This document shows, piece by piece, positions 1 through 64,000 of a stretch of DNA of 64,000 bases. The notes under the pieces were generated by a model that saw only the letters and a list, made by a program, of their open reading frames with translations, was not told the DNA's origin and did not search any database. Numbering within the stretch: the stretch's first letter is position 1; each line of letters opens with the position of its first letter. The position numbers and the translations under genes are program-made. This DNA is from Trueperaceae bacterium (GTDB taxonomy: Bacteria; Deinococcota; Deinococci; Deinococcales; Trueperaceae), in assembly GCA_965213705.1 (NCBI GenBank), contig OZ243913.1, positions 2,816,001 to 2,880,000 on the forward strand, in the 5' to 3' direction.

Positions 1-775
1 GAAAGAAAAACGTCCCTAAAATATCGGTTGCAAAGTTCGGCCCGGCCAGCGCGCCCTGCGACGAGTAGATGAGGTCGAAAGCGTTGAAGTTGCCCACAAA
101 GGTCAGCACCGCGACGATGCCCACCGTCGGCAGGATGAGCGGGAACTTGATGCGCCAGAACACGTCCCAGGCGGTTGCGCCGTCTATGCGGGCGGCCTCT
201 AGGAGCGTGTCAGGGATGGCGACAAGAGCGGCCAAAAAGAGCAGCATCGGAATCCCCACGTACTGCCACACCGACACCAGCCCGAGGGTAAAGAGGGCGG
301 TGGACTCGAGACCCAGCCACGGTTTGTTCAAACTTGCCAATCCGACAAAGCCGAGCACGTCCTTGGAAATCCCCCAAATCGGGCTCAGGATGAGCCGCCA
401 AATAAAACCGACCAGCACGATGGACAGCACCGTCGGCATGAACAGCAGCGTGCGGTAAACGCTGCTGCCGCGCACCCCGCTACTCAGGAGCGCCGCCAAC
501 AGCAGTCCGATAGGATTTTGAAACGCCATGTGAATCGCAAAAAAGACGAAGTTGTTTCGAATCGCACTCCACAACCGCGGCGCGAGGTTCGCGTCGGTCA
601 TCAGCCGAGCGTAATTCTGCAACCCGACGAACACGTTCTCCCCCGCCCCGCCAGGCGCGAACAAGCTGAGCCGCAGCGAGTCGGCGAGCGGGTAAATCAT
701 AAAGACCACGTAGACGATAAAGGCGGGAGCCAAGAAAACCAAAATGTGGGTGGGGAAGCGTTTGCCTGGGGTCAT
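1..775 (-). CDS. Carbohydrate ABC transporter permease (3' end runs off the window)
   Basis: Manual translation from ATG at 775 gives MTPGKRFPTHILVFLAPAFIVYVVFMIYPL..., hydrophobic helices and the EAA loop (LLEAARIDGATAWDVFWRIKFPL). It lies downstream of a sugar-binding protein gene and is absent from the ORF track because it is truncated. Confidence 0.9.
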   Translation of the reverse strand, partial: MTPGKRFPTHILVFLAPAFIVYVVFMIYPLADSLRLSLFAPGGAGENVFVGLQNYARLMTDANLAPRLWSAIRNNFVFFAIHMAFQNPIGLLLAALLSSGVRGSSVYRTLLFMPTVLSIVLVGFIWRLILSPIWGISKDVLGFVGLASLNKPWLGLESTALFTLGLVSVWQYVGIPMLLFLAALVAIPDTLLEAARIDGATAWDVFWRIKFPLILPTVGIVAVLTFVGNFNAFDLIYSSQGALAGPNFATDILGTFFF

Positions 776-847
776 GGAGTCTGCTTTCAGGTTGAGCGGT
801 TAAACGAGGGCAGGGACGGCTTGTACCGTCCCTGCAAACTCGTCTTT

Positions 848-2099
848 TTAGCGGTCTTGCTGCGGTTCGTACCAACTCGCTAAGCCTTGCTGGACTCGGT
901 CGGCGGCTTCTTGCGGCGTTTGCGTGCCGTTCAAAATTTGCGCCGAGGCGTTCCAGAGGTCGTTTTCGTTGTTGGGCTCGCCACGCGAGAGAATTTGATA
1001 CGACGATCGGATGGTGGACTCGCACTCGCCGCGCCAACTGACAAACTCTTGCGCCAATGGGTCTTGCAGCGTGACCTCGTTGTCCGACAGCGAGAAAAAG
1101 CCGGGCAGCGCGTTCGAGTAGAGTTCGGCGAACTCGGGCGTGGTCAGCCACTCCAAAAACACCATTGCCGCTTCTTGGTTGGGGCTGTCAGCGTTCACAC
1201 CCATCGCGATGTCGGTGTGGTCGCTGATGTAGCAGGTGTCCTGACCAGCCGGGGGCGGCGGCTTGAACGCGCCCATCTCAAACGTCGCCTGGTCGTTGAA
1301 GCCGGAGATTTCCCAGGAGCCGGCGGGATAAATCGCACCCTGGCCGAGCGTGAACAGGTTTTGCGCGTCGGGGTAAGACACGGCCTGGTAACCGTCTTCC
1401 AAGTAGGGTTGCCACGCGACCAACGCCTCGAACGCCTGCAAAAAGCCGTCCTCGTTGTAGCCGACCGTCCCGTCGAGGAGTTCTTGCCGACCCTCTTCGC
1501 CCTGCCAATAGTTGGGGCCGATGTTTTGGTAACCCACCGTGGCGGCTTCCCACTGGTCAGCGGTGCCCATCACCAGCGGCGCGTAGTTGCCGTCTTCTTT
1601 GATAGTTTCCAACAGCGCCATAAACTCTTCGTAGGTTTGGGGCTCGCTCAGGCCGAGTTCGTCGAAGACGTCCTTGTTGTAGATGAAGCCGTGAATGACC
1701 GAGGCCATCGGTACGCAGAACACGTCCGAGTCATCGTCGGTTATCCAGGCGCTCTTGGCGACGTCCGAAAAGTTGTTGAGTCCGGGCAAGTCGTTCAGCG
1801 AAGCTAAGTGGCCCTCTTGAAACAGCGCGAGCGAGTTGTCGAAGGGGCGACAGGTAATGAGGTCGCCCGCGGTGCCTGCCTCGAGCTTCGACGCCAGCAC
1901 CGCGTTGTACTCGGCCGGGGCGCTCGGCGCAAAGGTAACTTGGATGTCAGGGTACTTTTCGTTGAAAGCCGGGATGATGGTGTCGCGCCAGATTGTCAGG
2001 TCGTCGTTACGCCAACTTTCAATCGTGAGTGAGCCCGACTGCGCGGCGGCGAACCCCAACAATGACGAGGGCGACGAGGGCGGCGGCGTACTTCTTCAT
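848..2099 (-). CDS. Sugar ABC transporter substrate-binding protein with an apparent frameshift in the signal-peptide coding region
   Basis: ORF 848..2062 has SBP family 1 features. A GGAGGT RBS precedes ATG 2099 (MKKYAAALVALV...), which is out of frame with ...LLGFAAAQ. The main frame has a TGA at 2096-2098. Confidence 0.85.
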
Positions 2100-2373
2100 G
2101 AGTTTACCTCCGTTGAAAAGGACTTTTGGACCGGTTACATGAAACGGGTTCGGCAACCTCCCTGATGTTGTTTGACGGCATTATAAACCGAACGGCTCGA
2201 GACCCAGCGCGGGCGGGGCTCGAGCCAGCACAGAGGAAGACTCGAGATGATGTATCGGCTTGAGGACAAAAAGTCGAGAAGGCCACAAAGAACCTGAGTT
2301 GGCAATCTCTGAAAGCCTAGCTTCTTTAGGTCGTGGCGCAACTGCACACGGTTGATGTGCTAGATTACGTAAC

Positions 2374-2613
2374 GTGGAAAACCCATTGAGAAAACACATT
2401 ACACTGCCTAGAACGGCTTATGACTTTCTTCGGGCTTATCAACGCCGTGAAGGTTTGGCAACCTTCAGCGCTACGGTCGAGGCGGCTGTTGAAGCGCTCA
2501 AAAAGCAAAGCCTCATCGCTGGCTACGAGCAGTTTGCCGCAGATTATGCGGCCTCTCGAGACATGCAAAAAGAAGCCGACACCTGGCTCGAGTTGCCAAT
2601 GGAAGAAAAGTGA
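2374..2613 (+). CDS. Antitoxin (RHH/MazE-NdoAI-like) of a type II TA pair
   Basis: 79-aa acidic-tailed ORF overlapping the toxin start (GTGA), with an N-terminal RHH-like pattern. A leaderless -10 (TAGATT) lies 7 nt before the GTG. Confidence 0.75.
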   Translation: MENPLRKHITLPRTAYDFLRAYQRREGLATFSATVEAAVEALKKQSLIAGYEQFAADYAASRDMQKEADTWLELPMEEK

Positions 2614-2942
2614 GGCGTGGCGACATTTACCGCGTGAATTGGGAACCCAGTATCGAGGGGGAACCCGCTTTCACCAGACCCGCTGTTGTCTTGACGAACA
2701 ACGAGGCCAACTATCACTTACCACATCTTGTGGTGGCCCCCATCACCAGCAATGTGATGCGACTTTATCCCTTCGACGTTTTGCTGCCGATAACTTGTTG
2801 TGGGCTCAAAGAAAACAGCAAAGTACAGCTCAACTACGTGCGCGGGCTCAACCGGACACGTTTGACCCGTTATTTGGGGGCTTTGTCCGAAACGCTTCTG
2901 CTCGAGCTTGACGAGAAACTAAGGGTTCACCTGGGTTTGTAA
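2610..2942 (+). CDS. mazF: PemK/MazF-family endoribonuclease toxin
   Basis: MRRGDIYRVNWEP...RPAVVLTNNEAN...VVAPITSN signature; 110 aa. Confidence 0.88.
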   Translation: MRRGDIYRVNWEPSIEGEPAFTRPAVVLTNNEANYHLPHLVVAPITSNVMRLYPFDVLLPITCCGLKENSKVQLNYVRGLNRTRLTRYLGALSETLLLELDEKLRVHLGL

Positions 2943-2971
2943 GAGTGTCGGGGAACCGGCCTCGCGCCCCC

Positions 2972-2999
2972 AAAGAAAAAGCCGAGAGAAGTCTCGGCT
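2972..2999 (-). terminator. Intrinsic terminator after wrbA
   Basis: Minus strand AGCCGAGA-CTTC-TCTCGGCT followed by TTTTCTTT. Confidence 0.7.
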
Positions 3000-3022
3000 C
3001 CCGAACATCTTGAAAAGTACAA

Positions 3023-3643
3023 TTAGGCGGTCTGCAACATACCTTCTTTGAGGGCAGTAGCAATCTGCACAACCCGCTCGGCTTGGAACTTGGCGGCCTT
3101 GAGGGCGGTTTCGTCCGGGTCGAGTTCGCCGTTTTGACTGGTAAAGCTCGTGCCGTAGGGGTTGCCCGCCTCGAACTGGATGGGGTCCAGGTAGCCCGGC
3201 GCGACGATGATGGAACCCCAGTGGTAAAAGGTGTTGTTGAGCGCGACCAGCGTCGTTTCCTGACCACCATGCGAGGTCGCGGCGGTGGTGAACGAGGAGA
3301 CGATTTTGTTGCCGAGCTTGCCCGCGCCCCAGAGCGGCCCGGTGGTGTCGATAAACTGCTTGAGTTGCGCCGCGGGTAGTCCGTAGCGGGTCGGTGAGCC
3401 TAAAATAATCGCGTCGGCCCACTCCAGGTCGTCCAGACTCGCCTCGGGTACGTCCTGGGTCTCGAGCCGGTGCTGCGACCAGCCCTCGTTGGACTTGATA
3501 GCCTCTTCCGGCGCGAGTTCGCGCACCTTGCGAAACCGCACCTCGGCTCCTTTGTCCTGCGCGGCTTTCTCGATGGCTTTTGCCAACTGATAGGTCGTGC
3601 CGGTGGCGCTGTAGTAGATGACTGCAACTTTCGTGTTTGCCAT
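3023..3643 (-). CDS. wrbA: NAD(P)H:quinone oxidoreductase, WrbA flavodoxin family
   Basis: IYYSATGTT, GSPTRYG, HGGQETT and GNPYG motifs. Confidence 0.92.
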   Translation of the reverse strand: MANTKVAVIYYSATGTTYQLAKAIEKAAQDKGAEVRFRKVRELAPEEAIKSNEGWSQHRLETQDVPEASLDDLEWADAIILGSPTRYGLPAAQLKQFIDTTGPLWGAGKLGNKIVSSFTTAATSHGGQETTLVALNNTFYHWGSIIVAPGYLDPIQFEAGNPYGTSFTSQNGELDPDETALKAAKFQAERVVQIATALKEGMLQTA

Positions 3644-3872
3644 AACATCCTGCCTTTCCAGGCAATTCTTTCAGGCTGCGCCCCGGCGCACGGCAAGCTG
3701 CGATACATAGTTTGTAGTGCTAGGCTTCTTGTACCGAAAAAGATGAAAGGTGCGCGTCGGTTTCCTAACGGAAGAGTTACGGGAGCGTGCTAAACTGGCG
3801 TGTTGTGAACCGGGAGGCGAGGCTTAGATTGCTCCGCCTCCCTAGCGTGCGTTAAAACGAGAAAGGTTCTCT

Positions 3873-6662
<2,790 letters not shown>

Positions 6663-6695
6663 GGAACTGCTTGTTTTAAAATTCGGTTTTAGTGA

Positions 6696-6737
6696 AGCGG
6701 GCCTGGGACAAAATTATCCAGGCCCGCTGGATTTTTT
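6696..6737 (+). terminator. Intrinsic terminator after secA
   Basis: AGCGGGCCTGG...CCAGGCCCGCT stem followed by a T tract. Confidence 0.75.
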
Positions 6738-6886
6738 ACGAGAGAAGTTCGAGGCAAGGGAGCCGTTTGGCTTCCCTACTTGCTCAAAGTACGCCCTTTC
6801 CGTTTACAGAGGTTATATAACCTGACTGTTAAGTGATATTGTTCACAATAAGTCTATTCGTGAATTCTATGTTCCCATTTGTTCTT

Positions 6887-9061
<2,175 letters not shown>

Positions 9062-9244
9062 TCAATGTCATGCGGAAAATCTAACCAAAAAGGTTTTGAC
9101 ATTCCTACTCCCCACCTCCCTTGCCCAACCCTTTTTCACCGTTTCTTCAGGCTCACCGCGCCAAGTTCTCTTAATCCCGGACGGCGTGGTACACTTTTTC
9201 CCAGGCAACTTTACTTGCCACACGCACAACCCCAAGGAGGAAAA

Positions 9245-10360
9245 ATGCGGAAATTCGCCCTGCTACTTTGCGCCCTCACCTTCGGTTTGACCTTCGCCCA
9301 AGACTACGTTATGGGCATCAACTTCGACGCGGGCGGCAAGTTCGACAAGTCGTTCAACGAAGGCACCTGGAACGGTTTCAACGAGGCCGTCACCGAACTT
9401 AAAAACAACTACGACGTCGAGACCATCGAATTCGAAGGAACACCCGAAACGTTTGCTCAGGGCTTGCGGCAAATGGCCTCGGCGGGCGCGGACCTCATCG
9501 TCGCGCCGGGTTTCTCGCAGTCGGACGCGGTCCACAACCTCTCGAGCGAGTTTCCCGACACCTTCTTTGTCAACTTGGACGGCGGCGTGGACAGCCCCAA
9601 CGCCAACGAACTCTACATCGGCTTCGCCGAGCACGAGGGCAGCTACCTCGTCGGTTACTTAGCGGGCACCTTGTCGCAGACCGGCGTGGTCGGTTTTGTC
9701 GGCGGCATGGACATTCCCCTCATCCACAAGTTCAACCTCGGCTACGAGGAAGGCGTGATGGCGGCCTGCCCCGACTGCACGGTCATCAGCAACTACGTGG
9801 GCGTGACCCCAGCCGCCTGGAACGACCCGGCCAAAGCCAAAGAACTCGCCACCACCCAGCAAGCCCAGGGCGCGGACATCATCTACGCCGCGGCGGGCGC
9901 GTCGGGCAACGGCGTCATCGACTTTGTGAACGAGACGATGTGCTACACCAGCGACAACCTGCGGGAGACGCCCCTCACCGCGGCCGTGGCCGACGTCGAG
10001 AAGAGCGCGGCTTATGAAAGCGCCTGTGGCGAGGACGCGCAACCGCTGTTTTTCATCGGCGTCGACTCGAACCAGAACTACCTCGGCGACACCGACGGCG
10101 ACCCCGCTACTCTCAACCACGGCCTGACCAGCATGGTCAAGCGGGTCGACGTGGCGGCCTACGACGAAATCATGAACGTCGTCGACGGCAACTTTGAGGG
10201 CGGTTACAAGACGCTCGACCTGTCGAACGACGGGGTTGCTTACTCGCTCGACGAGTACAACGAAGCCCTGCTGCCCCAGGACGTCTTGGACGGGGTCGAA
10301 GGGGTCAAGGAGCAAATCGTTTCGGGCGAGCTGAGCGTGACGGACTACACCGCGCAGTAA
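9245..10360 (+). CDS. BMP/PnrA-family ABC substrate-binding protein (probably nucleoside-binding)
   Basis: GGKFDKSFNEGTW, FAEHEGSYLVG and IGVDSNQ motifs; signal peptide after an AAGGAGG RBS. Confidence 0.88.
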   Translation: MRKFALLLCALTFGLTFAQDYVMGINFDAGGKFDKSFNEGTWNGFNEAVTELKNNYDVETIEFEGTPETFAQGLRQMASAGADLIVAPGFSQSDAVHNLSSEFPDTFFVNLDGGVDSPNANELYIGFAEHEGSYLVGYLAGTLSQTGVVGFVGGMDIPLIHKFNLGYEEGVMAACPDCTVISNYVGVTPAAWNDPAKAKELATTQQAQGADIIYAAAGASGNGVIDFVNETMCYTSDNLRETPLTAAVADVEKSAAYESACGEDAQPLFFIGVDSNQNYLGDTDGDPATLNHGLTSMVKRVDVAAYDEIMNVVDGNFEGGYKTLDLSNDGVAYSLDEYNEALLPQDVLDGVEGVKEQIVSGELSVTDYTAQ

Positions 10361-10380
10361 CTTCGGACACGAGTGTCTCG

Positions 10381-10409
10381 AGCGGGCCTTTGACAAGGCC
10401 CGCTTTTTT
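10381..10409 (+). terminator. Intrinsic terminator
   Basis: AGCGGGCCTT-TGAC-AAGGCCCGCT followed by TTTTT. Confidence 0.85.
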
Positions 10410-10457
10410 GGTGTCTATACGTTTTGGCTGAGACCTGCCGACCTGCTATACTCTTTA

Positions 10458-10902
10458 GTTGCAGTGAGGCGCGGCCAATCGGGGCGTTACAGGTATCATT
10501 CAGTAAACTTATAGATAATACCTATAATTTATAGATGATACTTGTAAGCTCAGGAAAGTCCGGGCTCCGCAGGGCAGGGTGCCAGCTAACGGCTGGGCGC
10601 GTAAGGCGACGGCAAGTGCAACAGAGAGTAGACCGCTAAAGGTATCATCTTTAGTTCTAAAGATGATACCTTTAGCAAGGCTGAAACGGTGGTGTAAGAG
10701 ACCACCAGCGCTTTTGGCAACAAGGGCGGCTAGGTAAACCCCACCCGGTGCAAGGTCCGAACGAGAGAGGGTCGGCCCGGCCCATTTGCATCTCAAAGAC
10801 GACCGCTCGAGGCGGCTGGCGACAGCCGTCCCAGATAGATGATTGGAAGTCTCAGTAATGATACCACTGAGACCACAGAACCCGGCTTACAGCCCTCCTG
10901 CA
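10458..10902 (+). ncRNA. rnpB: RNase P RNA, bacterial type A
   Basis: Conserved P4 halves GGAAAGTCCGGG (~10553) and ACAGAACCCGGCTTA (~10875), plus AGTGCAACAGAGAG and GGTAAACCCCAC...GCAAG. The P1 ends pair, a -10 TATACT lies at 10447 and a terminator follows. Confidence 0.95.
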
Positions 10903-10934
10903 CGGGCGTAGCGTAAAAGCTACGCCCGCTTTTT
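10903..10934 (+). terminator. Intrinsic terminator of rnpB
   Basis: CGGGCGTAGC-GTAAAA-GCTACGCCCG followed by CTTTTT. Confidence 0.85.
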
Positions 10935-11061
10935 GTGCTAAAGTCAGCGTCAGTAACGCCGTCCATTTCAACTTTTAACTCACGTGCCGTAACCCCAGCT
11001 TGCCCTCCAGCCTCAGAGTGGTGGGAGAGAAAACCGAAAAAGCGCCAATTTTGAAAACCTA

Positions 11062-11101
11062 GTGGGGGCTTGTGGGAAACCGTGGTAAAGTGTGTTACAC
11101 T
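11062..11101 (+). promoter_or_regulatory. dcw promoter with MraZ-binding direct repeats
   Basis: GTGGG/GTGGG/GTGGT/GTGTT at exact 10-bp periodicity (11062, 11072, 11082, 11092), overlapping an extended -10 TGnTACACT upstream of mraZ. Confidence 0.8.
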
Positions 11102-11191
11102 CACTTTAGTGCGGGGACGGCGTGTGTCACGTATAGACGAAGCTCTAAGCTGTAACCGCGCAAATCGGTGGGAGTGGGAGCTGGGTGGGAG

Positions 11192-11629
11192 ATGCCCTTC
11201 GGCGAATTCCAATATTCGGTTGACGACAAAGGTCGCGTCATCATCCCTCCCTCTTTCCGGGACTTTGTGGACGACGGCATGGTCGTCACCAGGGGCATGG
11301 AAGGCTGCTTGTACGTGTTTCCGGTCGCCGCCTGGCGCAACATCGAAGAAAGGCTCTCCAAGTTGCCGCTGACCGACGCAAGCGCGCGCAGCTTTGTGCG
11401 CTTTTTTTACTCGGGCGCGTCCAAGGCGATGTTCGATTCGGCGTCGCGCGTGACCCTGCCCCAACCGCTCCGCACCTTTGCCGGCATCGACGACAACGAC
11501 AACAGCGTGGTGATTGCGGGCGCGCCCAACCGTTTGGAAATCTGGAACGAAGCGAGATGGCTCAGCAACCTCATGGAGGTTCAAAACCAACCTCCCGCGA
11601 GCGAACTTTTGAGAGAACTCGTCGGATGA
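11192..11629 (+). CDS. mraZ: Division/cell wall cluster transcriptional repressor MraZ
   Basis: Two AbrB-like repeats (DDKGRVIIP, DSASRVTLP); first gene of the dcw cluster. Confidence 0.95.
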   Translation: MPFGEFQYSVDDKGRVIIPPSFRDFVDDGMVVTRGMEGCLYVFPVAAWRNIEERLSKLPLTDASARSFVRFFYSGASKAMFDSASRVTLPQPLRTFAGIDDNDNSVVIAGAPNRLEIWNEARWLSNLMEVQNQPPASELLRELVG

Positions 11630-12528
11630 CCGGCTCACCTCACCTGCCCGTCATGGTAGACGAGTGTTTGGAGGGTTTGTCCCTCCGAGAAAATCACTGG
11701 TACATAGACGCGACCTTCGGGGCGGGCGGACACACGCGAGCGCTTTTGGAACGCGGCGTGTGCGTACTCGCTATAGACCAAGACCCCCACACCACGGTTT
11801 ACCTGGACACCTTGCGAAAGGAGTTGCCACAAGCCATGAACAAGTTGCGCAACCACCAAGGAAACTTTCGCTTTTTAGACGAATTCGCTGCCGAAGCGGG
11901 CGTCGCGCCCGTCGCCGGGGTGCTCTTCGACCTGGGCGTGTCCTCGATGCAACTTGACGAGGGCGAGCGCGGCTTCGCGTTTCGCCAGGACGGCCCCCTC
12001 GACATGCGGATGAGCGAGACGGGCGAATCCGCAGCGGACGTTGTCAACACCCGGTCTCAAGAAGACCTGGCCGCGCTGCTTTACAAGTACGGCGAGGAGC
12101 GCCACAGCCGCCGCCTGGCGCGGGCCGTCGTCGAGGCTCGGGACACACGACCCATCACCACGACGCAAGACCTAGTGACCATCCTCCAAGATGCCTACCC
12201 CGGCGGCTACCGGCGCGAGCACCCCGCGCGGCGCACTTTTCAGGCGCTGCGAATTTACGTCAACGACGAACTCGGCGCGTTGGAAGACGCCCTCGCCGCC
12301 GCCGAACGCGCGCTTGTCACGGGCGGCCGGCTGGTCGTGCTGAGTTACCACTCACTCGAAGACCGCATCGTCAAGCACTTTATCAGGGGCTCGAGCACCT
12401 TGACCGCCCTTACCAAACGGCCCCTCACCGCCACCGAAACCGAGACTGAGCGCAACCCCCGCGCGCGCAGCGCCAAGCTGCGCGTCGCCGAGAAGGTTCT
12501 CGACCAGGTCGTGAAGGTGTCCGCGTGA
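11626..12528 (+). CDS. rsmH: 16S rRNA m4C1402 methyltransferase RsmH
   Basis: HLPVM, DATFGAGGH, DLGVSSMQLD, PLDMRM and NPRARSAKLR motifs. Confidence 0.97.
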   Translation: MTGSPHLPVMVDECLEGLSLRENHWYIDATFGAGGHTRALLERGVCVLAIDQDPHTTVYLDTLRKELPQAMNKLRNHQGNFRFLDEFAAEAGVAPVAGVLFDLGVSSMQLDEGERGFAFRQDGPLDMRMSETGESAADVVNTRSQEDLAALLYKYGEERHSRRLARAVVEARDTRPITTTQDLVTILQDAYPGGYRREHPARRTFQALRIYVNDELGALEDALAAAERALVTGGRLVVLSYHSLEDRIVKHFIRGSSTLTALTKRPLTATETETERNPRARSAKLRVAEKVLDQVVKVSA

Positions 12529-12538
12529 AGGTACCCGC

Positions 12539-12859
12539 GTGACCCCGTTTACGACGCGCGTCGTCACGCTCTACCTGGCGCTGTTGTTGGGGTTGACGGC
12601 GTTGGGCGCGTTCAACCAGGACTTGTATCAACAGCAGCGCGCGCTGCTCAAGACCAAGGCGGCGCTGCAGCTCGAGCTGACCGACGCCCGCAGCAGCGCG
12701 GCGCGGGTCAACGGCCACTTGGCCGTGCGGCGGTGGGCTTACGCGCGCGGCATGATACCCGCGACGAGCGCCCCACGCACCGAACAAGTCGCGCCGACCC
12801 CCGCGCCCAAAACCTCACAGACCCAAACCGGTTTGGAGATGCGTACCCTATGGCGCTGA
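12539..12859 (+). CDS. ftsL: FtsL-like cell division protein
   Basis: One TM helix plus coiled coil, located between rsmH and ftsI. Confidence 0.65.
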   Translation: MTPFTTRVVTLYLALLLGLTALGAFNQDLYQQQRALLKTKAALQLELTDARSSAARVNGHLAVRRWAYARGMIPATSAPRTEQVAPTPAPKTSQTQTGLEMRTLWR

Positions 12860-14430
12860 AAGCCCCGAGCAGGTTTTTTGCCAAACCCGTAGAGCCGAAG
12901 ACGACGGCGACCAAGCCGTCTGGACCCAAATCCTCCTACGGGTCGGGGCGTAAACCTGCCGTTCCCTACACGAGCGAATCCGACCGGAGGCCTCGCAAAC
13001 CGTCACGTTTGACCATTGCACCACCTGAGACCCCGCGCAACGCAACCCCACCGAACACCGCGTCTGCCGGCGTGTTGCGGTTGAAACGCCGCTACTTGCT
13101 GCTGGTTATACTGTTGGCCCCGCTGCTGCTCGCATTTTACGGTTTTGCCAAGCTGCAAAACGCGCAGCCGCTGTGGCCCGCGAGTCTCCAAGAAGCGCCG
13201 TTGCGGGGCCGCATCGTGGCGCGCGACGGCACCATTTTTGCCGAGGGCGGCGTCGAGCACCGCGAGTACCCGCAGGGCACCCTGGCGGCGCACGTCGTGG
13301 GGTTCAGCGGCGCGCTGCAAGACGACGGCCGCTACGGCCTGGAGGGTTTGGAGCTGAGTCAAGACGCGACCCTCGAGCGCGGCGACGACGTGATTCTCAC
13401 CCTCGACCCCAACTTGCAGGCGGTCGCCCAAGCCAAACTGCAAGAAACGATTGCCGCTTTCGAGGCTGAAAACGGCGCGGTGGTGATGTTGGAAGCGGGC
13501 AGCGGCCGCATCCTGGCCGCCGCAAGCTATCCCGACTTCGACCCGAACAGCCAAGGCGGGGTGGAGGACCGCGACCGCATCATCAACAAGGCGTTCGTGC
13601 GCCTGTTCGAGCCCGGCTCGGTGATGAAGCCGTTCGTCGTCGCTTCGCTGCTCGAGACGGGACGCTTGCGTTTGGACGAACCCGTCGACGCGCCCATGAC
13701 GCTGCGCATCGGCGACAAAACCTTTAGAGACGTCGTTCAACACGACCCGCAGCTCACGCCCTGGGACGTCCTGAGGTTCTCGAGCAACGCCGGGATGCTC
13801 AACCTTACCAAGCGGTTTAAGGACTTTGAACTGCACGACTGGTTGGGGCGTTTCGGCTTCGGGCAAGACCTCGACTTGGGTCCGACGTTTACGCGTACCG
13901 GCCAACTTCGTGACACGCCCTGGGTGCCGCAGGACCAGGCCTCCATTACCATCGGGCAGAGCGTGTCGACGACCGCGCTGCAACTCGCGGCGGCCTACAG
14001 CATCTTCGCCAACGACGGGCTTTACGTTCCTCCTTACTTAGTCGAAGGCGGACTGGCCGAGCCCACGCACCAGGTCGTCTCGCCCGAAGTCGCCATGACG
14101 ATGCGCACGCTTCTCCAGTACACCGCTGAAAACAGCGGCATCCACCGCTCGGCTATTCCCGGCGTGACGATGGCCGGCAAAACGGGCACCGCCGACATCT
14201 TCGACTTAGACACGGGCACCTATATCAAGGACGACTACACCCTCACCTTTGCCGGAATGATGCCCGCCGACCAGCCGCAGTTCGTTATGGTCGCGACCGT
14301 CCAAAAACCGCGGGCGGACGGAGCCAGCAGCACCTCGGTCGCCGTTCCCCTTTTTTCAGCCATCGCCAGCGAGGCGGTCGCACTGTGGCAGACGCCCGGC
14401 GCGGGGACGAGCTACGCCACCACCCCCTGA
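12850..14430 (+). CDS. ftsI: Peptidoglycan transpeptidase FtsI/PBP3
   Basis: SxxK (GSVMK), SxN (SSN) and KTG motifs; dcw position. Confidence 0.93.
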   Translation: MALKAPSRFFAKPVEPKTTATKPSGPKSSYGSGRKPAVPYTSESDRRPRKPSRLTIAPPETPRNATPPNTASAGVLRLKRRYLLLVILLAPLLLAFYGFAKLQNAQPLWPASLQEAPLRGRIVARDGTIFAEGGVEHREYPQGTLAAHVVGFSGALQDDGRYGLEGLELSQDATLERGDDVILTLDPNLQAVAQAKLQETIAAFEAENGAVVMLEAGSGRILAAASYPDFDPNSQGGVEDRDRIINKAFVRLFEPGSVMKPFVVASLLETGRLRLDEPVDAPMTLRIGDKTFRDVVQHDPQLTPWDVLRFSSNAGMLNLTKRFKDFELHDWLGRFGFGQDLDLGPTFTRTGQLRDTPWVPQDQASITIGQSVSTTALQLAAAYSIFANDGLYVPPYLVEGGLAEPTHQVVSPEVAMTMRTLLQYTAENSGIHRSAIPGVTMAGKTGTADIFDLDTGTYIKDDYTLTFAGMMPADQPQFVMVATVQKPRADGASSTSVAVPLFSAIASEAVALWQTPGAGTSYATTP

Positions 14431-14460
14431 CGGGTAGACTGTGGGTTTAGAGAGGACACC

Positions 14461-15759
14461 TTGCTGAGCGCGAACCACATCGCCGAAATTTTAAACGCCC
14501 CCCCGCCCCCGGCCGATTTTCCGGCGGTGCGGGGCGCGGCGTTCAACAGTGCGCGGGTGCGGCGCGGCGACGTGTTTTTCGCGCTGCCCGGTGCGGCGAC
14601 GCACGGGCTCAGGTTCGCGGACGCCGCGCTCGCCGAGGGCGCGGCTTTCGTGGTGTCGGACCAACCGCACGAACGCGGGCTGCAGGTCGCCGACCCGGCC
14701 GCGGCGCTGCTGACGCTCGGCCGCTGGGCGCGGGCGCGGCTGACCGGTCCGGTCGTCGGCGTGACCGGCTCGGTCGGCAAGACGACGACGAAAAGTTTTC
14801 TCGCCGCGGCCTTGAACGCGCCGAGCAGTCCGGGCAACTTCAACACGCCCTTGGCACTTGCCATGACCTTGTTCAATACTTACTTGGAAATGGGTAGCGA
14901 CATATCGCTCGTCCTCGAGCTTGGCATCGACCACGTCGGCGAGATGGCGCAACTCGTCGACGTGGTCGAGCCGAGCCACGGGGTACTGACCGCCGTAGCG
15001 GCAAGTCACTTGAAGGGTCTGGGCACGCTCGAGACGGTGGCTGCGGAAAAAAGCAAACTTCTTATAGCTGCGCAACATCGCTGGGCGAGCGTTCAGGCGG
15101 CCGAGTTCTTGAGCGATGGTTTGAGAAAGGGCGTCACCACCTACGGCGTAGAGCCCGAGACAGCCGACCAAAGCGGACGCGTCGTCGCCTCAAGCGCGGT
15201 GGGCCAGAGCGTCGAGTATCACGGCGTCACCTTCGAACTGCATTATCCCGGCGGGGCCGTCGCCCGCAACGCGGTCGCGGCGCTCGTCGTCGCGGAAGCG
15301 TTGGGATTTAACTTGCAAGAGGCCGCCGCCCGCCTCGAAGCGGTGAGGCTCGAGCCCGGCCGCTTGGCCCCCGTCCCCCTCGGCGGCGCGCTGCTGCTCG
15401 ACGACACTTACAACAGCAACCCGGCCTCGGCCGCCGAAGCCCTGGCGGTGTTGCGCGCCGCGAATCGGCCGCACACGGCAATTTTGGGCGACATGCTCGA
15501 GCTGGGCGCGGACTCCAAAACCCTGCACGAAGAGTTGGGACGGCGCACCCTCGGACTGGACCGCGTTGTCGCCATCGGCCCGGAGGCGGCGGCGCTCGCC
15601 GCGGGCAACCCGCAGACTGAAGTGTTCGCCTCGTTCGGCGAGGCGCTGTCGGTGTTGGCGGCGCTGCAACTGGAAGGCACGATTCTGGTTAAGGCTTCAC
15701 GGGGAATGCACTTCGAGCGCGTGGTTGAAGCCTTGCAAAAACAGCAGGTCCCGGCGTGA
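14461..15759 (+). CDS. murF: UDP-MurNAc-tripeptide D-Ala-D-Ala ligase MurF
   Basis: GVTGSVGKTTTK, NFNT, DDTYNSNP, LGDMLELG and VKASRG motifs. Confidence 0.93.
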   Translation: MLSANHIAEILNAPPPPADFPAVRGAAFNSARVRRGDVFFALPGAATHGLRFADAALAEGAAFVVSDQPHERGLQVADPAAALLTLGRWARARLTGPVVGVTGSVGKTTTKSFLAAALNAPSSPGNFNTPLALAMTLFNTYLEMGSDISLVLELGIDHVGEMAQLVDVVEPSHGVLTAVAASHLKGLGTLETVAAEKSKLLIAAQHRWASVQAAEFLSDGLRKGVTTYGVEPETADQSGRVVASSAVGQSVEYHGVTFELHYPGGAVARNAVAALVVAEALGFNLQEAAARLEAVRLEPGRLAPVPLGGALLLDDTYNSNPASAAEALAVLRAANRPHTAILGDMLELGADSKTLHEELGRRTLGLDRVVAIGPEAAALAAGNPQTEVFASFGEALSVLAALQLEGTILVKASRGMHFERVVEALQKQQVPA

Positions 15760-16667
15760 CGCTGCTGCTAAGCGCACTCGTATCCCTGCTACTCGTCGGC
15801 GTGTTCGTGCAACTCGCAAAGCGCTTCGGACTCGGCAAGAGCGTCCGCCGCGACGGGCCGAGCAGTCACCTCGCCAAAGAAGGCACGCCGACGATGGGCG
15901 GCGTCGCGTTTTTGACGGCGGCCGTTGCCGTGTGGTTACTCGCCGACCTCAAAACGACGGACGGCTTGTCGCTCGTGCTGCTTACCCTGGCAGCCGGGTT
16001 GTTGGGGTTGTACGACGACCTGCTCGCCCTGCGGCGCAAACGGCAAACGGCCGCGGGCGAGGACGCCTCGACCGGCCTGTTGGCGCGCTACCGGCTCATC
16101 GGCCAAGCTTTGGTCGCCCTGCTTTTTTCCATTTACGCCGTCCAGGTGGGGCGCGCGCTGTTCGGCCCCGATATTTTGGATGTTTTAGGCTTTACCTTTA
16201 TTATTATGGGCTCTATCAACGCGGTCAACTTTTCGGACGGGCTCGACGGGCTCGCCGCGGGCATGGTCGCGATTATGCTGCTGCCCTTTTTGGCGTTGCC
16301 GTTTGTGAGCGCCCTCGTCGGGTCGCTGCTCGGGTTTCTTTGGTACAACGGCAAACCCGCGAGGGTGTTTATGGGCGGCGTCGGCTCGGAAGCTTTGGGT
16401 GCGGCGCTCGTCGGGACGGCTATCTTGGCGGGGTGGGTGTGGTATCTTCCGCTGTTGGCCCTCGTGCCTGTTTTAGAGGTGCTGTCCGTTATGATTCAAG
16501 TCGTTTATTTTCGCGCCACCGGCGGCAAACGTTTTTTCAAAATGAGCCCGCTCCACCACCACTTCGAACTCAGCGGTTGGTCGGAAGGGCAAGTCGTCAT
16601 GCGCTTTTGGCTCGTCACCGCGGCGTGCGTCGCCCTCGCCTGGGGCCTAAAGGGTGGAACAGTATGA
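15756..16667 (+). CDS. mraY: Phospho-N-acetylmuramoyl-pentapeptide transferase MraY
   Basis: KEGTPTMGG, NAVNFSDGLDGL and PLHHHFE motifs. Confidence 0.97.
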   Translation: MTLLLSALVSLLLVGVFVQLAKRFGLGKSVRRDGPSSHLAKEGTPTMGGVAFLTAAVAVWLLADLKTTDGLSLVLLTLAAGLLGLYDDLLALRRKRQTAAGEDASTGLLARYRLIGQALVALLFSIYAVQVGRALFGPDILDVLGFTFIIMGSINAVNFSDGLDGLAAGMVAIMLLPFLALPFVSALVGSLLGFLWYNGKPARVFMGGVGSEALGAALVGTAILAGWVWYLPLLALVPVLEVLSVMIQVVYFRATGGKRFFKMSPLHHHFELSGWSEGQVVMRFWLVTAACVALAWGLKGGTV

Positions 16668-18097
16668 GAGCGCTCGTTTACGGACTCGGCCGGAGCGGTC
16701 TGGCAGTCAGTCGGTTGCTGGCGCGCCAAGGTCACGGCTTCGTCGCCTTTGACAACCGTTTAGCGGACGCCGACCGGACAGAGGTCGAGCGGCTGGGCGG
16801 CGAGGTCACTCAGCACCCTTTGGATGAAAACGTCGACATCTGCATCGCCGCGCCGGGTGTTCCCTACGACCATGCAGACTTGGTAGGTTTGCGGACGGGC
16901 GGGCTCGAGACCGTGGGCGAGGTCGAGTGGGTGTACCGCACGGTGGACGCGCCCATCGTCGGAATTACCGGGACGGCGGGCAAAACGTCGGCGACGCGCC
17001 TCCTCACCGACGTGTTGCAGGGGGCGGGCCTGGACGCCGTGGCGGGCGGCAACATCGACCCCGCCCTGGCGGAAGTTGCCGCGCCGGGCCGCACGCTCGT
17101 CACCGAACTGTCCTCGTTTCAGCTCGAGCGCTGCCCGACCCTCAAACCGCGCGTCGCCGTGGTGCTCAACTTAGGCGTCGACCACTTGGACCGGCACGGC
17201 AGCGTCGCGGCCTACCACGAGGCGAAGCGGGCCGTCACCCGCAACCAAACCGCCGCCGACCTGCTCGTCTACAACGCGGACGACCCGGTGTTGAGAGGGT
17301 GGGCCGCGCAGAGTGCGGCGCGCACGTCGGGGTTTTCGCTTACCGACACCGCCGCGGCGTGTCTCAAAAAAGACGCGCTCTGTCTGCACGGCGAGAAGCT
17401 GCTCGAGACCGCCGAGTTGTATTTGCAAGGCCGCCACCAATGGGGTAACGCGCTCGCCGTGGCGCTCGCGGCCATTGAACTCGGTGTGAACCGTGACGAG
17501 ATTGCCGACGGCCTCAAAAACTTTCAAGGTGTACCCGGTCGTTACGCACCTGCAGGTACGGTTGGCGGCGTGGGGTTCGTCGAAGACTCCATCGCGACGC
17601 GCACGCTCGCCGTTCGCGCGGCTTTAGAAGCGACGCCGGAACCGGTCGTGTGGATAGTTGGCGGCGTGGACAAGGGTGCGGACCTTGCCGACCTGCTCCC
17701 GCTCGTGCGGCAAAAAGTAAAGCTCGTCGTGGGCATAGGCGAAGCTGGGCCGGTGTTTACAGGGGCGTTTGCAGAAGTGACCGCCGCGGCCGTTTGCCGA
17801 CAGGCCGAGGGCGAGGCGGCCCTGGTGTGCGCTTGCCGGCGCGGGCTCGAGTTTTTGCGCTCAAACCACGGGGGCGCAGGTACTGTGTTGTTGGCTCCCC
17901 TAGGCGCGTCGTTCGACCAGTTCAAAGACTACCGCGAGCGCGCCGCCGTTTTCCGGCGTGTGGTCGCGTCTCTAAAAAACGAGTGGCACGCTGCAAAGTT
18001 GAAAAGTGAGTCAGAGGTGGCTGGGTCAGAGGTGGCTGGGTCAGAGGTGACTGGGTCGAAAAACATCGAGCTGGAGGACGCATGGACGTACCGCTGA
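16664..18097 (+). CDS. murD: UDP-MurNAc-L-Ala:D-Glu ligase MurD
   Basis: GLGRSG, GITGTAGKTS, ELSSFQL, DHLDRH and ASFDQF motifs. The start ATG overlaps the mraY stop. Confidence 0.94.
   Translation: MRALVYGLGRSGLAVSRLLARQGHGFVAFDNRLADADRTEVERLGGEVTQHPLDENVDICIAAPGVPYDHADLVGLRTGGLETVGEVEWVYRTVDAPIVGITGTAGKTSATRLLTDVLQGAGLDAVAGGNIDPALAEVAAPGRTLVTELSSFQLERCPTLKPRVAVVLNLGVDHLDRHGSVAAYHEAKRAVTRNQTAADLLVYNADDPVLRGWAAQSAARTSGFSLTDTAAACLKKDALCLHGEKLLETAELYLQGRHQWGNALAVALAAIELGVNRDEIADGLKNFQGVPGRYAPAGTVGGVGFVEDSIATRTLAVRAALEATPEPVVWIVGGVDKGADLADLLPLVRQKVKLVVGIGEAGPVFTGAFAEVTAAAVCRQAEGEAALVCACRRGLEFLRSNHGGAGTVLLAPLGASFDQFKDYRERAAVFRRVVASLKNEWHAAKLKSESEVAGSEVAGSEVTGSKNIELEDAWTYR
18010..18054 (+). repeat. 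15-bp tandem repeat x3 in the murD 3' end (SEVAG/SEVAG/SEVTG)
   Basis: GTCAGAGGTGGCTGG twice, then GTCAGAGGTGACTGG. Confidence 0.9.
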
Positions 18098-19134
18098 TTT
18101 TTGTCCAGCTCACGCTCGGCATGTTGGGCGTTCTCGGGGTGGCGGCGAGCCAGCCGGAGAGTTGGCTCGAGCAACTCCTGAACGTGGTTCTCGGGCTCAT
18201 GGTGGTGGTGGTGGTGTCCCGCTTCAAACCCAAAACGATCGTCAAACTCAGTCCTTACGGGTACGTGGGCGTGCTGCTGATGCTCGCGCTCGTGCTGGTC
18301 ATCGGCATTTCACCCGACGGCAGCGACAGCAAGCGCTGGCTTTCGCTCGGCTTCGGCACGGTTCAACCCTCGGAGTTTATGAAAGTAGCCGTCATCGCTT
18401 ACCTCAGCGCTTTTTTCCACAACCACTTGGGCAACTGGCAGATTTGGCGGCCGATGGTCGTCATCGGCATCGCTGCCGGTTTGATCGTCGCCGAGCCGAA
18501 CGTGAGCACGGCGCTGTTCGTCTTCGCGCTCGCTTTCGCCGTCATGATTGCCGCCGGGACGACGTTTTTGCGGCTGGCGAGTATCACCACCGCCGCCGCC
18601 ATCATCGCGACGCTGGTAGCGGGACCTTACTTGAGTCAGTACAGTTATATAAGCGACCGGTTCAAAGCCTACGCCGACATGCGCGGCGAACAGTCGCAGA
18701 CCGACACTATCAGCTATCAACCCCGGCAGGCGCAGCGCGCGCTCGTCAAGGCGGGTTTTTTCGGCATCGGGCCGGGTCGCCCCTTATCGGTCCCGGAAGC
18801 GGCCACCGACATGATAGCCATTTCGGTGGCTTATGCACTCGGGTTGAGCGGGGTGGCGGCACTGGTGGGTTTGTACCTCATCTTGGCGCTGCGCGGGTTG
18901 CGCGTCGCCGCGGCGCTGGCCGGGCCGGGCAGTTTGTTGGCGGCTGGGGCGACGACGTACATCTGCGCGCAAGCAGCGCTCAACCTGCTGGTCGCGTCGG
19001 GCTTGTTGCCGGTCACGGGCGTGGTGTTGCCGTTTGTAAGTCACGGGTTCAACAGTTTGATATCGGTGTCGGTGGCGATGGGTTTTTTGCACAGCGCCTA
19101 CCGCCAGGCGAGAGCCGAAGGGATAGCGGTATGA
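18082..19134 (+). CDS. ftsW: SEDS peptidoglycan polymerase FtsW
   Basis: SKRWL...QPSEFMK, PEAATD and LPFVSHG motifs; multi-TM. Confidence 0.9.
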   Translation: MDVPLIFVQLTLGMLGVLGVAASQPESWLEQLLNVVLGLMVVVVVSRFKPKTIVKLSPYGYVGVLLMLALVLVIGISPDGSDSKRWLSLGFGTVQPSEFMKVAVIAYLSAFFHNHLGNWQIWRPMVVIGIAAGLIVAEPNVSTALFVFALAFAVMIAAGTTFLRLASITTAAAIIATLVAGPYLSQYSYISDRFKAYADMRGEQSQTDTISYQPRQAQRALVKAGFFGIGPGRPLSVPEAATDMIAISVAYALGLSGVAALVGLYLILALRGLRVAAALAGPGSLLAAGATTYICAQAALNLLVASGLLPVTGVVLPFVSHGFNSLISVSVAMGFLHSAYRQARAEGIAV

Positions 19135-20231
19135 CCCGCATCCTGTTTGCGACCGGCGGGACCGGGGGCCACATCTATCCGGCGTTGAGCGTCGCCAAAG
19201 AGGCGCAAGCCAGAGGCTATCAGCCCGTCTTTTTGGGCGGCGCGGACGGCATGGAGGCGCGCGTGGTACCCGAGGCGGGTTTTGAATTTCACGGCGTGGC
19301 GACCGGCAAGTGGGACCGCTCGCGCCCCGACCCGCGGCAAGCGCTCAAAGCTGCCAGAGGTCTGGCGCAGGCCGTTCAAATCGTGAGGCGGACAGGGCCC
19401 CGCGTCGTCATCGGCTTCGGCGGTTTCGCGAGCTTTCCCGGTCTGGCGGCGGCGCGGCTGTTGGGCGTGCCCTACGTCCTGCACGAGGGCAACGCCTACC
19501 CCGGCAAGGTCACGAGGTGGCTCTCTAGCGGGGCCGCGGCGGTCGCGGTGTCGCACCGGGCCGCTGCGCCGCACCTGCCACAGGCCAAAAACATCGTCGT
19601 GACCGGTTTCCCGGTACGCGAAGAACGTGTGGGTAAAACGGAGGCTCGAGCGCGCCTAAATTTACCCGCAACCGGCCCGCTCACCTTTGTGATGGGCGGC
19701 TCGCAGGGCTCGGTGGTGCTGAACGAGGCGGTGCCCGCGGCGTTTGTAAACCTCGAAGCAGCCGGAACCGTGTTGCACAGCACGGGCCGCCGCTGGGAAG
19801 CGCAGGTTGAGAAGCGGACTCGAGACCTTGAGACCTACCACACGACCGGCTTTGCCGACGCGGTGCTCGCCTGGTCGGCGGCGGACGTGGCGATTACGAG
19901 GGCCGGAATAAGCACACTCTCCGAGGCTGCTTTCCACGGCGTCCCGGTCGTCATGGTGCCGCTGCCGAGTTCGGCCGAAAATCATCAACTGCACAACGCC
20001 CAAAACGTCGCCGCGGCGGGGGCGGGCTGGGTCGTCGAGGAGAGAGACTTGGAAAGCTTGAGCGCCGTCTGGCAACACGCTTTGCAGCCGGAGGTGTTGG
20101 AGCGCGCTCGGGCCGCTCGCAGCCTCTCTCCCCAAGGCGCGCCCGCCGCGCTCGTCGACCTCCTAGACGTGGTCCTTCACTCGGCACACTTGGCAGACAC
20201 GCCACGCCCGCAACCCCAGAAGTCCCTATGA
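19131..20231 (+). CDS. murG: Lipid II GlcNAc transferase MurG
   Basis: GGTGGHIYPA, HEGN, GGSQG and HQLHNA motifs. Confidence 0.96.
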   Translation: MTRILFATGGTGGHIYPALSVAKEAQARGYQPVFLGGADGMEARVVPEAGFEFHGVATGKWDRSRPDPRQALKAARGLAQAVQIVRRTGPRVVIGFGGFASFPGLAAARLLGVPYVLHEGNAYPGKVTRWLSSGAAAVAVSHRAAAPHLPQAKNIVVTGFPVREERVGKTEARARLNLPATGPLTFVMGGSQGSVVLNEAVPAAFVNLEAAGTVLHSTGRRWEAQVEKRTRDLETYHTTGFADAVLAWSAADVAITRAGISTLSEAAFHGVPVVMVPLPSSAENHQLHNAQNVAAAGAGWVVEERDLESLSAVWQHALQPEVLERARAARSLSPQGAPAALVDLLDVVLHSAHLADTPRPQPQKSL

Positions 20232-21628
20232 AACCTCACCTGCACTTTATGGGCATCGGCGGCATCAGCATGAGCGGCCTGGCGCGCTGGTACCAGGCCG
20301 ACGGCCACCGCGTCTCCGGCTGCGACAGCGCCTTGGGGCCGAACGTCGAGCGGTTGCGCAACGAGGGTATTTCGGTCGCCGTCGGCCACTCGCCCGACCA
20401 CCTGACCGACGTCGACGTTTTGGTCAGCACGATGGCCGTACCCAACGAGGCGATTCTCAACAGTTTCGAGGAAATCGGCGCGGCGCAAACGCTGGGCGTC
20501 AGGAGCATCAAACGCATCGAGCTGTTGGCCGACCTGTTCGAAAAACGCCGCGCGGTCGCGGTCACGGGAACGCACGGCAAGAGCACGACCTCGGGGATGT
20601 TGGCGACGATTTTTGTGATGGCGAAGCTCGACCCGTCGGTGCAACTCGGCGCGACGCTGCCCATCTTAGAAGGCGTGATGCGCTACGGCGGCGGCCCGCA
20701 CCTCGTCGCCGAGGTCGACGAGTCCGACCCCGGCTTCGCGCACCTGCGAGCCGACGTCGCGGTCATTACCAACTTGGAAGACGACCACGTCGCGGGCGAC
20801 TACAGCGAGCGGCGCAACTACCACGCGAGCTTCGCCGACTTGGAGGCCGCGACGCTGAGCTTCGCCCAAAAAGCGCGGCAGGTCGTGTACTGCCGCGACT
20901 GGCCGGGGTTGCGAAGAATCGTCGGCGGGACGAACGCCGTGTCCTACGGCTTGGACGCAGAAGCGGACTACCGCGTTCGGGACCTGGTGCTGGCCCACGA
21001 CGCCAGCACCTTCACGCTCACCTCGCCGGAGGGGCACAGCGTGGCGGTCGAACTCGCTATTCCGGGCCGCTACAACGTGCAAAACGCGGCGGCGGCGCTC
21101 ACGGCCGCCCACCTCTCCGGCGTCGCCCTGGAAACGGCCGCCGCCGCCCTGGCGAGTTTCGGCGGCGTCGGGCGGCGCTGGCAGCGCTGGGGCAACGTGG
21201 CGGGCGCGCTCGTTATCGACGACTACGCCCACCACCCGACCGAAGTCGCGGCGACCCTCACCGCCGCCAAAAATACCGGGCGGCGGGTGCGCGCCGTGCT
21301 ACAGCCGCACCGCTGGATTCGCACCGCCCGCCTTTGGCCCGCGCTCGCCGACGCCGCGGCTCTAGCCGACGAAATTCTCGTGCTGGACATTTACGCCGCG
21401 GGCGAGGCGGAAATTCCGGGGGTGTCGCCCCACTTAATCGTCGAGCGCCTAAAGGCGGCGGGCAAGGCGGCGAGCTACCACAGTTTCGCCTCGGCGCAGA
21501 GTTACTTGCGAGGCTCGTTGCAAGAGGACGACCTCGTCATCACCTTGGGCGCGGGCGACGTGTGGCGCGTTGCGGCCGAACTCGTCTCCAATCCGCCAAT
21601 TGCGGAGGGTGTTCGTGCCCACCGCTGA
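20228..21628 (+). CDS. murC: UDP-MurNAc:L-Ala ligase MurC
   Basis: HFMGIGGISMSGLA, GTHGKSTT, EVDESD, DDYAHHPTE and QPHR motifs. Confidence 0.96.
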   Translation: MKPHLHFMGIGGISMSGLARWYQADGHRVSGCDSALGPNVERLRNEGISVAVGHSPDHLTDVDVLVSTMAVPNEAILNSFEEIGAAQTLGVRSIKRIELLADLFEKRRAVAVTGTHGKSTTSGMLATIFVMAKLDPSVQLGATLPILEGVMRYGGGPHLVAEVDESDPGFAHLRADVAVITNLEDDHVAGDYSERRNYHASFADLEAATLSFAQKARQVVYCRDWPGLRRIVGGTNAVSYGLDAEADYRVRDLVLAHDASTFTLTSPEGHSVAVELAIPGRYNVQNAAAALTAAHLSGVALETAAAALASFGGVGRRWQRWGNVAGALVIDDYAHHPTEVAATLTAAKNTGRRVRAVLQPHRWIRTARLWPALADAAALADEILVLDIYAAGEAEIPGVSPHLIVERLKAAGKAASYHSFASAQSYLRGSLQEDDLVITLGAGDVWRVAAELVSNPPIAEGVRAHR

Positions 21629-22463
21629 CACCCCCACCCTCCAGCGCCGCGTCGACTTGGCGGCTTACACGACCCTGAGAGTCGGCGGCCCGACCGAGCT
21701 GTGGGAGGTTCAGGGTGAACGCGACTTGCGCGAGGCGACGCGCGAACCCTACCGTGTCCTCGGGGCCGGGTCGAACCTGCTCGTCGCCGACGCGGGCGTA
21801 CCCGAGCGCGTCGTGAAGTTAGGCCGGGCCTACAACAGCCTGGGTGACTTCGCCGGGCAAACCGACCTGTGGCTCGGCGCGGCCACACCGTTGCCGGGAC
21901 TGGTGCGGCGCGCGGCTCGAGCCGGACTCTCAGGATTGGAGGGCTTGTGGGGCGTGCCTGCCGTTTTGGGCGGGGCCGTCGCCATGAACGCAGGCACCCG
22001 CTACGGCGAGATGAGCGACACCTTGCAGGAGGTCGAGGTTTTCGTAGACGGTAAGGCAGAACGGCTACCGGCCGACGCTCTCGGTTTGCGCTACCGCCAC
22101 AGCGCCTTGCCGCCCGGCGCGATTGTCACGCGGGCGCGGCTCAAACTCACGCCGTCCAGCCCCGGAAAGGTCGCGGCCCGCCTCGCCGAGGTCGACGCGG
22201 CGCGCAAGAGTCAGCCCAAAGTCAAGTCGGCGGGCTGCGCGTTCAAAAACCCGCCCGGCGACAGCGCCGGGCGACTCATCGACCGGGCCGGACTCAAAGG
22301 CCTGCGCGTCGGCGACGCGCTGGTGGCCGAGGAGCACGGCAACTTCGTGGTGAACGCGGGCCGCGCGACCGCGCGAGACGTCCTGGAACTGACGAGGCTG
22401 GTCCAGGCGCAGGTCGAGGTGCCGCTGGAACTCGAGTGGCAGCTGTGGGGATTCGGGGCGTGA
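21615..22463 (+). CDS. murB: UDP-N-acetylenolpyruvoylglucosamine reductase MurB
   Basis: TTLRVGG, GAGSNLL, GGAVAMNAG and SAGCAFKNP motifs; start codon uncertain. Confidence 0.94.
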   Translation: MPTADTPTLQRRVDLAAYTTLRVGGPTELWEVQGERDLREATREPYRVLGAGSNLLVADAGVPERVVKLGRAYNSLGDFAGQTDLWLGAATPLPGLVRRAARAGLSGLEGLWGVPAVLGGAVAMNAGTRYGEMSDTLQEVEVFVDGKAERLPADALGLRYRHSALPPGAIVTRARLKLTPSSPGKVAARLAEVDAARKSQPKVKSAGCAFKNPPGDSAGRLIDRAGLKGLRVGDALVAEEHGNFVVNAGRATARDVLELTRLVQAQVEVPLELEWQLWGFGA

Positions 22464-23083
22464 GGACGCGGCGAGCGAAAACGCGGCGCAGGTGGATGGT
22501 GGGCGCGCTCGCGCTGCTCATGGTAGTCGTCGCCGCCAGCCGTTTCTACCCCACCCTGAACCGGGTCGAAACTATCGGCAACCGCCACTACAGCGCCGCC
22601 GAGGTGATGACTTTGGCGAACACCGAGCCGGGCGACCCCTTTTTCTGGATTATCAAAAGTCGCGTCGCCAAGCTCGTCCAAGACCCGTGGATTGAGAGCG
22701 CCCGCGTCTACCGCCACTGGCCGGACACGGTTGCCATCACCGTGGTCGAGCGCCAGCCCGCCGTGACGGTCGACGGGGCCGTTTACGCCCTCGACGGAAC
22801 CTTGTTGCCGAACGCGGCGGAAGCCGAGCAGGACGGTCTTGTCACGATAACGGGCTGGGGTGAGGACCGTGTTGAGGAGGCTTTCGAACTCTTGCGTCAA
22901 CTGGCAGACTATCAGCCCAAGATGTTAAGCTACTCGCCAGCAGGATTCACGATTCAGCTTGCCACAACTGAAGTTTTTACACCCTCGGTTGACGCGTTGA
23001 GAGCGAACTGGGCGAGCTTTTTAAGTCAACAAGGGACGCGCGTCGCCGTTTATCCCTGGGGAGTGAGCGCAGCACATGACTGA
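22460..23083 (+). CDS. ftsQ: Cell division protein FtsQ/DivIB
   Basis: TM helix plus POTRA domain (PWIESARVYRHWPDTVAITVVER), located before ftsA. Confidence 0.85.
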   Translation: MRTRRAKTRRRWMVGALALLMVVVAASRFYPTLNRVETIGNRHYSAAEVMTLANTEPGDPFFWIIKSRVAKLVQDPWIESARVYRHWPDTVAITVVERQPAVTVDGAVYALDGTLLPNAAEAEQDGLVTITGWGEDRVEEAFELLRQLADYQPKMLSYSPAGFTIQLATTEVFTPSVDALRANWASFLSQQGTRVAVYPWGVSAAHD

Positions 23084-24323
23084 CGAACGCATCATCGTCG
23101 GACTCGACATCGGTACGACCAAAATCTGCACCGTCATCGGCGAAATCGCCAGTGACGGCGTGCTTGACATCATCGGCGAGGGCACGGTGCCGAGCGACGG
23201 CCTGCGCAAGGGCGTGGTCGTGAATTTGGAACGCACCATCGCCTCGGTGCGGCAGTCCATCGCCGCGGCCGAACGGGTCGCGGGCGTCGAGGTCGAGAGC
23301 GCCTGGCTCGGCGTGGCGGGCAGCCACCTCAAAGCCCTGACCAGTCACGGCATGGCCGCGATTCGGCGCGGTCAAGAAATCTTGCCCGGCGACGTGGAAC
23401 GCACCATCGAAAACGCTCGAGCCGTGCCCCTAGAAGCCAACATGGACATCATCCACGTCATCCCGCAAGAATACGTCGTAGACGGCAACGAGGGCATCAA
23501 AGACCCGGTCGGCATGTCGGGCGTGCGCCTGGAGGTCGACGTCCACATCATCGCCGGGGCACAAGGGCCGCTGCAAAACCTGAAACGCTGCGCGCGCGAC
23601 GCGGGCGTCGAGGTCGAGGGGATGGTCGTCCAGGCACTCGCCTCGGGCCTGGCCGTGCTCGACGAGGGCGAGGTCGAAGTCACCACGCTCCTCATCGACA
23701 TCGGCGGCGGCACCACGGACGTCGGCGTGTTTCGCCGCGGCACGCTGGCCCACTCGGCGGTCATTCCTTTAGGCGGCGACCACATTACCCAGGACATCTC
23801 GCAACTCTTGCGCATCCCCCCCGACGAAGCCGAGCGGGTCAAAAAACGCTACGGGGTCGCCATCCCCGACATGGCGGACAGAGAGGTCATATTGGAGGTC
23901 GCCAACCCGAACTTCACCACGTCTTTGACCACCTTTGAACTCGCCCAAGTGATTCGCCCGCGCGTCATCGAAATTTTGGACCTCGTCAAGCAAAACATCG
24001 AGCAGCGGATGGGGGCGTTGGAGCTGCTAGCGGGCAACGTGGTCATTACCGGCGGCGCGTCGCTCATGCCGGGGCTCGACCAGGTCGCCACCGACCGCTT
24101 CCGGCTGCCGGTGCGCACCGGCAAACCGCACGGCGTCTCGGGCCTCACCGACGTGGTGGCGAGTCCCGCGCACGCGACGGCCGTCGGCTTGGTCCGCTAC
24201 GGGATGCAGCACTGGCACCCGCAACCTGCGCGCCGCGCGCGCCCGACCGCGACGGGGCCGGCGGTCGAAAGTTTCAACACGCTTATTTCCAGGGCCCGCA
24301 ATCTTTTGAAGGATTTCTTTTAG
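23076..24323 (+). CDS. ftsA: Cell division protein FtsA
   Basis: GLDIGTTKI, IDIGGGTTD and VITGGAS motifs. Confidence 0.97.
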   Translation: MTDERIIVGLDIGTTKICTVIGEIASDGVLDIIGEGTVPSDGLRKGVVVNLERTIASVRQSIAAAERVAGVEVESAWLGVAGSHLKALTSHGMAAIRRGQEILPGDVERTIENARAVPLEANMDIIHVIPQEYVVDGNEGIKDPVGMSGVRLEVDVHIIAGAQGPLQNLKRCARDAGVEVEGMVVQALASGLAVLDEGEVEVTTLLIDIGGGTTDVGVFRRGTLAHSAVIPLGGDHITQDISQLLRIPPDEAERVKKRYGVAIPDMADREVILEVANPNFTTSLTTFELAQVIRPRVIEILDLVKQNIEQRMGALELLAGNVVITGGASLMPGLDQVATDRFRLPVRTGKPHGVSGLTDVVASPAHATAVGLVRYGMQHWHPQPARRARPTATGPAVESFNTLISRARNLLKDFF

Positions 24324-24413
24324 TAGTTCAGAGGTATCATCTGTGATTTACTCACAGATGTTCCTCGCATTCGTTTAGACCTCACGCCTCGAGACCGTAA
24401 AAAGGAGCACACC

Positions 24414-25478
24414 ATGAACCACACAGACAACGCCATCATCCGCGTCATCGGCTTGGGCGGCGGCGGCAACAACGCCGTCAACCGCATGATCGAGTCCAGC
24501 TTGCAGGGCGTCGAGTTTATCGCCGCCAACACCGACGCGCAGGTCCTGGCGACCAACCTCTCCGACACGCGCATCCAGCTCGGCGACCACATCACCAAGG
24601 GCTTGGGCGCGGGCGCGAATCCCGAAATCGGCGAAAAAGCAGCCCTCGAAGACCGTGACCGAATCGGCGAAACGTTGCGCGGCTCCGACCTCGTCTTTAT
24701 CACCGCCGGCATGGGCGGCGGCACCGGGACGGGCAGCGCGCCGGTCGTCGCCGAAGTGGCGCGCGAACTCGGCGCGCTCACGGTTGCAGTCGTCACCACG
24801 CCCTTCAAGTTCGAAGGCCCGCGCCGGATGCGCCAGGCCGAAGAGGGTTTGCGCAAGTTGGAAGACAAGGTCGACGCTTTAATCGTTGTCGAAAACGAAC
24901 GCTTGCTCTCGGCTTTGGAGAAAAAGTCCAAACTCACCGAAGCCTTCCGAATTGCCGACCGGGTGCTCTACCACGGCGTGCGCGGCATCAGCGACGTCAT
25001 CAACATGCCGGGCCTCATCAACGTGGACTTCGCCGACGTGCGGAGTCTCTTGTCAGGCGCGGGCACGGTACTGATGGGCATCGGCGCGGGTCGCGGCGAA
25101 AAGCTCGTCGAAGAGGCCGCCAACACCGCCACCCACAGCCCGCTGCTGGCGCGGGGCGTCGAGGGCGCGCGGCAACTCCTCATCAACATCACCGGCTCGG
25201 AAGAACTCACCCTGTTCGACGCCAACGAAATCGTCGAGCGCATTTGCGAAGCGACTGAAGTCGACGACGTCGAAGTGCTGTTCGGCGTCACCAACGACGA
25301 GGCCGCCGCCGACGAGGTGCGCGTGACCGTCATCGCCGCGGGCTTCGACCACCACCCACAGATGAAGGTGCTGCGCCCCAACCAACTCAAGGCCGTCGCG
25401 GGCGGCCGCACCTACGACCCGAGCAACTACGACATTCCCGCCTTCTTGCGCTACAACCCGGACGCGGACTCGAATTAG
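24414..25478 (+). CDS. ftsZ: Cell division GTPase FtsZ
   Basis: GGGGNNAVNRM, GMGGGTGTG, INVDFADV and C-terminal DIPAFLR. Confidence 0.99.
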   Translation: MNHTDNAIIRVIGLGGGGNNAVNRMIESSLQGVEFIAANTDAQVLATNLSDTRIQLGDHITKGLGAGANPEIGEKAALEDRDRIGETLRGSDLVFITAGMGGGTGTGSAPVVAEVARELGALTVAVVTTPFKFEGPRRMRQAEEGLRKLEDKVDALIVVENERLLSALEKKSKLTEAFRIADRVLYHGVRGISDVINMPGLINVDFADVRSLLSGAGTVLMGIGAGRGEKLVEEAANTATHSPLLARGVEGARQLLINITGSEELTLFDANEIVERICEATEVDDVEVLFGVTNDEAAADEVRVTVIAAGFDHHPQMKVLRPNQLKAVAGGRTYDPSNYDIPAFLRYNPDADSN

Positions 25479-25483
25479 ACCCC

Positions 25484-25591
25484 GACCCCCCTGGTTAGCG
25501 CTGCGCTCAACCGGTCCCCCCTAAAAGGGGGGTGGGCCTCGACTTATACCCCCTTTCAGGGGGCTGTCCAGCGCAGCGCCGACAGGGGGTC
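25484..25591. repeat. Branched intergenic palindrome (REP-like)
   Basis: Imperfect outer stem GACCCCCCTG..GCGCTGCGCT / AGCGCAGCGC..CAGGGGGTC enclosing the hairpins CCCCCC-TAAAA-GGGGGG and CCCCC-TTTCA-GGGGG. Confidence 0.65.
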
Positions 25592-25598
25592 CAACCTC

Positions 25599-26096
25599 AT
25601 GTCCAAACGAGACGTTATCTACGACGGCCACATCCTCACCCTCGTCAAGTTGGACGACCGGTGGGAAGTTGCCGAGCACGCCCCGGCGGTCGCGGTGCTG
25701 GCTCTGAGCGGTCGTGAAGTGCTGGGGGTCGAGCAGTACCGCCCCGCCATCGGTCGGCGCACTTGGGAAGTTCCGGCGGGCCTTGTCGACGAAGACGAGA
25801 CCCCCGAAGTGGCCGCGCGGCGCGAACTCGCCGAAGAAACGCAGTTGACGGGCGAGTTGGAATATCTTACCCAGGTCTACACCAGCCCCGGTTTCACGAA
25901 CGAGCGTATCCACCTGTTCCTCGCCCGCGACCTCTCCCCTGCCGAGGGTCGGCCAGACGACGGCGAAGACTTGTCCATCGTCTGGCGCGACGTGGACGAG
26001 GTTTGGGAAGGCGTAAAAAACGGCGCTATTGCCAGCAGCGGCCCGACGGTTTTGGCGCTCAGCATCGCCAAGCAACGTCTCGAGGACAAACCTTGA
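25599..26096 (+). CDS. NUDIX hydrolase (ADP-ribose pyrophosphatase-like)
   Basis: Nudix box PAGLVDEDETPEVAARRELAEET; QYRP and SPGFTNE motifs. Confidence 0.88.
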   Translation: MSKRDVIYDGHILTLVKLDDRWEVAEHAPAVAVLALSGREVLGVEQYRPAIGRRTWEVPAGLVDEDETPEVAARRELAEETQLTGELEYLTQVYTSPGFTNERIHLFLARDLSPAEGRPDDGEDLSIVWRDVDEVWEGVKNGAIASSGPTVLALSIAKQRLEDKP

Positions 26097-26986
26097 ACGT
26101 CGTCAGTTCACCGGACGCGCTCGAGCTGTCCCGTGTCGTCGTCTCCATCGGCAACTTCGACGGCGTGCATTTGGGCCACCAGATGCTGCTCGGTCACATG
26201 AGGGACGTGGCGCGGGCTTTGAGCGCTAAAAGCGTCGTCATCACTTTTTTCCCGCCCTCGCGCGTGCTGTTTCAGAACGGTAAATTTTTAAGTTCCGAAG
26301 AAGAAAAACTCGCGCTCCTCTCCTCTTTCGAACCCGACGCAATCGTGATGGTGCCGTTTACGCGCGAGTACACCCAAACACCGAAAGACGTTTTTTTGGG
26401 GCAGCTCGAGCGCCTGAACCCGCAACTCGTCATCGTCGGCGAGGACTTCCGCTTCGGCTACAAGCGTGAGGGCAGCCTCAACGACCTGAGCACCATCGCG
26501 GACAGGTTGGAGGTCTTCAACCTCAAACATTCGGGCGAAGCGCCCATCAGCTCGACGCGCATCCGCGAACTTTTACAACAGGGTGACGTGGAAAACGTCA
26601 AACCCCTCCTCGGCCGGAGCTACGCCGCGACGGGTACGGTCGTCCAGGGCGACCAGCGGGGCCGCACCATCGGCTACCCGACCGCCAACGTCGCCACTTC
26701 TCCGGACAAAGCCTTACCGCTGGGCGTCTTCGCCGTCATGGTGGACACCGAGGGGGGCCATTTTAACGGCATGGCGAACGTCGGCCCGCGTCCGAGCTAC
26801 CCGGACGGTGTGCCGTCGTTGGAAGTTCACTTGTTCGACTTCGGCGGCGCCCTGTACGGGCAGACCGTCACCGTCCACTTCGAACGGTTTTTGCGGGGTC
26901 AGGTCAAGTTTGCAGGCTTGGAGGAACTTAAAAAACAGCTCGCTGAAGATGAGGCGGGGGCTCGAGGGTTCCTAAGTAAGTTATGA
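26093..26986 (+). CDS. ribF: Bifunctional riboflavin kinase/FAD synthetase
   Basis: IGNFDGVHLGHQ, ISSTRIR, GRTIGYPTAN and EVHLFDF motifs. Confidence 0.96.
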   Translation: MNVVSSPDALELSRVVVSIGNFDGVHLGHQMLLGHMRDVARALSAKSVVITFFPPSRVLFQNGKFLSSEEEKLALLSSFEPDAIVMVPFTREYTQTPKDVFLGQLERLNPQLVIVGEDFRFGYKREGSLNDLSTIADRLEVFNLKHSGEAPISSTRIRELLQQGDVENVKPLLGRSYAATGTVVQGDQRGRTIGYPTANVATSPDKALPLGVFAVMVDTEGGHFNGMANVGPRPSYPDGVPSLEVHLFDFGGALYGQTVTVHFERFLRGQVKFAGLEELKKQLAEDEAGARGFLSKL

Positions 26987-27052
26987 TGGTCTCTTATTAA
27001 CGCTGAATACCGATGACTCAACGTAGCCAGTCAAAACTTAGAACGAGGAACT

Positions 27053-27676
27053 GTGATGTTCAGAAAGTTGTTGGGTAAATCAGAAAATGCTGATGTTGAT
27101 AAGCGTCTTATTCAAGAAATGACTGAAGGTTTAACTTTGATAGGTTTCCCAACGAACCAGTCAAAGGCCATGTCGCAGACTGTGTTGAAAAAATCAAAAG
27201 ATGAGTTGATTAAAGCTGGGCAACGTAATGATATGTATAGGACTGGTGATGGTGAGCATCTGCTTTTAAGTCAAGACGCCTACATACGTGAGCATTTAGA
27301 GGCGTGTAAGAAACATGGTGCTACGGATGAGGATATTCGCAACTGGCATAATCTTTGCCAGCTAGAACAGTCATTTTTACTCAACCAAGACGTTTTGATA
27401 GCAGCGTCATTGTACGAAACTGAGCAGGCCCGAGGCAAAACGAAAGCTGAAGCACGTGAGGCTGTAAAGCGGTCATTTGCCAAATACGCAACTTTAGCAG
27501 CTGAGATAGGAGAAGAGCCATCCGAAGACTCTCTACCTGTGGAGTTGAAACTAAGAATCAATAAATACCGTCTTTCTTTAATTCAAAATCACCCTGAAAA
27601 GTTCCGAAGAGAATTAGAGGAAGCAGAAAGTTTTAATAAGTGGGTGAGGAGTAAAATTTCTTTGGGTGAGTTGTGA
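27053..27676 (+). CDS. Hypothetical protein, low GC
   Basis: 207-aa ORF with a GAGGA RBS and AT-rich codon usage; its stop overlaps the higA-like start. Confidence 0.75.
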   Translation: MMFRKLLGKSENADVDKRLIQEMTEGLTLIGFPTNQSKAMSQTVLKKSKDELIKAGQRNDMYRTGDGEHLLLSQDAYIREHLEACKKHGATDEDIRNWHNLCQLEQSFLLNQDVLIAASLYETEQARGKTKAEAREAVKRSFAKYATLAAEIGEEPSEDSLPVELKLRINKYRLSLIQNHPEKFRRELEEAESFNKWVRSKISLGEL

Positions 27677-28023
27677 AAGCAAGGTTGCCAACGTACCGAG
27701 TACCCACCCATCCCGGCGAGATTTTACGCGAGGACTTTCTCAAGCCTTACGGCCTTACCCAGACCGAACTTGCAGAGCGCATACACATGTCCTACGTGCG
27801 GCTGAACGAAATCGTCAACGGCAGGCGCGGCGTCACACCCGATACGGCCTTGCGGTTTGGCAGGCTGTTCGGCACGACGCCCGACTTTTGGCTGAAGGCG
27901 CAGCTTGCCTGTGACCTCTACGCAGCGCAACAAAAGTGGGGCGCAGAGGTAGAAGAGATAAAGCCGCTCGAGGGTTTCCCAAAAGTTTTCAGCAAGGAGT
28001 CCAACTCAAACCCTCAGCTTTAG
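27673..28023 (+). CDS. higA: HigA/VapI-family XRE antitoxin
   Basis: PTHPGEILREDFLKPYGLTQTELAE...IVNGRRGVTPDTALRFGRLFGTTPDFWL signature. Confidence 0.88.
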   Translation: MKARLPTYRVPTHPGEILREDFLKPYGLTQTELAERIHMSYVRLNEIVNGRRGVTPDTALRFGRLFGTTPDFWLKAQLACDLYAAQQKWGAEVEEIKPLEGFPKVFSKESNSNPQL

Positions 28024-28033
28024 GAGACCCGTC

Positions 28034-28654
28034 ATGCCCACCCCGTCCTCTTTCGCCATTTTCTTCGTCGCCGCCCTTACCCTGGCGGTCATTCCCGGCC
28101 CCGGAATGCTGTACGTTCTCGCCCGGACACTCCGGGGCGGCAGGCGCGAGGGTATGTTGTCGACGCTCGGGACGGGAGTGGCAGGACTGCTGCACACCTT
28201 CGCCGCCGCGTTGGGCGTTTCGGCTATTTTAGCGACCTCAGCCGCGGCGTTCGCCGTCGTCAAGTGGTTGGGGGCGGCGTACCTCGTCTACCTCGGCGTG
28301 ACGACGCTCATGGCTAAAAACCATGTTGAGACCGACCTCGACCTTTCAAAAATCCCGCGCCGGGGCGCGCTAGGTCAGGGTGTCGTCACCGAGGTTCTCA
28401 ACCCCAAAACGGCCCTCTTCTTTCTCGCCTTTATCCCTCAGTTTGTAAACCCTGCAGGCAACGTGTTCTGGCAGTTCGTGCTGCTCGGAACTGTCACGAC
28501 GCTGTTGACCAGTGGGGCTGACCTGCTCGTTTCTTTGGCGGCGGGGCCGCTCAGCAACGCCTTGAAACGCAACCGCCGGTTGCAGCGCGTTCAGCGGGTG
28601 GGGTCGGGTGGTTTGCTGATTGGGCTCGGGGTTTATGTTGTGGTGGAGCGCTGA
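28034..28654 (+). CDS. LysE/RhtB-family amino acid exporter
   Basis: IPGPGMLYV and LNPKTALFFLAFIPQF motifs. Confidence 0.9.
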   Translation: MPTPSSFAIFFVAALTLAVIPGPGMLYVLARTLRGGRREGMLSTLGTGVAGLLHTFAAALGVSAILATSAAAFAVVKWLGAAYLVYLGVTTLMAKNHVETDLDLSKIPRRGALGQGVVTEVLNPKTALFFLAFIPQFVNPAGNVFWQFVLLGTVTTLLTSGADLLVSLAAGPLSNALKRNRRLQRVQRVGSGGLLIGLGVYVVVER

Positions 28655-28773
28655 GGGCGGGGCTGCTCGAGCTAAAACACCGTCGTCTCACTTTTTTACT
28701 TGACACGCCCCTTGTCTGCTACACTGATGTCAGAAAGTCAAACATTCTTACCCTTGTTTCGAGGGAGGTAACT

Positions 28774-29058
28774 ATGGCGCTCGTGACGGTCAAAACCAAG
28801 TATCAGGTCACCCTACCCCGCAAACTGCGCGAAGAGCTTGGTATCGACACCGGTGACCTGTTGGAAGCCGAAGTCCAAGACGGCAAAATCATCCTGACCC
28901 CAAAAGAGGTCGTTGACCGCAAAGCTGCTTTCGCTAGACTGCAGGAGATTGGTGAAGAAGCCCGCAAACGGTGGGAAGCGGACGGCCTTACGGACGACAA
29001 CATCGAAAAGATGATAGAAGAAGAAGTAGCTGCTGTACGCTACGGGACCGAGTCGTAA
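28774..29058 (+). CDS. AbrB/MazE/SpoVT-family antitoxin
   Basis: KYQVTLPRKLREELGIDTGDLLE motif; GGAGGT RBS; upstream of a PIN toxin. Confidence 0.85.
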   Translation: MALVTVKTKYQVTLPRKLREELGIDTGDLLEAEVQDGKIILTPKEVVDRKAAFARLQEIGEEARKRWEADGLTDDNIEKMIEEEVAAVRYGTES

Positions 29059-29065
29059 CGCCCAA

Positions 29066-29473
29066 GTGCGTGTTGTTCTCGACACGAACATTTATATAAG
29101 TTTCGCGTTGGACAGCGCAGCGTTGAGACCTCTGAGAAGCGCTTGGCTAGCCGGGCGTTTTAGGGTCTACGTCAGTACCTACCTGCTCGCCGAGGTCGGT
29201 AATGTGTTAACCCGCTCGAAATTCATACCTTACCTGACGCCCGGCAGCGCGGAAGAACTGACAGACCTCCTAGTCAGCCTGGGGCAACCCATGACGACCA
29301 GGTTGCCGCACTCGGACTTCAGCGACCCCAAAGACCGCTACCTGCTGGCGATGTTGCGCGACAGCGACGCCGAGTTACTGGTAACCGGAGATAAAATGCT
29401 GCTAGCTTTAGAGAGTTTCGACAACAAACCCATCTTGCCACCTGTGGAGTTTTTGGCTCGTTTGAAGGAATAA
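29066..29473 (+). CDS. PIN-domain (VapC-like) toxin
   Basis: MRVVLDTNIYIS, DPKDRYLL and LVTGDKMLL acidic PIN residues. Confidence 0.88.
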   Translation: MRVVLDTNIYISFALDSAALRPLRSAWLAGRFRVYVSTYLLAEVGNVLTRSKFIPYLTPGSAEELTDLLVSLGQPMTTRLPHSDFSDPKDRYLLAMLRDSDAELLVTGDKMLLALESFDNKPILPPVEFLARLKE

Positions 29474-29565
29474 CGAGGCAACCCTGCAGGGCTCGAGAGG
29501 CAACGAGCTAACCCGTTAAGCCCCACCTATCAGCATCCTTTTAGAAGAGCGGATATAGTGTCGTC

Positions 29566-30306
29566 ATGCTCATCTACGGAAAAAACGCAGTCATCGAAGC
29601 CCTACAAGAGGGCCAAGCCGTGCGAATTATGCTGGCGCAGGGCTTGCAAACCGGAACGGTCAAGGAGTTGGAGAAGCTGGCTCGAGCGCACGACGTTTCG
29701 GTCGAGCACGTCCCGCGCATCCAGCTCGACCAGAGCCTCAAGACGACGAACCACCAGGGCGTCGTCGCCGAACTCCCCGACCTGGAGTTCGCCGACCCCG
29801 AAGCGCCGTTTCAACTTGCCGAGAAGCGGGGCGAGCGGTTGCTCCTCGTCCTGCTCGACCAAATGAACGACCCGCGCAACTACGGCGCGATTATCCGCAG
29901 CGCCGAGGTGCTCGGCGCACACGGCGTGGTGACCGAGGAGCGCCGCAGCGCGCCGCTCTCAGCCGTCGCGGTCAAGGCGGCGGCCGGGGCGACGAGCTAC
30001 CTGCCGCTCGTCCAGGTAAAAAACTTGCCCCGCTACATCGACGGCTTGAAAAAGCGCAACGTGTGGGTTTACGGCGCGGCGGGCGAGGGGAAAAGCACGC
30101 CTACTCAAGTCGACTGGGACCGCGACGTGGCCCTCGTCATCGGCTCGGAGGGTACGGGGATGCGCCGACTGGTGGGTGAAAAGTGCGACGAGTGGGTGCG
30201 GATTCCCACGCGCGGCAACATCAATGCGCTCAACGCCTCGGTGGCGGCGGGCATCCTGATGTACAGCATCGTCTCGAGCCGGGAGCGGGCGCATGGCAAA
30301 GCTTAA
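29566..30306 (+). CDS. rlmB: 23S rRNA Gm2251 methyltransferase RlmB (TrmH family)
   Basis: IYGKNAVIEAL, HQGVVA, DPRNYGAIIRSA, GSEGTG and LNASVAAGI motifs; leaderless TATAGT-6nt-ATG. Confidence 0.92.
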   Translation: MLIYGKNAVIEALQEGQAVRIMLAQGLQTGTVKELEKLARAHDVSVEHVPRIQLDQSLKTTNHQGVVAELPDLEFADPEAPFQLAEKRGERLLLVLLDQMNDPRNYGAIIRSAEVLGAHGVVTEERRSAPLSAVAVKAAAGATSYLPLVQVKNLPRYIDGLKKRNVWVYGAAGEGKSTPTQVDWDRDVALVIGSEGTGMRRLVGEKCDEWVRIPTRGNINALNASVAAGILMYSIVSSRERAHGKA

Positions 30307-32230
30307 ACCCAAACACCTCTTCGAACTGGTCTTCGTCGCCGACCCGGCTTTGAGCCCGGACGGGACACGCGCCGCCGCCGTTCACACGAAAATCGTCCAG
30401 CCCGACGAGGACGAGCCACCGCGCTACCGGAGCAACATCTACCTGTACGATTTAGAAACCGGCCAAGAAACGCAGTTCACCCGCTCGGAGTTTTTGGACA
30501 CCCACCCGCGCTTCAGCCCCGACGGTGAACGCTTGGCGTTTTTGTCCAAGCGGGAGGAAGAGGGCAAGGCGCAGCTTTACGTCATGAACATCGCGGGCGG
30601 CGAGCCCGAACAGCTTACCCAGCTCGAGTCCGGCGTGAGCAGTTTTGCGTGGCACCCGAAGGGCTCGAGTCTCGCCTTCGTGTCTCGAGGTGACTGGGTT
30701 GACACGGTCGCCAAGAATAAGACCGCCCGCACGATTGACCGTTTGCACTACAAGATGAACGGCGTCGGCTTCCGCCCGACCGAGCCCGCGCAAGTTTACT
30801 TGTACAACCTCAAAAAAGGCGAGACCGACAAGCTGACCTCGCTGCGGAGCGACCCGAGCGGCCTCGCCTTCAGCCGCGACGGTAAAACGCTTTACTTCGC
30901 CGCCTCGGCGTCGGTAGAGGACGGTGACGAGTGGCGCAGCGACCTCTACGCGCTGACCCTGAAAAGCGGCAAGCTCAAAAAACTGTTGCCCGCCCCCGGC
31001 AACATTGCCGCGCCGAGCCCGAGCCCGGACGGGCGTCACGTCGCCTTTTTCGCGCCGACCGATTGGGACGTGTTCGCCAGCGCCAACGTAGCGTGGCTCG
31101 TGGACGCCAAAGGCGGCGAGCCCGAACGCTTGGGCGACATGGAAACGCCGCCCAGCGTCGGCGGGGACAGCCGTTACGGAAGCTATCCGAACACCGTAAA
31201 GTGGCTCGAGCCTACCCAACTCCTCCTCAATGTCAACCGCGCGGGCCGGAGTGGACTCGCCAGCCTCGACTTGAAAACCCGCGACCTCACGCCGCTGGTT
31301 GAGGGCGACCGGGCCGTAACGAGTTTTGACGCGGCGAACGGGACGATTTTGTTCACCGCCGAAACGCCGCAACAGCCCGGCGAGCTGTTCGTGTGGCGAG
31401 ACGGTGAAAAACGCAAATTGAGCGCGGCAAACAACGCCTTTATGAAGCGCTTCAAACTCGCCACAGCGGGCGAGCCCGTACTGCTCGAGACCTCCGTCGA
31501 TACAAGCTTGAGTTACTGGACGCTCTCCCCTACCAAACCTCGCAAGGACGGCGCAACAGTGCTGCAAGTCCACGGCGGGCCGCACACGAACTACGGCTAC
31601 GGGTTTTACTTAGAGTTTCAAATCCTCGCCGCGGCGGGCTACCGGGTCATCTACGGCAACCCTCGAGGCAGTTCAGGTTACGGCAGCGACTACGCCACGA
31701 CGCTGCTGACGCGCTACGGCACCGTCGACGCCGACGACGTGCTAGCTATGGCACGCCACGCGACGGCCGACCGCCCCGACGCCCCGGTTCACCTGACCGG
31801 CGGCAGCTACGGCGGCTTTATGACGAACTGGCTCGTCGCGCACACGGATATGTTTCGCTCAGCGGTGACGCAGCGAAGCATCTCGAACTGGCTGTCGTTT
31901 TACGGCACCGCCGACATCGGCTACCGCTTCACCGAAATCGAGCAGGGCGGCAACCCCTGGGAGGACACCACGGCACTGTGGGAACAGAGCCCCATCAAGT
32001 ACGTCGCCAACGTCACCACGCCGCTCCTCATCCTCCACGCCGAAGAGGACCACCGCTGCCCGGTCGAGCAGGCGGAACAGCTTTACGTCGCGCTGAAACG
32101 CATCGGCAAAGCGCCGACCCGGTTCATCCGGTTTCCGGGCGAGAGTCATGAACTGTCGCGTTCGGGGCGGCCGGACAGGAGAGTGGAGCGGCTCGAGGCG
32201 ATTTTGGCTTGGTTCAAGGAGCATGCCTAA
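30293..32230 (+). CDS. S9-family (acylaminoacyl/prolyl oligo-) peptidase
   Basis: PD40 beta-propeller repeats, VHGGPH, GGSYGG nucleophile, EEDHRCP and GESHELSRSG. Confidence 0.92.
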   Translation: MAKLKPKHLFELVFVADPALSPDGTRAAAVHTKIVQPDEDEPPRYRSNIYLYDLETGQETQFTRSEFLDTHPRFSPDGERLAFLSKREEEGKAQLYVMNIAGGEPEQLTQLESGVSSFAWHPKGSSLAFVSRGDWVDTVAKNKTARTIDRLHYKMNGVGFRPTEPAQVYLYNLKKGETDKLTSLRSDPSGLAFSRDGKTLYFAASASVEDGDEWRSDLYALTLKSGKLKKLLPAPGNIAAPSPSPDGRHVAFFAPTDWDVFASANVAWLVDAKGGEPERLGDMETPPSVGGDSRYGSYPNTVKWLEPTQLLLNVNRAGRSGLASLDLKTRDLTPLVEGDRAVTSFDAANGTILFTAETPQQPGELFVWRDGEKRKLSAANNAFMKRFKLATAGEPVLLETSVDTSLSYWTLSPTKPRKDGATVLQVHGGPHTNYGYGFYLEFQILAAAGYRVIYGNPRGSSGYGSDYATTLLTRYGTVDADDVLAMARHATADRPDAPVHLTGGSYGGFMTNWLVAHTDMFRSAVTQRSISNWLSFYGTADIGYRFTEIEQGGNPWEDTTALWEQSPIKYVANVTTPLLILHAEEDHRCPVEQAEQLYVALKRIGKAPTRFIRFPGESHELSRSGRPDRRVERLEAILAWFKEHA

Positions 32231-32320
32231 GAAAGTTTGTCCCAAAAACATCCTTTTAGACTAAGCTTTGGTGACTCATTTAGTAGCTATGTGGCACGTA
32301 TTTTGGTAGCTTTTTAGTTA

Positions 32321-35224
32321 GTGAAAAAGAGAAAGCAGGAACCGTTCCTTCACAAAAACTCTGAAGGAAAATATGTCTCTGGTGTTGGGCCGGGCGTCGG
32401 ACTTGCTTTGGCAGAAGAATATTTCACTCAAGCTAGACAAGTGATACGTATTGCGACCGCTTACTTTAGTCTAAAGGGGTACAAGTCCGGAAGGAAATTT
32501 TATCCCCAAAGTGTCCAGGTGCGCGTACTGGTGGGACGAAGAGACAGTGTCGAAGTTCAAGCGGCTGTCATTGATGAGATAGAGGAAGAGCTAAAGAGTT
32601 GCGAAACTGACCTTTGGGAAACCGTTTATGAAATTGTCGAGCGTATTAGAGTAGGGCAGTTTATCATCCGTGACGCCCGAAGGATAGACACACCGTTCCA
32701 CTGCAAGTTCTATATCTCTGATGACGAGCTTCTTTGGCATGGTTCAGCAAATTATTCTTGGAATGGCTTGAGTATAAATGCCGAACAAGTTAGCTTTATA
32801 CATGATCCAGCTCAAATTAACGGTTTTATAAATTGGTATGACCAAATCGCCAACGATGCTTTTGACTTACTCAAAGAACTTAAAGAACGCCTAGAAAGAT
32901 GGCTCGAGCTCGCTAAGCCTTTCGACATATACCTTAAAGCACTTTTTATTTTCTACAACTTGCCGAGTTATAGCGTTAGAGGGGATGCCCATTCACCCAC
33001 GTACTTCCAAAAGGGTTTTGTAATCAGCGTTCTCTCCCAACTAGAAAGCTTTGGGGGAGCTATAGGCATAGCCGCAACGGGACTGGGGAAAACTGTCATG
33101 GGTACAGAAATCGCTGGTCAGTTACAACAGCAAGGCAAAATAAAAAGGGTCATCATCATCGCTCCTGGAAGTGTACGTGAGAACTGGCGAAAAGAGTTTG
33201 AAGGTAGAGATATTAATTTTGAATTTTTTAGTCTTGAGATCTCATTTCGAGAGGGCTCTGATAGTTTTCATCATCAAGTTTCGAGACTGGACAGAAAGCT
33301 CGAGGAGGCGGATACCAATACTTTTATTTTGGTTGACGAAGCACACCGCTATAAAAACCAACTTAAGGAGAGCGACGATCCGGATTCAACAAGCCTAGTT
33401 TACGAAAGACTAATGCCGGCTATAAATAGGAGGGCCAAAATTGTACTACTTACAGCCACCGCCTACAGTACAAGCCTAAAAAACCTCAATAGCCTACTCT
33501 ACTTGTTGCCTTGGGTTAACAAAAACGCGTTTGACCTAACGGTCCCCTGGAATACGCGAACCATTGATGATTTTACGCAACTTCCGGTAGTAACAATTTT
33601 GGGACTGCCACATGTTCAGAAAATGGCGGAGGCGAGAGGAGATATTGATGAAGCGGGAAGACCCTTTTTTGAATTTGTAAACGAAAAGCGCTATTTACCT
33701 GAGAGCATCAAATTGTACCCTGAGAACTACACATTGTGTATGGAAAACAGATTGTGCGAAGTTTTTGATAGACAGTGTTTCGACCATACAAGTAAAATGC
33801 CACACCTATTTTTTGATGACGAGACTTTTTCAGACCAGAGAGGTTTGACAGACTCAAGCTACAATACTGCGCTAACAAGCTGGCTGAGTTCCCCATCGGC
33901 TATGCGGGACAGCATAGTAAAAAATCTAGAAAAGCCTGGACGCGTAGGCGAAGAAAAGTTGTTCATGAGTAGTTTGGAGGAAATTTCCAAAGATGGGAGC
34001 GTTACTCAGCTAGGTTTGTGGAGCGAACACGACTTCGACAACTCAATTAGGGACACCGAGCCGGGGAGCGAGACGCCTATGTTGCTTCCCCTAAACAAAC
34101 GTAAGCGTTTACTCACTCCCGCCCTTGAGAGTTTGGAGGAGGTAATAAATAGAATAGAAGCAGATGACAAACTAGAGAAGTTGGAAAATATTATCGATTT
34201 AAACCTGATAATGAACGACTCAAAAATTATTATTTTCGTAAATCGGTACCTTACCGCCCTATATTTAGAGAAAGCTATAAAAGATACCTGCCATCAGGTT
34301 GTTTCCGTGGCTTGTACAGTCGAAGAGAGTGATGGATCTCCGAGGCTAAAATCTAGTGAACAACGTTATGAAGTACTCAGAAATTTTTCGCCCTCATCCC
34401 ACAATTATGTATCAGATAATGAGTACAACATACTCATCTGTACAGATGCTGACGGTATAGGTGTGAACCTACAAGATGCCAGCATTATCGTCAACTATGA
34501 CCCACCTAAGGGCGCAGATGAACTTTTTCAACGGGCGGGACGAGTCCTGCGGATAACAAAGGAACCACGAAGAATCATTCATATCTATACGCTCATACCA
34601 TCCATAGTAAACGAGGATAGTAGCGGTTCGCGCGTAAAAAGGGATGTCTGTCGGGTCTTTGAACGAATACAGAAGCGGCATGACAAATCAAGGCGTGTAC
34701 TTGGATCTGACGTTCTGTCACTTCATCAACTTTCAGAAATTACCCTTGAAAGTGAAGTGGATGTAGACAAGTTAATGCGCGAAGAGAATTTGGAATGGCG
34801 TGGGCCTCCCAGGACTATCGCCGATCATCAATCGGTATTAAGTAAACACTTTAATCATGCCGAGCTACTGCCGGACTGTATTTTTAGTGCTTGTTACCAT
34901 GCTCACAAGAGTCCCAAAGTGTTTGTTCTCCTTCACAATACCGATACTACGGAATACTACAGGATTCTCTTTGACCCTACAACTAAAGAGGTCAAACCGC
35001 TAAGCATTCCGGAAACGTTGAATTTACTAGCGTGCCCCGAAGCAGAAGAACGCGCTCCTATTGATACGAAGTACATAGAGCAGGATGCAAACCAGGCTGC
35101 ACAAATCTGGTGCGAGTCCGAAGACATTAACATCATTCAGGTGAACAAAATTTGCGTACTCTACCTTGCATCAAACAGCAATCGTAATAGTTTCAAGTCT
35201 TTTTTACGCCGAGAACCGTCTTAA
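32321..35224 (+). CDS. PLD-nuclease plus SF2 helicase fusion, low GC
   Basis: HCKFY...GSANYS (PLD HxK motif), Walker A ATGLGKT, DEAH, TAT, and helicase-C GVNLQDA...QRAGRVLR. Confidence 0.85.
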   Translation: MKKRKQEPFLHKNSEGKYVSGVGPGVGLALAEEYFTQARQVIRIATAYFSLKGYKSGRKFYPQSVQVRVLVGRRDSVEVQAAVIDEIEEELKSCETDLWETVYEIVERIRVGQFIIRDARRIDTPFHCKFYISDDELLWHGSANYSWNGLSINAEQVSFIHDPAQINGFINWYDQIANDAFDLLKELKERLERWLELAKPFDIYLKALFIFYNLPSYSVRGDAHSPTYFQKGFVISVLSQLESFGGAIGIAATGLGKTVMGTEIAGQLQQQGKIKRVIIIAPGSVRENWRKEFEGRDINFEFFSLEISFREGSDSFHHQVSRLDRKLEEADTNTFILVDEAHRYKNQLKESDDPDSTSLVYERLMPAINRRAKIVLLTATAYSTSLKNLNSLLYLLPWVNKNAFDLTVPWNTRTIDDFTQLPVVTILGLPHVQKMAEARGDIDEAGRPFFEFVNEKRYLPESIKLYPENYTLCMENRLCEVFDRQCFDHTSKMPHLFFDDETFSDQRGLTDSSYNTALTSWLSSPSAMRDSIVKNLEKPGRVGEEKLFMSSLEEISKDGSVTQLGLWSEHDFDNSIRDTEPGSETPMLLPLNKRKRLLTPALESLEEVINRIEADDKLEKLENIIDLNLIMNDSKIIIFVNRYLTALYLEKAIKDTCHQVVSVACTVEESDGSPRLKSSEQRYEVLRNFSPSSHNYVSDNEYNILICTDADGIGVNLQDASIIVNYDPPKGADELFQRAGRVLRITKEPRRIIHIYTLIPSIVNEDSSGSRVKRDVCRVFERIQKRHDKSRRVLGSDVLSLHQLSEITLESEVDVDKLMREENLEWRGPPRTIADHQSVLSKHFNHAELLPDCIFSACYHAHKSPKVFVLLHNTDTTEYYRILFDPTTKEVKPLSIPETLNLLACPEAEERAPIDTKYIEQDANQAAQIWCESEDINIIQVNKICVLYLASNSNRNSFKSFLRREPS

Positions 35225-35237
35225 TATTTACAAGAAC

Positions 35238-35660
35238 CTACACTTTTTCACCGAAAACCGTCGCCACCAATTGCCGTCTTCCCCCACGCTCGCGGTGCTC
35301 GCACAGGTAAATGCCTTGCCAGGTACCCAGGGCCAGCGCGCCATCCCGAATTGGTAAGGTGAGCGAACTGCCCAGCAACGCCGCCTTGACGTGCGCGGGC
35401 ATGTCGTCCGGGCCTTCTAAAGTGTGCCGAAAATAGTCAGCCCCGTCCGGCACCGCGCGGCGGAAATAGCGCTTGAAATCGGCCAAGACCGCCGGTGAAG
35501 CGTTTTCGTTGAGGGCAAGACTCGCCGAGGTGTGTTGGATGAAGAGATGCAGTAGGCCGACTTTGAAGTTTGCAAGCTCGAGCCCCGCCAACACTTCGTC
35601 CGTGACGAGGTGAAAGCCTCGAGGTTTCGCCGCCAGTAAAATATCGTGCTGTTGCCACAT
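35238..35660 (-). CDS. yjbQ: YjbQ-family secondary thiamine-phosphate synthase
   Basis: [22 protein letters not shown] and [13 protein letters not shown] motifs. Confidence 0.92.
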
Positions 35661-35848
35661 CGCACAAGCTTAGCAAGTCTCGAGCCGGGCAAACAGGCTT
35701 TTCTCCCCCACTCCGTCCCCCACTTTCAAAATGTCGGTCACAGGCATCCTCTACAAAACCTTGTGTGCTACACTGGCCCGTTAAACGCCTTGACGAACAT
35801 CGTTTCTCATCTGATTTCGTTCGGGTAAAGCTTTTACGAGGAGTTGTC

Positions 35849-36118
35849 ATGTCACTGACCAAAGAGCGCAAGCAAGAGATTGTCACGCAGTACGGCGAGT
35901 CCAGCACCGACACGGGTTCGACCGAAGTTCAAATCGCCATGCTCACCGCGCAAATTCAAAGCCTGAGCGAGCACCTGCAAGCGCACAAAAAAGACCACCA
36001 CGGTCGTCGCGGTTTGTTGATGATGGTGGGAAAGCGCAAGCGCCTGTTGAGCTACCTGGAAAAAACGGACTACGAGGGTTACAAAAGCCTGATTCAAAAG
36101 CTGGGCCTGCGCCGTTAG
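35849..36118 (+). CDS. rpsO: 30S ribosomal protein S15
   Basis: [13 protein letters not shown] and [22 protein letters not shown] motifs. Confidence 0.98.
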
Positions 36119-36175
36119 GTACGTGCCGCCCACCGGCTTTGCAAAATTCTCGACCCGGCACGACGAGGGGTAATG

Positions 36176-36209
36176 GAGCGAGGCAGCACCGGCCTCGCTC
36201 TTTATTTTT
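36176..36209 (+). terminator. Terminator/attenuator hairpin between rpsO and pnp
   Basis: GAGCGAGGC...GCCTCGCTC followed by TTTATTTTT. Confidence 0.75.
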
Positions 36210-36265
36210 GCGACGCTATTTTGGGAGCACCTATTTTATGAAAAAAATAAAGGAGTTAAACAGGT

Positions 36266-38464
36266 ATGGATAAACCCGCAGGTAAACGCTACAGCACGAT
36301 GTTGGGCGGCCGTGAGTTGGTGCTCGAGACGGGCAAGTACGCCAAACTGGTCTCGGGCAGCGTCACGGTTCGCTACGGCGACACGATGCTCCTAGTCACC
36401 GCGCAAATGTCCGACTCGGCCTCGCCGATGGACTTTTTGCCGCTGACCGTCGAGTACGAGGAGCGCCACTACGCCATCGGCAAGATTCCGGGCTCGTTTT
36501 TGCGGCGCGAGGGTCGGCCGGGTACTCAAGCGACGCTGAACGCCCGCGTCATCGACCGCCAAATCCGCCCGCTGTTTCCCAAAACGCTGCGCAACGAAGT
36601 CCAAATTATCGTCACGGTGCTGAGCGCCGACCAGGTCACCGAGCCCGGCACCCTCGCGGCCATCGGCGCGTCGGCGGCGCTGTCGATAAGCAACATTCCC
36701 TGGGACGGCCCCACAGCCTGCGCCAACGTCGGCTACGAAAACAATTCTTATATTCTCAACCCGAGTTTGGAGCAAGCGGAAAACGGCATGTCGCAGCTCG
36801 AGCTGACCGTCGCCATCACCAAAGACGCCGTCCTCATGGTCGAAGCGAGCGCGGACGAGCTGAACGAAGACGTGATGGTCGGTGCGATTGAGTTTGCACA
36901 AAGCGAGCTAAAGCCCGTCATCGACCTCATCGAACAGATGAAAAACGAAGTCGGCGAGGAAAAAGTCCAGGACTACGCCACCTCGACCGAGTTGAACCAA
37001 GAGGACATCGAAAGAATGGTGAGCGAAACCACGGCGGCGGGTTTGCGCGACGTGCTGCTCACCAAAGGCAAGCACGACCGCTCGGTGGCGACGAAAGCGT
37101 TGCGCGACGGCATTCTGTCCCGACTGGTTCCTGACCCGGAGGCCGAGGGCGCTCGAGAGCGCACCGCCGAACTCAAAGGGGCCTTCGGCAAGGCCCAACA
37201 AAAAGAACTCCGGCGCATGGTTCTGGAAGAAAACCTCCGCAGCGACGGCCGCCGCCCGGACGAAATCCGCCCGATTTGGATAGAAACCGGCGTCGTGCCG
37301 ATGGCCCACGGCTCGGCCGTGTTCACCCGCGGCGAGACGCAAGTCTTGGGCGTGACCACGCTCGGCACCGGCAAGGACAACCGGCTGGTAGACGACCTCG
37401 GTTTGGAAAACTCCGAAGAGTTTATGCTGCACTACAACTTCCCGCCCTTTTCGACCGGCGAGGCGAAGCGGTTGCGCGGCGTGTCACGTCGCGAACTCGG
37501 CCACGGCAACTTAGCGCGGCGGGCTCTGGAGCGCATGATTCCCTCGCAAGAGACGTTTCCCTACGTCATCCGCGTGGTCGGGGAAACTTTAGAGTCGAAC
37601 GGTTCGTCGTCGATGGCGACGGTCTGCGCCGGAACCTTGAGCCTGATGGACGCGGGCGTACCCCTGAAAAAACCCGTCGCGGGCATCGCGATGGGACTCG
37701 TCAAAGAAGGTGACGACTACAAGATTCTCTCCGACATCTTAGGCTCGGAAGACGCGCTCGGCGACATGGATTTTAAAGTCACCGGCACCCGCGACGGCGT
37801 GACCGCGCTGCAGATGGACATCAAAATCAAGGGCATCACCGCCGAGATTATGCGCAAAGCCTTGCAGCAGGCGCGTGAAGGCCGCGTGCATATCCTCGAG
37901 AAGATGGGCGAAGTCTTGGACGCCCCGCGTAGCGAGGTTTCCGAGCGCGCCCCCCGCGTGTTGCAAATCAACATCCCCACCGACAAAATCGGCGCGGTCA
38001 TCGGGCCGGGCGGCAAGCAGATTCGAGAATTGGAAGCTTACGGCGCTAAAATCGACATCGAAGAGGACGGCACGGTTCGCATCTACAGCGAAGACTCCGA
38101 GGCCGCCAAAAAGGTGCAGACCTTTATCGAGGGCCTCACCGAAACCGTCGAGGTCGGCAAGATTTACGAGGGCAAGGTCGCCAAAACGCTCGAGTTCGGC
38201 GCGTTCGTGAACCTCATCCCCGGCACCGACGGGCTGCTGCACATCTCGCAAATCGCCGAGGAGCGTGTGGAGAACGTCGGCGACTACCTCAAAGAAGGCG
38301 ACACGCTGAAAGTCAAAGTGAACAGCATCGACAGCCGCGGCAAAATCGACCTCGTCCGGCCCGAGTTGGAAGGCAAGGTCGCGCCTCGAGCCCCCAAACG
38401 CGAAGGCGGCGGGGGCGGCGGGCGTGACCGGGGTGGCGACCGCGGGCGTGGCAGCAGGCGCTGA
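36266..38464 (+). CDS. pnp: Polyribonucleotide nucleotidyltransferase
   Basis: Two RNase PH domains (FTRGETQ, ESNGSSSMA, DMDFKVTG) plus KH and S1 domains. Confidence 0.98.
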   Translation: MDKPAGKRYSTMLGGRELVLETGKYAKLVSGSVTVRYGDTMLLVTAQMSDSASPMDFLPLTVEYEERHYAIGKIPGSFLRREGRPGTQATLNARVIDRQIRPLFPKTLRNEVQIIVTVLSADQVTEPGTLAAIGASAALSISNIPWDGPTACANVGYENNSYILNPSLEQAENGMSQLELTVAITKDAVLMVEASADELNEDVMVGAIEFAQSELKPVIDLIEQMKNEVGEEKVQDYATSTELNQEDIERMVSETTAAGLRDVLLTKGKHDRSVATKALRDGILSRLVPDPEAEGARERTAELKGAFGKAQQKELRRMVLEENLRSDGRRPDEIRPIWIETGVVPMAHGSAVFTRGETQVLGVTTLGTGKDNRLVDDLGLENSEEFMLHYNFPPFSTGEAKRLRGVSRRELGHGNLARRALERMIPSQETFPYVIRVVGETLESNGSSSMATVCAGTLSLMDAGVPLKKPVAGIAMGLVKEGDDYKILSDILGSEDALGDMDFKVTGTRDGVTALQMDIKIKGITAEIMRKALQQAREGRVHILEKMGEVLDAPRSEVSERAPRVLQINIPTDKIGAVIGPGGKQIRELEAYGAKIDIEEDGTVRIYSEDSEAAKKVQTFIEGLTETVEVGKIYEGKVAKTLEFGAFVNLIPGTDGLLHISQIAEERVENVGDYLKEGDTLKVKVNSIDSRGKIDLVRPELEGKVAPRAPKREGGGGGGRDRGGDRGRGSRR

Positions 38465-38530
38465 GTAGAAAGTACCGAGGACCGAGTGGAAAGTACCGAG
38501 TAAAGAGAAAAGTCAAAAGCTTTTCTCTCC
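38464..38530 (+). repeat. Degenerate heptamer tandem repeat (AGTNNNN), copy 1
   Basis: AGTAGAA AGTACCG AGGACCG AGTGGAA AGTACCG AGTAAAG...AAGCTTTTCTCT directly after the pnp stop. Confidence 0.75.
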
Positions 38531-38749
38531 ATCTCCACAAAGTTTTCTCGCGTTGCTCGGAACTGCTTCCTAAAGAAGCAAGTTGAGCGAGTAAGCATTA
38601 TCCGCACCACGCGGCGAGACACTTTTTACACCTCGCTCGCCCCAAACCCGCTAGGGTTGAATCAATCCCGCCTCCTCTCGAGCGGTTTCAACTTCGGGAG
38701 GCTGTCCGCGCAGGTTTCAAATCCCGCCGGGCTGCACCAAAAGGAGCTT

Positions 38750-40486
38750 ATGAATAACCGAAACGGCAACAACGACAAGTCCAGAAACAACGGCAATACC
38801 AAAAGTAACAACACGTCTAAAGACGCCAAAGACAGCAGCGAGCGCAAACTCCATATCATTCCCATCGGCGGCATGGGCGAAATCGGCAAGAACATGATAG
38901 CGATGGAGTACGAGGACGAAATCCTGCTCATCGACGGCGGTCTGGCGTTCCCCGACGCGGACATGTTAGGCGTCGATTTGCTCGTCCCGAAAATCGACTG
39001 GGTGGTCGAAAACGCCCACAAAATCAAGGGCTGGGTTCTCACCCACGGCCACGAAGACCACATCGGCGGGCTGCCCTACATGCTCAAACTGCTGCCCAAA
39101 ATCCCCATGTACGGCGCGAAGCTCACTTTGGGATTCTTGCGCGGCAAGTTTGAGGAGTTCAAACTCTCGGAAAACGACGTAGACCTGCGCGAGGTCACGA
39201 CCGACGACCGCATCAAAATCAGCAAGTACTTCACGGTCGACTACTTCCGCATGACCCACTCGATTCCCGACAATTCGGGCTTCATCATCCATACGCCCAT
39301 CGGCCGAATTGTCCACTCGGGCGACTTCAAGCTCGACTACCACCCGGCCGACGGCAAGACGAGCCACCTCCACAAACTCGCGCAGGCGGGCGAGGAGGGC
39401 GTGCTCGCGCTCATCAGCGACTCGACCAACGCCGAGCGCCCCGGCTACACGCCGAGCGAGCGCGACGTAATGACGGCGGTCGAAGAAATCGTCTCCAAAA
39501 CCAAGGGCCGCGTCATCGTCACGACGTTCAGCTCGCACGTCCACCGCTTGCAAAACTTCATCCGCGTGGCCGAGCGCCACGACCGCCGCGTCATCATTGA
39601 AGGCCGCTCGATGATTAAGAACACTTCAATCGCGCAAGAACTCGGCTATCTGGAAGTCAAGCAGCCGCTCGTCAGCAGCAACGAGATTTCCGAACTGCAA
39701 GACGACAAGGTGCTGTTCCTATGCACCGGCTCGCAAGGTCAGCCGATGGCGGCCTTGTCCCGCCTCGCCTCTGGCACCCACTCGAAGATTCAACTCAAGC
39801 CGGGCGACACCGTTATCATGTCGTCGAACCCGATTCCCGGCAACGAAGAGGCCGTGGGCCGCGTCATCAACGCGCTGTACGAGCGCAAGGTAAATGTGTA
39901 CTACCCGCCGACCTACAAGGTTCACGCCTCGGGCCACGCTTCGCAGGAGGAACTCAAACTCATCCTCGACCTCACCCGGCCGACCTTTTTCATCCCCTGG
40001 CACGGCGAGATGCGCCACCAGGTCAACCACCAGAAACTCGCGGGCGGCATGGCGAACCCGCCCAAAAAGAGCCTCATCGTCGAGAACGGCGACATCATCG
40101 AACTGACCCGCGACGACATGAAAGTCGTCGGGCAAATCGACGCGGGCGTCGTTTACATCGACAGCGTGGGCCGGCGCAAGGGCGAGGAAACGAGCGAGCC
40201 CATCATCCGCGACCGGCAAGCACTGTCGAGCGAAGGCATCGTCATGATTGTCGCCGTCATGGGCCGCCAGCCGAGCGTCGAGGTCATCAGCCGCGGCGTG
40301 GTGAGCCGAGACCACGACCTGCACAAGGAAATCGAAAACATCGCGATGGAAGGTTTGAAGCGCGGCATCAAGGAAAAGCGCCGCCACAACGACATCCGCG
40401 ACGACATCTTTTACCCGGTGCGGCGCTACCTGCGCAAGGCGACGGGGCGGAATCCTCTCATTGTGCCGACGCTCGTGGAGGGCTGA
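38750..40486 (+). CDS. rnj: Ribonuclease J
   Basis: IPIGGMGEIGKN, THGHEDHIGG, HSIPD, SDSTNAE and HASGHA motifs; Asn-rich N-terminal tail. Confidence 0.96.
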   Translation: MNNRNGNNDKSRNNGNTKSNNTSKDAKDSSERKLHIIPIGGMGEIGKNMIAMEYEDEILLIDGGLAFPDADMLGVDLLVPKIDWVVENAHKIKGWVLTHGHEDHIGGLPYMLKLLPKIPMYGAKLTLGFLRGKFEEFKLSENDVDLREVTTDDRIKISKYFTVDYFRMTHSIPDNSGFIIHTPIGRIVHSGDFKLDYHPADGKTSHLHKLAQAGEEGVLALISDSTNAERPGYTPSERDVMTAVEEIVSKTKGRVIVTTFSSHVHRLQNFIRVAERHDRRVIIEGRSMIKNTSIAQELGYLEVKQPLVSSNEISELQDDKVLFLCTGSQGQPMAALSRLASGTHSKIQLKPGDTVIMSSNPIPGNEEAVGRVINALYERKVNVYYPPTYKVHASGHASQEELKLILDLTRPTFFIPWHGEMRHQVNHQKLAGGMANPPKKSLIVENGDIIELTRDDMKVVGQIDAGVVYIDSVGRRKGEETSEPIIRDRQALSSEGIVMIVAVMGRQPSVEVISRGVVSRDHDLHKEIENIAMEGLKRGIKEKRRHNDIRDDIFYPVRRYLRKATGRNPLIVPTLVEG

Positions 40487-40699
40487 GGCTAGACTTCATA
40501 AAACGGCTTGATTGATGAGGGCGGTCGCGTGGTGCGGCCGTCCTCGTTTTGTTGTTGGGGCAGTCGGTTCGGGGCCGCGGTTGGACCCCTCCGCCCTTCG
40601 GGCACCTCCCCTTAAAGGAGAGGCGGGAGCGCGAGGTCAAAGGTTATGTGTTTCGACTCGAGAACACAAACCTTATCTATGTGTAAAGTGATTATCCTC

Positions 40700-40728
40700 T
40701 TGACAAAACGTTGTAGGTATACAACAAT
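40700..40728 (+). promoter_or_regulatory. Promoter with palindromic operator for the XRE operon
   Basis: TTGACA at 40700, followed by the inverted repeat GTTGTA-GGTA-TACAAC (40710-40725) in the spacer/-10 region. Confidence 0.65.
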
Positions 40729-40762
40729 GTGTTTTAGAAACGTCAAGAATTGAGGTGCATGT

Positions 40763-41029
40763 GTGCCACCCAACAAACTGACCATCCACAACCGAATCAG
40801 CGTTTTACGCGCCGAGCGCGATTTGTCCCGCAAAGACTTGGCCGACGCGGTGGGGGTGAACTTTCAGACGATTGGCTACCTCGAGCGCGGGGACTACAAC
40901 CCGAGTTTGGAACTCGCTTTCAAACTCAGCGACTATTTCAGCCTACCCATCGAGGTCATCTTTTCGACCCGACCCCTCAAACCCTTAAGTGAAGCTCTTA
41001 TGGAGCTTAGAGAAAAGGAGAAAGTATGA
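40763..41029 (+). CDS. Small XRE-family HTH transcriptional regulator
   Basis: NRISVLRAERDLSRKDLADAVGVNFQTIGYLERGDYNPSLELAFKL. Confidence 0.92.
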   Translation: MPPNKLTIHNRISVLRAERDLSRKDLADAVGVNFQTIGYLERGDYNPSLELAFKLSDYFSLPIEVIFSTRPLKPLSEALMELREKEKV

Positions 41030-41505
41030 AAACAGGTATAGTCAAACGCTCGAGTCGCCGGTTCTACGTGGTTTTAACAGGACTCAGCTACGTCCTTTTG
41101 GTGAGCTTTTGGGCACTTGCAAACTCACTCGCCAACGACTGGTTGATGCTTCCGACTTTACTGGCTGCACTTACGTTCCTCTATAGTTTTTCACGTATCT
41201 TCATCGGGACTCAAGCCTGGAACGTTGCCAACCGCAGCGCTGCCGAAGCCGACGAGCGTCAACGAATCGTGCGCGACAGGGCGCACTTTTGGGCTTACCT
41301 TTACGCAAGTATTTTTGCCCTCCTGAGTCTGACGTACTGGTACTTTGCGGGTGAACTCGGCTGGTGGTTACCGCGCGGGTACGGTGAGCGCACCGCGACC
41401 TTCTGGACGCTTCTTCTCCTCATTCCATCGTTGCCCTCCGCCATCATCGCCTGGCTCGAGCCCGACCCCGTTGAAGACGTTTTTGAAGAAAGGACTTTAG
41501 CATGA
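41026..41505 (+). CDS. Membrane protein, DERQ/WLEPDP paralogue 1
   Basis: About 4 TM helices; ADERQR; LPSAIIAWLEPDP; start overlaps the XRE stop. Confidence 0.8.
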   Translation: MKTGIVKRSSRRFYVVLTGLSYVLLVSFWALANSLANDWLMLPTLLAALTFLYSFSRIFIGTQAWNVANRSAAEADERQRIVRDRAHFWAYLYASIFALLSLTYWYFAGELGWWLPRGYGERTATFWTLLLLIPSLPSAIIAWLEPDPVEDVFEERTLA

Positions 41506-41969
41506 TGGCAAACAGGTCGGTGCGGCGCGTTTTGGTGATTGCTTACTACCTCGTTCTTTTCGCGCTTTATCCGCTCGTACAGGGAGTGTTCTGGGAGACG
41601 GCGCTGTTTTTCGTCCTGCTGTTTGCATCTCCCGCGACGGCGGCGGGAACGGAAATGCTTAAAGCCCTAAACGACCCCGAGGCTAGGGCCGACGAGCGCC
41701 AAAAGGGAATCATCAACGAAACGATGAGAAAGACGTACGTCGTGCTGGCTGTAATGTTGCTCGTCCCCGCGTTCATGCTCGGGTTTACAGACGACCTACC
41801 CACCCGTGTCGGCGAGGCCGTTGACGGCTATTTGAGCTACCTGTTCAGCTTCCGAATCCTCTTCCTGTTGATTTCGACGCTGCCGCCCGCCGTGCTGATG
41901 TGGCTCGAGCCCGACCCAGTTCCCGAAACCGAAGAACCTGTCGAGAACGTGCGGGGAGGGGCACAGTGA
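41502..41969 (+). CDS. Membrane protein, DERQ/WLEPDP paralogue 2
   Basis: ADERQK; LPPAVLMWLEPDP; ATGA overlap. Confidence 0.8.
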   Translation: MMANRSVRRVLVIAYYLVLFALYPLVQGVFWETALFFVLLFASPATAAGTEMLKALNDPEARADERQKGIINETMRKTYVVLAVMLLVPAFMLGFTDDLPTRVGEAVDGYLSYLFSFRILFLLISTLPPAVLMWLEPDPVPETEEPVENVRGGAQ

Positions 41970-42424
41970 CCGCACTTGCCAACCGCCCGTCACGCCGGAC
42001 GCTGGTCGTTGTCTACTACGCCCTCTTTCTTTTCTACCCTTTTTTCGACGCAGTGCTCGGGTTTGCAGCTTTCGTACTCTTTTTATTCGTTTCGCCGTTC
42101 GTCCTCAAGCTCAGCAGTTTGGTGAGGGCTTACTACAACGACGACCCCGACGAGCGAGAAGTAGGGCTCATCAACCAGGCGCACCGCCTCGCTTACGGCG
42201 TCCTCGTCCCGACGGTTGTGGTCGTGATGCTCGTCAACCGCTACGGGGGTGAACCGGGTCCGGGGCTGCAAGCGCTGAGCCCCTACCTCGTTTTCGACCA
42301 CCTGCTGACGCTGCTCCCGTTCACAATCCTCGCCCTGACGCTGCCCGCCGCCGTGATGCTGTGGCTCGAGCCCGGCCCCGTTGAAGAAGATGCCTCTTCA
42401 GAACACACAAGGAGACTCACCTGA
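41966..42424 (+). CDS. Membrane protein, DERE/WLEPGP paralogue 3
   Basis: PDEREV; LPAAVMLWLEPGP; GTG start after GGAGG, overlapping the previous stop. Confidence 0.8.
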   Translation: MTALANRPSRRTLVVVYYALFLFYPFFDAVLGFAAFVLFLFVSPFVLKLSSLVRAYYNDDPDEREVGLINQAHRLAYGVLVPTVVVVMLVNRYGGEPGPGLQALSPYLVFDHLLTLLPFTILALTLPAAVMLWLEPGPVEEDASSEHTRRLT

Positions 42425-42903
42425 TGACTCGGTTCAACGCACCCTTAAAGCAGAGCACTCGGCGCTTACTGAGTATTGTCGCAACTGTCATTTTTCTAAC
42501 GAGCTTCGTTGCGGCCTTTTTTGGAGAGACGTTTGTTATTCCGAGCCTTCTCTTGCTTGTGCCCTATCTTTTAATCGTCGTTCGGCTCAACAAATCGACT
42601 TCGAACGTAGTCAGTGTGAGGAACAATAATCTGGACGAACGCCAAAAAGAACTGCGCGGTGAGGCGTACCGTATGACTTACGCTGTGTTCGTTTGGTACG
42701 CCTTTTTTATGGTCGTAGTGAGTGGTCTCGGGCTGGGCCGCGTCACTCTGACCTATGGTGCAGGTGAGACACCTATCGTACATCTCCTTTTGTTGATAAA
42801 CATGTTTTTTATAACTACTCTGCCAATTTTTTACGTTGCCTGGCTCGAGCCCGACCCGCTCCCCGACGACGAGCCGTCTTTACAGCCAAACGCGGCCGCG
42901 TAA
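42424..42903 (+). CDS. Membrane protein, DERQ/WLEPDP paralogue 4
   Basis: LDERQK; LPIFYVAWLEPDP; TGATG overlap and AAGGAG RBS. Confidence 0.8.
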   Translation: MTRFNAPLKQSTRRLLSIVATVIFLTSFVAAFFGETFVIPSLLLLVPYLLIVVRLNKSTSNVVSVRNNNLDERQKELRGEAYRMTYAVFVWYAFFMVVVSGLGLGRVTLTYGAGETPIVHLLLLINMFFITTLPIFYVAWLEPDPLPDDEPSLQPNAAA

Positions 42904-42977
42904 TTCGACCAAAGGTAAGAAGACACGCCCTACAGTTGCGAACTATCCTAGTGCCTAGACTTGCTCGAGGAGGAGAC

Positions 42978-44720
42978 ATGGTTACACGCTTTGTACTGCT
43001 GACGGCACTTTCGCTCGGCGCGGCGTTCGCGCAAGACGCGTTCAACGGCGACTGGGAAGGCGTCGTCGGGCCGGACAGTTTGAACTTGAGCGTCATCGTC
43101 CATTTCGAGGCGGGTCAGGACGGCCTGACGGGCACCGCCGACATCCCCGCACAAAGCGCTCGAGGTTTGCCTCTGGAGATCTTAGAAACTACGGACGACG
43201 CGGTCGTGTTCACCATCGCCGAGACGCCTGGAGAGCCGACCTTCGAAGGCGAGTTGACCGACGACGACCTCATCACGGGCACGTTTACCCAAGGCGGACA
43301 GAGTTTGCCGTTTCGGCTCGAGCGTCGCGTGGACGTGCCGGAGGCCCCGCCTGTGGTCGAAGCGTTCTTGGGCTCGTGGCAGGGCGTCATCGGCCCGGAC
43401 TCGCTAGACCTGATGGTCGGCGTGACGTTTGAAGAGGTGGACGGTGCTTTTGTCGGGCGCATCACTATCCCCACACAAAGTTTCGAAGGGCTGTTGGGCG
43501 TGCGGGCGGCGACCGAGCAAACGATTAACTTCGTCATCGAGGGTGTGCCCGGCAACCCGACCTTCGAGGCGACGCTGGCCGAAGACCAGTTGCAAGGAAC
43601 GTTCACCCAGAGTGGGGCGTCCTACCCGTTTAGCCTGACGCGCAGCGACGCGCCCTTGGCCGTGTCCATCAGCCGTCCGCAAGACCCGCAGCCGCCGTTC
43701 CCGTACCGTGAAGAGGAGGTGACGTATTCAAACGGCGACGTTACCCTCGCGGGGACGCTTACTCTGCCCGAGGGTGACGGGCCGTTTCCGGCCATGCTGA
43801 TGATTACCGGCAGCGGCGCGCAAAACCGCGACGAGGAACTCGCCGGGCACCGGCCTTTTCTGGTCATCGCCGACGCGGTCACCCGCGCGGGCGTGGCGGT
43901 GCTGCGCGTGGACGACCGCGGCGTGGGCGGCTCGAGCGGCGACTTGTCGCAGGCGACCTACGACGACTTGGTAGGCGACGTCGAAGCGGGCGTGGCCTTT
44001 CTGAAAGCGCGCCCTGAGGTCGACGCGAACCGCGTCGGGCTGTTCGGCCACAGCGAGGGCGGTTACTTAGCGCCGCTCGCCGCCACGCGGGCGGACGTTG
44101 CCTTTGTGATCATGATGGCCGGGCCGAGCGTGGACGGGGAACGGGTGCTCGAGCTGCAAAACCGCCTTCTTCTCGAACTCGCGGACGCGCCCCAGACGGA
44201 CGTCGAGGCGCAGGTCCGCTTTCTGCGCACGTTGAAAGAGGTGCTCGAGCGCTCCATCTACGACGAATCCGCCTACGACGAAGCGGCCGCCCTGGTCGAG
44301 ACCCGCGTGGCCGAGCAGTTCGCGAGCCTGCCCGAAGACGAGCGCCCCGACGAGGCCACCCAAGCGCAGGCCGTCATCGCGCAACAAGAGAACATCGTCA
44401 GTCCTTACTTCCGCAGTTTTTTTCTGTACGACCCCCAGCCCGCGCTGCGGCAACTTGACAAGCCGGTGCTGGCCTTTTACGGCAACCTGGACGTGCAGGT
44501 GCCGCCCGTGCAAAGCGTGGGGCCGCTCCGCGCCGCGCTGCGCTCGGCGGGCAACGACGACGTGACGATTCAGGTCTTCGACGGTCTCAACCACCTCATG
44601 CAGCCGGCCGTTCGAGGCGGCCTCGAAGAGTACAGCCAAATCGAAACGACCGTCGCGCCCGAGGTGCTGAGCCTTATCACCGAGTGGCTGACGGAGCGGG
44701 TCGTCTCCAACGCGCCTTAA
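42978..44720 (+). CDS. Secreted alpha/beta hydrolase with two repeated N-terminal beta domains
   Basis: Signal peptide (AFA-QD), GSGAQNRDE, DDRGVGGS, nucleophile GHSEGG, DVQVP and LNHLMQ; two ~95-aa N-terminal repeats. Confidence 0.88.
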   Translation: MVTRFVLLTALSLGAAFAQDAFNGDWEGVVGPDSLNLSVIVHFEAGQDGLTGTADIPAQSARGLPLEILETTDDAVVFTIAETPGEPTFEGELTDDDLITGTFTQGGQSLPFRLERRVDVPEAPPVVEAFLGSWQGVIGPDSLDLMVGVTFEEVDGAFVGRITIPTQSFEGLLGVRAATEQTINFVIEGVPGNPTFEATLAEDQLQGTFTQSGASYPFSLTRSDAPLAVSISRPQDPQPPFPYREEEVTYSNGDVTLAGTLTLPEGDGPFPAMLMITGSGAQNRDEELAGHRPFLVIADAVTRAGVAVLRVDDRGVGGSSGDLSQATYDDLVGDVEAGVAFLKARPEVDANRVGLFGHSEGGYLAPLAATRADVAFVIMMAGPSVDGERVLELQNRLLLELADAPQTDVEAQVRFLRTLKEVLERSIYDESAYDEAAALVETRVAEQFASLPEDERPDEATQAQAVIAQQENIVSPYFRSFFLYDPQPALRQLDKPVLAFYGNLDVQVPPVQSVGPLRAALRSAGNDDVTIQVFDGLNHLMQPAVRGGLEEYSQIETTVAPEVLSLITEWLTERVVSNAP

Positions 44721-44723
44721 GTC

Positions 44724-44754
44724 TGGGACGTGAATTGGACGGCTTCACGTCCCA
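44724..44754. terminator. Hairpin between convergent genes
   Basis: TGGGACGTGAA...TTCACGTCCCA 11-bp stem between the hydrolase and leuS stops. Confidence 0.6.
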
Positions 44755-44757
44755 CGG

Positions 44758-47277
<2,520 letters not shown>

Positions 47278-47339
47278 AGTTCCTCCAGTATAGCGTTTGT
47301 CGCTTGCGCGTTCTTACACGAACGAAAATGCCGAGGCAC

Positions 47340-47368
47340 AAAAAAACCCTAACCGTTCCGGGTTAGGG
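47340..47368 (-). terminator. Attenuator terminator in the leuS leader
   Basis: Minus strand CCCTAACC-CGGAAC-GGTTAGGG-TTTTTTT, between the leader peptide and leuS. Confidence 0.85.
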
Positions 47369-47391
47369 CCACAGGGCAATAGTAACGACGC

Positions 47392-47451
47392 TCAGGTCAA
47401 AACGTGCCTCGGCCCGCGTAGTCGTAGGAGGTGGGTGGAGGTGTGAGTCAT
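47392..47451 (-). CDS. Putative leuS leader peptide MTHTSTHLLRLRGPRHVLT
   Basis: 19-aa ORF with CTC CTA CGA CTA codons, starting 9 nt after a near-consensus promoter and ending just before a terminator. Confidence 0.7.
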   Translation of the reverse strand: MTHTSTHLLRLRGPRHVLT

Positions 47452-47460
47452 GTTGGATGT

Positions 47461-47489
47461 ATGGTAGAGGTTTTACGGACTTGTGTCAA
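47461..47489 (-). promoter_or_regulatory. Sigma70 promoter of the leuS leader
   Basis: TTGACA-17 nt-TACCAT on the minus strand. Confidence 0.85.
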
Positions 47490-47493
47490 TGAT

Positions 47494-48597
47494 TTACTCA
47501 GCCTCTTCGGCATATTCGTCCAAAACACTATCCGAAAGGTGTGAGAGATGTTTTTCTTGCGCCAACTCCTGTACACTTTCGTAGGAGAGATAGGTACATT
47601 TTTCTGACAAAGGCCCTCTCTCCAGAAGTGTAAAAACCGGACGGCGCAACTCCTGAAATACTTTTTCGCGTCTTGCGGAGGGGGCAACGATATTGAGCTT
47701 TATGTCCATGTTGGGTTGAAGAGCAAGCAAATCAGCCATGCGAAGGATGCCGGAATAAATAGAAGTTGTGTGCTCTACCTCAAAAGCTCTAACGATTGCG
47801 CGCCCACGGAGCCATAAAACGTCAATCTGCTCTATTGTTTTTAGTGTAGTATCGTCGTAGTTGAGGGGTAGGTAGTCAATTACGGGTTGGTTGTCTCCCT
47901 GCCACTCCTTTAAGACAGACGCTCTATCGTTTCTTGGAAGCCATATTTTCATGCCCATGTCGGCACCGATTTTTGCAATAAGAGCTTGTACCTTTGTAGA
48001 TTCCCGAACTTCATCACGCGGTTTTGTTGATGGGTGACTTACCTCATCATCTTCTTCTGGAATGGAGACGGTAACTACTTTATCGGCTGCTCGAACTTTA
48101 TGCGTCGTTAGTTTGGCATACTCCTTTGCGTCTAGCGGGTATTTATATCCATTTTTGGCTTGGGCAATTATCATTTTTTCGAGAAATTTTCCGTCTACGT
48201 TGTCAATACGATTCAAACTGCTTCTAAGCTTTCCTGTCCAGCTAGACGTATTTTTTTCGTGCTCCTTAGTAAACGAAAGGGTGCTCCACACTGAATCTTC
48301 ATGAATTGGTATTGACTTTTCCTTCTCGAGCCAAGCTAAAGGTTCAACATTGAAGCGAACCACAAAAGGGTCATCCTCTTCATAAAATATCGGAGCACTA
48401 TCTACAAAGGGAGAGCTTTGAACTTCCAGAAGCCCTACCCAGCGCGACAGCTTAGTCATATAACAAATCAACCTGTCACCAGGTTTTACTCGTTCTGCAG
48501 AAGCTTCTTGTGTCTTTCGAAATCCCGAGATACTACGGTCCGAGCTGGAAAAAGCTTGATACGTTTCTGGAGAAAATAAGTTTAGATAGTAGGCCAT
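47494..48597 (-). CDS. EVE-domain plus PD-(D/E)XK-like endonuclease, low GC
   Basis: N-terminus with an EVE/PUA-like pattern (VKPGDRLICYMTKLSRWVGLLEV); C-terminus IDVLWL...AFEVEHTTSIYSGILRMADL. Confidence 0.72.
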   Translation of the reverse strand: MAYYLNLFSPETYQAFSSSDRSISGFRKTQEASAERVKPGDRLICYMTKLSRWVGLLEVQSSPFVDSAPIFYEEDDPFVVRFNVEPLAWLEKEKSIPIHEDSVWSTLSFTKEHEKNTSSWTGKLRSSLNRIDNVDGKFLEKMIIAQAKNGYKYPLDAKEYAKLTTHKVRAADKVVTVSIPEEDDEVSHPSTKPRDEVRESTKVQALIAKIGADMGMKIWLPRNDRASVLKEWQGDNQPVIDYLPLNYDDTTLKTIEQIDVLWLRGRAIVRAFEVEHTTSIYSGILRMADLLALQPNMDIKLNIVAPSARREKVFQELRRPVFTLLERGPLSEKCTYLSYESVQELAQEKHLSHLSDSVLDEYAEEAE

Positions 48598-48708
48598 TTG
48601 GTGAGACTCATTTTAACCTGCCTCGCATACAAGATGCTCAAGAGCCCCCTCACCTTCCAGCTCTCGCGCCTCAAAACCCACCCTACCCGTGCTAAACTGT
48701 ATTCAACA

Positions 48709-48966
48709 ATGACCAAACAGCAAACCATCGAACGCATCACCGACTACCTACCTCACCTTGACGAGGACGTTTTGCAAAGTGTCCTGACGCTGCTCGAACG
48801 GGTGCAGCCCCACCTCGACGCGTGGGACCGTCAGATGCTGGCGGACGCCGAGGCGGGACGGCTCGACGGTCTTATTGACCAGGCTTTGACGAATCACCAG
48901 GCTGGGGACTCGAATGACTTGTTTGAAGGGCTTAAATCAAGGTCGGAAGCTGAACCTGCCAGTTAA
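48709..48966 (+). CDS. Small antitoxin-like protein (orphan)
   Basis: AWDRQMLADAEAGRLDGLIDQAL resembles antitoxins usually paired with RelE/ParE-type toxins; no toxin follows. Confidence 0.55.
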   Translation: MTKQQTIERITDYLPHLDEDVLQSVLTLLERVQPHLDAWDRQMLADAEAGRLDGLIDQALTNHQAGDSNDLFEGLKSRSEAEPAS

Positions 48967-49014
48967 CCCTGGAAGCACTCCAAAAACCCCTCCTTTTTTT
49001 GTCTCGAAATGAGC

Positions 49015-49188
49015 CTAAGCCCCCACCTCAGGCACATACTCGTCTTCATATTTTTCAATGAGTACGCCTACCACTTCCATTAGTGACGCTAGAGGGTGCA
49101 TTTCGTCCTCACCAACCTCGTCAATAAGCTGGTCAAGCAGTTCGACAAGCTCGTCGTATTCCACCTCGGCCTCTCGAAGGGATGTCAT
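49015..49188 (-). CDS. 57-aa HigA N-terminal-domain-like protein (possibly truncated)
   Basis: Manual translation MTSLREAEVEYDELVELLDQLIDEVGEDEMHPLASLMEVVGVLIEKYEDEYVPEVGA; below the ORF-track cutoff and lacks an HTH. Confidence 0.6.
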   Translation of the reverse strand: MTSLREAEVEYDELVELLDQLIDEVGEDEMHPLASLMEVVGVLIEKYEDEYVPEVGA

Positions 49189-49475
49189 TGTTTCATCACC
49201 AATGTGAGTCTAGCAAAGCTCGAGCCCTCACCTTCTCCTGCCCTCGAGCCCGTCTCCCCCGTCCAAAAGCTTACTCGTCCTCACACTTTTTTTGATTAGC
49301 TGGTCTGGTAACTTGGCCCTCTTGTCGGATTGAACACCGCAAGAAAAGCCCAACGGGGGCGGCTCGAGACCAGCAAACCTCGAGCCGCCTTTTGAAGTCG
49401 GTATACCTGTTTTGGCTTCTTTTCCCTGGCTCGAGCTTTTCTACTCGAAGCAGGGGCAAGCCCCACGTTTGCGGC

Positions 49476-49739
49476 TTAGCCCAAAATTCCGAAAGACGGT
49501 GCTGTTTTGATGTAGAGTTTGTCGTCCTCTTCGACGACGACGTAACCTGCGTCGATGAGTTCTCGAGCCGCCACCTTGACGGCTTCTTCACTCTCGGAGG
49601 CGTGACGGGCCAAACCTTCAAAAGTACAACCGTTACCTAAATAACCAATGGTGACGAAAACCCCCTTGGCCGACATTGACAAGTTTGCGTCGTCCAGAAC
49701 GATGTCGCTAAAGCGTGTGTTTGCCATTATCTGTGCCAT
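49476..49739 (-). CDS. Small winged-helix protein
   Basis: LSMSAKGVFVTI...EEAVKVAARELIDAGYV pattern typical of wHTH domains of replication-initiator-like proteins. Confidence 0.6.
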   Translation of the reverse strand: MAQIMANTRFSDIVLDDANLSMSAKGVFVTIGYLGNGCTFEGLARHASESEEAVKVAARELIDAGYVVVEEDDKLYIKTAPSFGILG

Positions 49740-49814
49740 CCTCACCCACTTCTGACGAATTTAAGGTTACCCCGTAATCTGGCCCTCGAAAGTAATAATT
49801 CTCAAATTTGGGGG

Positions 49815-50000
49815 TCAATTTCGGGGGGTCAGCAAGAAAGCGGCCACCAGCATCACGGCGATGCCGACAAGCGTAACCAAAAACCCGTTCAGAAACAGCC
49901 GTGGCGAGCGGTCGCGCACACCGGGAAACGAGCCGACTATCATGACGACGATACCGACCAGAAAAAGGAGTGAGGTTACGAAGGGGGCGGCTTCCAACAT
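49815..50000 (-). CDS. Small two-TM membrane protein
   Basis: 61 aa with two hydrophobic segments. Confidence 0.55.
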   Translation of the reverse strand: MLEAAPFVTSLLFLVGIVVMIVGSFPGVRDRSPRLFLNGFLVTLVGIAVMLVAAFLLTPRN

Positions 50001-50383
50001 GTGAGGGTTTCAAAGATACCACTTAGAATTTTCGGCATTGTAAGCAACACCCTTCAGAAGGTGCGGGAGCGCGTCCGAACGACAAGCAAATTCCGGTTGG
50101 AGCCGCCGGACACGTGTGGGCGGGTCAAAAACGAAGCGAGGCGCGGCGAGTAGCAGCTTGGGGTGGGGCGCAGCAGCTAAAAGGAGCGAGTAAAACATCG
50201 TATAGTGTCTCCTTTTTGAGCCTGCTAGGCTTTGGAAACTAGAGGTGAGGCCTTTGGTGGACTTAAAATTAGGCGGAGACACGTGGGTTTTAGTGAGTGG
50301 GGCGGTTACACCCGCAACGACACCAGCGACGGCGTACGGGGCGGCGTGAGCGCGGCCCAAGTTCTGACCGGGGAGTGCGGTAG

Positions 50384-50953
50384 GTGAAACTCTACCTCAT
50401 ACGTCACGGCGAAACCGACTGGCAACTCGTGTCAAAGCGCGGGGTGACGGGTATGGCTGCGTCGTTAGCGCCCTTGACACCCGTGGGGCGCTTGCAAATA
50501 GACACCATCGCGGCGGACTACCGGTTACAAGAGGCCGAAGCTATCTTGTGCAGCAGCTACTCCAGGGCTTTGGAGTCCGCGGCGCTGTTGAGCCGCAAAC
50601 TCAACCAACCTCTTTACGTCGAATACGACCTGCACGAGTGGTTGCCCCAGCGTGACCCCCACGCCGAATTCAGTGCGGAACTGATGCAGCAGGCCAGCGC
50701 CGGGCTCGAGCGCGAACTGCTCGACGCCGACAGTGCCGAGGCAACGGTCTGGGAAAGTTTGGCCGAAGTGCGCACACGGGTACTGAACGTGTTGAAACGC
50801 TACCGGCAGTTCGAAACGCTCGTCGTGGTGACGCACGCGGTCGTCATCAGCAGCTTGGTAGGCGCAAAACGCTCGGTCGACCACGCCGAAATCGTCGCGC
50901 TCGAGCTGGACCCGGACGCGCCTACCCAACCGCAGGCGCTGAGCGAAGCTTAA
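50384..50953 (+). CDS. Histidine phosphatase (phosphoglycerate mutase) family protein
   Basis: LIRHGET, RALESA and VVTHAVVI motifs. Confidence 0.88.
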   Translation: MKLYLIRHGETDWQLVSKRGVTGMAASLAPLTPVGRLQIDTIAADYRLQEAEAILCSSYSRALESAALLSRKLNQPLYVEYDLHEWLPQRDPHAEFSAELMQQASAGLERELLDADSAEATVWESLAEVRTRVLNVLKRYRQFETLVVVTHAVVISSLVGAKRSVDHAEIVALELDPDAPTQPQALSEA

Positions 50954-51043
50954 ACAGTGCCGGGAGCGGCGAGTGACGTAAAAAGCGCGCCAACCGCCGG
51001 TGCGTCCCTTGCGCACCGGAACCCCAATCGTTTAGCTTGAGCT

Positions 51044-51913
51044 ATGGACACCAAACGCACCGACCCTTTTGCCAAACCCGTCGACATAGACACGAGCGGC
51101 CCGAACCGGGCGAGCGACACCAACCTCATCTACGCCAACCCTGAAAAGTGGAAAGTCGCGGCGGACATTCTGGAGCGCTACACGGGCACCGCGCCGGAGG
51201 CGTTTCAGAAACAAGTCATCTTGACCAACTTCGCTTACTACACCGAGCGCTTCGGCGTTTTGTGCGACGACGCCGAAATGACGCACGGCTCGGCCATGAC
51301 CGCGGCGCACAGCAAAAAGATGGGCGTGTCGATTATCGACTTTTCCATCGGTTCGCCGGTCGCCGCCCTCATCATAGAAATTTTGGCGACGGCCGACCCC
51401 AAAGCCGTGCTGTTTTTGGGCATCTGCGGCGGGTTGCACCGCTCGCTCAAAGTAGGCGACTTTATTATCCCCAGCGCGGCGATTCGCGACGAGGGCGCTT
51501 CGCGTCACTTTATGCCGCCGCAAGTCCCGGCGCTGCCGACGTTCAAAATTCAAAAGTTTGTTTCGCAGATGATTGTCGAGGAGGGTCACGACTACCGCAC
51601 CGGCGTCGTCCACACCACCGACTACCGTTTTTGGGAGTTCGACGAGACGTTTAAGCGACAGCTTTACGAGGAGCGCGCGCTCGCCATAGAGATGGAGACG
51701 GCGACACTCTTCACCGTCGGTTTTGCCAGCAAGGTGCCCGTCGGGGCGATACTGTTGGTGTCGGACTTGCCGCTCCGCAAAGGCGGCATCAAAACAAAAG
51801 AGTCCGCGCGCAGCGTGTTTCGCGAATTTACCGACGTTCACATCGCCATCGGCATCAAAGCGATGAGCGAAATCGCCCTGCGGGGCGAGCATATTCGGCA
51901 CTACCGTTGGTAG
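51044..51913 (+). CDS. amn: AMP nucleosidase (PNP/UDP family)
   Basis: LERYTG, ILTNF, AAIRDEGAS, DYRFWE, EMETATLF and LLVSDLP motifs. Confidence 0.85.
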   Translation: MDTKRTDPFAKPVDIDTSGPNRASDTNLIYANPEKWKVAADILERYTGTAPEAFQKQVILTNFAYYTERFGVLCDDAEMTHGSAMTAAHSKKMGVSIIDFSIGSPVAALIIEILATADPKAVLFLGICGGLHRSLKVGDFIIPSAAIRDEGASRHFMPPQVPALPTFKIQKFVSQMIVEEGHDYRTGVVHTTDYRFWEFDETFKRQLYEERALAIEMETATLFTVGFASKVPVGAILLVSDLPLRKGGIKTKESARSVFREFTDVHIAIGIKAMSEIALRGEHIRHYRW

Positions 51914-51950
51914 AGAGGCTGAGCTGTTCTCAGGTTCCCTTGCTCGTCTC

Positions 51951-51981
51951 GTGTGGGGCGGGTTCGAAACCCGCCCCTACG
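51951..51981 (-). repeat. GTAG-type REP palindrome
   Basis: Minus strand CGTAGGGGCGGGTTTCGAACCCGCCCCACAC between convergent genes. Confidence 0.7.
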
Positions 51982-52074
51982 GTGTGCCGAAAAATGTGCT
52001 CGGGACGGTCGTTCGCTTGGTTTGGGCGGGGGCCTGAAGAGCCAAAGCCGAAACCCATTCCGGCTTCGAGGCTC

Positions 52075-52920
52075 TTACTTTTTGCGTTGGCGCTCGAGGG
52101 CGTCCCACTGCTCACTCGTCACCTCGTCCAAGATATTGAACTCGCCGCCGTTCCAGGCGGTCTCGCCGCCGTCGATGATGACCACGTCGCCGGTGATGAA
52201 AGCCGCTCCGTCGGACAGAAGATAGCTCGCTAAGTTGGCAAGCTCGAGATGGTCGCCCACCCGCCCCAACGGAATGCGCTTTTCGAACAGTTCTTGAATC
52301 TCGGGCGTGGGCATGAGTCGGCTCCAGGCGCCCTCGGTCGGGAAAGGGCCGGGGGCAACCGCGTTCAGCCGGATGCCGTACTTGCCCCACTCGGCGGCGA
52401 GCGACTTTGTCAGCGCGACCACGCCCGCCTTGGCGACTGCCGAGGGCACCACGTAGCCCGAGCCGGACAGCGCGTAAGTGGTAGCGATGTTGAGCACCGC
52501 GCCGGGCTGCCCCTTCGCAATCCAACGTTTGCCCAGTTCCAAAGTACAGTAAAAAGTGCCGTGCAAGACAATTCCCAAAACGCTGTCGACCGCGCGGTGC
52601 GACAAGCGCTCGGTCGGCGAGATAAAGTTGCCCGCGGCGTTGTTGACCAGCAGGTCGATACGCCCAAAGTGGCTTTCGACCGCGTCCAGCATGGCCGTAA
52701 CCCGTTCGGGGTCGCGCACGTCGACGTCGGTCGCAAAAACCTCGCCGCCCGTTTCTGCGGCGAGCTTGTCCGCCTCTTCGCGCAACATCTCAAGCCTGCG
52801 GCTGGTGATGGCGGCCTTGGCCCCCAACTCCAAAAAGCGCTTCGTCATCGAACGACCCAAACCGGAACCGCCGCCCGTGACGAGCACGACCTTGTCTTGC
52901 AGCAAATCCTCCTGAAACAT
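52075..52920 (-). CDS. SDR oxidoreductase, 2,4-dienoyl-CoA reductase-like
   Basis: TGGGSGLG, NNAAGNFISP, SAVAKAGV and APGPFPTEGAW motifs; GGAGG RBS before ATG 52920. Confidence 0.88.
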   Translation of the reverse strand: MFQEDLLQDKVVLVTGGGSGLGRSMTKRFLELGAKAAITSRRLEMLREEADKLAAETGGEVFATDVDVRDPERVTAMLDAVESHFGRIDLLVNNAAGNFISPTERLSHRAVDSVLGIVLHGTFYCTLELGKRWIAKGQPGAVLNIATTYALSGSGYVVPSAVAKAGVVALTKSLAAEWGKYGIRLNAVAPGPFPTEGAWSRLMPTPEIQELFEKRIPLGRVGDHLELANLASYLLSDGAAFITGDVVIIDGGETAWNGGEFNILDEVTSEQWDALERQRKK

Positions 52921-53018
52921 GTCGGCCTCCGCCCGGCATCGTACCGCAGTCCGCGCACCCGGCCGCGTGTAGGAAATCGTTTGGCAAACCGCGCAGGCAG
53001 CTGACATAATGCCCTCTT

Positions 53019-54131
53019 ATGCGGCTGCGCGCTTTTTTTCTGTCGGTTTTTTGCGTCCTGAGTTTCGGTTACGGCGCAGACGCCCCGCCCATTCGAGTCC
53101 TGCTGGACGAGGTTGTCGGCCCCGTCACGGTCCCGATGATGGGGCCGCACAGCGGTTCGGTCGACACCCAAACCGTTTTCGAGACCTCCGCCGCCCTCAC
53201 CTGGCCCCTGGCCTCCGCCGCAGGCAAGGTCGTCATAGAAGGCAAGGCAGTAGGTCACAGCTTTACTTTGAAGCCGACCGACGGGACGTTGGTAACCTGG
53301 CAGGGTCGGCCCTACCGCGGCGCACTCCGCTTCGTAGCCACTGCAGCGGGCTTCGAGGTCATCAACGTGGTGGATTTGGAGTCTTACCTGCGCGGGGTGG
53401 TGCCCGCCGAAATGCCCGCGAGTTGGTCTACGGAGGCCCTGAAAGCGCAAGCCGTAGCCGCGCGCACCTACACGCTGGCCTCGTTGGAGGGGGGCGAGAA
53501 CTACGACGTGTGCGCAACTACCGAGTGTCAAAAGTACGGCGGGGCCGCGGCGGAACACCCGCGGAGCGACGCGGCTATCCTAGCGACCACAGGCGTCGTT
53601 TTGACCTACCGGGGAACGTTCGCCAAAACCTACTACCACGCCGACTCGGGCGGCGTGCTGGCCTCGAGCGCCGAAGTTTGGGGTGACGTGCGGCCCTACC
53701 TGGCTGCGCACCAAGACGTGCCGAGCACCACACCCCACCGCCGCTGGCAAAAGAGCTTGGAGGCCGCCGCCCTGCAAACCTCGCTCACCGAAGTCGGGCT
53801 CGACATCGGGCCGGTTCAGGCTTTGCAAGTCGCGGCCTACAGCGAGTCCGGGCGGGTGAGCAGTGTCGTCGTCGTCGGCGCGTGGGGCAGCGCGACGCTG
53901 TCGGGACCGAGCTTGACGAAGCTGCTGCGCGACTGGGGCCTCAAGTCGACCCGCTTCAGCATGACGGGCGCGTTGAACGCGCAGGGCGACGGCTGGGGGC
54001 ACGGCGTCGGCATGAGCCAGTACGGGGCCAACGCCCTTGCCAGCGCCAACTACGACTATTCGCAAATCTTGGCGTTTTACTACCCGACGACGGACTTGCA
54101 GACGCTCACCTATGCGGCGGGGACACCCTGA
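53019..54131 (+). CDS. SpoIID/LytB-domain lytic transglycosylase-like protein
   Basis: YLRGVVPAEMP, EALKAQAVAARTY and GHGVGMSQYGA motifs; signal peptide. Confidence 0.9.
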   Translation: MRLRAFFLSVFCVLSFGYGADAPPIRVLLDEVVGPVTVPMMGPHSGSVDTQTVFETSAALTWPLASAAGKVVIEGKAVGHSFTLKPTDGTLVTWQGRPYRGALRFVATAAGFEVINVVDLESYLRGVVPAEMPASWSTEALKAQAVAARTYTLASLEGGENYDVCATTECQKYGGAAAEHPRSDAAILATTGVVLTYRGTFAKTYYHADSGGVLASSAEVWGDVRPYLAAHQDVPSTTPHRRWQKSLEAAALQTSLTEVGLDIGPVQALQVAAYSESGRVSSVVVVGAWGSATLSGPSLTKLLRDWGLKSTRFSMTGALNAQGDGWGHGVGMSQYGANALASANYDYSQILAFYYPTTDLQTLTYAAGTP

Positions 54132-54190
54132 GGGGAAAGTACCGAGTACTGAGTAGACAGTAAAAAGTGGAAAGTGAAAGCTTTCCTCTG
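54131..54190 (+). repeat. Degenerate heptamer tandem repeat, copy 2
   Basis: AGTACCG AGTACTG AGTAGAC AGTAAAA AGTGGAA AGTGAA AGCTTTCCTCT after the SpoIID stop. Confidence 0.75.
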
Positions 54191-54198
54191 CTCCCCAC

Positions 54199-55395
54199 CT
54201 AAGTCGAAACCTCCCCCAGCACCTCCCCAAAACGCCGTACCACTTCGTCCACCTCGCCTTTGCTGATAATGAGCGGCGGCACGAAGCGAATCACCGTCGC
54301 CCCGGCGTTGATGGTGAGGACGCCCTTATCGCGCAACGCGTCGATGTAGGGCGCGACTTTTTCTTTCATCTCCACGCCTATCATCAGGCCCAAACCGCGC
54401 ACGGTGCGGATTTTGTGGGTGTCAAGAGCGCGCAGGGCGTCTTGAAAATAAGCACCGACTTCTGCGGCGTGCTCGAGCAACCCGCGCTCCTTGATTTCGT
54501 CCAGCACGGCGACCGCCGCCGCCGAAGCGAGCGCGTTGCCGCCGAAGGTCGTGCCGTGCCCGCCCTTGGGCATTTTCAGCGCCACCGCGTCGCTCATCAG
54601 CAGCGCGCCGATGGGCACGCCGCCGCCCAAACCCTTGGCGAGCGTGACCATGTCGGGCCGGACGCCGTAGTGTTCGGTCGCCAAAAACTTGCCGGTGCGC
54701 CCGACGCCCGACTGCACCTCGTCCATGATGAGCAGTGCGCCGCGCTCGGTCGTGATGTCGCGGGCGGCCTCGAGATACTCTCTGTCCGCCGGGTACATGC
54801 CGCCCTCGCCCTGGACGGGTTCTAAAAACACCGCCGCCGTCTCCTCTGTTACATGTTCGTCAAGCTCTTCAACCTTGTTGTAGGCGACAAAGTCGTTGTC
54901 GTACTTCAAGGGCTCGAAGGGTTCGCGGTACTTTTTTTCCCAGGTCAGCGCCAGCACGCCCAAGGTTCGGCCCGAGAAGCCGCGCTTGGCACTCACAAAA
55001 CGTGGGCGACCCGTAGCGGCGCGGGCCCACTTCAGCGCCGCCTCGTTGATTTCCGAGCCCGAATTCGCCATGAACACGCGCTGCAAGCCCAGCCACTCCG
55101 GAACGAACGCGAACAGCTTGTCGTAAAACTCGGCGCGTTTGTCGTTGCCGTGCGCCTGCGTGCAGATGATAAGCCGGCTCGCCTGCTCGGCGACGGCTCT
55201 CACAAGGCGCGCGTTGTTGTGTCCGACGGACGCTACCGCGATGCCCGCCAGACAGTCGATGTAGGCGTTGCCGTCCGCGTCGTAGACGGTCACGCCGTCG
55301 CCGTGGGTGAAGACGATGTCGGGGCTCCACAAGCCCGAGTTGTGGGCAGCGTCGCGCTCGAGAAGCTCCTGCTGCTTGCTCATAACTTGGCTCAC
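54199..55395 (-). CDS. lysJ: [LysW]-aminoadipate semialdehyde / acetylornithine aminotransferase
   Basis: Class III aminotransferase ([30 protein letters not shown]); RGFSGRT...[10 protein letters not shown] is typical of Thermus/Deinococcus LysJ. Confidence 0.8.
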
Positions 55396-55819
55396 GTTTA
55401 TCCTTTCGTTCGCTAGACCAAGCTTAGCTTATTACTCGCCGTCTCGGGCACTGTCTACTAGGTGCTGTCTACCAAGTACTGCCTACGCCGCAAGCCTTCA
55501 TCTTGTCTCGCGTCGGCAAAGGCAGCCCCTCCACCTATCGAACCGCACTTTGCCCAAGCTCGTCTTGATGGCCGTTTCTAACAAACTCGCACTGCTCAGG
55601 TAAAGGAGTTTTTCGCTTTTTTGTCGGAATCCGCAACGGTTTTGCTCGCTGAACAGTCCCGAACCACAGGTAGTGACCTCGACTTATGGGCGCAAAGCCG
55701 TCACCGGTAATCCCGCCGGTTCAAGACGGCTTTGCGTTTGTTTCTGAGAGAAGCAAGGGGTACTATCTCCGTTGCCCGCACCAAACGCAGACAAGTGCTA
55801 GACTTTTTCCGGAGGCTGA

Positions 55820-56341
55820 ATGAAACACGTCGACCTCATCCGCGGCGACCTCACCAAACAGACTGTCGACGCGGTCGTCAACGCAGCCAACAGGTCGTTG
55901 TTGGGCGGGGGTGGCGTAGACGGCGCCATCCACCGGGCGGCTGGACCCCAGCTGTTAGCGGCGACTCGCAAGTTGGGCGGTTGCGCCACGGGCGACGCCA
56001 AGTTGACCCCGGGGTTCGAGCTGCCCGCTCGCTACATTATCCACACGGTCGGCCCTGTATGGCGGGGCGGTCACGAGGGCGAACCCCAACTGCTGGCGAG
56101 TTGTTACCAGAGTTGTTTCCGCCTGGCTGACGAGAACGGCGTTACGACGTTGGCCTTTCCCTCTATCAGTACGGGCGTGTACGGTTACCCTATTGAGCAA
56201 GCCAGCCGCGTCGCCCTGCTCGAGACGAAACATTTTCTCGCTCGAGACTCCACGATAGACCGCGTCGTGATGGTTTGCTTCAGCGCTCATGACCTGCGCG
56301 TCTACCAAGAGACCCACGCCGAGGTGTTTACGGACTTTTGA
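55820..56341 (+). CDS. ymdB: Macro-domain O-acetyl-ADP-ribose deacetylase (YmdB-like)
   Basis: GDLT, VNAANRSLLGGGGVDGAIHRAAG and FPSISTGVYGYP motifs. Confidence 0.9.
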   Translation: MKHVDLIRGDLTKQTVDAVVNAANRSLLGGGGVDGAIHRAAGPQLLAATRKLGGCATGDAKLTPGFELPARYIIHTVGPVWRGGHEGEPQLLASCYQSCFRLADENGVTTLAFPSISTGVYGYPIEQASRVALLETKHFLARDSTIDRVVMVCFSAHDLRVYQETHAEVFTDF

Positions 56342-56550
56342 ACCGTCCCCTGCCAATCTCAACAAGCAAGGTGAGGTTGGACGGAGACCGAACAAGACCG
56401 CGGCCGTTACGAAAGAGGACGCGCCAAACCAGCGCCGTGGCCGCCAGGACTGTAAGCCTGGAAAAGGTACGAAGGCACACAGTTATTTAGACTTAGTGTC
56501 GTCCAGCCGGGTCCGCAAAGACTCAGCACTTCACAGCAAAGGAGATACAC

Positions 56551-57147
56551 ATGGCTTTCGACCTGCCCGACCTACCTTACGCCTTCGATGCGCTCGAGCC
56601 GCACATCGACGCACGCACGATGGAGATTCACCATGACAAGCACCACGCCGGCTATACCAACAACCTCAACAAGGCCGTAGAGGGTACCGAGATGGAGAAC
56701 AAGTCCATCGAAGAAATTCTCGCGGTGGGTGCTGATAAGTTACCTACAGCGGTACGCAACAACGGCGGCGGTTACCACAACCACAGTCTCTTTTGGCAAA
56801 TCATGGGACCGAACGGCGGCGGTCAGCCCTCGGGCGAGTTGGCGCAGGCGATTGACAGCGCCTTCGGCGGTTTCGACGCCTTCAAAGAAGAGTTCGCCAA
56901 AGCTGCCGCCACGCGCTTCGGCTCGGGTTGGGCCTGGTTGGTCGTGGACGGTGGCAAGCTGGCAGTCACCAGCACGCCCAACCAAGACAGCCCCGTGATG
57001 GAAGGCAAAACCCCGATTCTCGGTCTCGACGTCTGGGAGCACGCCTACTACCTCAACTATCAAAACAAGCGTCCGGACTACATTGACGCCTGGTGGAAGG
57101 TTGTGAACTGGGACCAGGTCGCCGAGAACTACAGCAACGCGACCTAA
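56551..57147 (+). CDS. sodA: Superoxide dismutase [Mn]
   Basis: [26 protein letters not shown] and DVWEHAYY motifs. Confidence 0.93.
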
Positions 57148-57270
57148 ACGGCCCGGCAGGCGTTTGCCTTGCCTGTTTGTACGGTTTCTTCAGAGACGCA
57201 AACCTTAAGTCAAACCTGCCGTAGGGCAAAAGCGCAACCGGAAACACCGACGCTTTTGCCATACCGGCTT

Positions 57271-57326
57271 CTCGACAACCACATCAGCATTGCCTGAAAA
57301 TGCTGATGTGGTTGTCGAGTTTTTTT
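57271..57326 (+). terminator. Long perfect-stem terminator
   Basis: 21-bp stem CTCGACAACCACATCAGCATT / AATGCTGATGTGGTTGTCGAG followed by T7. Confidence 0.8.
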
Positions 57327-57408
57327 AAGAGTCGCTTTTCTACTTATACGCAAAAACAAGGTGCGTGAAAGCGGGGTGCGCAAGACGAATTCTCGAGGCA
57401 GCTACAGT

Positions 57409-58440
57409 TTATAGAGCTACGGATTGGAAATTTGGGACAGTCAGGGGATAGTCGAAGGTCGTACCCAAACCGGCTTCGGGCGAGCAGCGGATTTCACCGC
57501 GCTTATAACACCGCTCGAAGACGGTGACTAAGTGCGGGTCGAACTGCTCCGCAGCTGCTTCACAAACGTAGTTAAGTGCTTTGTCGGGCGGCATCGGTTG
57601 CCGGTAGGGCCGGCGGCTGGTCAGCGCTTCGAACACGTCGACGATACTGATGACGCGGCTCAGCAAGGGTATAGCCTCGCCGCTGAGCCGGTGCGGATAG
57701 CCGGTGCCGTCGTAGCGTTCGTGGTGTGAGCGCACAATTTCGGCAATCTGCGCAAATTCACGCGATACCGAAGCGAGCAGGTTCGCGCCGTAGTCGGGGT
57801 GCCGTTTGACCTCGGCATACTCGACCTCGGTGAGTGCGCCGTCCTTGAGCAAAATGTATTCGGGAATAGCGATTTTGCCCAAATCGTGTAGCAGCGCGCT
57901 CCAGTAAAGCTGCTCTAGCCGCGTCTCACTAAGGCCTAAAGCCTGGCCGACGACCAGGGCGTTTCTGGCGACGCGCTCGCAATGGCCCTGGGTATGTCGG
58001 TCGCGCACCTCGACGGTACTGGCAAGGCTCGAGAGCATCTTGGTGTACATCTCCGACAAACGGTCGACACGCTTCTCAACTTTGTGGAGGCGCATCGTGA
58101 CAGCTTCGAACAGCGCGCCTACAGTGATACCAAAAAAAAGGTAAAGGCTGCTAGCTAACCAAGCCACGGCAAATTTCTCCTCACTCGGTCCGAAAAAGTA
58201 AGTCAGCAAAGCTACGAGCAGTCCCACCACAAAACCGCCGCGCAGTCCAAAAAGAGCCGCCGCCAACAAAATAGGTAGGTAGACAAGTTGAGCAAGAAGC
58301 GCGGGCACTCCCTGCGCCGTCAGCGCGACAACCGCGACGGCCACAAATAAAAGTGTCGCTACCGCCGCGACCCCCAACATGACGTGACGCTGTGGCAGCG
58401 TCCCCTGACGCGTCAGGGGACGCTGCAGACGACCTATCAC
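57409..58440 (-). CDS. Membrane-anchored HD-GYP cyclic-dinucleotide phosphodiesterase
   Basis: N-terminal TM helices; HTQGHCERV, LLHDLGK, HHERYDGTGYP, DVFEALTSRRPY and QFDP motifs. Confidence 0.9.
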   Translation of the reverse strand: MIGRLQRPLTRQGTLPQRHVMLGVAAVATLLFVAVAVVALTAQGVPALLAQLVYLPILLAAALFGLRGGFVVGLLVALLTYFFGPSEEKFAVAWLASSLYLFFGITVGALFEAVTMRLHKVEKRVDRLSEMYTKMLSSLASTVEVRDRHTQGHCERVARNALVVGQALGLSETRLEQLYWSALLHDLGKIAIPEYILLKDGALTEVEYAEVKRHPDYGANLLASVSREFAQIAEIVRSHHERYDGTGYPHRLSGEAIPLLSRVISIVDVFEALTSRRPYRQPMPPDKALNYVCEAAAEQFDPHLVTVFERCYKRGEIRCSPEAGLGTTFDYPLTVPNFQSVAL

Positions 58441-58634
58441 AAACAGCGCTCTGGTTTACGGGTGACTTGGTTGAACGACGACCTAACGAGAACCACGAAA
58501 GCAAAAAACTCCACGAGTCACATCCTCCTTCGACGTAGCTCGCAGAGTAAAACAAAGACGCTTAGAAAACGCTTAGAAACGCTTGAAAACTGTTTTCCGT
58601 AAAACAAATTATAGTAACTTAAGCTGAAACTTGG

Positions 58635-58733
58635 TTACCTAGTAGAACCGGCACCTGCCATAGCCAAGAAAGGTAAGTTAGCAAGAACTAAAAAAACAGT
58701 TGCGTAAAAAATTTTTCTCCCGTTGTTTTTCAT
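58635..58733 (-). CDS. Putative secreted signalling propeptide MKNNGRKIFYATVFLVLANLPFLAMA|GAGSTR
   Basis: 32-aa ORF with a basic N-region, hydrophobic core and A-x-A cleavage site; purine-rich RBS; alternative ATG at 58745. Confidence 0.65.
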   Translation of the reverse strand: MKNNGRKIFYATVFLVLANLPFLAMAGAGSTR

Positions 58734-59217
58734 TTTCTTCCCCATTCTCTTCCCGTGCTCCCGCACGTTCGCAGGTTTTCCTACCCAAGGTTCTCCACAC
58801 CTCTGGTAGCGCCTTCGCGGTCTCCCAACCGATAAAGGACTTGGGGCCAAACAGAGCGCCGTCTGGCTTTTGGTCGCTAAGTTATGAGGAGGTGTTGCAA
58901 GATGTAAAGTGTCGCGCTCCCTTAGCTCCCAATTTTTTCCTAACAACTCCAGGACTCCCACCCTGTTTGTGTTGTCAGCGCCGCAACCCTTCTCCCAAAG
59001 AGTAACAGCTAAGTATTAGAATAACACATAACCCCCTCATTCATAAGTACACATGCACAAAATGATAAGTATTTCACACAGCGTCAGAAAAGGCGTGTGG
59101 GGTAGGATTTTTCTGCTGCAGTTTTGTATTTTTATGAAAAAATCAAATTTAGGTAGATATATGAACTTTTGAATAATACTGTAAAAGCTATAGTCTTAAG
59201 GTGAGGTTCCTCTAATC

Positions 59218-60924
59218 GTGGCTAAGACGGTCTACGACATCATCGCTGAAAAGTATCCAGGGGTTGAACTCGAGAGCCCTGTGCAGGGTTGGGTATACTT
59301 GGAAGAGTATGAAAAAGGTATAGAAGCTCACCAAAAGATGATTCAGGTTCACACAACCGCTTATGATGACCGTTGGCTTGGAGTTTGTCATTTTCAACTG
59401 GGTAATGATTTGAAGGCCATTGAAGTTTTTTACCGAGCTATCGCACGATTTGATGAAGCGGCTCGAATAAACTTAGCGTTTGCTTTTTCTTTTGTCGAGC
59501 GAAAAAAAGAGATGATTTTAGAGTTGCAAAAAATCAACTTTACTAATCTCAACAAATATGATAAAGCACTATATCTGCGAGTGAAGAGCTACTATGAAGA
59601 GGCGCAAGGTAACGTACAAAGCGCTTTAAACGATGCAGAGCGTGCTTGGGAAATGATTCAAGGAATTCCAGAACTTCCTATTCTTGCACCACAAATTTTA
59701 AATCAATTAGGCATTCTTCACGCTAGGATAGGGCGGTCACAACGCGCTCTATGGTACATAGAACGCAGTTTAGAACTGTCGGAAGCTATGGAGCAAAAAA
59801 AGGGTCTTTTAAGACGTGCTTGCCTTTTTACGATATTAGGAAGATATGAAGAGGCATTAACGGATTTAAAAATTCTCAGCGCCGCGGAAACTCCAGTTTA
59901 CCTCACAGCAGAGCAATTTCTCCGAACAGGTGACGCTGTTTGGGCTATGCGTAACACAGCTGAAGCTGTAGAATTTTATGAGAAAGCAATAACGTTAGCT
60001 CTCGGGAATCAGTACAGCTTCGAGGAATTTTCAGCTAGACTAGCTTTAGCTTCCATCTACGGATTTCAGTCTCTTGTCGCGACGGCGGGTGAACACCTTG
60101 CACGTGCCAAAGTTTTGATCAGCGATAATACAGACGAATTGGCCTACCAATTCCGAGACATTTTGGTCTCTCGTTTTGCAAACGAACTTACCTCTCAACA
60201 GACCGCAGACGAGTTGGCTTTGGTAGCAAAAGAGTTCGGGGAAATGGGTCTTTTGCAAGAGCAAGGCTGGGTTCGGCTCCACATCGCCGAGATGCACCGC
60301 CAACTCGGCGACGAAGTCAGCATGTTGCGCGAACTCGACGAGCTTCAAAAGCTTGCGGTGACGCTGCAAAACAACCACTTTTTAGCAAGAGAATGGACCC
60401 TCGTCCCCAAGCTCCGTGAACTCGCCCTCAAAACCCATCCGAAGATTGCGGGTAAGTCGCCGGACGTTTTGGAGATTTATACAATGGGCGAAGAAAAGCT
60501 CGTGCTGAACGGCAAGGTCGCTAACGTGCGCATGACGAAGGCGGTCGAAATCATCGCGTACTTTCTGGAGCACGGCAAGGTGGGCTTAAAAAAGATGCTC
60601 CTGGACGTGTTCGCCGACGAGGAACCCAAGGCGGCGCGCAACTATTTTCACCAGTTCAAGCACGAGTTGAACAGCCGGATGCCGGGTTTGACCGTGGAGT
60701 ACGACTCAGGTGAACGGCTGTACTCGCTGAAAACCGAGGCCGACGTTTTGTGGGACGTGGCCGAGTTGCGGGCCGGGCGCAAGATGGGGGCGTTGGGTAT
60801 CTTTTTGCCGGGCTCGGGCTCCGAGTGGGCGCTCGTGCTCGAGAACGAACTCGAGCCCTTAAAACAGCGCGACGAGGTGTTTCCCGTCGTGCAAATCAGC
60901 CGCAAAGTTTCCGTCAAAACTTGA
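59218..60924 (+). CDS. TPR-repeat protein with C-terminal winged-helix (SARP/OmpR-like) domain
   Basis: Repeated TPR helices (LGVCHFQLGNDLKAIEVF, LGILHARIGRSQRALWY, GRYEEAL); C-terminal LEIYTMGEEKLVLNG...KAVEIIAYFL...ARNYFHQFKHEL. Confidence 0.8.
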   Translation: MAKTVYDIIAEKYPGVELESPVQGWVYLEEYEKGIEAHQKMIQVHTTAYDDRWLGVCHFQLGNDLKAIEVFYRAIARFDEAARINLAFAFSFVERKKEMILELQKINFTNLNKYDKALYLRVKSYYEEAQGNVQSALNDAERAWEMIQGIPELPILAPQILNQLGILHARIGRSQRALWYIERSLELSEAMEQKKGLLRRACLFTILGRYEEALTDLKILSAAETPVYLTAEQFLRTGDAVWAMRNTAEAVEFYEKAITLALGNQYSFEEFSARLALASIYGFQSLVATAGEHLARAKVLISDNTDELAYQFRDILVSRFANELTSQQTADELALVAKEFGEMGLLQEQGWVRLHIAEMHRQLGDEVSMLRELDELQKLAVTLQNNHFLAREWTLVPKLRELALKTHPKIAGKSPDVLEIYTMGEEKLVLNGKVANVRMTKAVEIIAYFLEHGKVGLKKMLLDVFADEEPKAARNYFHQFKHELNSRMPGLTVEYDSGERLYSLKTEADVLWDVAELRAGRKMGALGIFLPGSGSEWALVLENELEPLKQRDEVFPVVQISRKVSVKT

Positions 60925-60962
60925 AAGCGTGTTACGCTCTTGGCCTAAACCAGGAGGACTAG

Positions 60963-61961
60963 GTGCAGCTAGCAAAGTTTTCGCGCAGACGGTACACGCA
61001 AGGATTTACGCCGCTCGAAAAGCTCGAGCACCTCACCGAACACTTGGGCGGCCCGAACTTGTTTGTCAAGCGGGACGACCTGCTCGGACTCACCGCCGGC
61101 GGGAACAAGACGAGAAAGCTCGAGTTCCTAGTCGCGGACGCGCTCGCCCAGGGGGCGGACACCCTCATCACGGTGGGCGCGGTGCAGTCGAACCACTGTC
61201 GCCTGACGCTTGCGGCGGCGGTCAAGGAGGGGCTGAAGTGCCGCCTCGTCTTAGAAGAGCGCGTGCCGAACAGCTACGACCCGGACTCGAGCGGGAACAA
61301 CTTTTTATTCAAGCTTTTGGGCGTCGAGAGCGTCAAGGTCGTCGCGGGCGGCGCGGACTTGGCGGCGGCGATGGGTGAGGTCGCTGCCGAGCTTGAGGGT
61401 GAAGGCCGCAAGGGCTACGTCATCCCCGGCGGCGGCTCGAACAGCTTGGGCGCGCTCGGTTACGTGAGCTGCGCCGAGGAGATTTTGCAGCAGAGTTTCG
61501 ACCTGGGCCTCGAGCTCGAGCACATCGTCGTCTCGTCGGGCTCGGGGGGGACGCACGCGGGCATGGTCGTCGGGAACGTGGGCAACAACAGCAACATCCC
61601 CGTTACCGGCATCAGCGTGCGGGCGAAGAAAGAACCCCAAGAGGAGAAGCTGCACAAGTTGGCGAGTGAGACCGCCGACCTCCTCGGCGTTCGCGGCGGC
61701 GTGCCGCGCGAAGCGTTTACCGTGCTCGACGACTACGTCGGGGCGGGCTACTCGCTGCCGACCGCGGGCATGGTCGAGGCGGTGCAGTTGTTCGCGCGGC
61801 TCGAGGGCATCCTGCTCGACCCAGTCTACACCGGCAAAACGGCCGCCGGACTCATCGACCTCGTGCGCAAAGGGCATTTTGAACGGGGCGAGAACGTGCT
61901 GTTTTTGCACACGGGCGGCGCACCGGCGCTCTACGCTTATCAAGACGTGGTTTTAGACTGA
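60963..61961 (+). CDS. PLP-dependent D-cysteine desulfhydrase / D-cysteate sulfo-lyase family
   Basis: KRDDLLG, GGNKTRKLE, QSNH, SGSGGTHAG, DPVYTGK and LHTGG motifs. Confidence 0.9.
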   Translation: MQLAKFSRRRYTQGFTPLEKLEHLTEHLGGPNLFVKRDDLLGLTAGGNKTRKLEFLVADALAQGADTLITVGAVQSNHCRLTLAAAVKEGLKCRLVLEERVPNSYDPDSSGNNFLFKLLGVESVKVVAGGADLAAAMGEVAAELEGEGRKGYVIPGGGSNSLGALGYVSCAEEILQQSFDLGLELEHIVVSSGSGGTHAGMVVGNVGNNSNIPVTGISVRAKKEPQEEKLHKLASETADLLGVRGGVPREAFTVLDDYVGAGYSLPTAGMVEAVQLFARLEGILLDPVYTGKTAAGLIDLVRKGHFERGENVLFLHTGGAPALYAYQDVVLD

Positions 61962-61971
61962 TGGGCTCAGC

Positions 61972-62706
61972 TTGATGTCGCAGAAAACCGTCGGCGTCAT
62001 CGGGGGGCTCGGGCCGGCGGCGACGCTCGACTTTTTTGCCAAGGTACTTGCCGAAACCAAAGCCGACAGCGACCAGGAACACCTCCACCTGCTCATCGAC
62101 AACAACCCCAAGGTGCCCAACCGCAACGAGGCCGTCGCCGGGACCGGGCCGTCACCGGGGCCGCTGTTGGCGGCGAGCGCGGTCAAACTGGAAAAAGCCG
62201 GAGCCGACTTCTTAGTGATGGTCTGCAACGCCGCGCACGCCTTTCAGCGGGATATTACCGAGGCGGTCGGTATCCCGTTCGTGAGCATCATCGAGGAAAC
62301 CGTAGCGGCGACTTTGGCAGAACTGCCCGACGTGAAAACAGTCGGGGTGCTGGCCTCGAGCGGCTGCCTGGACTCGAGCCTTTATCAGAAAGCGTTCGCC
62401 GAGCAGGATGTAACGACACTTGTGCCGACGGGTGAGGAGCGCGACACGTTTATGACCCTCCTCTACCGCATCAAGGCGGGTGATAAAGACGTCAAGGGGG
62501 ACATGCTCGAGCTGGCGAACAGCTTGATTAGCCAAGGTGCCGAGGTCATTATTGCGGGTTGCACCGAAGTCCCGCTCGTCCTGTTCGAGGCAGATTTGAA
62601 CGTGCCCCTTATCAACTCGACCGACGTGCTCGTCGAGAGCACGGTTGCCTACGCGACCGGGCTGAAAGAACTCTCTGAAGTTGCCAGTACGAAAGTTACA
62701 ACGTGA
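61972..62706 (+). CDS. Asp/Glu racemase family (possible cysteate racemase)
   Basis: GVIGGLGPAAT; catalytic VCNAAH and GCTEVP. Confidence 0.88.
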   Translation: MMSQKTVGVIGGLGPAATLDFFAKVLAETKADSDQEHLHLLIDNNPKVPNRNEAVAGTGPSPGPLLAASAVKLEKAGADFLVMVCNAAHAFQRDITEAVGIPFVSIIEETVAATLAELPDVKTVGVLASSGCLDSSLYQKAFAEQDVTTLVPTGEERDTFMTLLYRIKAGDKDVKGDMLELANSLISQGAEVIIAGCTEVPLVLFEADLNVPLINSTDVLVESTVAYATGLKELSEVASTKVTT

Positions 62707-62750
62707 GGGTTACAGTATGAAGGTTAAGGTTTCAGCATGAAAGTTTCGGC

Positions 62751-63722
62751 ATGAAAATCGTCGTGTCCGAACATCTCCCGCCGGAGGCGTTGGCCCGGCT
62801 GCAAAACGCGGCGACCGTCCACTACGACGCCGAGCTGTTCAAAAACCGTGACCGCCTCAAAGAGCAGCTTGCCGACGCCGACGCGCTCGTCGTGCGCAAC
62901 GGGACGCAGGTGGACGCCGAGCTGTTGGAGGGCGCAAAAACGCTCAAGGTCGTGGGGCGGCTCGGGGTGGGGCTGGACAATTTGATGCTGGACGAACTCC
63001 GGGCTCGAGACATCACCGTCACCTGGGCACCGGGCGCGAACGCGGTGAGCGTGGCCGAGTACGTGATGGGGGCGATGCTCGAGCTGTCCCGGCGTTTTGC
63101 AAGTATTTCCGCCGAGGTTCACGGGGGCGTTTGGGACCGCCAAGGGGCCATCGGCGCTGAAATTTACGGCAAAACCCTCGGAATTGTGGGTTTAGGCGAC
63201 ATCGGCAGCCGCTTGGCAAAGCGGGCCACGGCCTTCGGGATGAAGGTGCTGGCGAGCGACCCGGTGGTGCAGGACAACAGCTTCGCGGTGCAGGAATACG
63301 GGCTTGAGTTGCTCGAGCTGACGGCCTTGCTCGAGCGCGCCGACTTCGTCTCTTTGCACGCGCCGCTGTTGCCGAGTACGAGACACCTTATCAACGCCGA
63401 GACGTTGGCATCGTTCAAACCGTCGGCCTACCTCATCAACACCGCGCGCGGCGGCCTCGTGGACGAACAGGCGCTGGCAACTGCCTTGCGACAGGGCAAG
63501 CTCGCGGGCGCGGCGCTCGACGTGCGCGAAAACGAACCGCCCGGTAACGACGACCCGCTGCGCGGGCTGGAAAACGTCCTCCTCACGCCGCACGTCGCGG
63601 GTGTCACCGAGGCGTCGAACCTGCGCGTCTCTTTACACGTGGCGAACGACGTGCTCCGCGTTTTGAGCGGTTCCGCACCCTTGAGTAAAGTACCCATGAG
63701 CAGGGGGCCGGGCAGTGTCTGA
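62751..63722 (+). CDS. D-2-hydroxyacid dehydrogenase (SerA/SlcC-like, no ACT domain)
   Basis: RLGVGLDN, GANAVSVAEYV, GLGDIG, INTARG and TPHVAG motifs. Confidence 0.88.
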   Translation: MKIVVSEHLPPEALARLQNAATVHYDAELFKNRDRLKEQLADADALVVRNGTQVDAELLEGAKTLKVVGRLGVGLDNLMLDELRARDITVTWAPGANAVSVAEYVMGAMLELSRRFASISAEVHGGVWDRQGAIGAEIYGKTLGIVGLGDIGSRLAKRATAFGMKVLASDPVVQDNSFAVQEYGLELLELTALLERADFVSLHAPLLPSTRHLINAETLASFKPSAYLINTARGGLVDEQALATALRQGKLAGAALDVRENEPPGNDDPLRGLENVLLTPHVAGVTEASNLRVSLHVANDVLRVLSGSAPLSKVPMSRGPGSV

Positions 63723-64000
63723 ACATCTCGTACACCTACCGCTGGGCGTTGTACTTGTAAAACTCGACCGAGGCGGGCTCGGTTTGGGCGAGCGGGGCGG
63801 CTCTGAAGCGCGCTGGGCCGACTCGGAAACGGGCGTGATGGGGCTCGAGGCCTACCGCACGGCCGTCAAAGAGCACTTAAAAGAGGTGTACCGCCATCAA
63901 GAAGGCGGCGAGCCCGGCAACATCACCCTGAACTTAGCGAGCCATCAACTCGTCGACGACCTCGTCGGCTGGGGCAAACTGAACGCCTCGAGCCGTCCGT
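63715..64000 (+). CDS. Hypothetical protein (runs off the window)
   Basis: Open frame from GTG 63715 (MSEHLVHLPLGVVLVKLDRGG...) to the window end, overlapping the previous stop. Confidence 0.5.
   Translation, partial: MSEHLVHLPLGVVLVKLDRGGLGLGERGGSEARWADSETGVMGLEAYRTAVKEHLKEVYRHQEGGEPGNITLNLASHQLVDDLVGWGKLNASSRP

Follow-up and report, generated by a model that had tools for sequence, protein, structure and literature searches.

The window analysed here, a 64,000-nucleotide stretch of a Trueperaceae contig, contains an operon in which a small XRE regulator is followed by four divergent membrane proteins (M1 to M4) and a putative exported hydrolase (Table 1). The reading somewhat favoured here is that of an autoregulated sensing operon, with swappable membrane sensors all feeding one repressor and exchanged at a short coding motif (the WLEP box). 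The combination of a conserved XRE switch with four divergent partners, in sets of one to five that change at this motif, suggests that the membrane proteins are probably interchangeable sensors of envelope stress. The arrays combine members of a pool of at least 27 older types, an observation that is new in this analysis.

Gene layout, promoter and operator

The genes from XRE to M4 are translationally coupled, with overlapping junctions (ATGA, ATGA, GTGA and TGATG, in this order), and the hydrolase gene starts after a spacing of 74 nt. The GTG start of M3 was taken at 41966, its frame in the ORF list beginning earlier, at 41900. The gene upstream of the operon, which is closed by a terminator-like hairpin, presumably codes for an RNase J-like protein, a name given from its sequence, and the inverted repeat downstream of the hydrolase, passed over by the terminator-type search (it contains no T run), is possibly a two-way terminator. 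No two-peptide lantibiotic genes were found flanking the operon. The stretch was recovered without differences, piecewise, in contigs of a possible source sample, none of which covers all of it.

Table 1. Positions in the window of the genes and sites discussed in the text
Feature	Position	Strand	Remarks
Terminator-like hairpin	40514..40548	+	closes upstream RNase J-like gene; hairpin search
Sigma-70-type promoter, TTGACA-17-AACAAT	40700..40728	+	spacing identical in relatives
Palindromic operator	40709..40726	.	between -35 and -10, overlaps -10; family consensus TGTTGTA-N4-TACAACA
XRE	40763-41029	+	88 aa, GTG start
M1, predicted four-helix membrane protein with RR / DER / LP..WLEPDP	41026-41505	+	159 aa
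WLEP box 1, TGGCTCGAGCCCGAC	41452..41466	+	contains palindrome GGCTCGAGCC
M2	41502-41969	+	155 aa
WLEP box 2	41901..41915	+	identity with relative G001 starts
M3	41966-42424	+	152 aa, GTG start
WLEP box 3	42362..42376	+	identity with relative G001 stops
M4	42424-42903	+	159 aa
WLEP box 4	42841..42855	+	downstream tail 97% identical to tail of G001's M3-type gene
Putative exported alpha/beta hydrolase	42978-44720	+	580 aa
Perfect inverted repeat, 11-bp	44724..44754	.	gap between hydrolase and convergent leuS-like gene; by eye

The XRE protein is a stand-alone HTH_3 domain (48.8 bits) that matches CylR2 at E 2e-10, bears a conserved C-terminal extension (FSxxPxxPLS) and is 49-94% identical over 48 alignment rows. 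The palindrome that the sequence-only reading had placed in the promoter of this 88-aa regulator is present at 40710-40725 (GTTGTA-N4-TACAAC) and conserved in relatives, being found by a strict pattern in 30 of 46 loci and in six more at 12 or more of 14 positions. It goes with the XRE subfamily to which the regulator belongs and is absent (7-10 of 14) upstream of the more distant XREs checked. A strict rule pairing His or Asn of the recognition helix with operator base 4 was rejected, as it fits four His-type loci and is broken by Asn-type Chloroflexota loci. The genome has one strong operator site (26.9 bits, with this very site in the training set of the motif; the runner-up reaches 14.8), and a genome-wide operator scan found no second one that would point to a wider regulon. 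The XRE probably binds this palindrome, and an XRE dimer would, by analogy with AyrR (see below), repress its own promoter through it.

The membrane proteins and their predicted cytoplasmic face

M1 to M4 all hold (K/N)xxxRR, DER(Q/E)...Y and LP...WLEP(D/G)P followed by an acidic tail; M1 is 29, 25 and 26% identical to M2, M3 and M4, and the four bodies are 25-34% identical. A profile of M1-M4 searched in its own genome at E<=1 matches these four proteins only. The coupled, diversified homologues that had been described from the sequence are confirmed. Among 106 alignment rows of partner proteins (17-60% identity), the only residues conserved in at least 90% are R11, R12, D76, E77, R78, L136, P137, W143 and P146. 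The structure model shows four long helices at a pLDDT of 85, so that all three motifs fall on one side, and RR, DER and LP..WLEPDP are predicted to face the cytoplasm, in agreement with the earlier proposal of a common cytoplasmic motif. Recognition by the outer loops, proposed at the same time, is not supported: conservation is lowest in these predicted loops (0.09 and 0.18 vs 0.46 and 0.88), but the model gives them very little length.

Four hydrophobic proteins so tightly coupled in translation might be taken for fixed subunits of a transporter or of another membrane complex. However, Pfam and NCBIfam searches gave no family and no transporter match for M1-M4, Foldseek against the PDB gave no fold match at E<=0.001, and the relatives carry changing sets of one to five copies per locus, with the XRE gene adjoining its membrane partner or partners in 45 of 46 loci (one with a gap of about 690 nt), so that the M proteins do not behave as fixed transporter subunits. 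Single-copy loci contradict such a role, which is given almost no weight here.

A prediction for two XRE chains and M1, the sole paralogue run, scored 0.53 (best of three controls, 0.01), a value in the range where the tool rates most predictions as wrong, save for pairings that were likely a priori. The runs share at least 79% of contacts, with a partner pLDDT of at least 76. In a set of 157 solved complexes, 116 reached the score mark, as did 2 of 215 mismatches; at 0.60 or under it was reached by only 18 of the 157, and by both of these mismatches. The prediction hints that XRE may bind M1.

Array composition and the WLEP box

Copy number and order vary among relatives, as had been anticipated; 30 of 47 loci have a single copy, and the 39 array genes comprise at least 27 partner types, mostly less than 45% alike, with no type present twice in one array. 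In a quick tree, read from its supported terminal groups alone because 31 of 68 inner branches are open, each of M1-M4 has closer kin in other genomes, which speaks against a fourfold duplication in place.

DNA identity between genomes changes over at the WLEP-coding box, an observation that is also new here. Between boxes 2 and 3 the M3 body is 92% identical to the second copy of G001, a relative. The changeover likely reflects recombination at the box, in which case the moved unit would be the tail of the preceding gene, the ribosome site and the body of the following gene. The Leu-Glu codons of the box are CTCGAG in 36 of 36 cases (background 44-62%). On the other hand, this hexamer is over-represented genome-wide, and the correlation between tail identity and next-gene identity over all 704 pairs is weak (rho 0.09), both of which count against exchange at this point; among the pairs with a different body and the same next gene, 5 of 11 have a tail identity of just 0.50-0.61. 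Neither exchange at a CTCGAG palindrome nor this system of tandem paralogues was described in the literature searched, as far as the accessible parts of these sources go. Several joints of metagenome contigs also lie near WLEP boxes; they possibly belong to other organisms and were not counted as evidence.

These arrays could alternatively reflect neutral turnover, in which one copy is enough and random recombination at a motif with codon bias adds and removes further ones, in line with the many single-copy loci, the genome-wide preference for CTCGAG and one broken membrane copy in a relative (G148). However, M1-M4 are all intact with their motifs kept, and chance duplication would produce near-identical pairs, whereas the arrays are diverse and free of repeats, making this explanation improbable.

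Comparable known systems and the proposed mechanism

The AyrR/AyrA pair of Staphylococcus aureus serves as working model. AyrR, an XRE protein, acts on a palindrome to repress the operon that encodes it; induction needs the membrane protein AyrA, which has a D-E-x-E loop (PMC4542188, PMC5727409); after ayrA deletion the operon stays repressed and is non-inducible (PMC5727409). The likeness, drawn from published descriptions, comprises a small XRE autorepressor, a palindrome at its own promoter, a membrane gene that overlaps the repressor gene and encodes a conserved D-E loop, and a repressor-partner pair that is constant while output genes vary. However, AyrA is a single DUF3169 protein that has six helices and the motif D-E(a/g)E, whereas the loci described here encode one to five predicted four-helix proteins with DER, RR and WLEPDP, and its output, AyrBC, is an ABC transporter, in place of which these arrays have an exported hydrolase or nothing. 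DUF3169 weakly matches 3 of 106 partner members and was not found in the arrays of five genomes, where its matches lie outside the arrays.

The CylR2-CylR1 pair of Enterococcus faecalis, as described in the accessible parts of two sources (PMC3709268; bioRxiv 10.1101/2024.08.13.607848), shares a homologous XRE, a KKDER followed by two hydrophobic helices, and peptide-specific signalling without a phosphorelay. In contrast to the M proteins, CylR1 is single, has 94 aa, lacks RR and WLEPDP, is encoded upstream of cylR2 and controls a divergent toxin operon. Homology between CylR1 and the M proteins is marginal: it scores 11.2 bits on the M-family profile (best control, 10.4), its relatives in the collections being near-identical only. 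The HTH regulator and the hypothetical protein of Lactococcus lactis pMRC01, which we take to be LtnR and LtnI of LtnR-LtnI(-LtnFE), are also encoded by an XRE gene and, behind and overlapping it, a membrane gene with DER, and CylR1 and LtnI have KKDER at the place matching the DER of the M proteins. Unlike the array, LtnI is a single 116-aa protein beside a lantibiotic cluster, termed an immunity protein in the accessible part of its source (PMC3857288). Its profile homology to the family is not significant (hhalign probability 1.1%, E 0.047, 26 columns around DER; 0.3% in another run; an LtnI profile of 7 rows), and homologues of LtnI (37-54% identical) are annotated as DUF2178. Among the proteins encoded next to related XREs, 8 of 12 also have DER at the matching place, compared with none of 47 other small membrane ORFs in the genome.

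Pairs of HTH_3 with DUF2178, DUF6773, DUF6442 or DUF3796 have the same two-gene layout, usually with a single partner, in bacteria and archaea. A DUF2178-like kinship, as first suggested, holds in that the M family shares with DUF2178 a DER ahead of two membrane helices and a gene coupled to a small XRE, but not in its scores: Pfam DUF2178 (PF09946, gathering cut-off 22.8 bits) does not match M1-M4, the best family member reaching 21 bits, and the weak matches to DUF2178 (at E<=0.05), DUF6773 and DUF6442 in 6, 6 and 5 of 106 members all lie below the curated cut-offs. An archaeal protein annotated as DUF2178 reaches 14.4 bits with the M-family profile (best control, 10.4). Precomputed PF09946 labels on close homologues were not reproduced on re-search. 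The literature searched, which left most subscription papers outside, contained no mention of DUF2178; no mention of 9K3W and nothing relevant on XRE regulators together with membrane proteins and peptides was found either.

A sensor or immunity role, the earlier suggestion, thus finds analogues in AyrA, CylR1 and LtnI. In the sensing operon favoured here, each M protein would be an interchangeable sensor binding the repressor via its conserved RR/DER/WLEPDP face; a membrane-active peptide or another envelope stress would make the sensor pull the repressor off the DNA, and this release would yield more sensors and the hydrolase, which might cleave the molecule responsible. With several sensors feeding one repressor, the operon would behave as an OR gate. 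Repression, the direction of the switch, the nature of the signal and the role of the hydrolase are proposed by analogy, and LtnI, known for immunity and not for sensing, together with the low profile scores of LtnI and CylR1, counts against this scheme.

M1-M4 might instead be a bank of immunity proteins, each shielding the cell from a different membrane-active peptide, as LtnI, under simple autorepression and with the conserved face serving folding or oligomers. LtnI has DER and is coupled behind an XRE, a further output gene is absent from most loci, and arrays with no repeated type are expected under selection for breadth of protection. However, an immunity protein need not keep one repressor beside it, as nearly all loci do, and neither the conservation on the predicted cytoplasmic side nor the hinted XRE-M1 contact fits easily; no bacteriocin genes were noticed beside arrays in 13 mapped loci. 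This explanation is considered doubtful, although it can merge with the sensing operon: in SdpR-SdpI of Bacillus subtilis the membrane protein sequesters the autorepressor on meeting the toxin peptide, being shield and sensor in one. The repressor and membrane families of that system differ from the present ones, making it an analogy only.

The sign of the switch could also be reversed: as a co-repressor, the membrane protein would keep XRE bound to the operator until a signal made it release its hold. The accessible part of a review presents models of a CylR1-CylR2 complex from which CylR2 is freed when CylR1 changes (PMC3709268), and translational coupling would lead to about 1:1 synthesis. 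However, the repressed, non-inducible state of the ayrA deletion does not agree with it, and all four partners, different as they are, would need to release XRE simultaneously, so it is rated as unlikely.

The sensing operon may, more tentatively, be extended to a plug-in library, in which one repressor would serve an open pool of dozens of sensors exchanged at GGCTCGAGCC, the DER face defining a shared docking superfamily. The palindrome would be written into codons of the repressor-docking motif and cells would gain, lose and reorder sensors, as in an integron-like array without an integrase. If this is true, a DER docking surface common to AyrA, CylR1 and LtnI would explain their signal relay, which published accounts state to be unknown for CylR1 and AyrA. 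The arrays are a natural experiment combining so many partner types with one nearly unchanged repressor, and the roughly nine residues kept across them name a candidate docking surface. If the copies differ in specificity, they would constitute a compact multi-input, phosphorelay-free sensor that brings its own exchange point, which would be useful in biosensor design, and would help to provide a function for several widespread DUF families.

The hydrolase begins with a signal-peptide-like segment, suggesting export, followed by two repeats of about 100 aa (48% identical; no family found in Atlas) and an EstD/S9-like catalytic domain with GHSEG (Ser359), whose likely triad partners, judged from motifs, are Asp505 and His539. 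It had been expected to be the regular output of the operon, but it is a passenger: its type occurs behind 2 of 47 loci, exported hydrolases of any kind (four in all) behind 10, and the five-copy array has none. With 37 of 47 loci devoid of such a gene and no second operator in the genome, the membrane proteins may be the sole output in most genomes.

Organization of the operon and its repressor

All the components that the sequence-only reading had described (XRE regulator, four membrane paralogues, hydrolase and palindrome) were found in the window. The operon starts with a promoter (TTGACA-17-AACAAT) containing the palindrome GTTGTA-N4-TACAAC, followed by genes for an 88-aa XRE, four overlapping membrane proteins (M1-M4, 152-159 aa) and a 580-aa hydrolase, which begins 74 nt past M4. 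M1-M4 have in common, as first read, the RR, DER...Y and LP...WLEP(D/G)P motifs, with 25-34% identity elsewhere, and are the sole members of the family detected by profile search in their 4.25-Mb genome. The flanking genes are presumably RNase J-like on one side and, convergent with the operon, leuS-like on the other, and the operon lies at the same site in G001, a genome of the same genus; in G004, G035 and G024 it is found elsewhere, behind a truB-like gene. A short inverted repeat upstream of the promoter (CCCTCCGCCC...GGGC; CCTCCCCTTAAAGGAGAGG), where several metagenome contigs begin or diverge, is probably a dispersed repeat element.

Features of the operon, its surroundings and related loci
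Feature	Location	Position	Observation
Helicase-like gene	window	32321-35224	967 aa; by eye: PLD-like start, helicase motifs
Inverted repeat	window	40584-40625	
XRE	window (+)	40763-41029	
M1	window (+)	41026-41505	
M2	window (+)	41502-41969	
M3	window (+)	41966-42424	
M4	window (+)	42424-42903	
Hydrolase	window (+)	42978-44720	
~100-aa repeat	window	43041-43646	
~100-aa repeat	L030	7572-9152	
~100-aa repeat	L081	3030-4589	
AT-rich stretch	window	47494-48966	367-aa EVE-like protein, then short antitoxin-like ORF, read by eye
GIY-YIG nuclease gene	L029 (G001)	9535-9840	102 aa; between RNase J-like gene and XRE; not in window
Lone membrane gene	L084 (G148:C90)	9705-10169	broken across three frames; XRE and operator intact
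XRE locus, Deinococcus sp. QL22 plasmid	L059	3495-3996	XRE kept, weak operator; partner reduced to a C-terminal remnant

The XRE belongs to the HTH_3 family (CylR2 match at E 2e-10), is 49-94% identical over 48 rows and has a conserved extension after its CylR2-like core. Its closest solved structure is PDB 9k3w_A (E 1.6e-14), labelled as PbsX family, an entry named in no paper found by literature search. The operator, with consensus TGTTGTA-N4-TACAACA, occupies a constant position downstream of the -35 box; a pattern search recovers it in 13 of 14 loci, and it can be seen by eye in the 14th. A strict pattern applied to the larger set fits 30 of 46 loci, and another 6 agree at 12-13 of 14 positions; the remainder have mostly a TGTAGTA variant, and a few lack any operator. 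It is also present, at 12 of 14 positions, with a Blastomonas XRE from this subfamily, and it is absent from the more distant XREs checked (7-10 of 14). Since a matrix scan of the window's genome returned a single strong site, the regulon is apparently limited to this operon. The XRE is predicted to repress its own promoter.

A first profile detected the family in 14 of 61 relatives and a second in 34 of 128 family genomes (about six being weak matches near 1e-4); the closest named related loci are from Trueperaceae. Copy number varies: of 47 loci (46 non-redundant ones and the window), thirty carry a single copy, eleven carry two, three carry three, two carry four and one carries five. The XRE adjoins the membrane gene(s) in 45 of the 46 loci, the exception being G089 (in G147 the gap is of about 690 nt). 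This pairing, together with the variation from one to five copies, refutes a fixed-subunit complex. In Chloroflexota and similar loci (L054, L056, L057, L071-L079) the membrane gene precedes the XRE and the operator precedes the membrane gene; the three loci examined at the DNA level keep the same WLEP-coding sequence.

Probable cassette exchange at the WLEP box

Likely exchange of array cassettes at the WLEP box, the DNA coding WLEP near the 3' end of each membrane gene, is the new finding of this analysis. In a quick tree each of M1-M4 has nearer kin in another genome than within its own array, M2 and M3 types sharing one supported clade (support for the M1 grouping, 84). The 39 genes of 17 Trueperaceae-group arrays fall into 27 types at 45% identity, two further genes with no clear motif and the other lineages having been set aside, and no type occurs twice in any one array. 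Comparison with G001 shows, at the level of DNA alignment, how cassettes could be exchanged: the two sequences remain dissimilar until M2's WLEP box is reached and are highly similar from there through M3, until a second switch at the next box, from which G001 continues as the M4 tail and hydrolase of the window.

Among 704 between-genome pairs, identity of the tail (the part after the box) was 0.56 when the body (the part before it) was of the same type and the next gene different (n=10), 0.69 in the opposite case (n=11), 0.83 when both were the same (n=4) and 0.53 when neither was (n=679); correlations with body or next-gene identity over all pairs were weak (rho 0.06 and 0.09). In six chosen same-body pairs, ungapped identity was 0.90 ahead of the box and dropped to 0.48, 0.31 and 0.32 beyond it. 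In seven chosen same-next pairs, three of them ambiguous in this gap-free comparison, it rose from about 0.4 to 0.67, 0.65 and 0.59 (background 0.52, 0.27 and 0.27). In line with this, the database proteins P0005 (83% identical to M2) and P0008 (83% to M4) have M1-like tails, which suggests that other gene orders exist. The third copy of G073 points to a probable second crossover zone, in the RRxxVVxYY start common to M2 and M3 types. Exchange might proceed by ordinary RecA-type recombination over the brief common sequence or through a dedicated system. No recombinase was noticed beside the arrays in the 13 mapped loci, and a literature search found no multi-partner array with exchange at a coding palindrome in print.

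The Leu-Glu codons of the box are CTCGAG in 36 of 36 cases, unlike the equally invariant DER and LP motifs, which use mixed codons; for comparison, CTCGAG encodes 44% of the Leu-Glu pairs across the genome, 49% of those in the flanks and 62% of those preceded by Trp. Because related sequences do not count as independent cases and CTCGAG is in excess throughout the genome, bias accounts for part of this fixation. The genome has 8868 copies (a 6.35-fold excess relative to base composition, 1.47-fold relative to a 4th-order model), resembling a highly iterated palindrome.

Membrane partners as candidate sensors

AlphaFold predicts four long helices for M1 (8-35, 38-64, 77-110 and 119-144; pLDDT 85, pTM 0.74), and the model has no PDB fold match at E<=0.001. 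By the positive-inside rule, the basic N-terminus and basic central loop point to a cytoplasmic location for RR, DER and WLEPDP alike. Conservation over 106 rows is 0.88 for WLEPDP, 0.46 for the DER loop, 0.23-0.40 for the helices and 0.09-0.18 for the two outer loops, which are so short and poorly conserved that any ligand site would be mostly inside the membrane.

The kinship with DUF2178 first noticed holds as a likeness but not as membership: M1-M4 gave no hit and the best relative reached 21 bits (cut-off 22.8). The Atlas lists a cluster of that name at 0.92. Nor did the tests run place the family within AyrRA, CylR1R2 or LtnRI. Its profile scores significantly (27-58 bits) with partners from Streptomyces, Sphingomonas, Blastomonas and Acaryochloris, marginally with CylR1 (11.2 bits), an unannotated 94-aa ORF beside the annotated cylR2, and not significantly with the sequence we take to be LtnI (5 bits), whose homologues carry the DUF2178 label. 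CylR1 and LtnI share with M1-M4 the DER motif (KKDER, where the last two helices begin), which none of 47 further small membrane ORFs in the window's genome contains. Among 12 plasmid XRE hits, two of them chosen for their DUF labels, the neighbour has DER in eight, DEM or DEL in two, is a remnant in one and is missing in one.

According to PMC4542188, AyrR binds a palindrome at its own promoter. PMC5727409 reports that ayrA deletion abolishes induction, that a change in AyrA at the membrane-cytoplasm boundary makes induction constitutive, and that homologues of ayrA nearly always lie behind those of ayrR, which is often not true of the transporter. PMC3709268 and bioRxiv 10.1101/2024.08.13.607848 present CylR1/R2 as peptide-specific and leave its mechanism unexplained. 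By analogy, the operon somewhat more probably than otherwise works like AyrR/AyrA, in which case a membrane sensor would free the XRE autorepressor. An immunity function of the membrane proteins, the main rival, is rather unlikely on its own account and compatible with the sensor reading.

Contact between candidate sensor and repressor was made plausible beforehand by gene coupling. Prediction of an XRE dimer with M1 gave weak support (score 0.53; best control 0.01); at least 79% of contacts recurred between runs, and the partner pLDDT was at least 76. Of 157 solved complexes 116 reached the support mark, as did 2 of 215 mismatches, although a score of 0.60 or under holds only 18 of those complexes and both mismatches, and this job is unlike the calibration. 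No similar complex was found among the XRE structure matches or in the PDB fold search of M1, and with that prior plausibility the prediction is counted as modest support.

Putative exported hydrolases behind some arrays

The hydrolase has a signal-peptide-like start, two repeats (48% identical) assigned to no known family and an EstD/S9-like domain, and is present behind only 2 of 47 loci. In G004 an N-terminal repeat of the same kind is joined to a domain resembling class A beta-lactamases, with SxxK and SDN, which suggests that one exported module has been combined with interchangeable catalytic domains; G073 has a gene resembling this fusion (catalytic domain unscanned). TAP-like hydrolases are found in G040, G044 and G052 (with a similar, unscanned gene at L046), and an uncharacterised exported protein followed by an S41 peptidase in G048 and G056. 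Recruitment of hydrolases of four kinds, all with predicted export, at 10 of 47 loci is a hint that the signal may be a peptide or an amide; the other 37, including the five-copy array, have none. Further out in the window, the helicase-like gene is a possible restriction or defence gene.

Follow-up and report, generated by a model that had tools for sequence, protein, structure and literature searches.

Do a minute gene for a putative secreted peptide, a TPR regulator and a membrane HD-GYP phosphodiesterase, lying side by side in a Trueperaceae bacterium, form a peptide-signalling switch? The window, the whole 64,000-nucleotide stretch of DNA that was analyzed, carries the three genes as follows.

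58635..58733, minus strand: propeptide gene, 32 aa, a 26-residue signal peptide plus the tail GAGSTR
59218..60924, plus strand: candidate peptide receptor-regulator, 568 aa, with a TPR/SUPR superhelix (residues ~1-406), a SARP-type winged helix (~417-518) and a BTAD stub
57409..58440, minus strand: membrane HD-GYP phosphodiesterase, 343 aa, HD_5 E 1.6e-40, activity predicted from motifs

We consider it probable that the locus is such a switch: after export, the tail would be re-imported and bound by the TPR superhelix, thereby controlling transcription. The ORF at 58733-58635 (minus strand) translates into MKNNGRKIFYATVFLVLANLPFLAMA followed by GAGSTR, 32 residues in all. An alternative in-frame ATG at 58745 would give a product of 36 aa; the start at 58733 is favored because the relatives begin with MKN and a purine-rich ribosome-binding site (RBS) precedes 58733. 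A contig from a public DNA run, possibly from the same source sample, matched 58539-59288 without a difference; no RNA run was among the listed carriers of the sequence. The signal sequence has a basic n-region, a hydrophobic core, an invariant Ala at -1 and, at -3, a residue that is small or aliphatic, as judged by our own filter and by conservation, and the tails of the relatives are mostly the seven residues G-x-x-x-S-Q-R; that of a congener is GTSSTVR. Among 42 distinct relatives with 33 codons, pN/pS was 0.03 for codons 1-9, 0.56 for codons 10-26 and 0.61 for codons 27-33, and both Ala26 and the terminal Arg33 were invariant, with four codons in use for each. The N-terminal pattern of the propeptide occurred once per genome in 47 of the 364 genomes, vs none for the reversed pattern, and 46 of these 47 also had the short-form receptor found at the present locus. 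The tiny ORF with a signal peptide and GAGSTR, as originally described, is thus verified in sequence and is a conserved gene beside TPR homologues across Deinococcota.

The pairing of the two genes was scored by a fixed filter of our own for signal peptides, used in place of SignalP, in a close set of 48 receptor homologues and a distant set of 68 (4 of 72 distant loci were left out for short flanks). A divergent upstream ORF with a signal peptide was found at 45/48 close and 43/68 distant homologues. Matches upstream on the same strand numbered 4/48 and 0/68, and downstream matches per strand 0/39 and 2/60. The genome background was 16 upstream matches for 1,177 ORFs of at least 400 aa, the present locus being among the 16, so that the divergent pairing exceeds chance. 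The receptor family was found in 127 of the 364 Deinococcota genomes. Bins from outside Deinococcota also gave matches, on short contigs with 42-47% identity; they are likely misbinned and were excluded from the range. The Atlas also has clusters of TPR-BTAD proteins from other phyla, at 0.92-0.94, which are leads only.

The near fixation of codons 1-9 at the protein level would also suit a single membrane helix that is never cleaved, its invariant N-terminus facing the cytoplasm and there anchoring or inhibiting either the TPR regulator or the membrane HD-GYP protein. The latter does have membrane helices, four by prediction, and small signal-peptide ORFs adjoin other HD-GYP genes too (4/10 in the present genome and 12/64 loci in nine genomes). 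Against such a tether stand the residues at -1 (invariant Ala) and -3 (small or aliphatic) and the invariant terminal Arg. Furthermore, a six-residue tail unit is duplicated in two relatives with differing N-termini (AGLEHR twice in L033, SGAERR twice in L036), propeptides of the long-form receptor clade have wholly different N-termini, and the propeptide is retained where the HD-GYP gene is lost. We therefore regard the tether as improbable and retain the exported peptide. Duplicated units are likewise described for Rap propeptides (PMC11343458).

The receptor gene is divergent from the propeptide gene and matches Pfam TPR_1 with E 8e-12. Its structural model (pLDDT 94.7) has helical repeats over residues 1-406, being all-helical over residues 5-406, and a winged-helix-type alpha/beta domain at 417-518, in agreement with the 568-aa divergent TPR protein with a C-terminal winged helix that had been proposed. 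In a profile search, the winged helix matched residues 9-88 of EmbR (E 9e-4), and the secondary structure agrees. BTAD was present in 0/15 short forms, the present receptor included, vs 18/21 long forms. By fold, the sensor falls in with MalT DT3, Rap, NprR and AimR, and its top match is MalT domain III; Foldseek by itself gave only generic TPR matches, of which the best bacterial one was RapJ (TM 0.70 by target). No NTPase family was among the Pfam matches of the receptor, which lacks the N-terminal NTPase (NOD) module of MalT-type STAND proteins. The original prediction had proposed an analogue of RRNPP systems with inverted domain order. The order and the Rap/NprR-like fold hold, but the system is not an inverted RRNPP: a SARP output without most of BTAD and a sensor closest to MalT domain III make it look independently assembled.

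One check suggested at the outset was whether the tails co-vary with the TPR pocket. In 13 sister pairs, tail differences followed the divergence of receptor residues 51-350 (rho 0.58, p 0.04), a weak link, and did not follow that of residues 351-505 (rho 0.17). Long-form receptors, which have a full BTAD, pair with another class of tail: 38 of 44 start with D/E/N/G/H/Q and then P/G, and 34 of these 38 are Gly-rich. Deinococcota have an outer layer, and the peptide could stay in the periplasm. The loop would then report how well the cell itself exports, processes and takes up the peptide, or how leaky its envelope is, and not population density. Each genome has a single chromosomal copy of the propeptide, close alignment found no relative among viral contigs, which also set aside carriage by phage, and identical tails often occur in different species, unlike fast-diversifying pherotypes. 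On the other hand, congeners with 83% identical receptors have differing tails, with the TPR part diverging faster there, and distant members of the family precede genes for secreted peptidases and, in one case, for a graspetide-type ATP-grasp protein, typical density-controlled goods. We judge a purely periplasmic loop unlikely, and continue with a signalling peptide.

The original account did not include an RNA layer, which consists of a hairpin leader on the propeptide mRNA and a C-rich sRNA. The leader elements in the window are as follows.

58734..59012, minus strand: 5' leader of the propeptide mRNA, ~280 nt, with a G-rich RBS and UGGGAG in four places
58980..59009, minus strand: leader hairpin 1 with UGGGAG loop, in both the MFE and centroid structures
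58950..58965, minus strand: leader hairpin 2 with UGGGAG loop, from motif and fold
58818..58831, minus strand: leader hairpin near -94 with UGGGAG loop, from motif and fold
59018..59026, minus strand: predicted extended -10 promoter of the leader/peptide transcript, from consensus and position

Leader promoters of the relatives additionally have a TTGAC -35 element. In 46 intergenic regions, UGGGAG occurred 154 times on the leader strand vs once on the opposite strand. Paired cells made up 86% at hairpin 1 vs 67% after shuffling, with 40 two-sided changes vs 13.8; at the -94 hairpin position the values were 89% vs 67% and 44 vs 15.2. Rfam gave nothing near gathering scores for the cassette loci of seven relatives or for four sRNA loci. 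A TTATACG-like conserved word upstream of the peptide promoter was rejected as an operator, since it appears to fit the receptor's own -10 on the opposite strand. We also dropped the leader as a protein sponge of the CsrB/RsmZ type because CsrA/RsmA (PF02599) was missing in all 41 genomes searched, whereas 3 of 14 control genomes gave a match, and a complementary sRNA is present.

This C-rich sRNA has CUCCCA loops and a CU-rich linker complementary to the UGGGAG loops and the RBS of the leader, and by this complementarity the leader is likely its docking site. The mean energy of the sRNA-RBS duplex was -24.1 kcal/mol for cognate vs -22.6 kcal/mol for permuted pairs. Of 55 genomes that have the short receptor, 53 also have the sRNA; it lies behind the receptor ORF in 21/48 relatives, 26-2,078 nt away, and 1 Mb from the cassette in the present genome. 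At its promoter is a direct repeat, TGTAAG-N5-TGTAAG, with two mismatches or fewer in 20 of 23 sRNA copies and placed 10 nt ahead of the -10 in 22 of 23. The box also occurs where the receptor does not, which does not support the receptor as its sole binder. Between receptor and propeptide, 45 of 46 loci were without a good TGTAAG box (L036 has one 18-bit match), and none was found behind the propeptide. The present genome has 10 Trans_reg_C genes.

The RNA could be the main product, with the leader serving a globally acting C-rich sRNA as its target or sponge, the peptide a by-product or a type I toxin-like membrane peptide, and the link to the TPR gene only old synteny next to rpsA. One relative (L046) indeed keeps four hairpins, the promoter and the HD-GYP gene with an ORF of just 12 codons, and the spread of the sRNA (91/128) exceeds that of the propeptide (47). 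Against this, no overlapping antitoxin gene was seen, and long-form receptors have divergent propeptides at loci where the hairpin leader is mostly missing (a single hairpin at 2/72), indicating that receptor and peptide can pair where the RNA layer is missing. We find an RNA-first reading very improbable and keep the peptide as the signal.

The HD-GYP gene had been proposed as the output of the cassette. HHExxDGxGYP and RPYR are intact, and the HD dyad, HHExxDGxGYP, the metal-binding Asp and the RxYR motif were all present in the sequence, as expected of a phosphodiesterase. The 17 cassette copies form one clade (support 0.92). The gene encodes a membrane protein and is co-oriented here as claimed, but it is not a constant member, standing beside the propeptide in 15/42 loci, about a third of the close loci, and the conserved activator-type box found in this analysis does not lie in front of it. 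It is an inherited but dispensable neighbor. Enzymes of c-di-GMP of other kinds adjoin 10/64 distant receptors vs 47 of 1,500 random windows of the present genome. The surrounding elements are as follows.

58520..58577, minus strand: conserved elements of the propeptide/HD-GYP gap, with putative roles
58561-58577, minus strand: short direct repeat in this gap
58544-58549, minus strand: predicted -10 in this gap
58520-58536, minus strand: small purine-loop hairpin in this gap, seen by eye in most of 17 gaps
57272..57326, no strand assigned: 20-bp hairpin with T-run, situated between the HD-GYP stop and sodA; likely the cassette terminator

In the mechanism that we propose, the propeptide would be exported by Sec and cut behind Ala26 by signal peptidase, for which the sequence pattern is present, so that GAGSTR is set free. 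The tail could return through one of 13 Opp/Dpp-type systems (the genome has 13 SBP_bac_5 genes) and, once bound in the predicted MalT/Rap-like superhelix, would act as a switch on the SARP-type winged helix. The C-rich sRNA would likely gate peptide output after transcription through the leader loops and RBS, as complementarity and hairpin covariation suggest, and the membrane HD-GYP protein, kept by roughly one lineage in three, is likely one output, lowering c-di-GMP. More tentatively, we suggest that peptide quorum sensing in which a MalT-type sensor is joined to SARP as its output evolved independently, phylum-wide, in this double-membraned lineage. In Trueperaceae, a direct-repeat regulon would drive the sRNA to dock on the loops and RBS of the pheromone mRNA, and regulon and cassette would both feed c-di-GMP enzymes, combining a Rap-like receptor and CiaR/csRNA-like feedback from unrelated parts.

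Two surveys, PMC10075063 and PMC9765709, present the sensing of peptides inside the cell by TPR receptors as a trait of Bacillota, and the word stem "Deinococc" is absent from both. If the proposal is true, the family, with its other domain order and output, would mean that the design arose again, in outer-enveloped cells. Homologues occur in cultured Deinococcus and Meiothermus, the tails of 6-12 residues are cheap, and each receptor has its own candidate ligand. With leader, sRNA and promoter box, Trueperaceae, which are frequent in soil, sediment and sludge metagenomes and hardly studied, would for the first time have a concrete regulatory network whose parts can be named.

Among search listings and abstract openings, with few subscription papers covered, we found no published description of the receptor-propeptide family, of the sRNA or of the UGGGAG leader. 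In RRNPP proteins, an N-terminal effector (HTH or helix bundle) precedes the C-terminal TPR sensor. At the present locus the sensor comes first and the DNA-binding domain last, the order of RRNPP being also implied in PMC9765709. The RRNPP(A) systems of Bacillota, Rap-Phr, NprR-NprX, PlcR-PapR and AimR-AimP (PMC10075063 and PMC9765709), resemble the present one in having a small propeptide (32 aa here; 10-100 aa is the size criterion in PMC10075063), a Sec/SPI-type signal by our filter, a TPR receptor and direct gene neighbors. They differ in receptor length (568 aa here, mostly 540-680 in relatives, vs about 250-500 aa), in output (an OmpR-like SARP winged helix here, not an HTH or helix bundle), and in host and leader, which are here Deinococcota and a long sRNA-matched one. 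The "TPR protein" C3a198, Mrub_1490 of Meiothermus, appears in PMC6546367 as a CRISPR type III accessory family, in a table row without peptide or function. MalT shares the SUPR sensor superhelix (1hz4), whereas its NTPase domain is missing here and a peptide gene adjoins. SARP proteins (EmbR, AfsR) share the OmpR-like winged helix, but their module is N-terminal rather than C-terminal, and in the Trueperaceae form no more than a stub of BTAD is left. The pheromone of Streptococcus pneumoniae has a membrane kinase as its target and a dedicated exporter, while the candidate receptor here would be cytoplasmic and the sRNA is without an Rfam match. In the CiaR-csRNA-comC system of that species, TTTAAG-N5-TTTAAG precedes sRNA promoters and the sRNAs pair with the pheromone-precursor mRNA (PMC8186281). 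Likewise, the sRNA promoter here is preceded by two direct copies of a word set 5 nt apart, TGTAAG-N5-TGTAAG, and the sRNA appears matched, by complementarity, to the mRNA of a peptide precursor.

The three-gene arrangement proposed in the original prediction, with an HD-GYP gene, a 32-codon ORF and a divergent TPR gene, was found in the window as described:
58440-57409, minus strand: HD-GYP gene
58733-58635, minus strand: 32-codon propeptide ORF
59218-60924, plus strand: TPR receptor gene (568 aa), divergent from the propeptide ORF
While the GC content of the genome is 61%, that of the stretch 58500-60250 is mostly 36-48%. Over 57300-61000, runs X1 and X2 contained diverged cassette copies at lower depth in the same sample, which suggests that several related carriers live together.

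Receptor matches at E 1e-15 or better were present in 127/364 Deinococcota genomes, with 61/127 in the own family and 43/125, 18/19, 4/68, 0/23 and 0/1 in the others; since three candidates were scored per genome, copy numbers are lower bounds. The 120 regions fetched surround the better of 172 receptor matches. The flanks were scanned with a fixed filter for ATG-started ORFs of 24-75 aa with a basic n-region, a hydrophobic core and an A-x-A-like site. The filter was positive on the divergent strand in 45/48 close loci and 43/68 distant loci (four distant ones with too short flanks were left out), so the short signal-peptide ORFs expected beside homologues were indeed there. On the same strand it was positive in 4/48 close loci (three of these hits being the peptide gene's antisense shadows) and 0/68 distant loci; downstream of the receptor, per strand, in 0/39 and 2/60; and before 16/1177 large ORFs of the window's genome. 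The contrast with the controls is large, though kin loci are not independent. Written as a degenerate pattern, the first nine propeptide codons matched once each in 47/364 genomes, all of the own family, and 46 of these 47 carried the short-form receptor, the Trueperaceae type without a full BTAD; the reversed control gave no match. The propeptide gene is real.

Several loci depart from this layout. In genome G272 (L214:5780) receptor and propeptide gene are not linked, and the latter has no hairpin leader; in G299 (L222) the receptor follows a MalT-like gene, with no peptide found there. Among distant receptors, L131 has two tandem propeptides, and L105 and L107 have the propeptide downstream. 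L046 (G019) retains the promoter, four hairpins, the RBS and HD-GYP, and its ORF has only 12 codons, lacks a signal peptide and finishes with a GxExR-like tail; it is decayed or leaderless.

Among 42 distinct 33-codon relatives, pN/pS was 0.03 for codons 1-9, 0.56 for codons 10-26 and 0.61 for the tail; the RBS was conserved, and Ala26 and Arg33 were unchanged in all. The invariant N-terminus could serve an uncleaved peptide as a membrane tether, which we consider quite unlikely. Most relatives have a tail one codon longer than the window's. In L033 and L036 the 6-residue tail unit is present twice, which singles out the tail as the unit under selection. Repeated tail units of this kind are described for Rap propeptides (PMC11343458).

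The propeptide mRNA begins with a leader of about 130-280 nt, from a conserved predicted promoter of sigma-70 type to the peptide start. TGGGAG occurred 154 times on the peptide strand of 46 spacers and once on the opposite strand; as a 6-nt loop closed by at least 4 pairs it occurred 90 times, and the runner-up word 9 times. The first hairpin, chosen by position, was 86% paired versus 67% in shuffles, with 40 versus 13.8 two-sided changes and a covariation score of 0.62 (slid controls at most 0.27). A hairpin near -90, aligned at 37/39 sites after two repeats of the first set were omitted, was 89% paired, with 44 two-sided changes and a score of 0.70. The U-G closing pairs point to the hairpins acting as RNA of the peptide strand. 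An RNA-centred or toxin-like reading of the system is very improbable; leader hairpins are essentially absent from distant loci (2/72 carry one). A leader acting as a protein sponge was dropped, CsrA being absent from 41/41 genomes. At window positions ~11020-11200 (plus strand), GTGGG repeats with a ~10-nt period and three TGGGAG words precede a gene named by eye as mraZ-like; the repeats are likely MraZ sites and have no relation to the leader hairpins.

In 21/48 close loci the receptor ORF is followed, at a distance of 26-2078 nt, by a C-rich sRNA of about 88 nt. Its parts are a hairpin with a CUCCCA loop, a CU-rich linker and a terminator whose loop is C-rich as well. A covariance model seeded from 16 of these 21 copies found the sRNA in 91/128 own-family genomes, including 53/55 with the short receptor and 38 without it (tallies include the unpublished genome G330, which enters into nothing else reported here). 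Rfam gave no match for the cassette loci or the sRNA. The linker is complementary to the peptide RBS: over 27 pairs the cognate duplex mean was -24.1 versus -22.6 kcal/mol when permuted, and a fraction of 0.0007 of permutations were as low, kin pairs not being independent. The window duplex (-23.1 kcal/mol) ranked 18/27 among sRNAs and 69/6654 among ORF starts, a decent match and not a specific one. A second G-rich element contains a terminator as well as GGAAGAG and UGGGAG sites; it adjoins the sRNA gene or lies in the receptor 3' region (directly 3' in L034, L035, L037, L043-L045 and L072) and is a candidate sponge. On contig C1 of the window's genome, G000, these are:
1864254-1864335 and 3347590-3347666: sRNA copies (covariance model)
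1864090-1864170, minus strand: second G-rich element (L290)

No -35 is present in the sRNA promoter. It contains TGTAAG-N5-TGTAAG, with two mismatches or fewer in 20/23 copies and exactly 10 nt ahead of the -10 in 22/23. A matrix search gave 69 sites in G000 versus 13 when the genome was reversed; a -10 is correctly placed at 40 of the 69. The sites make up a genome-wide promoter class, TGTAAG-N5-TGTAAG-N10-TAnnnT, for a putative winged-helix binder. Sites with a -10 include four of ten HD-GYP genes and, named by eye, a TPR-GGDEF and a PilT-like gene. Examples on C1 are:
36404, minus strand: box site
3999834, plus strand: box site
1056477, minus strand: box site
2472981, minus strand: box site
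The box occurred in 72/128 own-family genomes (reversed control, 1). Since 14 genomes at least 90% complete have it without a receptor match, the box probably has another winged-helix protein as its binder, in place of the receptor or alongside it; OmpR-type regulators and an 830-850-aa MalT-like protein, a cassette neighbour in ~29 loci and present in 106/128 genomes, are candidates. In G000 the MalT-like TPR-winged-helix protein (844 aa) lies 0.88 Mb from the cassette, unlike its usual neighbour position in relatives. Next to it are a receiver-HD-GYP gene and a propeptide-like ORF of its own, in convergent orientation:
C1:1994446-1996980 (L224:4450-6981, minus strand in L224): 844-aa MalT-like gene
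The box before the sRNA resembles the CiaR boxes that precede the comC-repressing csRNAs (PMC8186281).

Of the 42 close loci with enough flank, 15 have the membrane HD-GYP gene behind the peptide. Seventeen cassette copies and two extra paralogues form one clade (support 0.92), so the gene was inherited with losses and not recruited repeatedly. GGDEF, EAL or HD-GYP neighbours accompany 10/64 distant receptors versus 47/1500 random windows of G000, a background not matched to the genomes of those receptors. Other first neighbours (70/115 scanned) were secreted peptidases, ATP-grasp, a radical SAM gene, LuxR and transposases; after the propeptide, the distant loci L143 and L141 have an MvdD-type ATP-grasp and a B12 radical SAM gene, respectively. 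The predicted link to cyclic-dinucleotide turnover thus stands for c-di-GMP as a frequent output and fails as a defining one. Further signal-peptide ORFs of 41-46 aa with an RBS, possibly a second peptide family, adjoin HD-GYP genes, mostly directly behind a cupin-like class; small signal-peptide ORFs lie by 4/10 HD-GYP genes in G000, and at 12/64 loci in nine genomes, versus 0.46% of random windows:
C1:127845-127979, plus strand: signal-peptide ORF
C1:187661-187795, minus strand: signal-peptide ORF
C1:1994295-1994420, plus strand: signal-peptide ORF
L239, L251, L252, L257 and L274: signal-peptide ORFs in other loci

From sequence patterns, linkage, selection, predicted folds and RNA complementarity, we infer each step of a mechanism that is most likely the following. 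The peptide would be exported and then cleaved after Ala26; sensing of the cell's own peptide within the periplasm is unlikely. In the preferred mechanism, the cleaved peptide would be re-imported and would bind in the receptor superhelix, binding would switch the winged helix, and the sRNA would gate peptide supply.

No published description of this peptide-receptor system or its leader was found among titles and abstract openings, and the accessible text of PMC10075063 and PMC9765709 does not mention Deinococcus. Of the five RRNPP criteria in the former, four hold and receptor length does not. Since the length criterion fails and domain order and output differ from RRNPP systems, we describe the system as RRNPP-like in its working, without classing it as a member. 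The observation is real, and the system is a variant of the RRNPP-like design.
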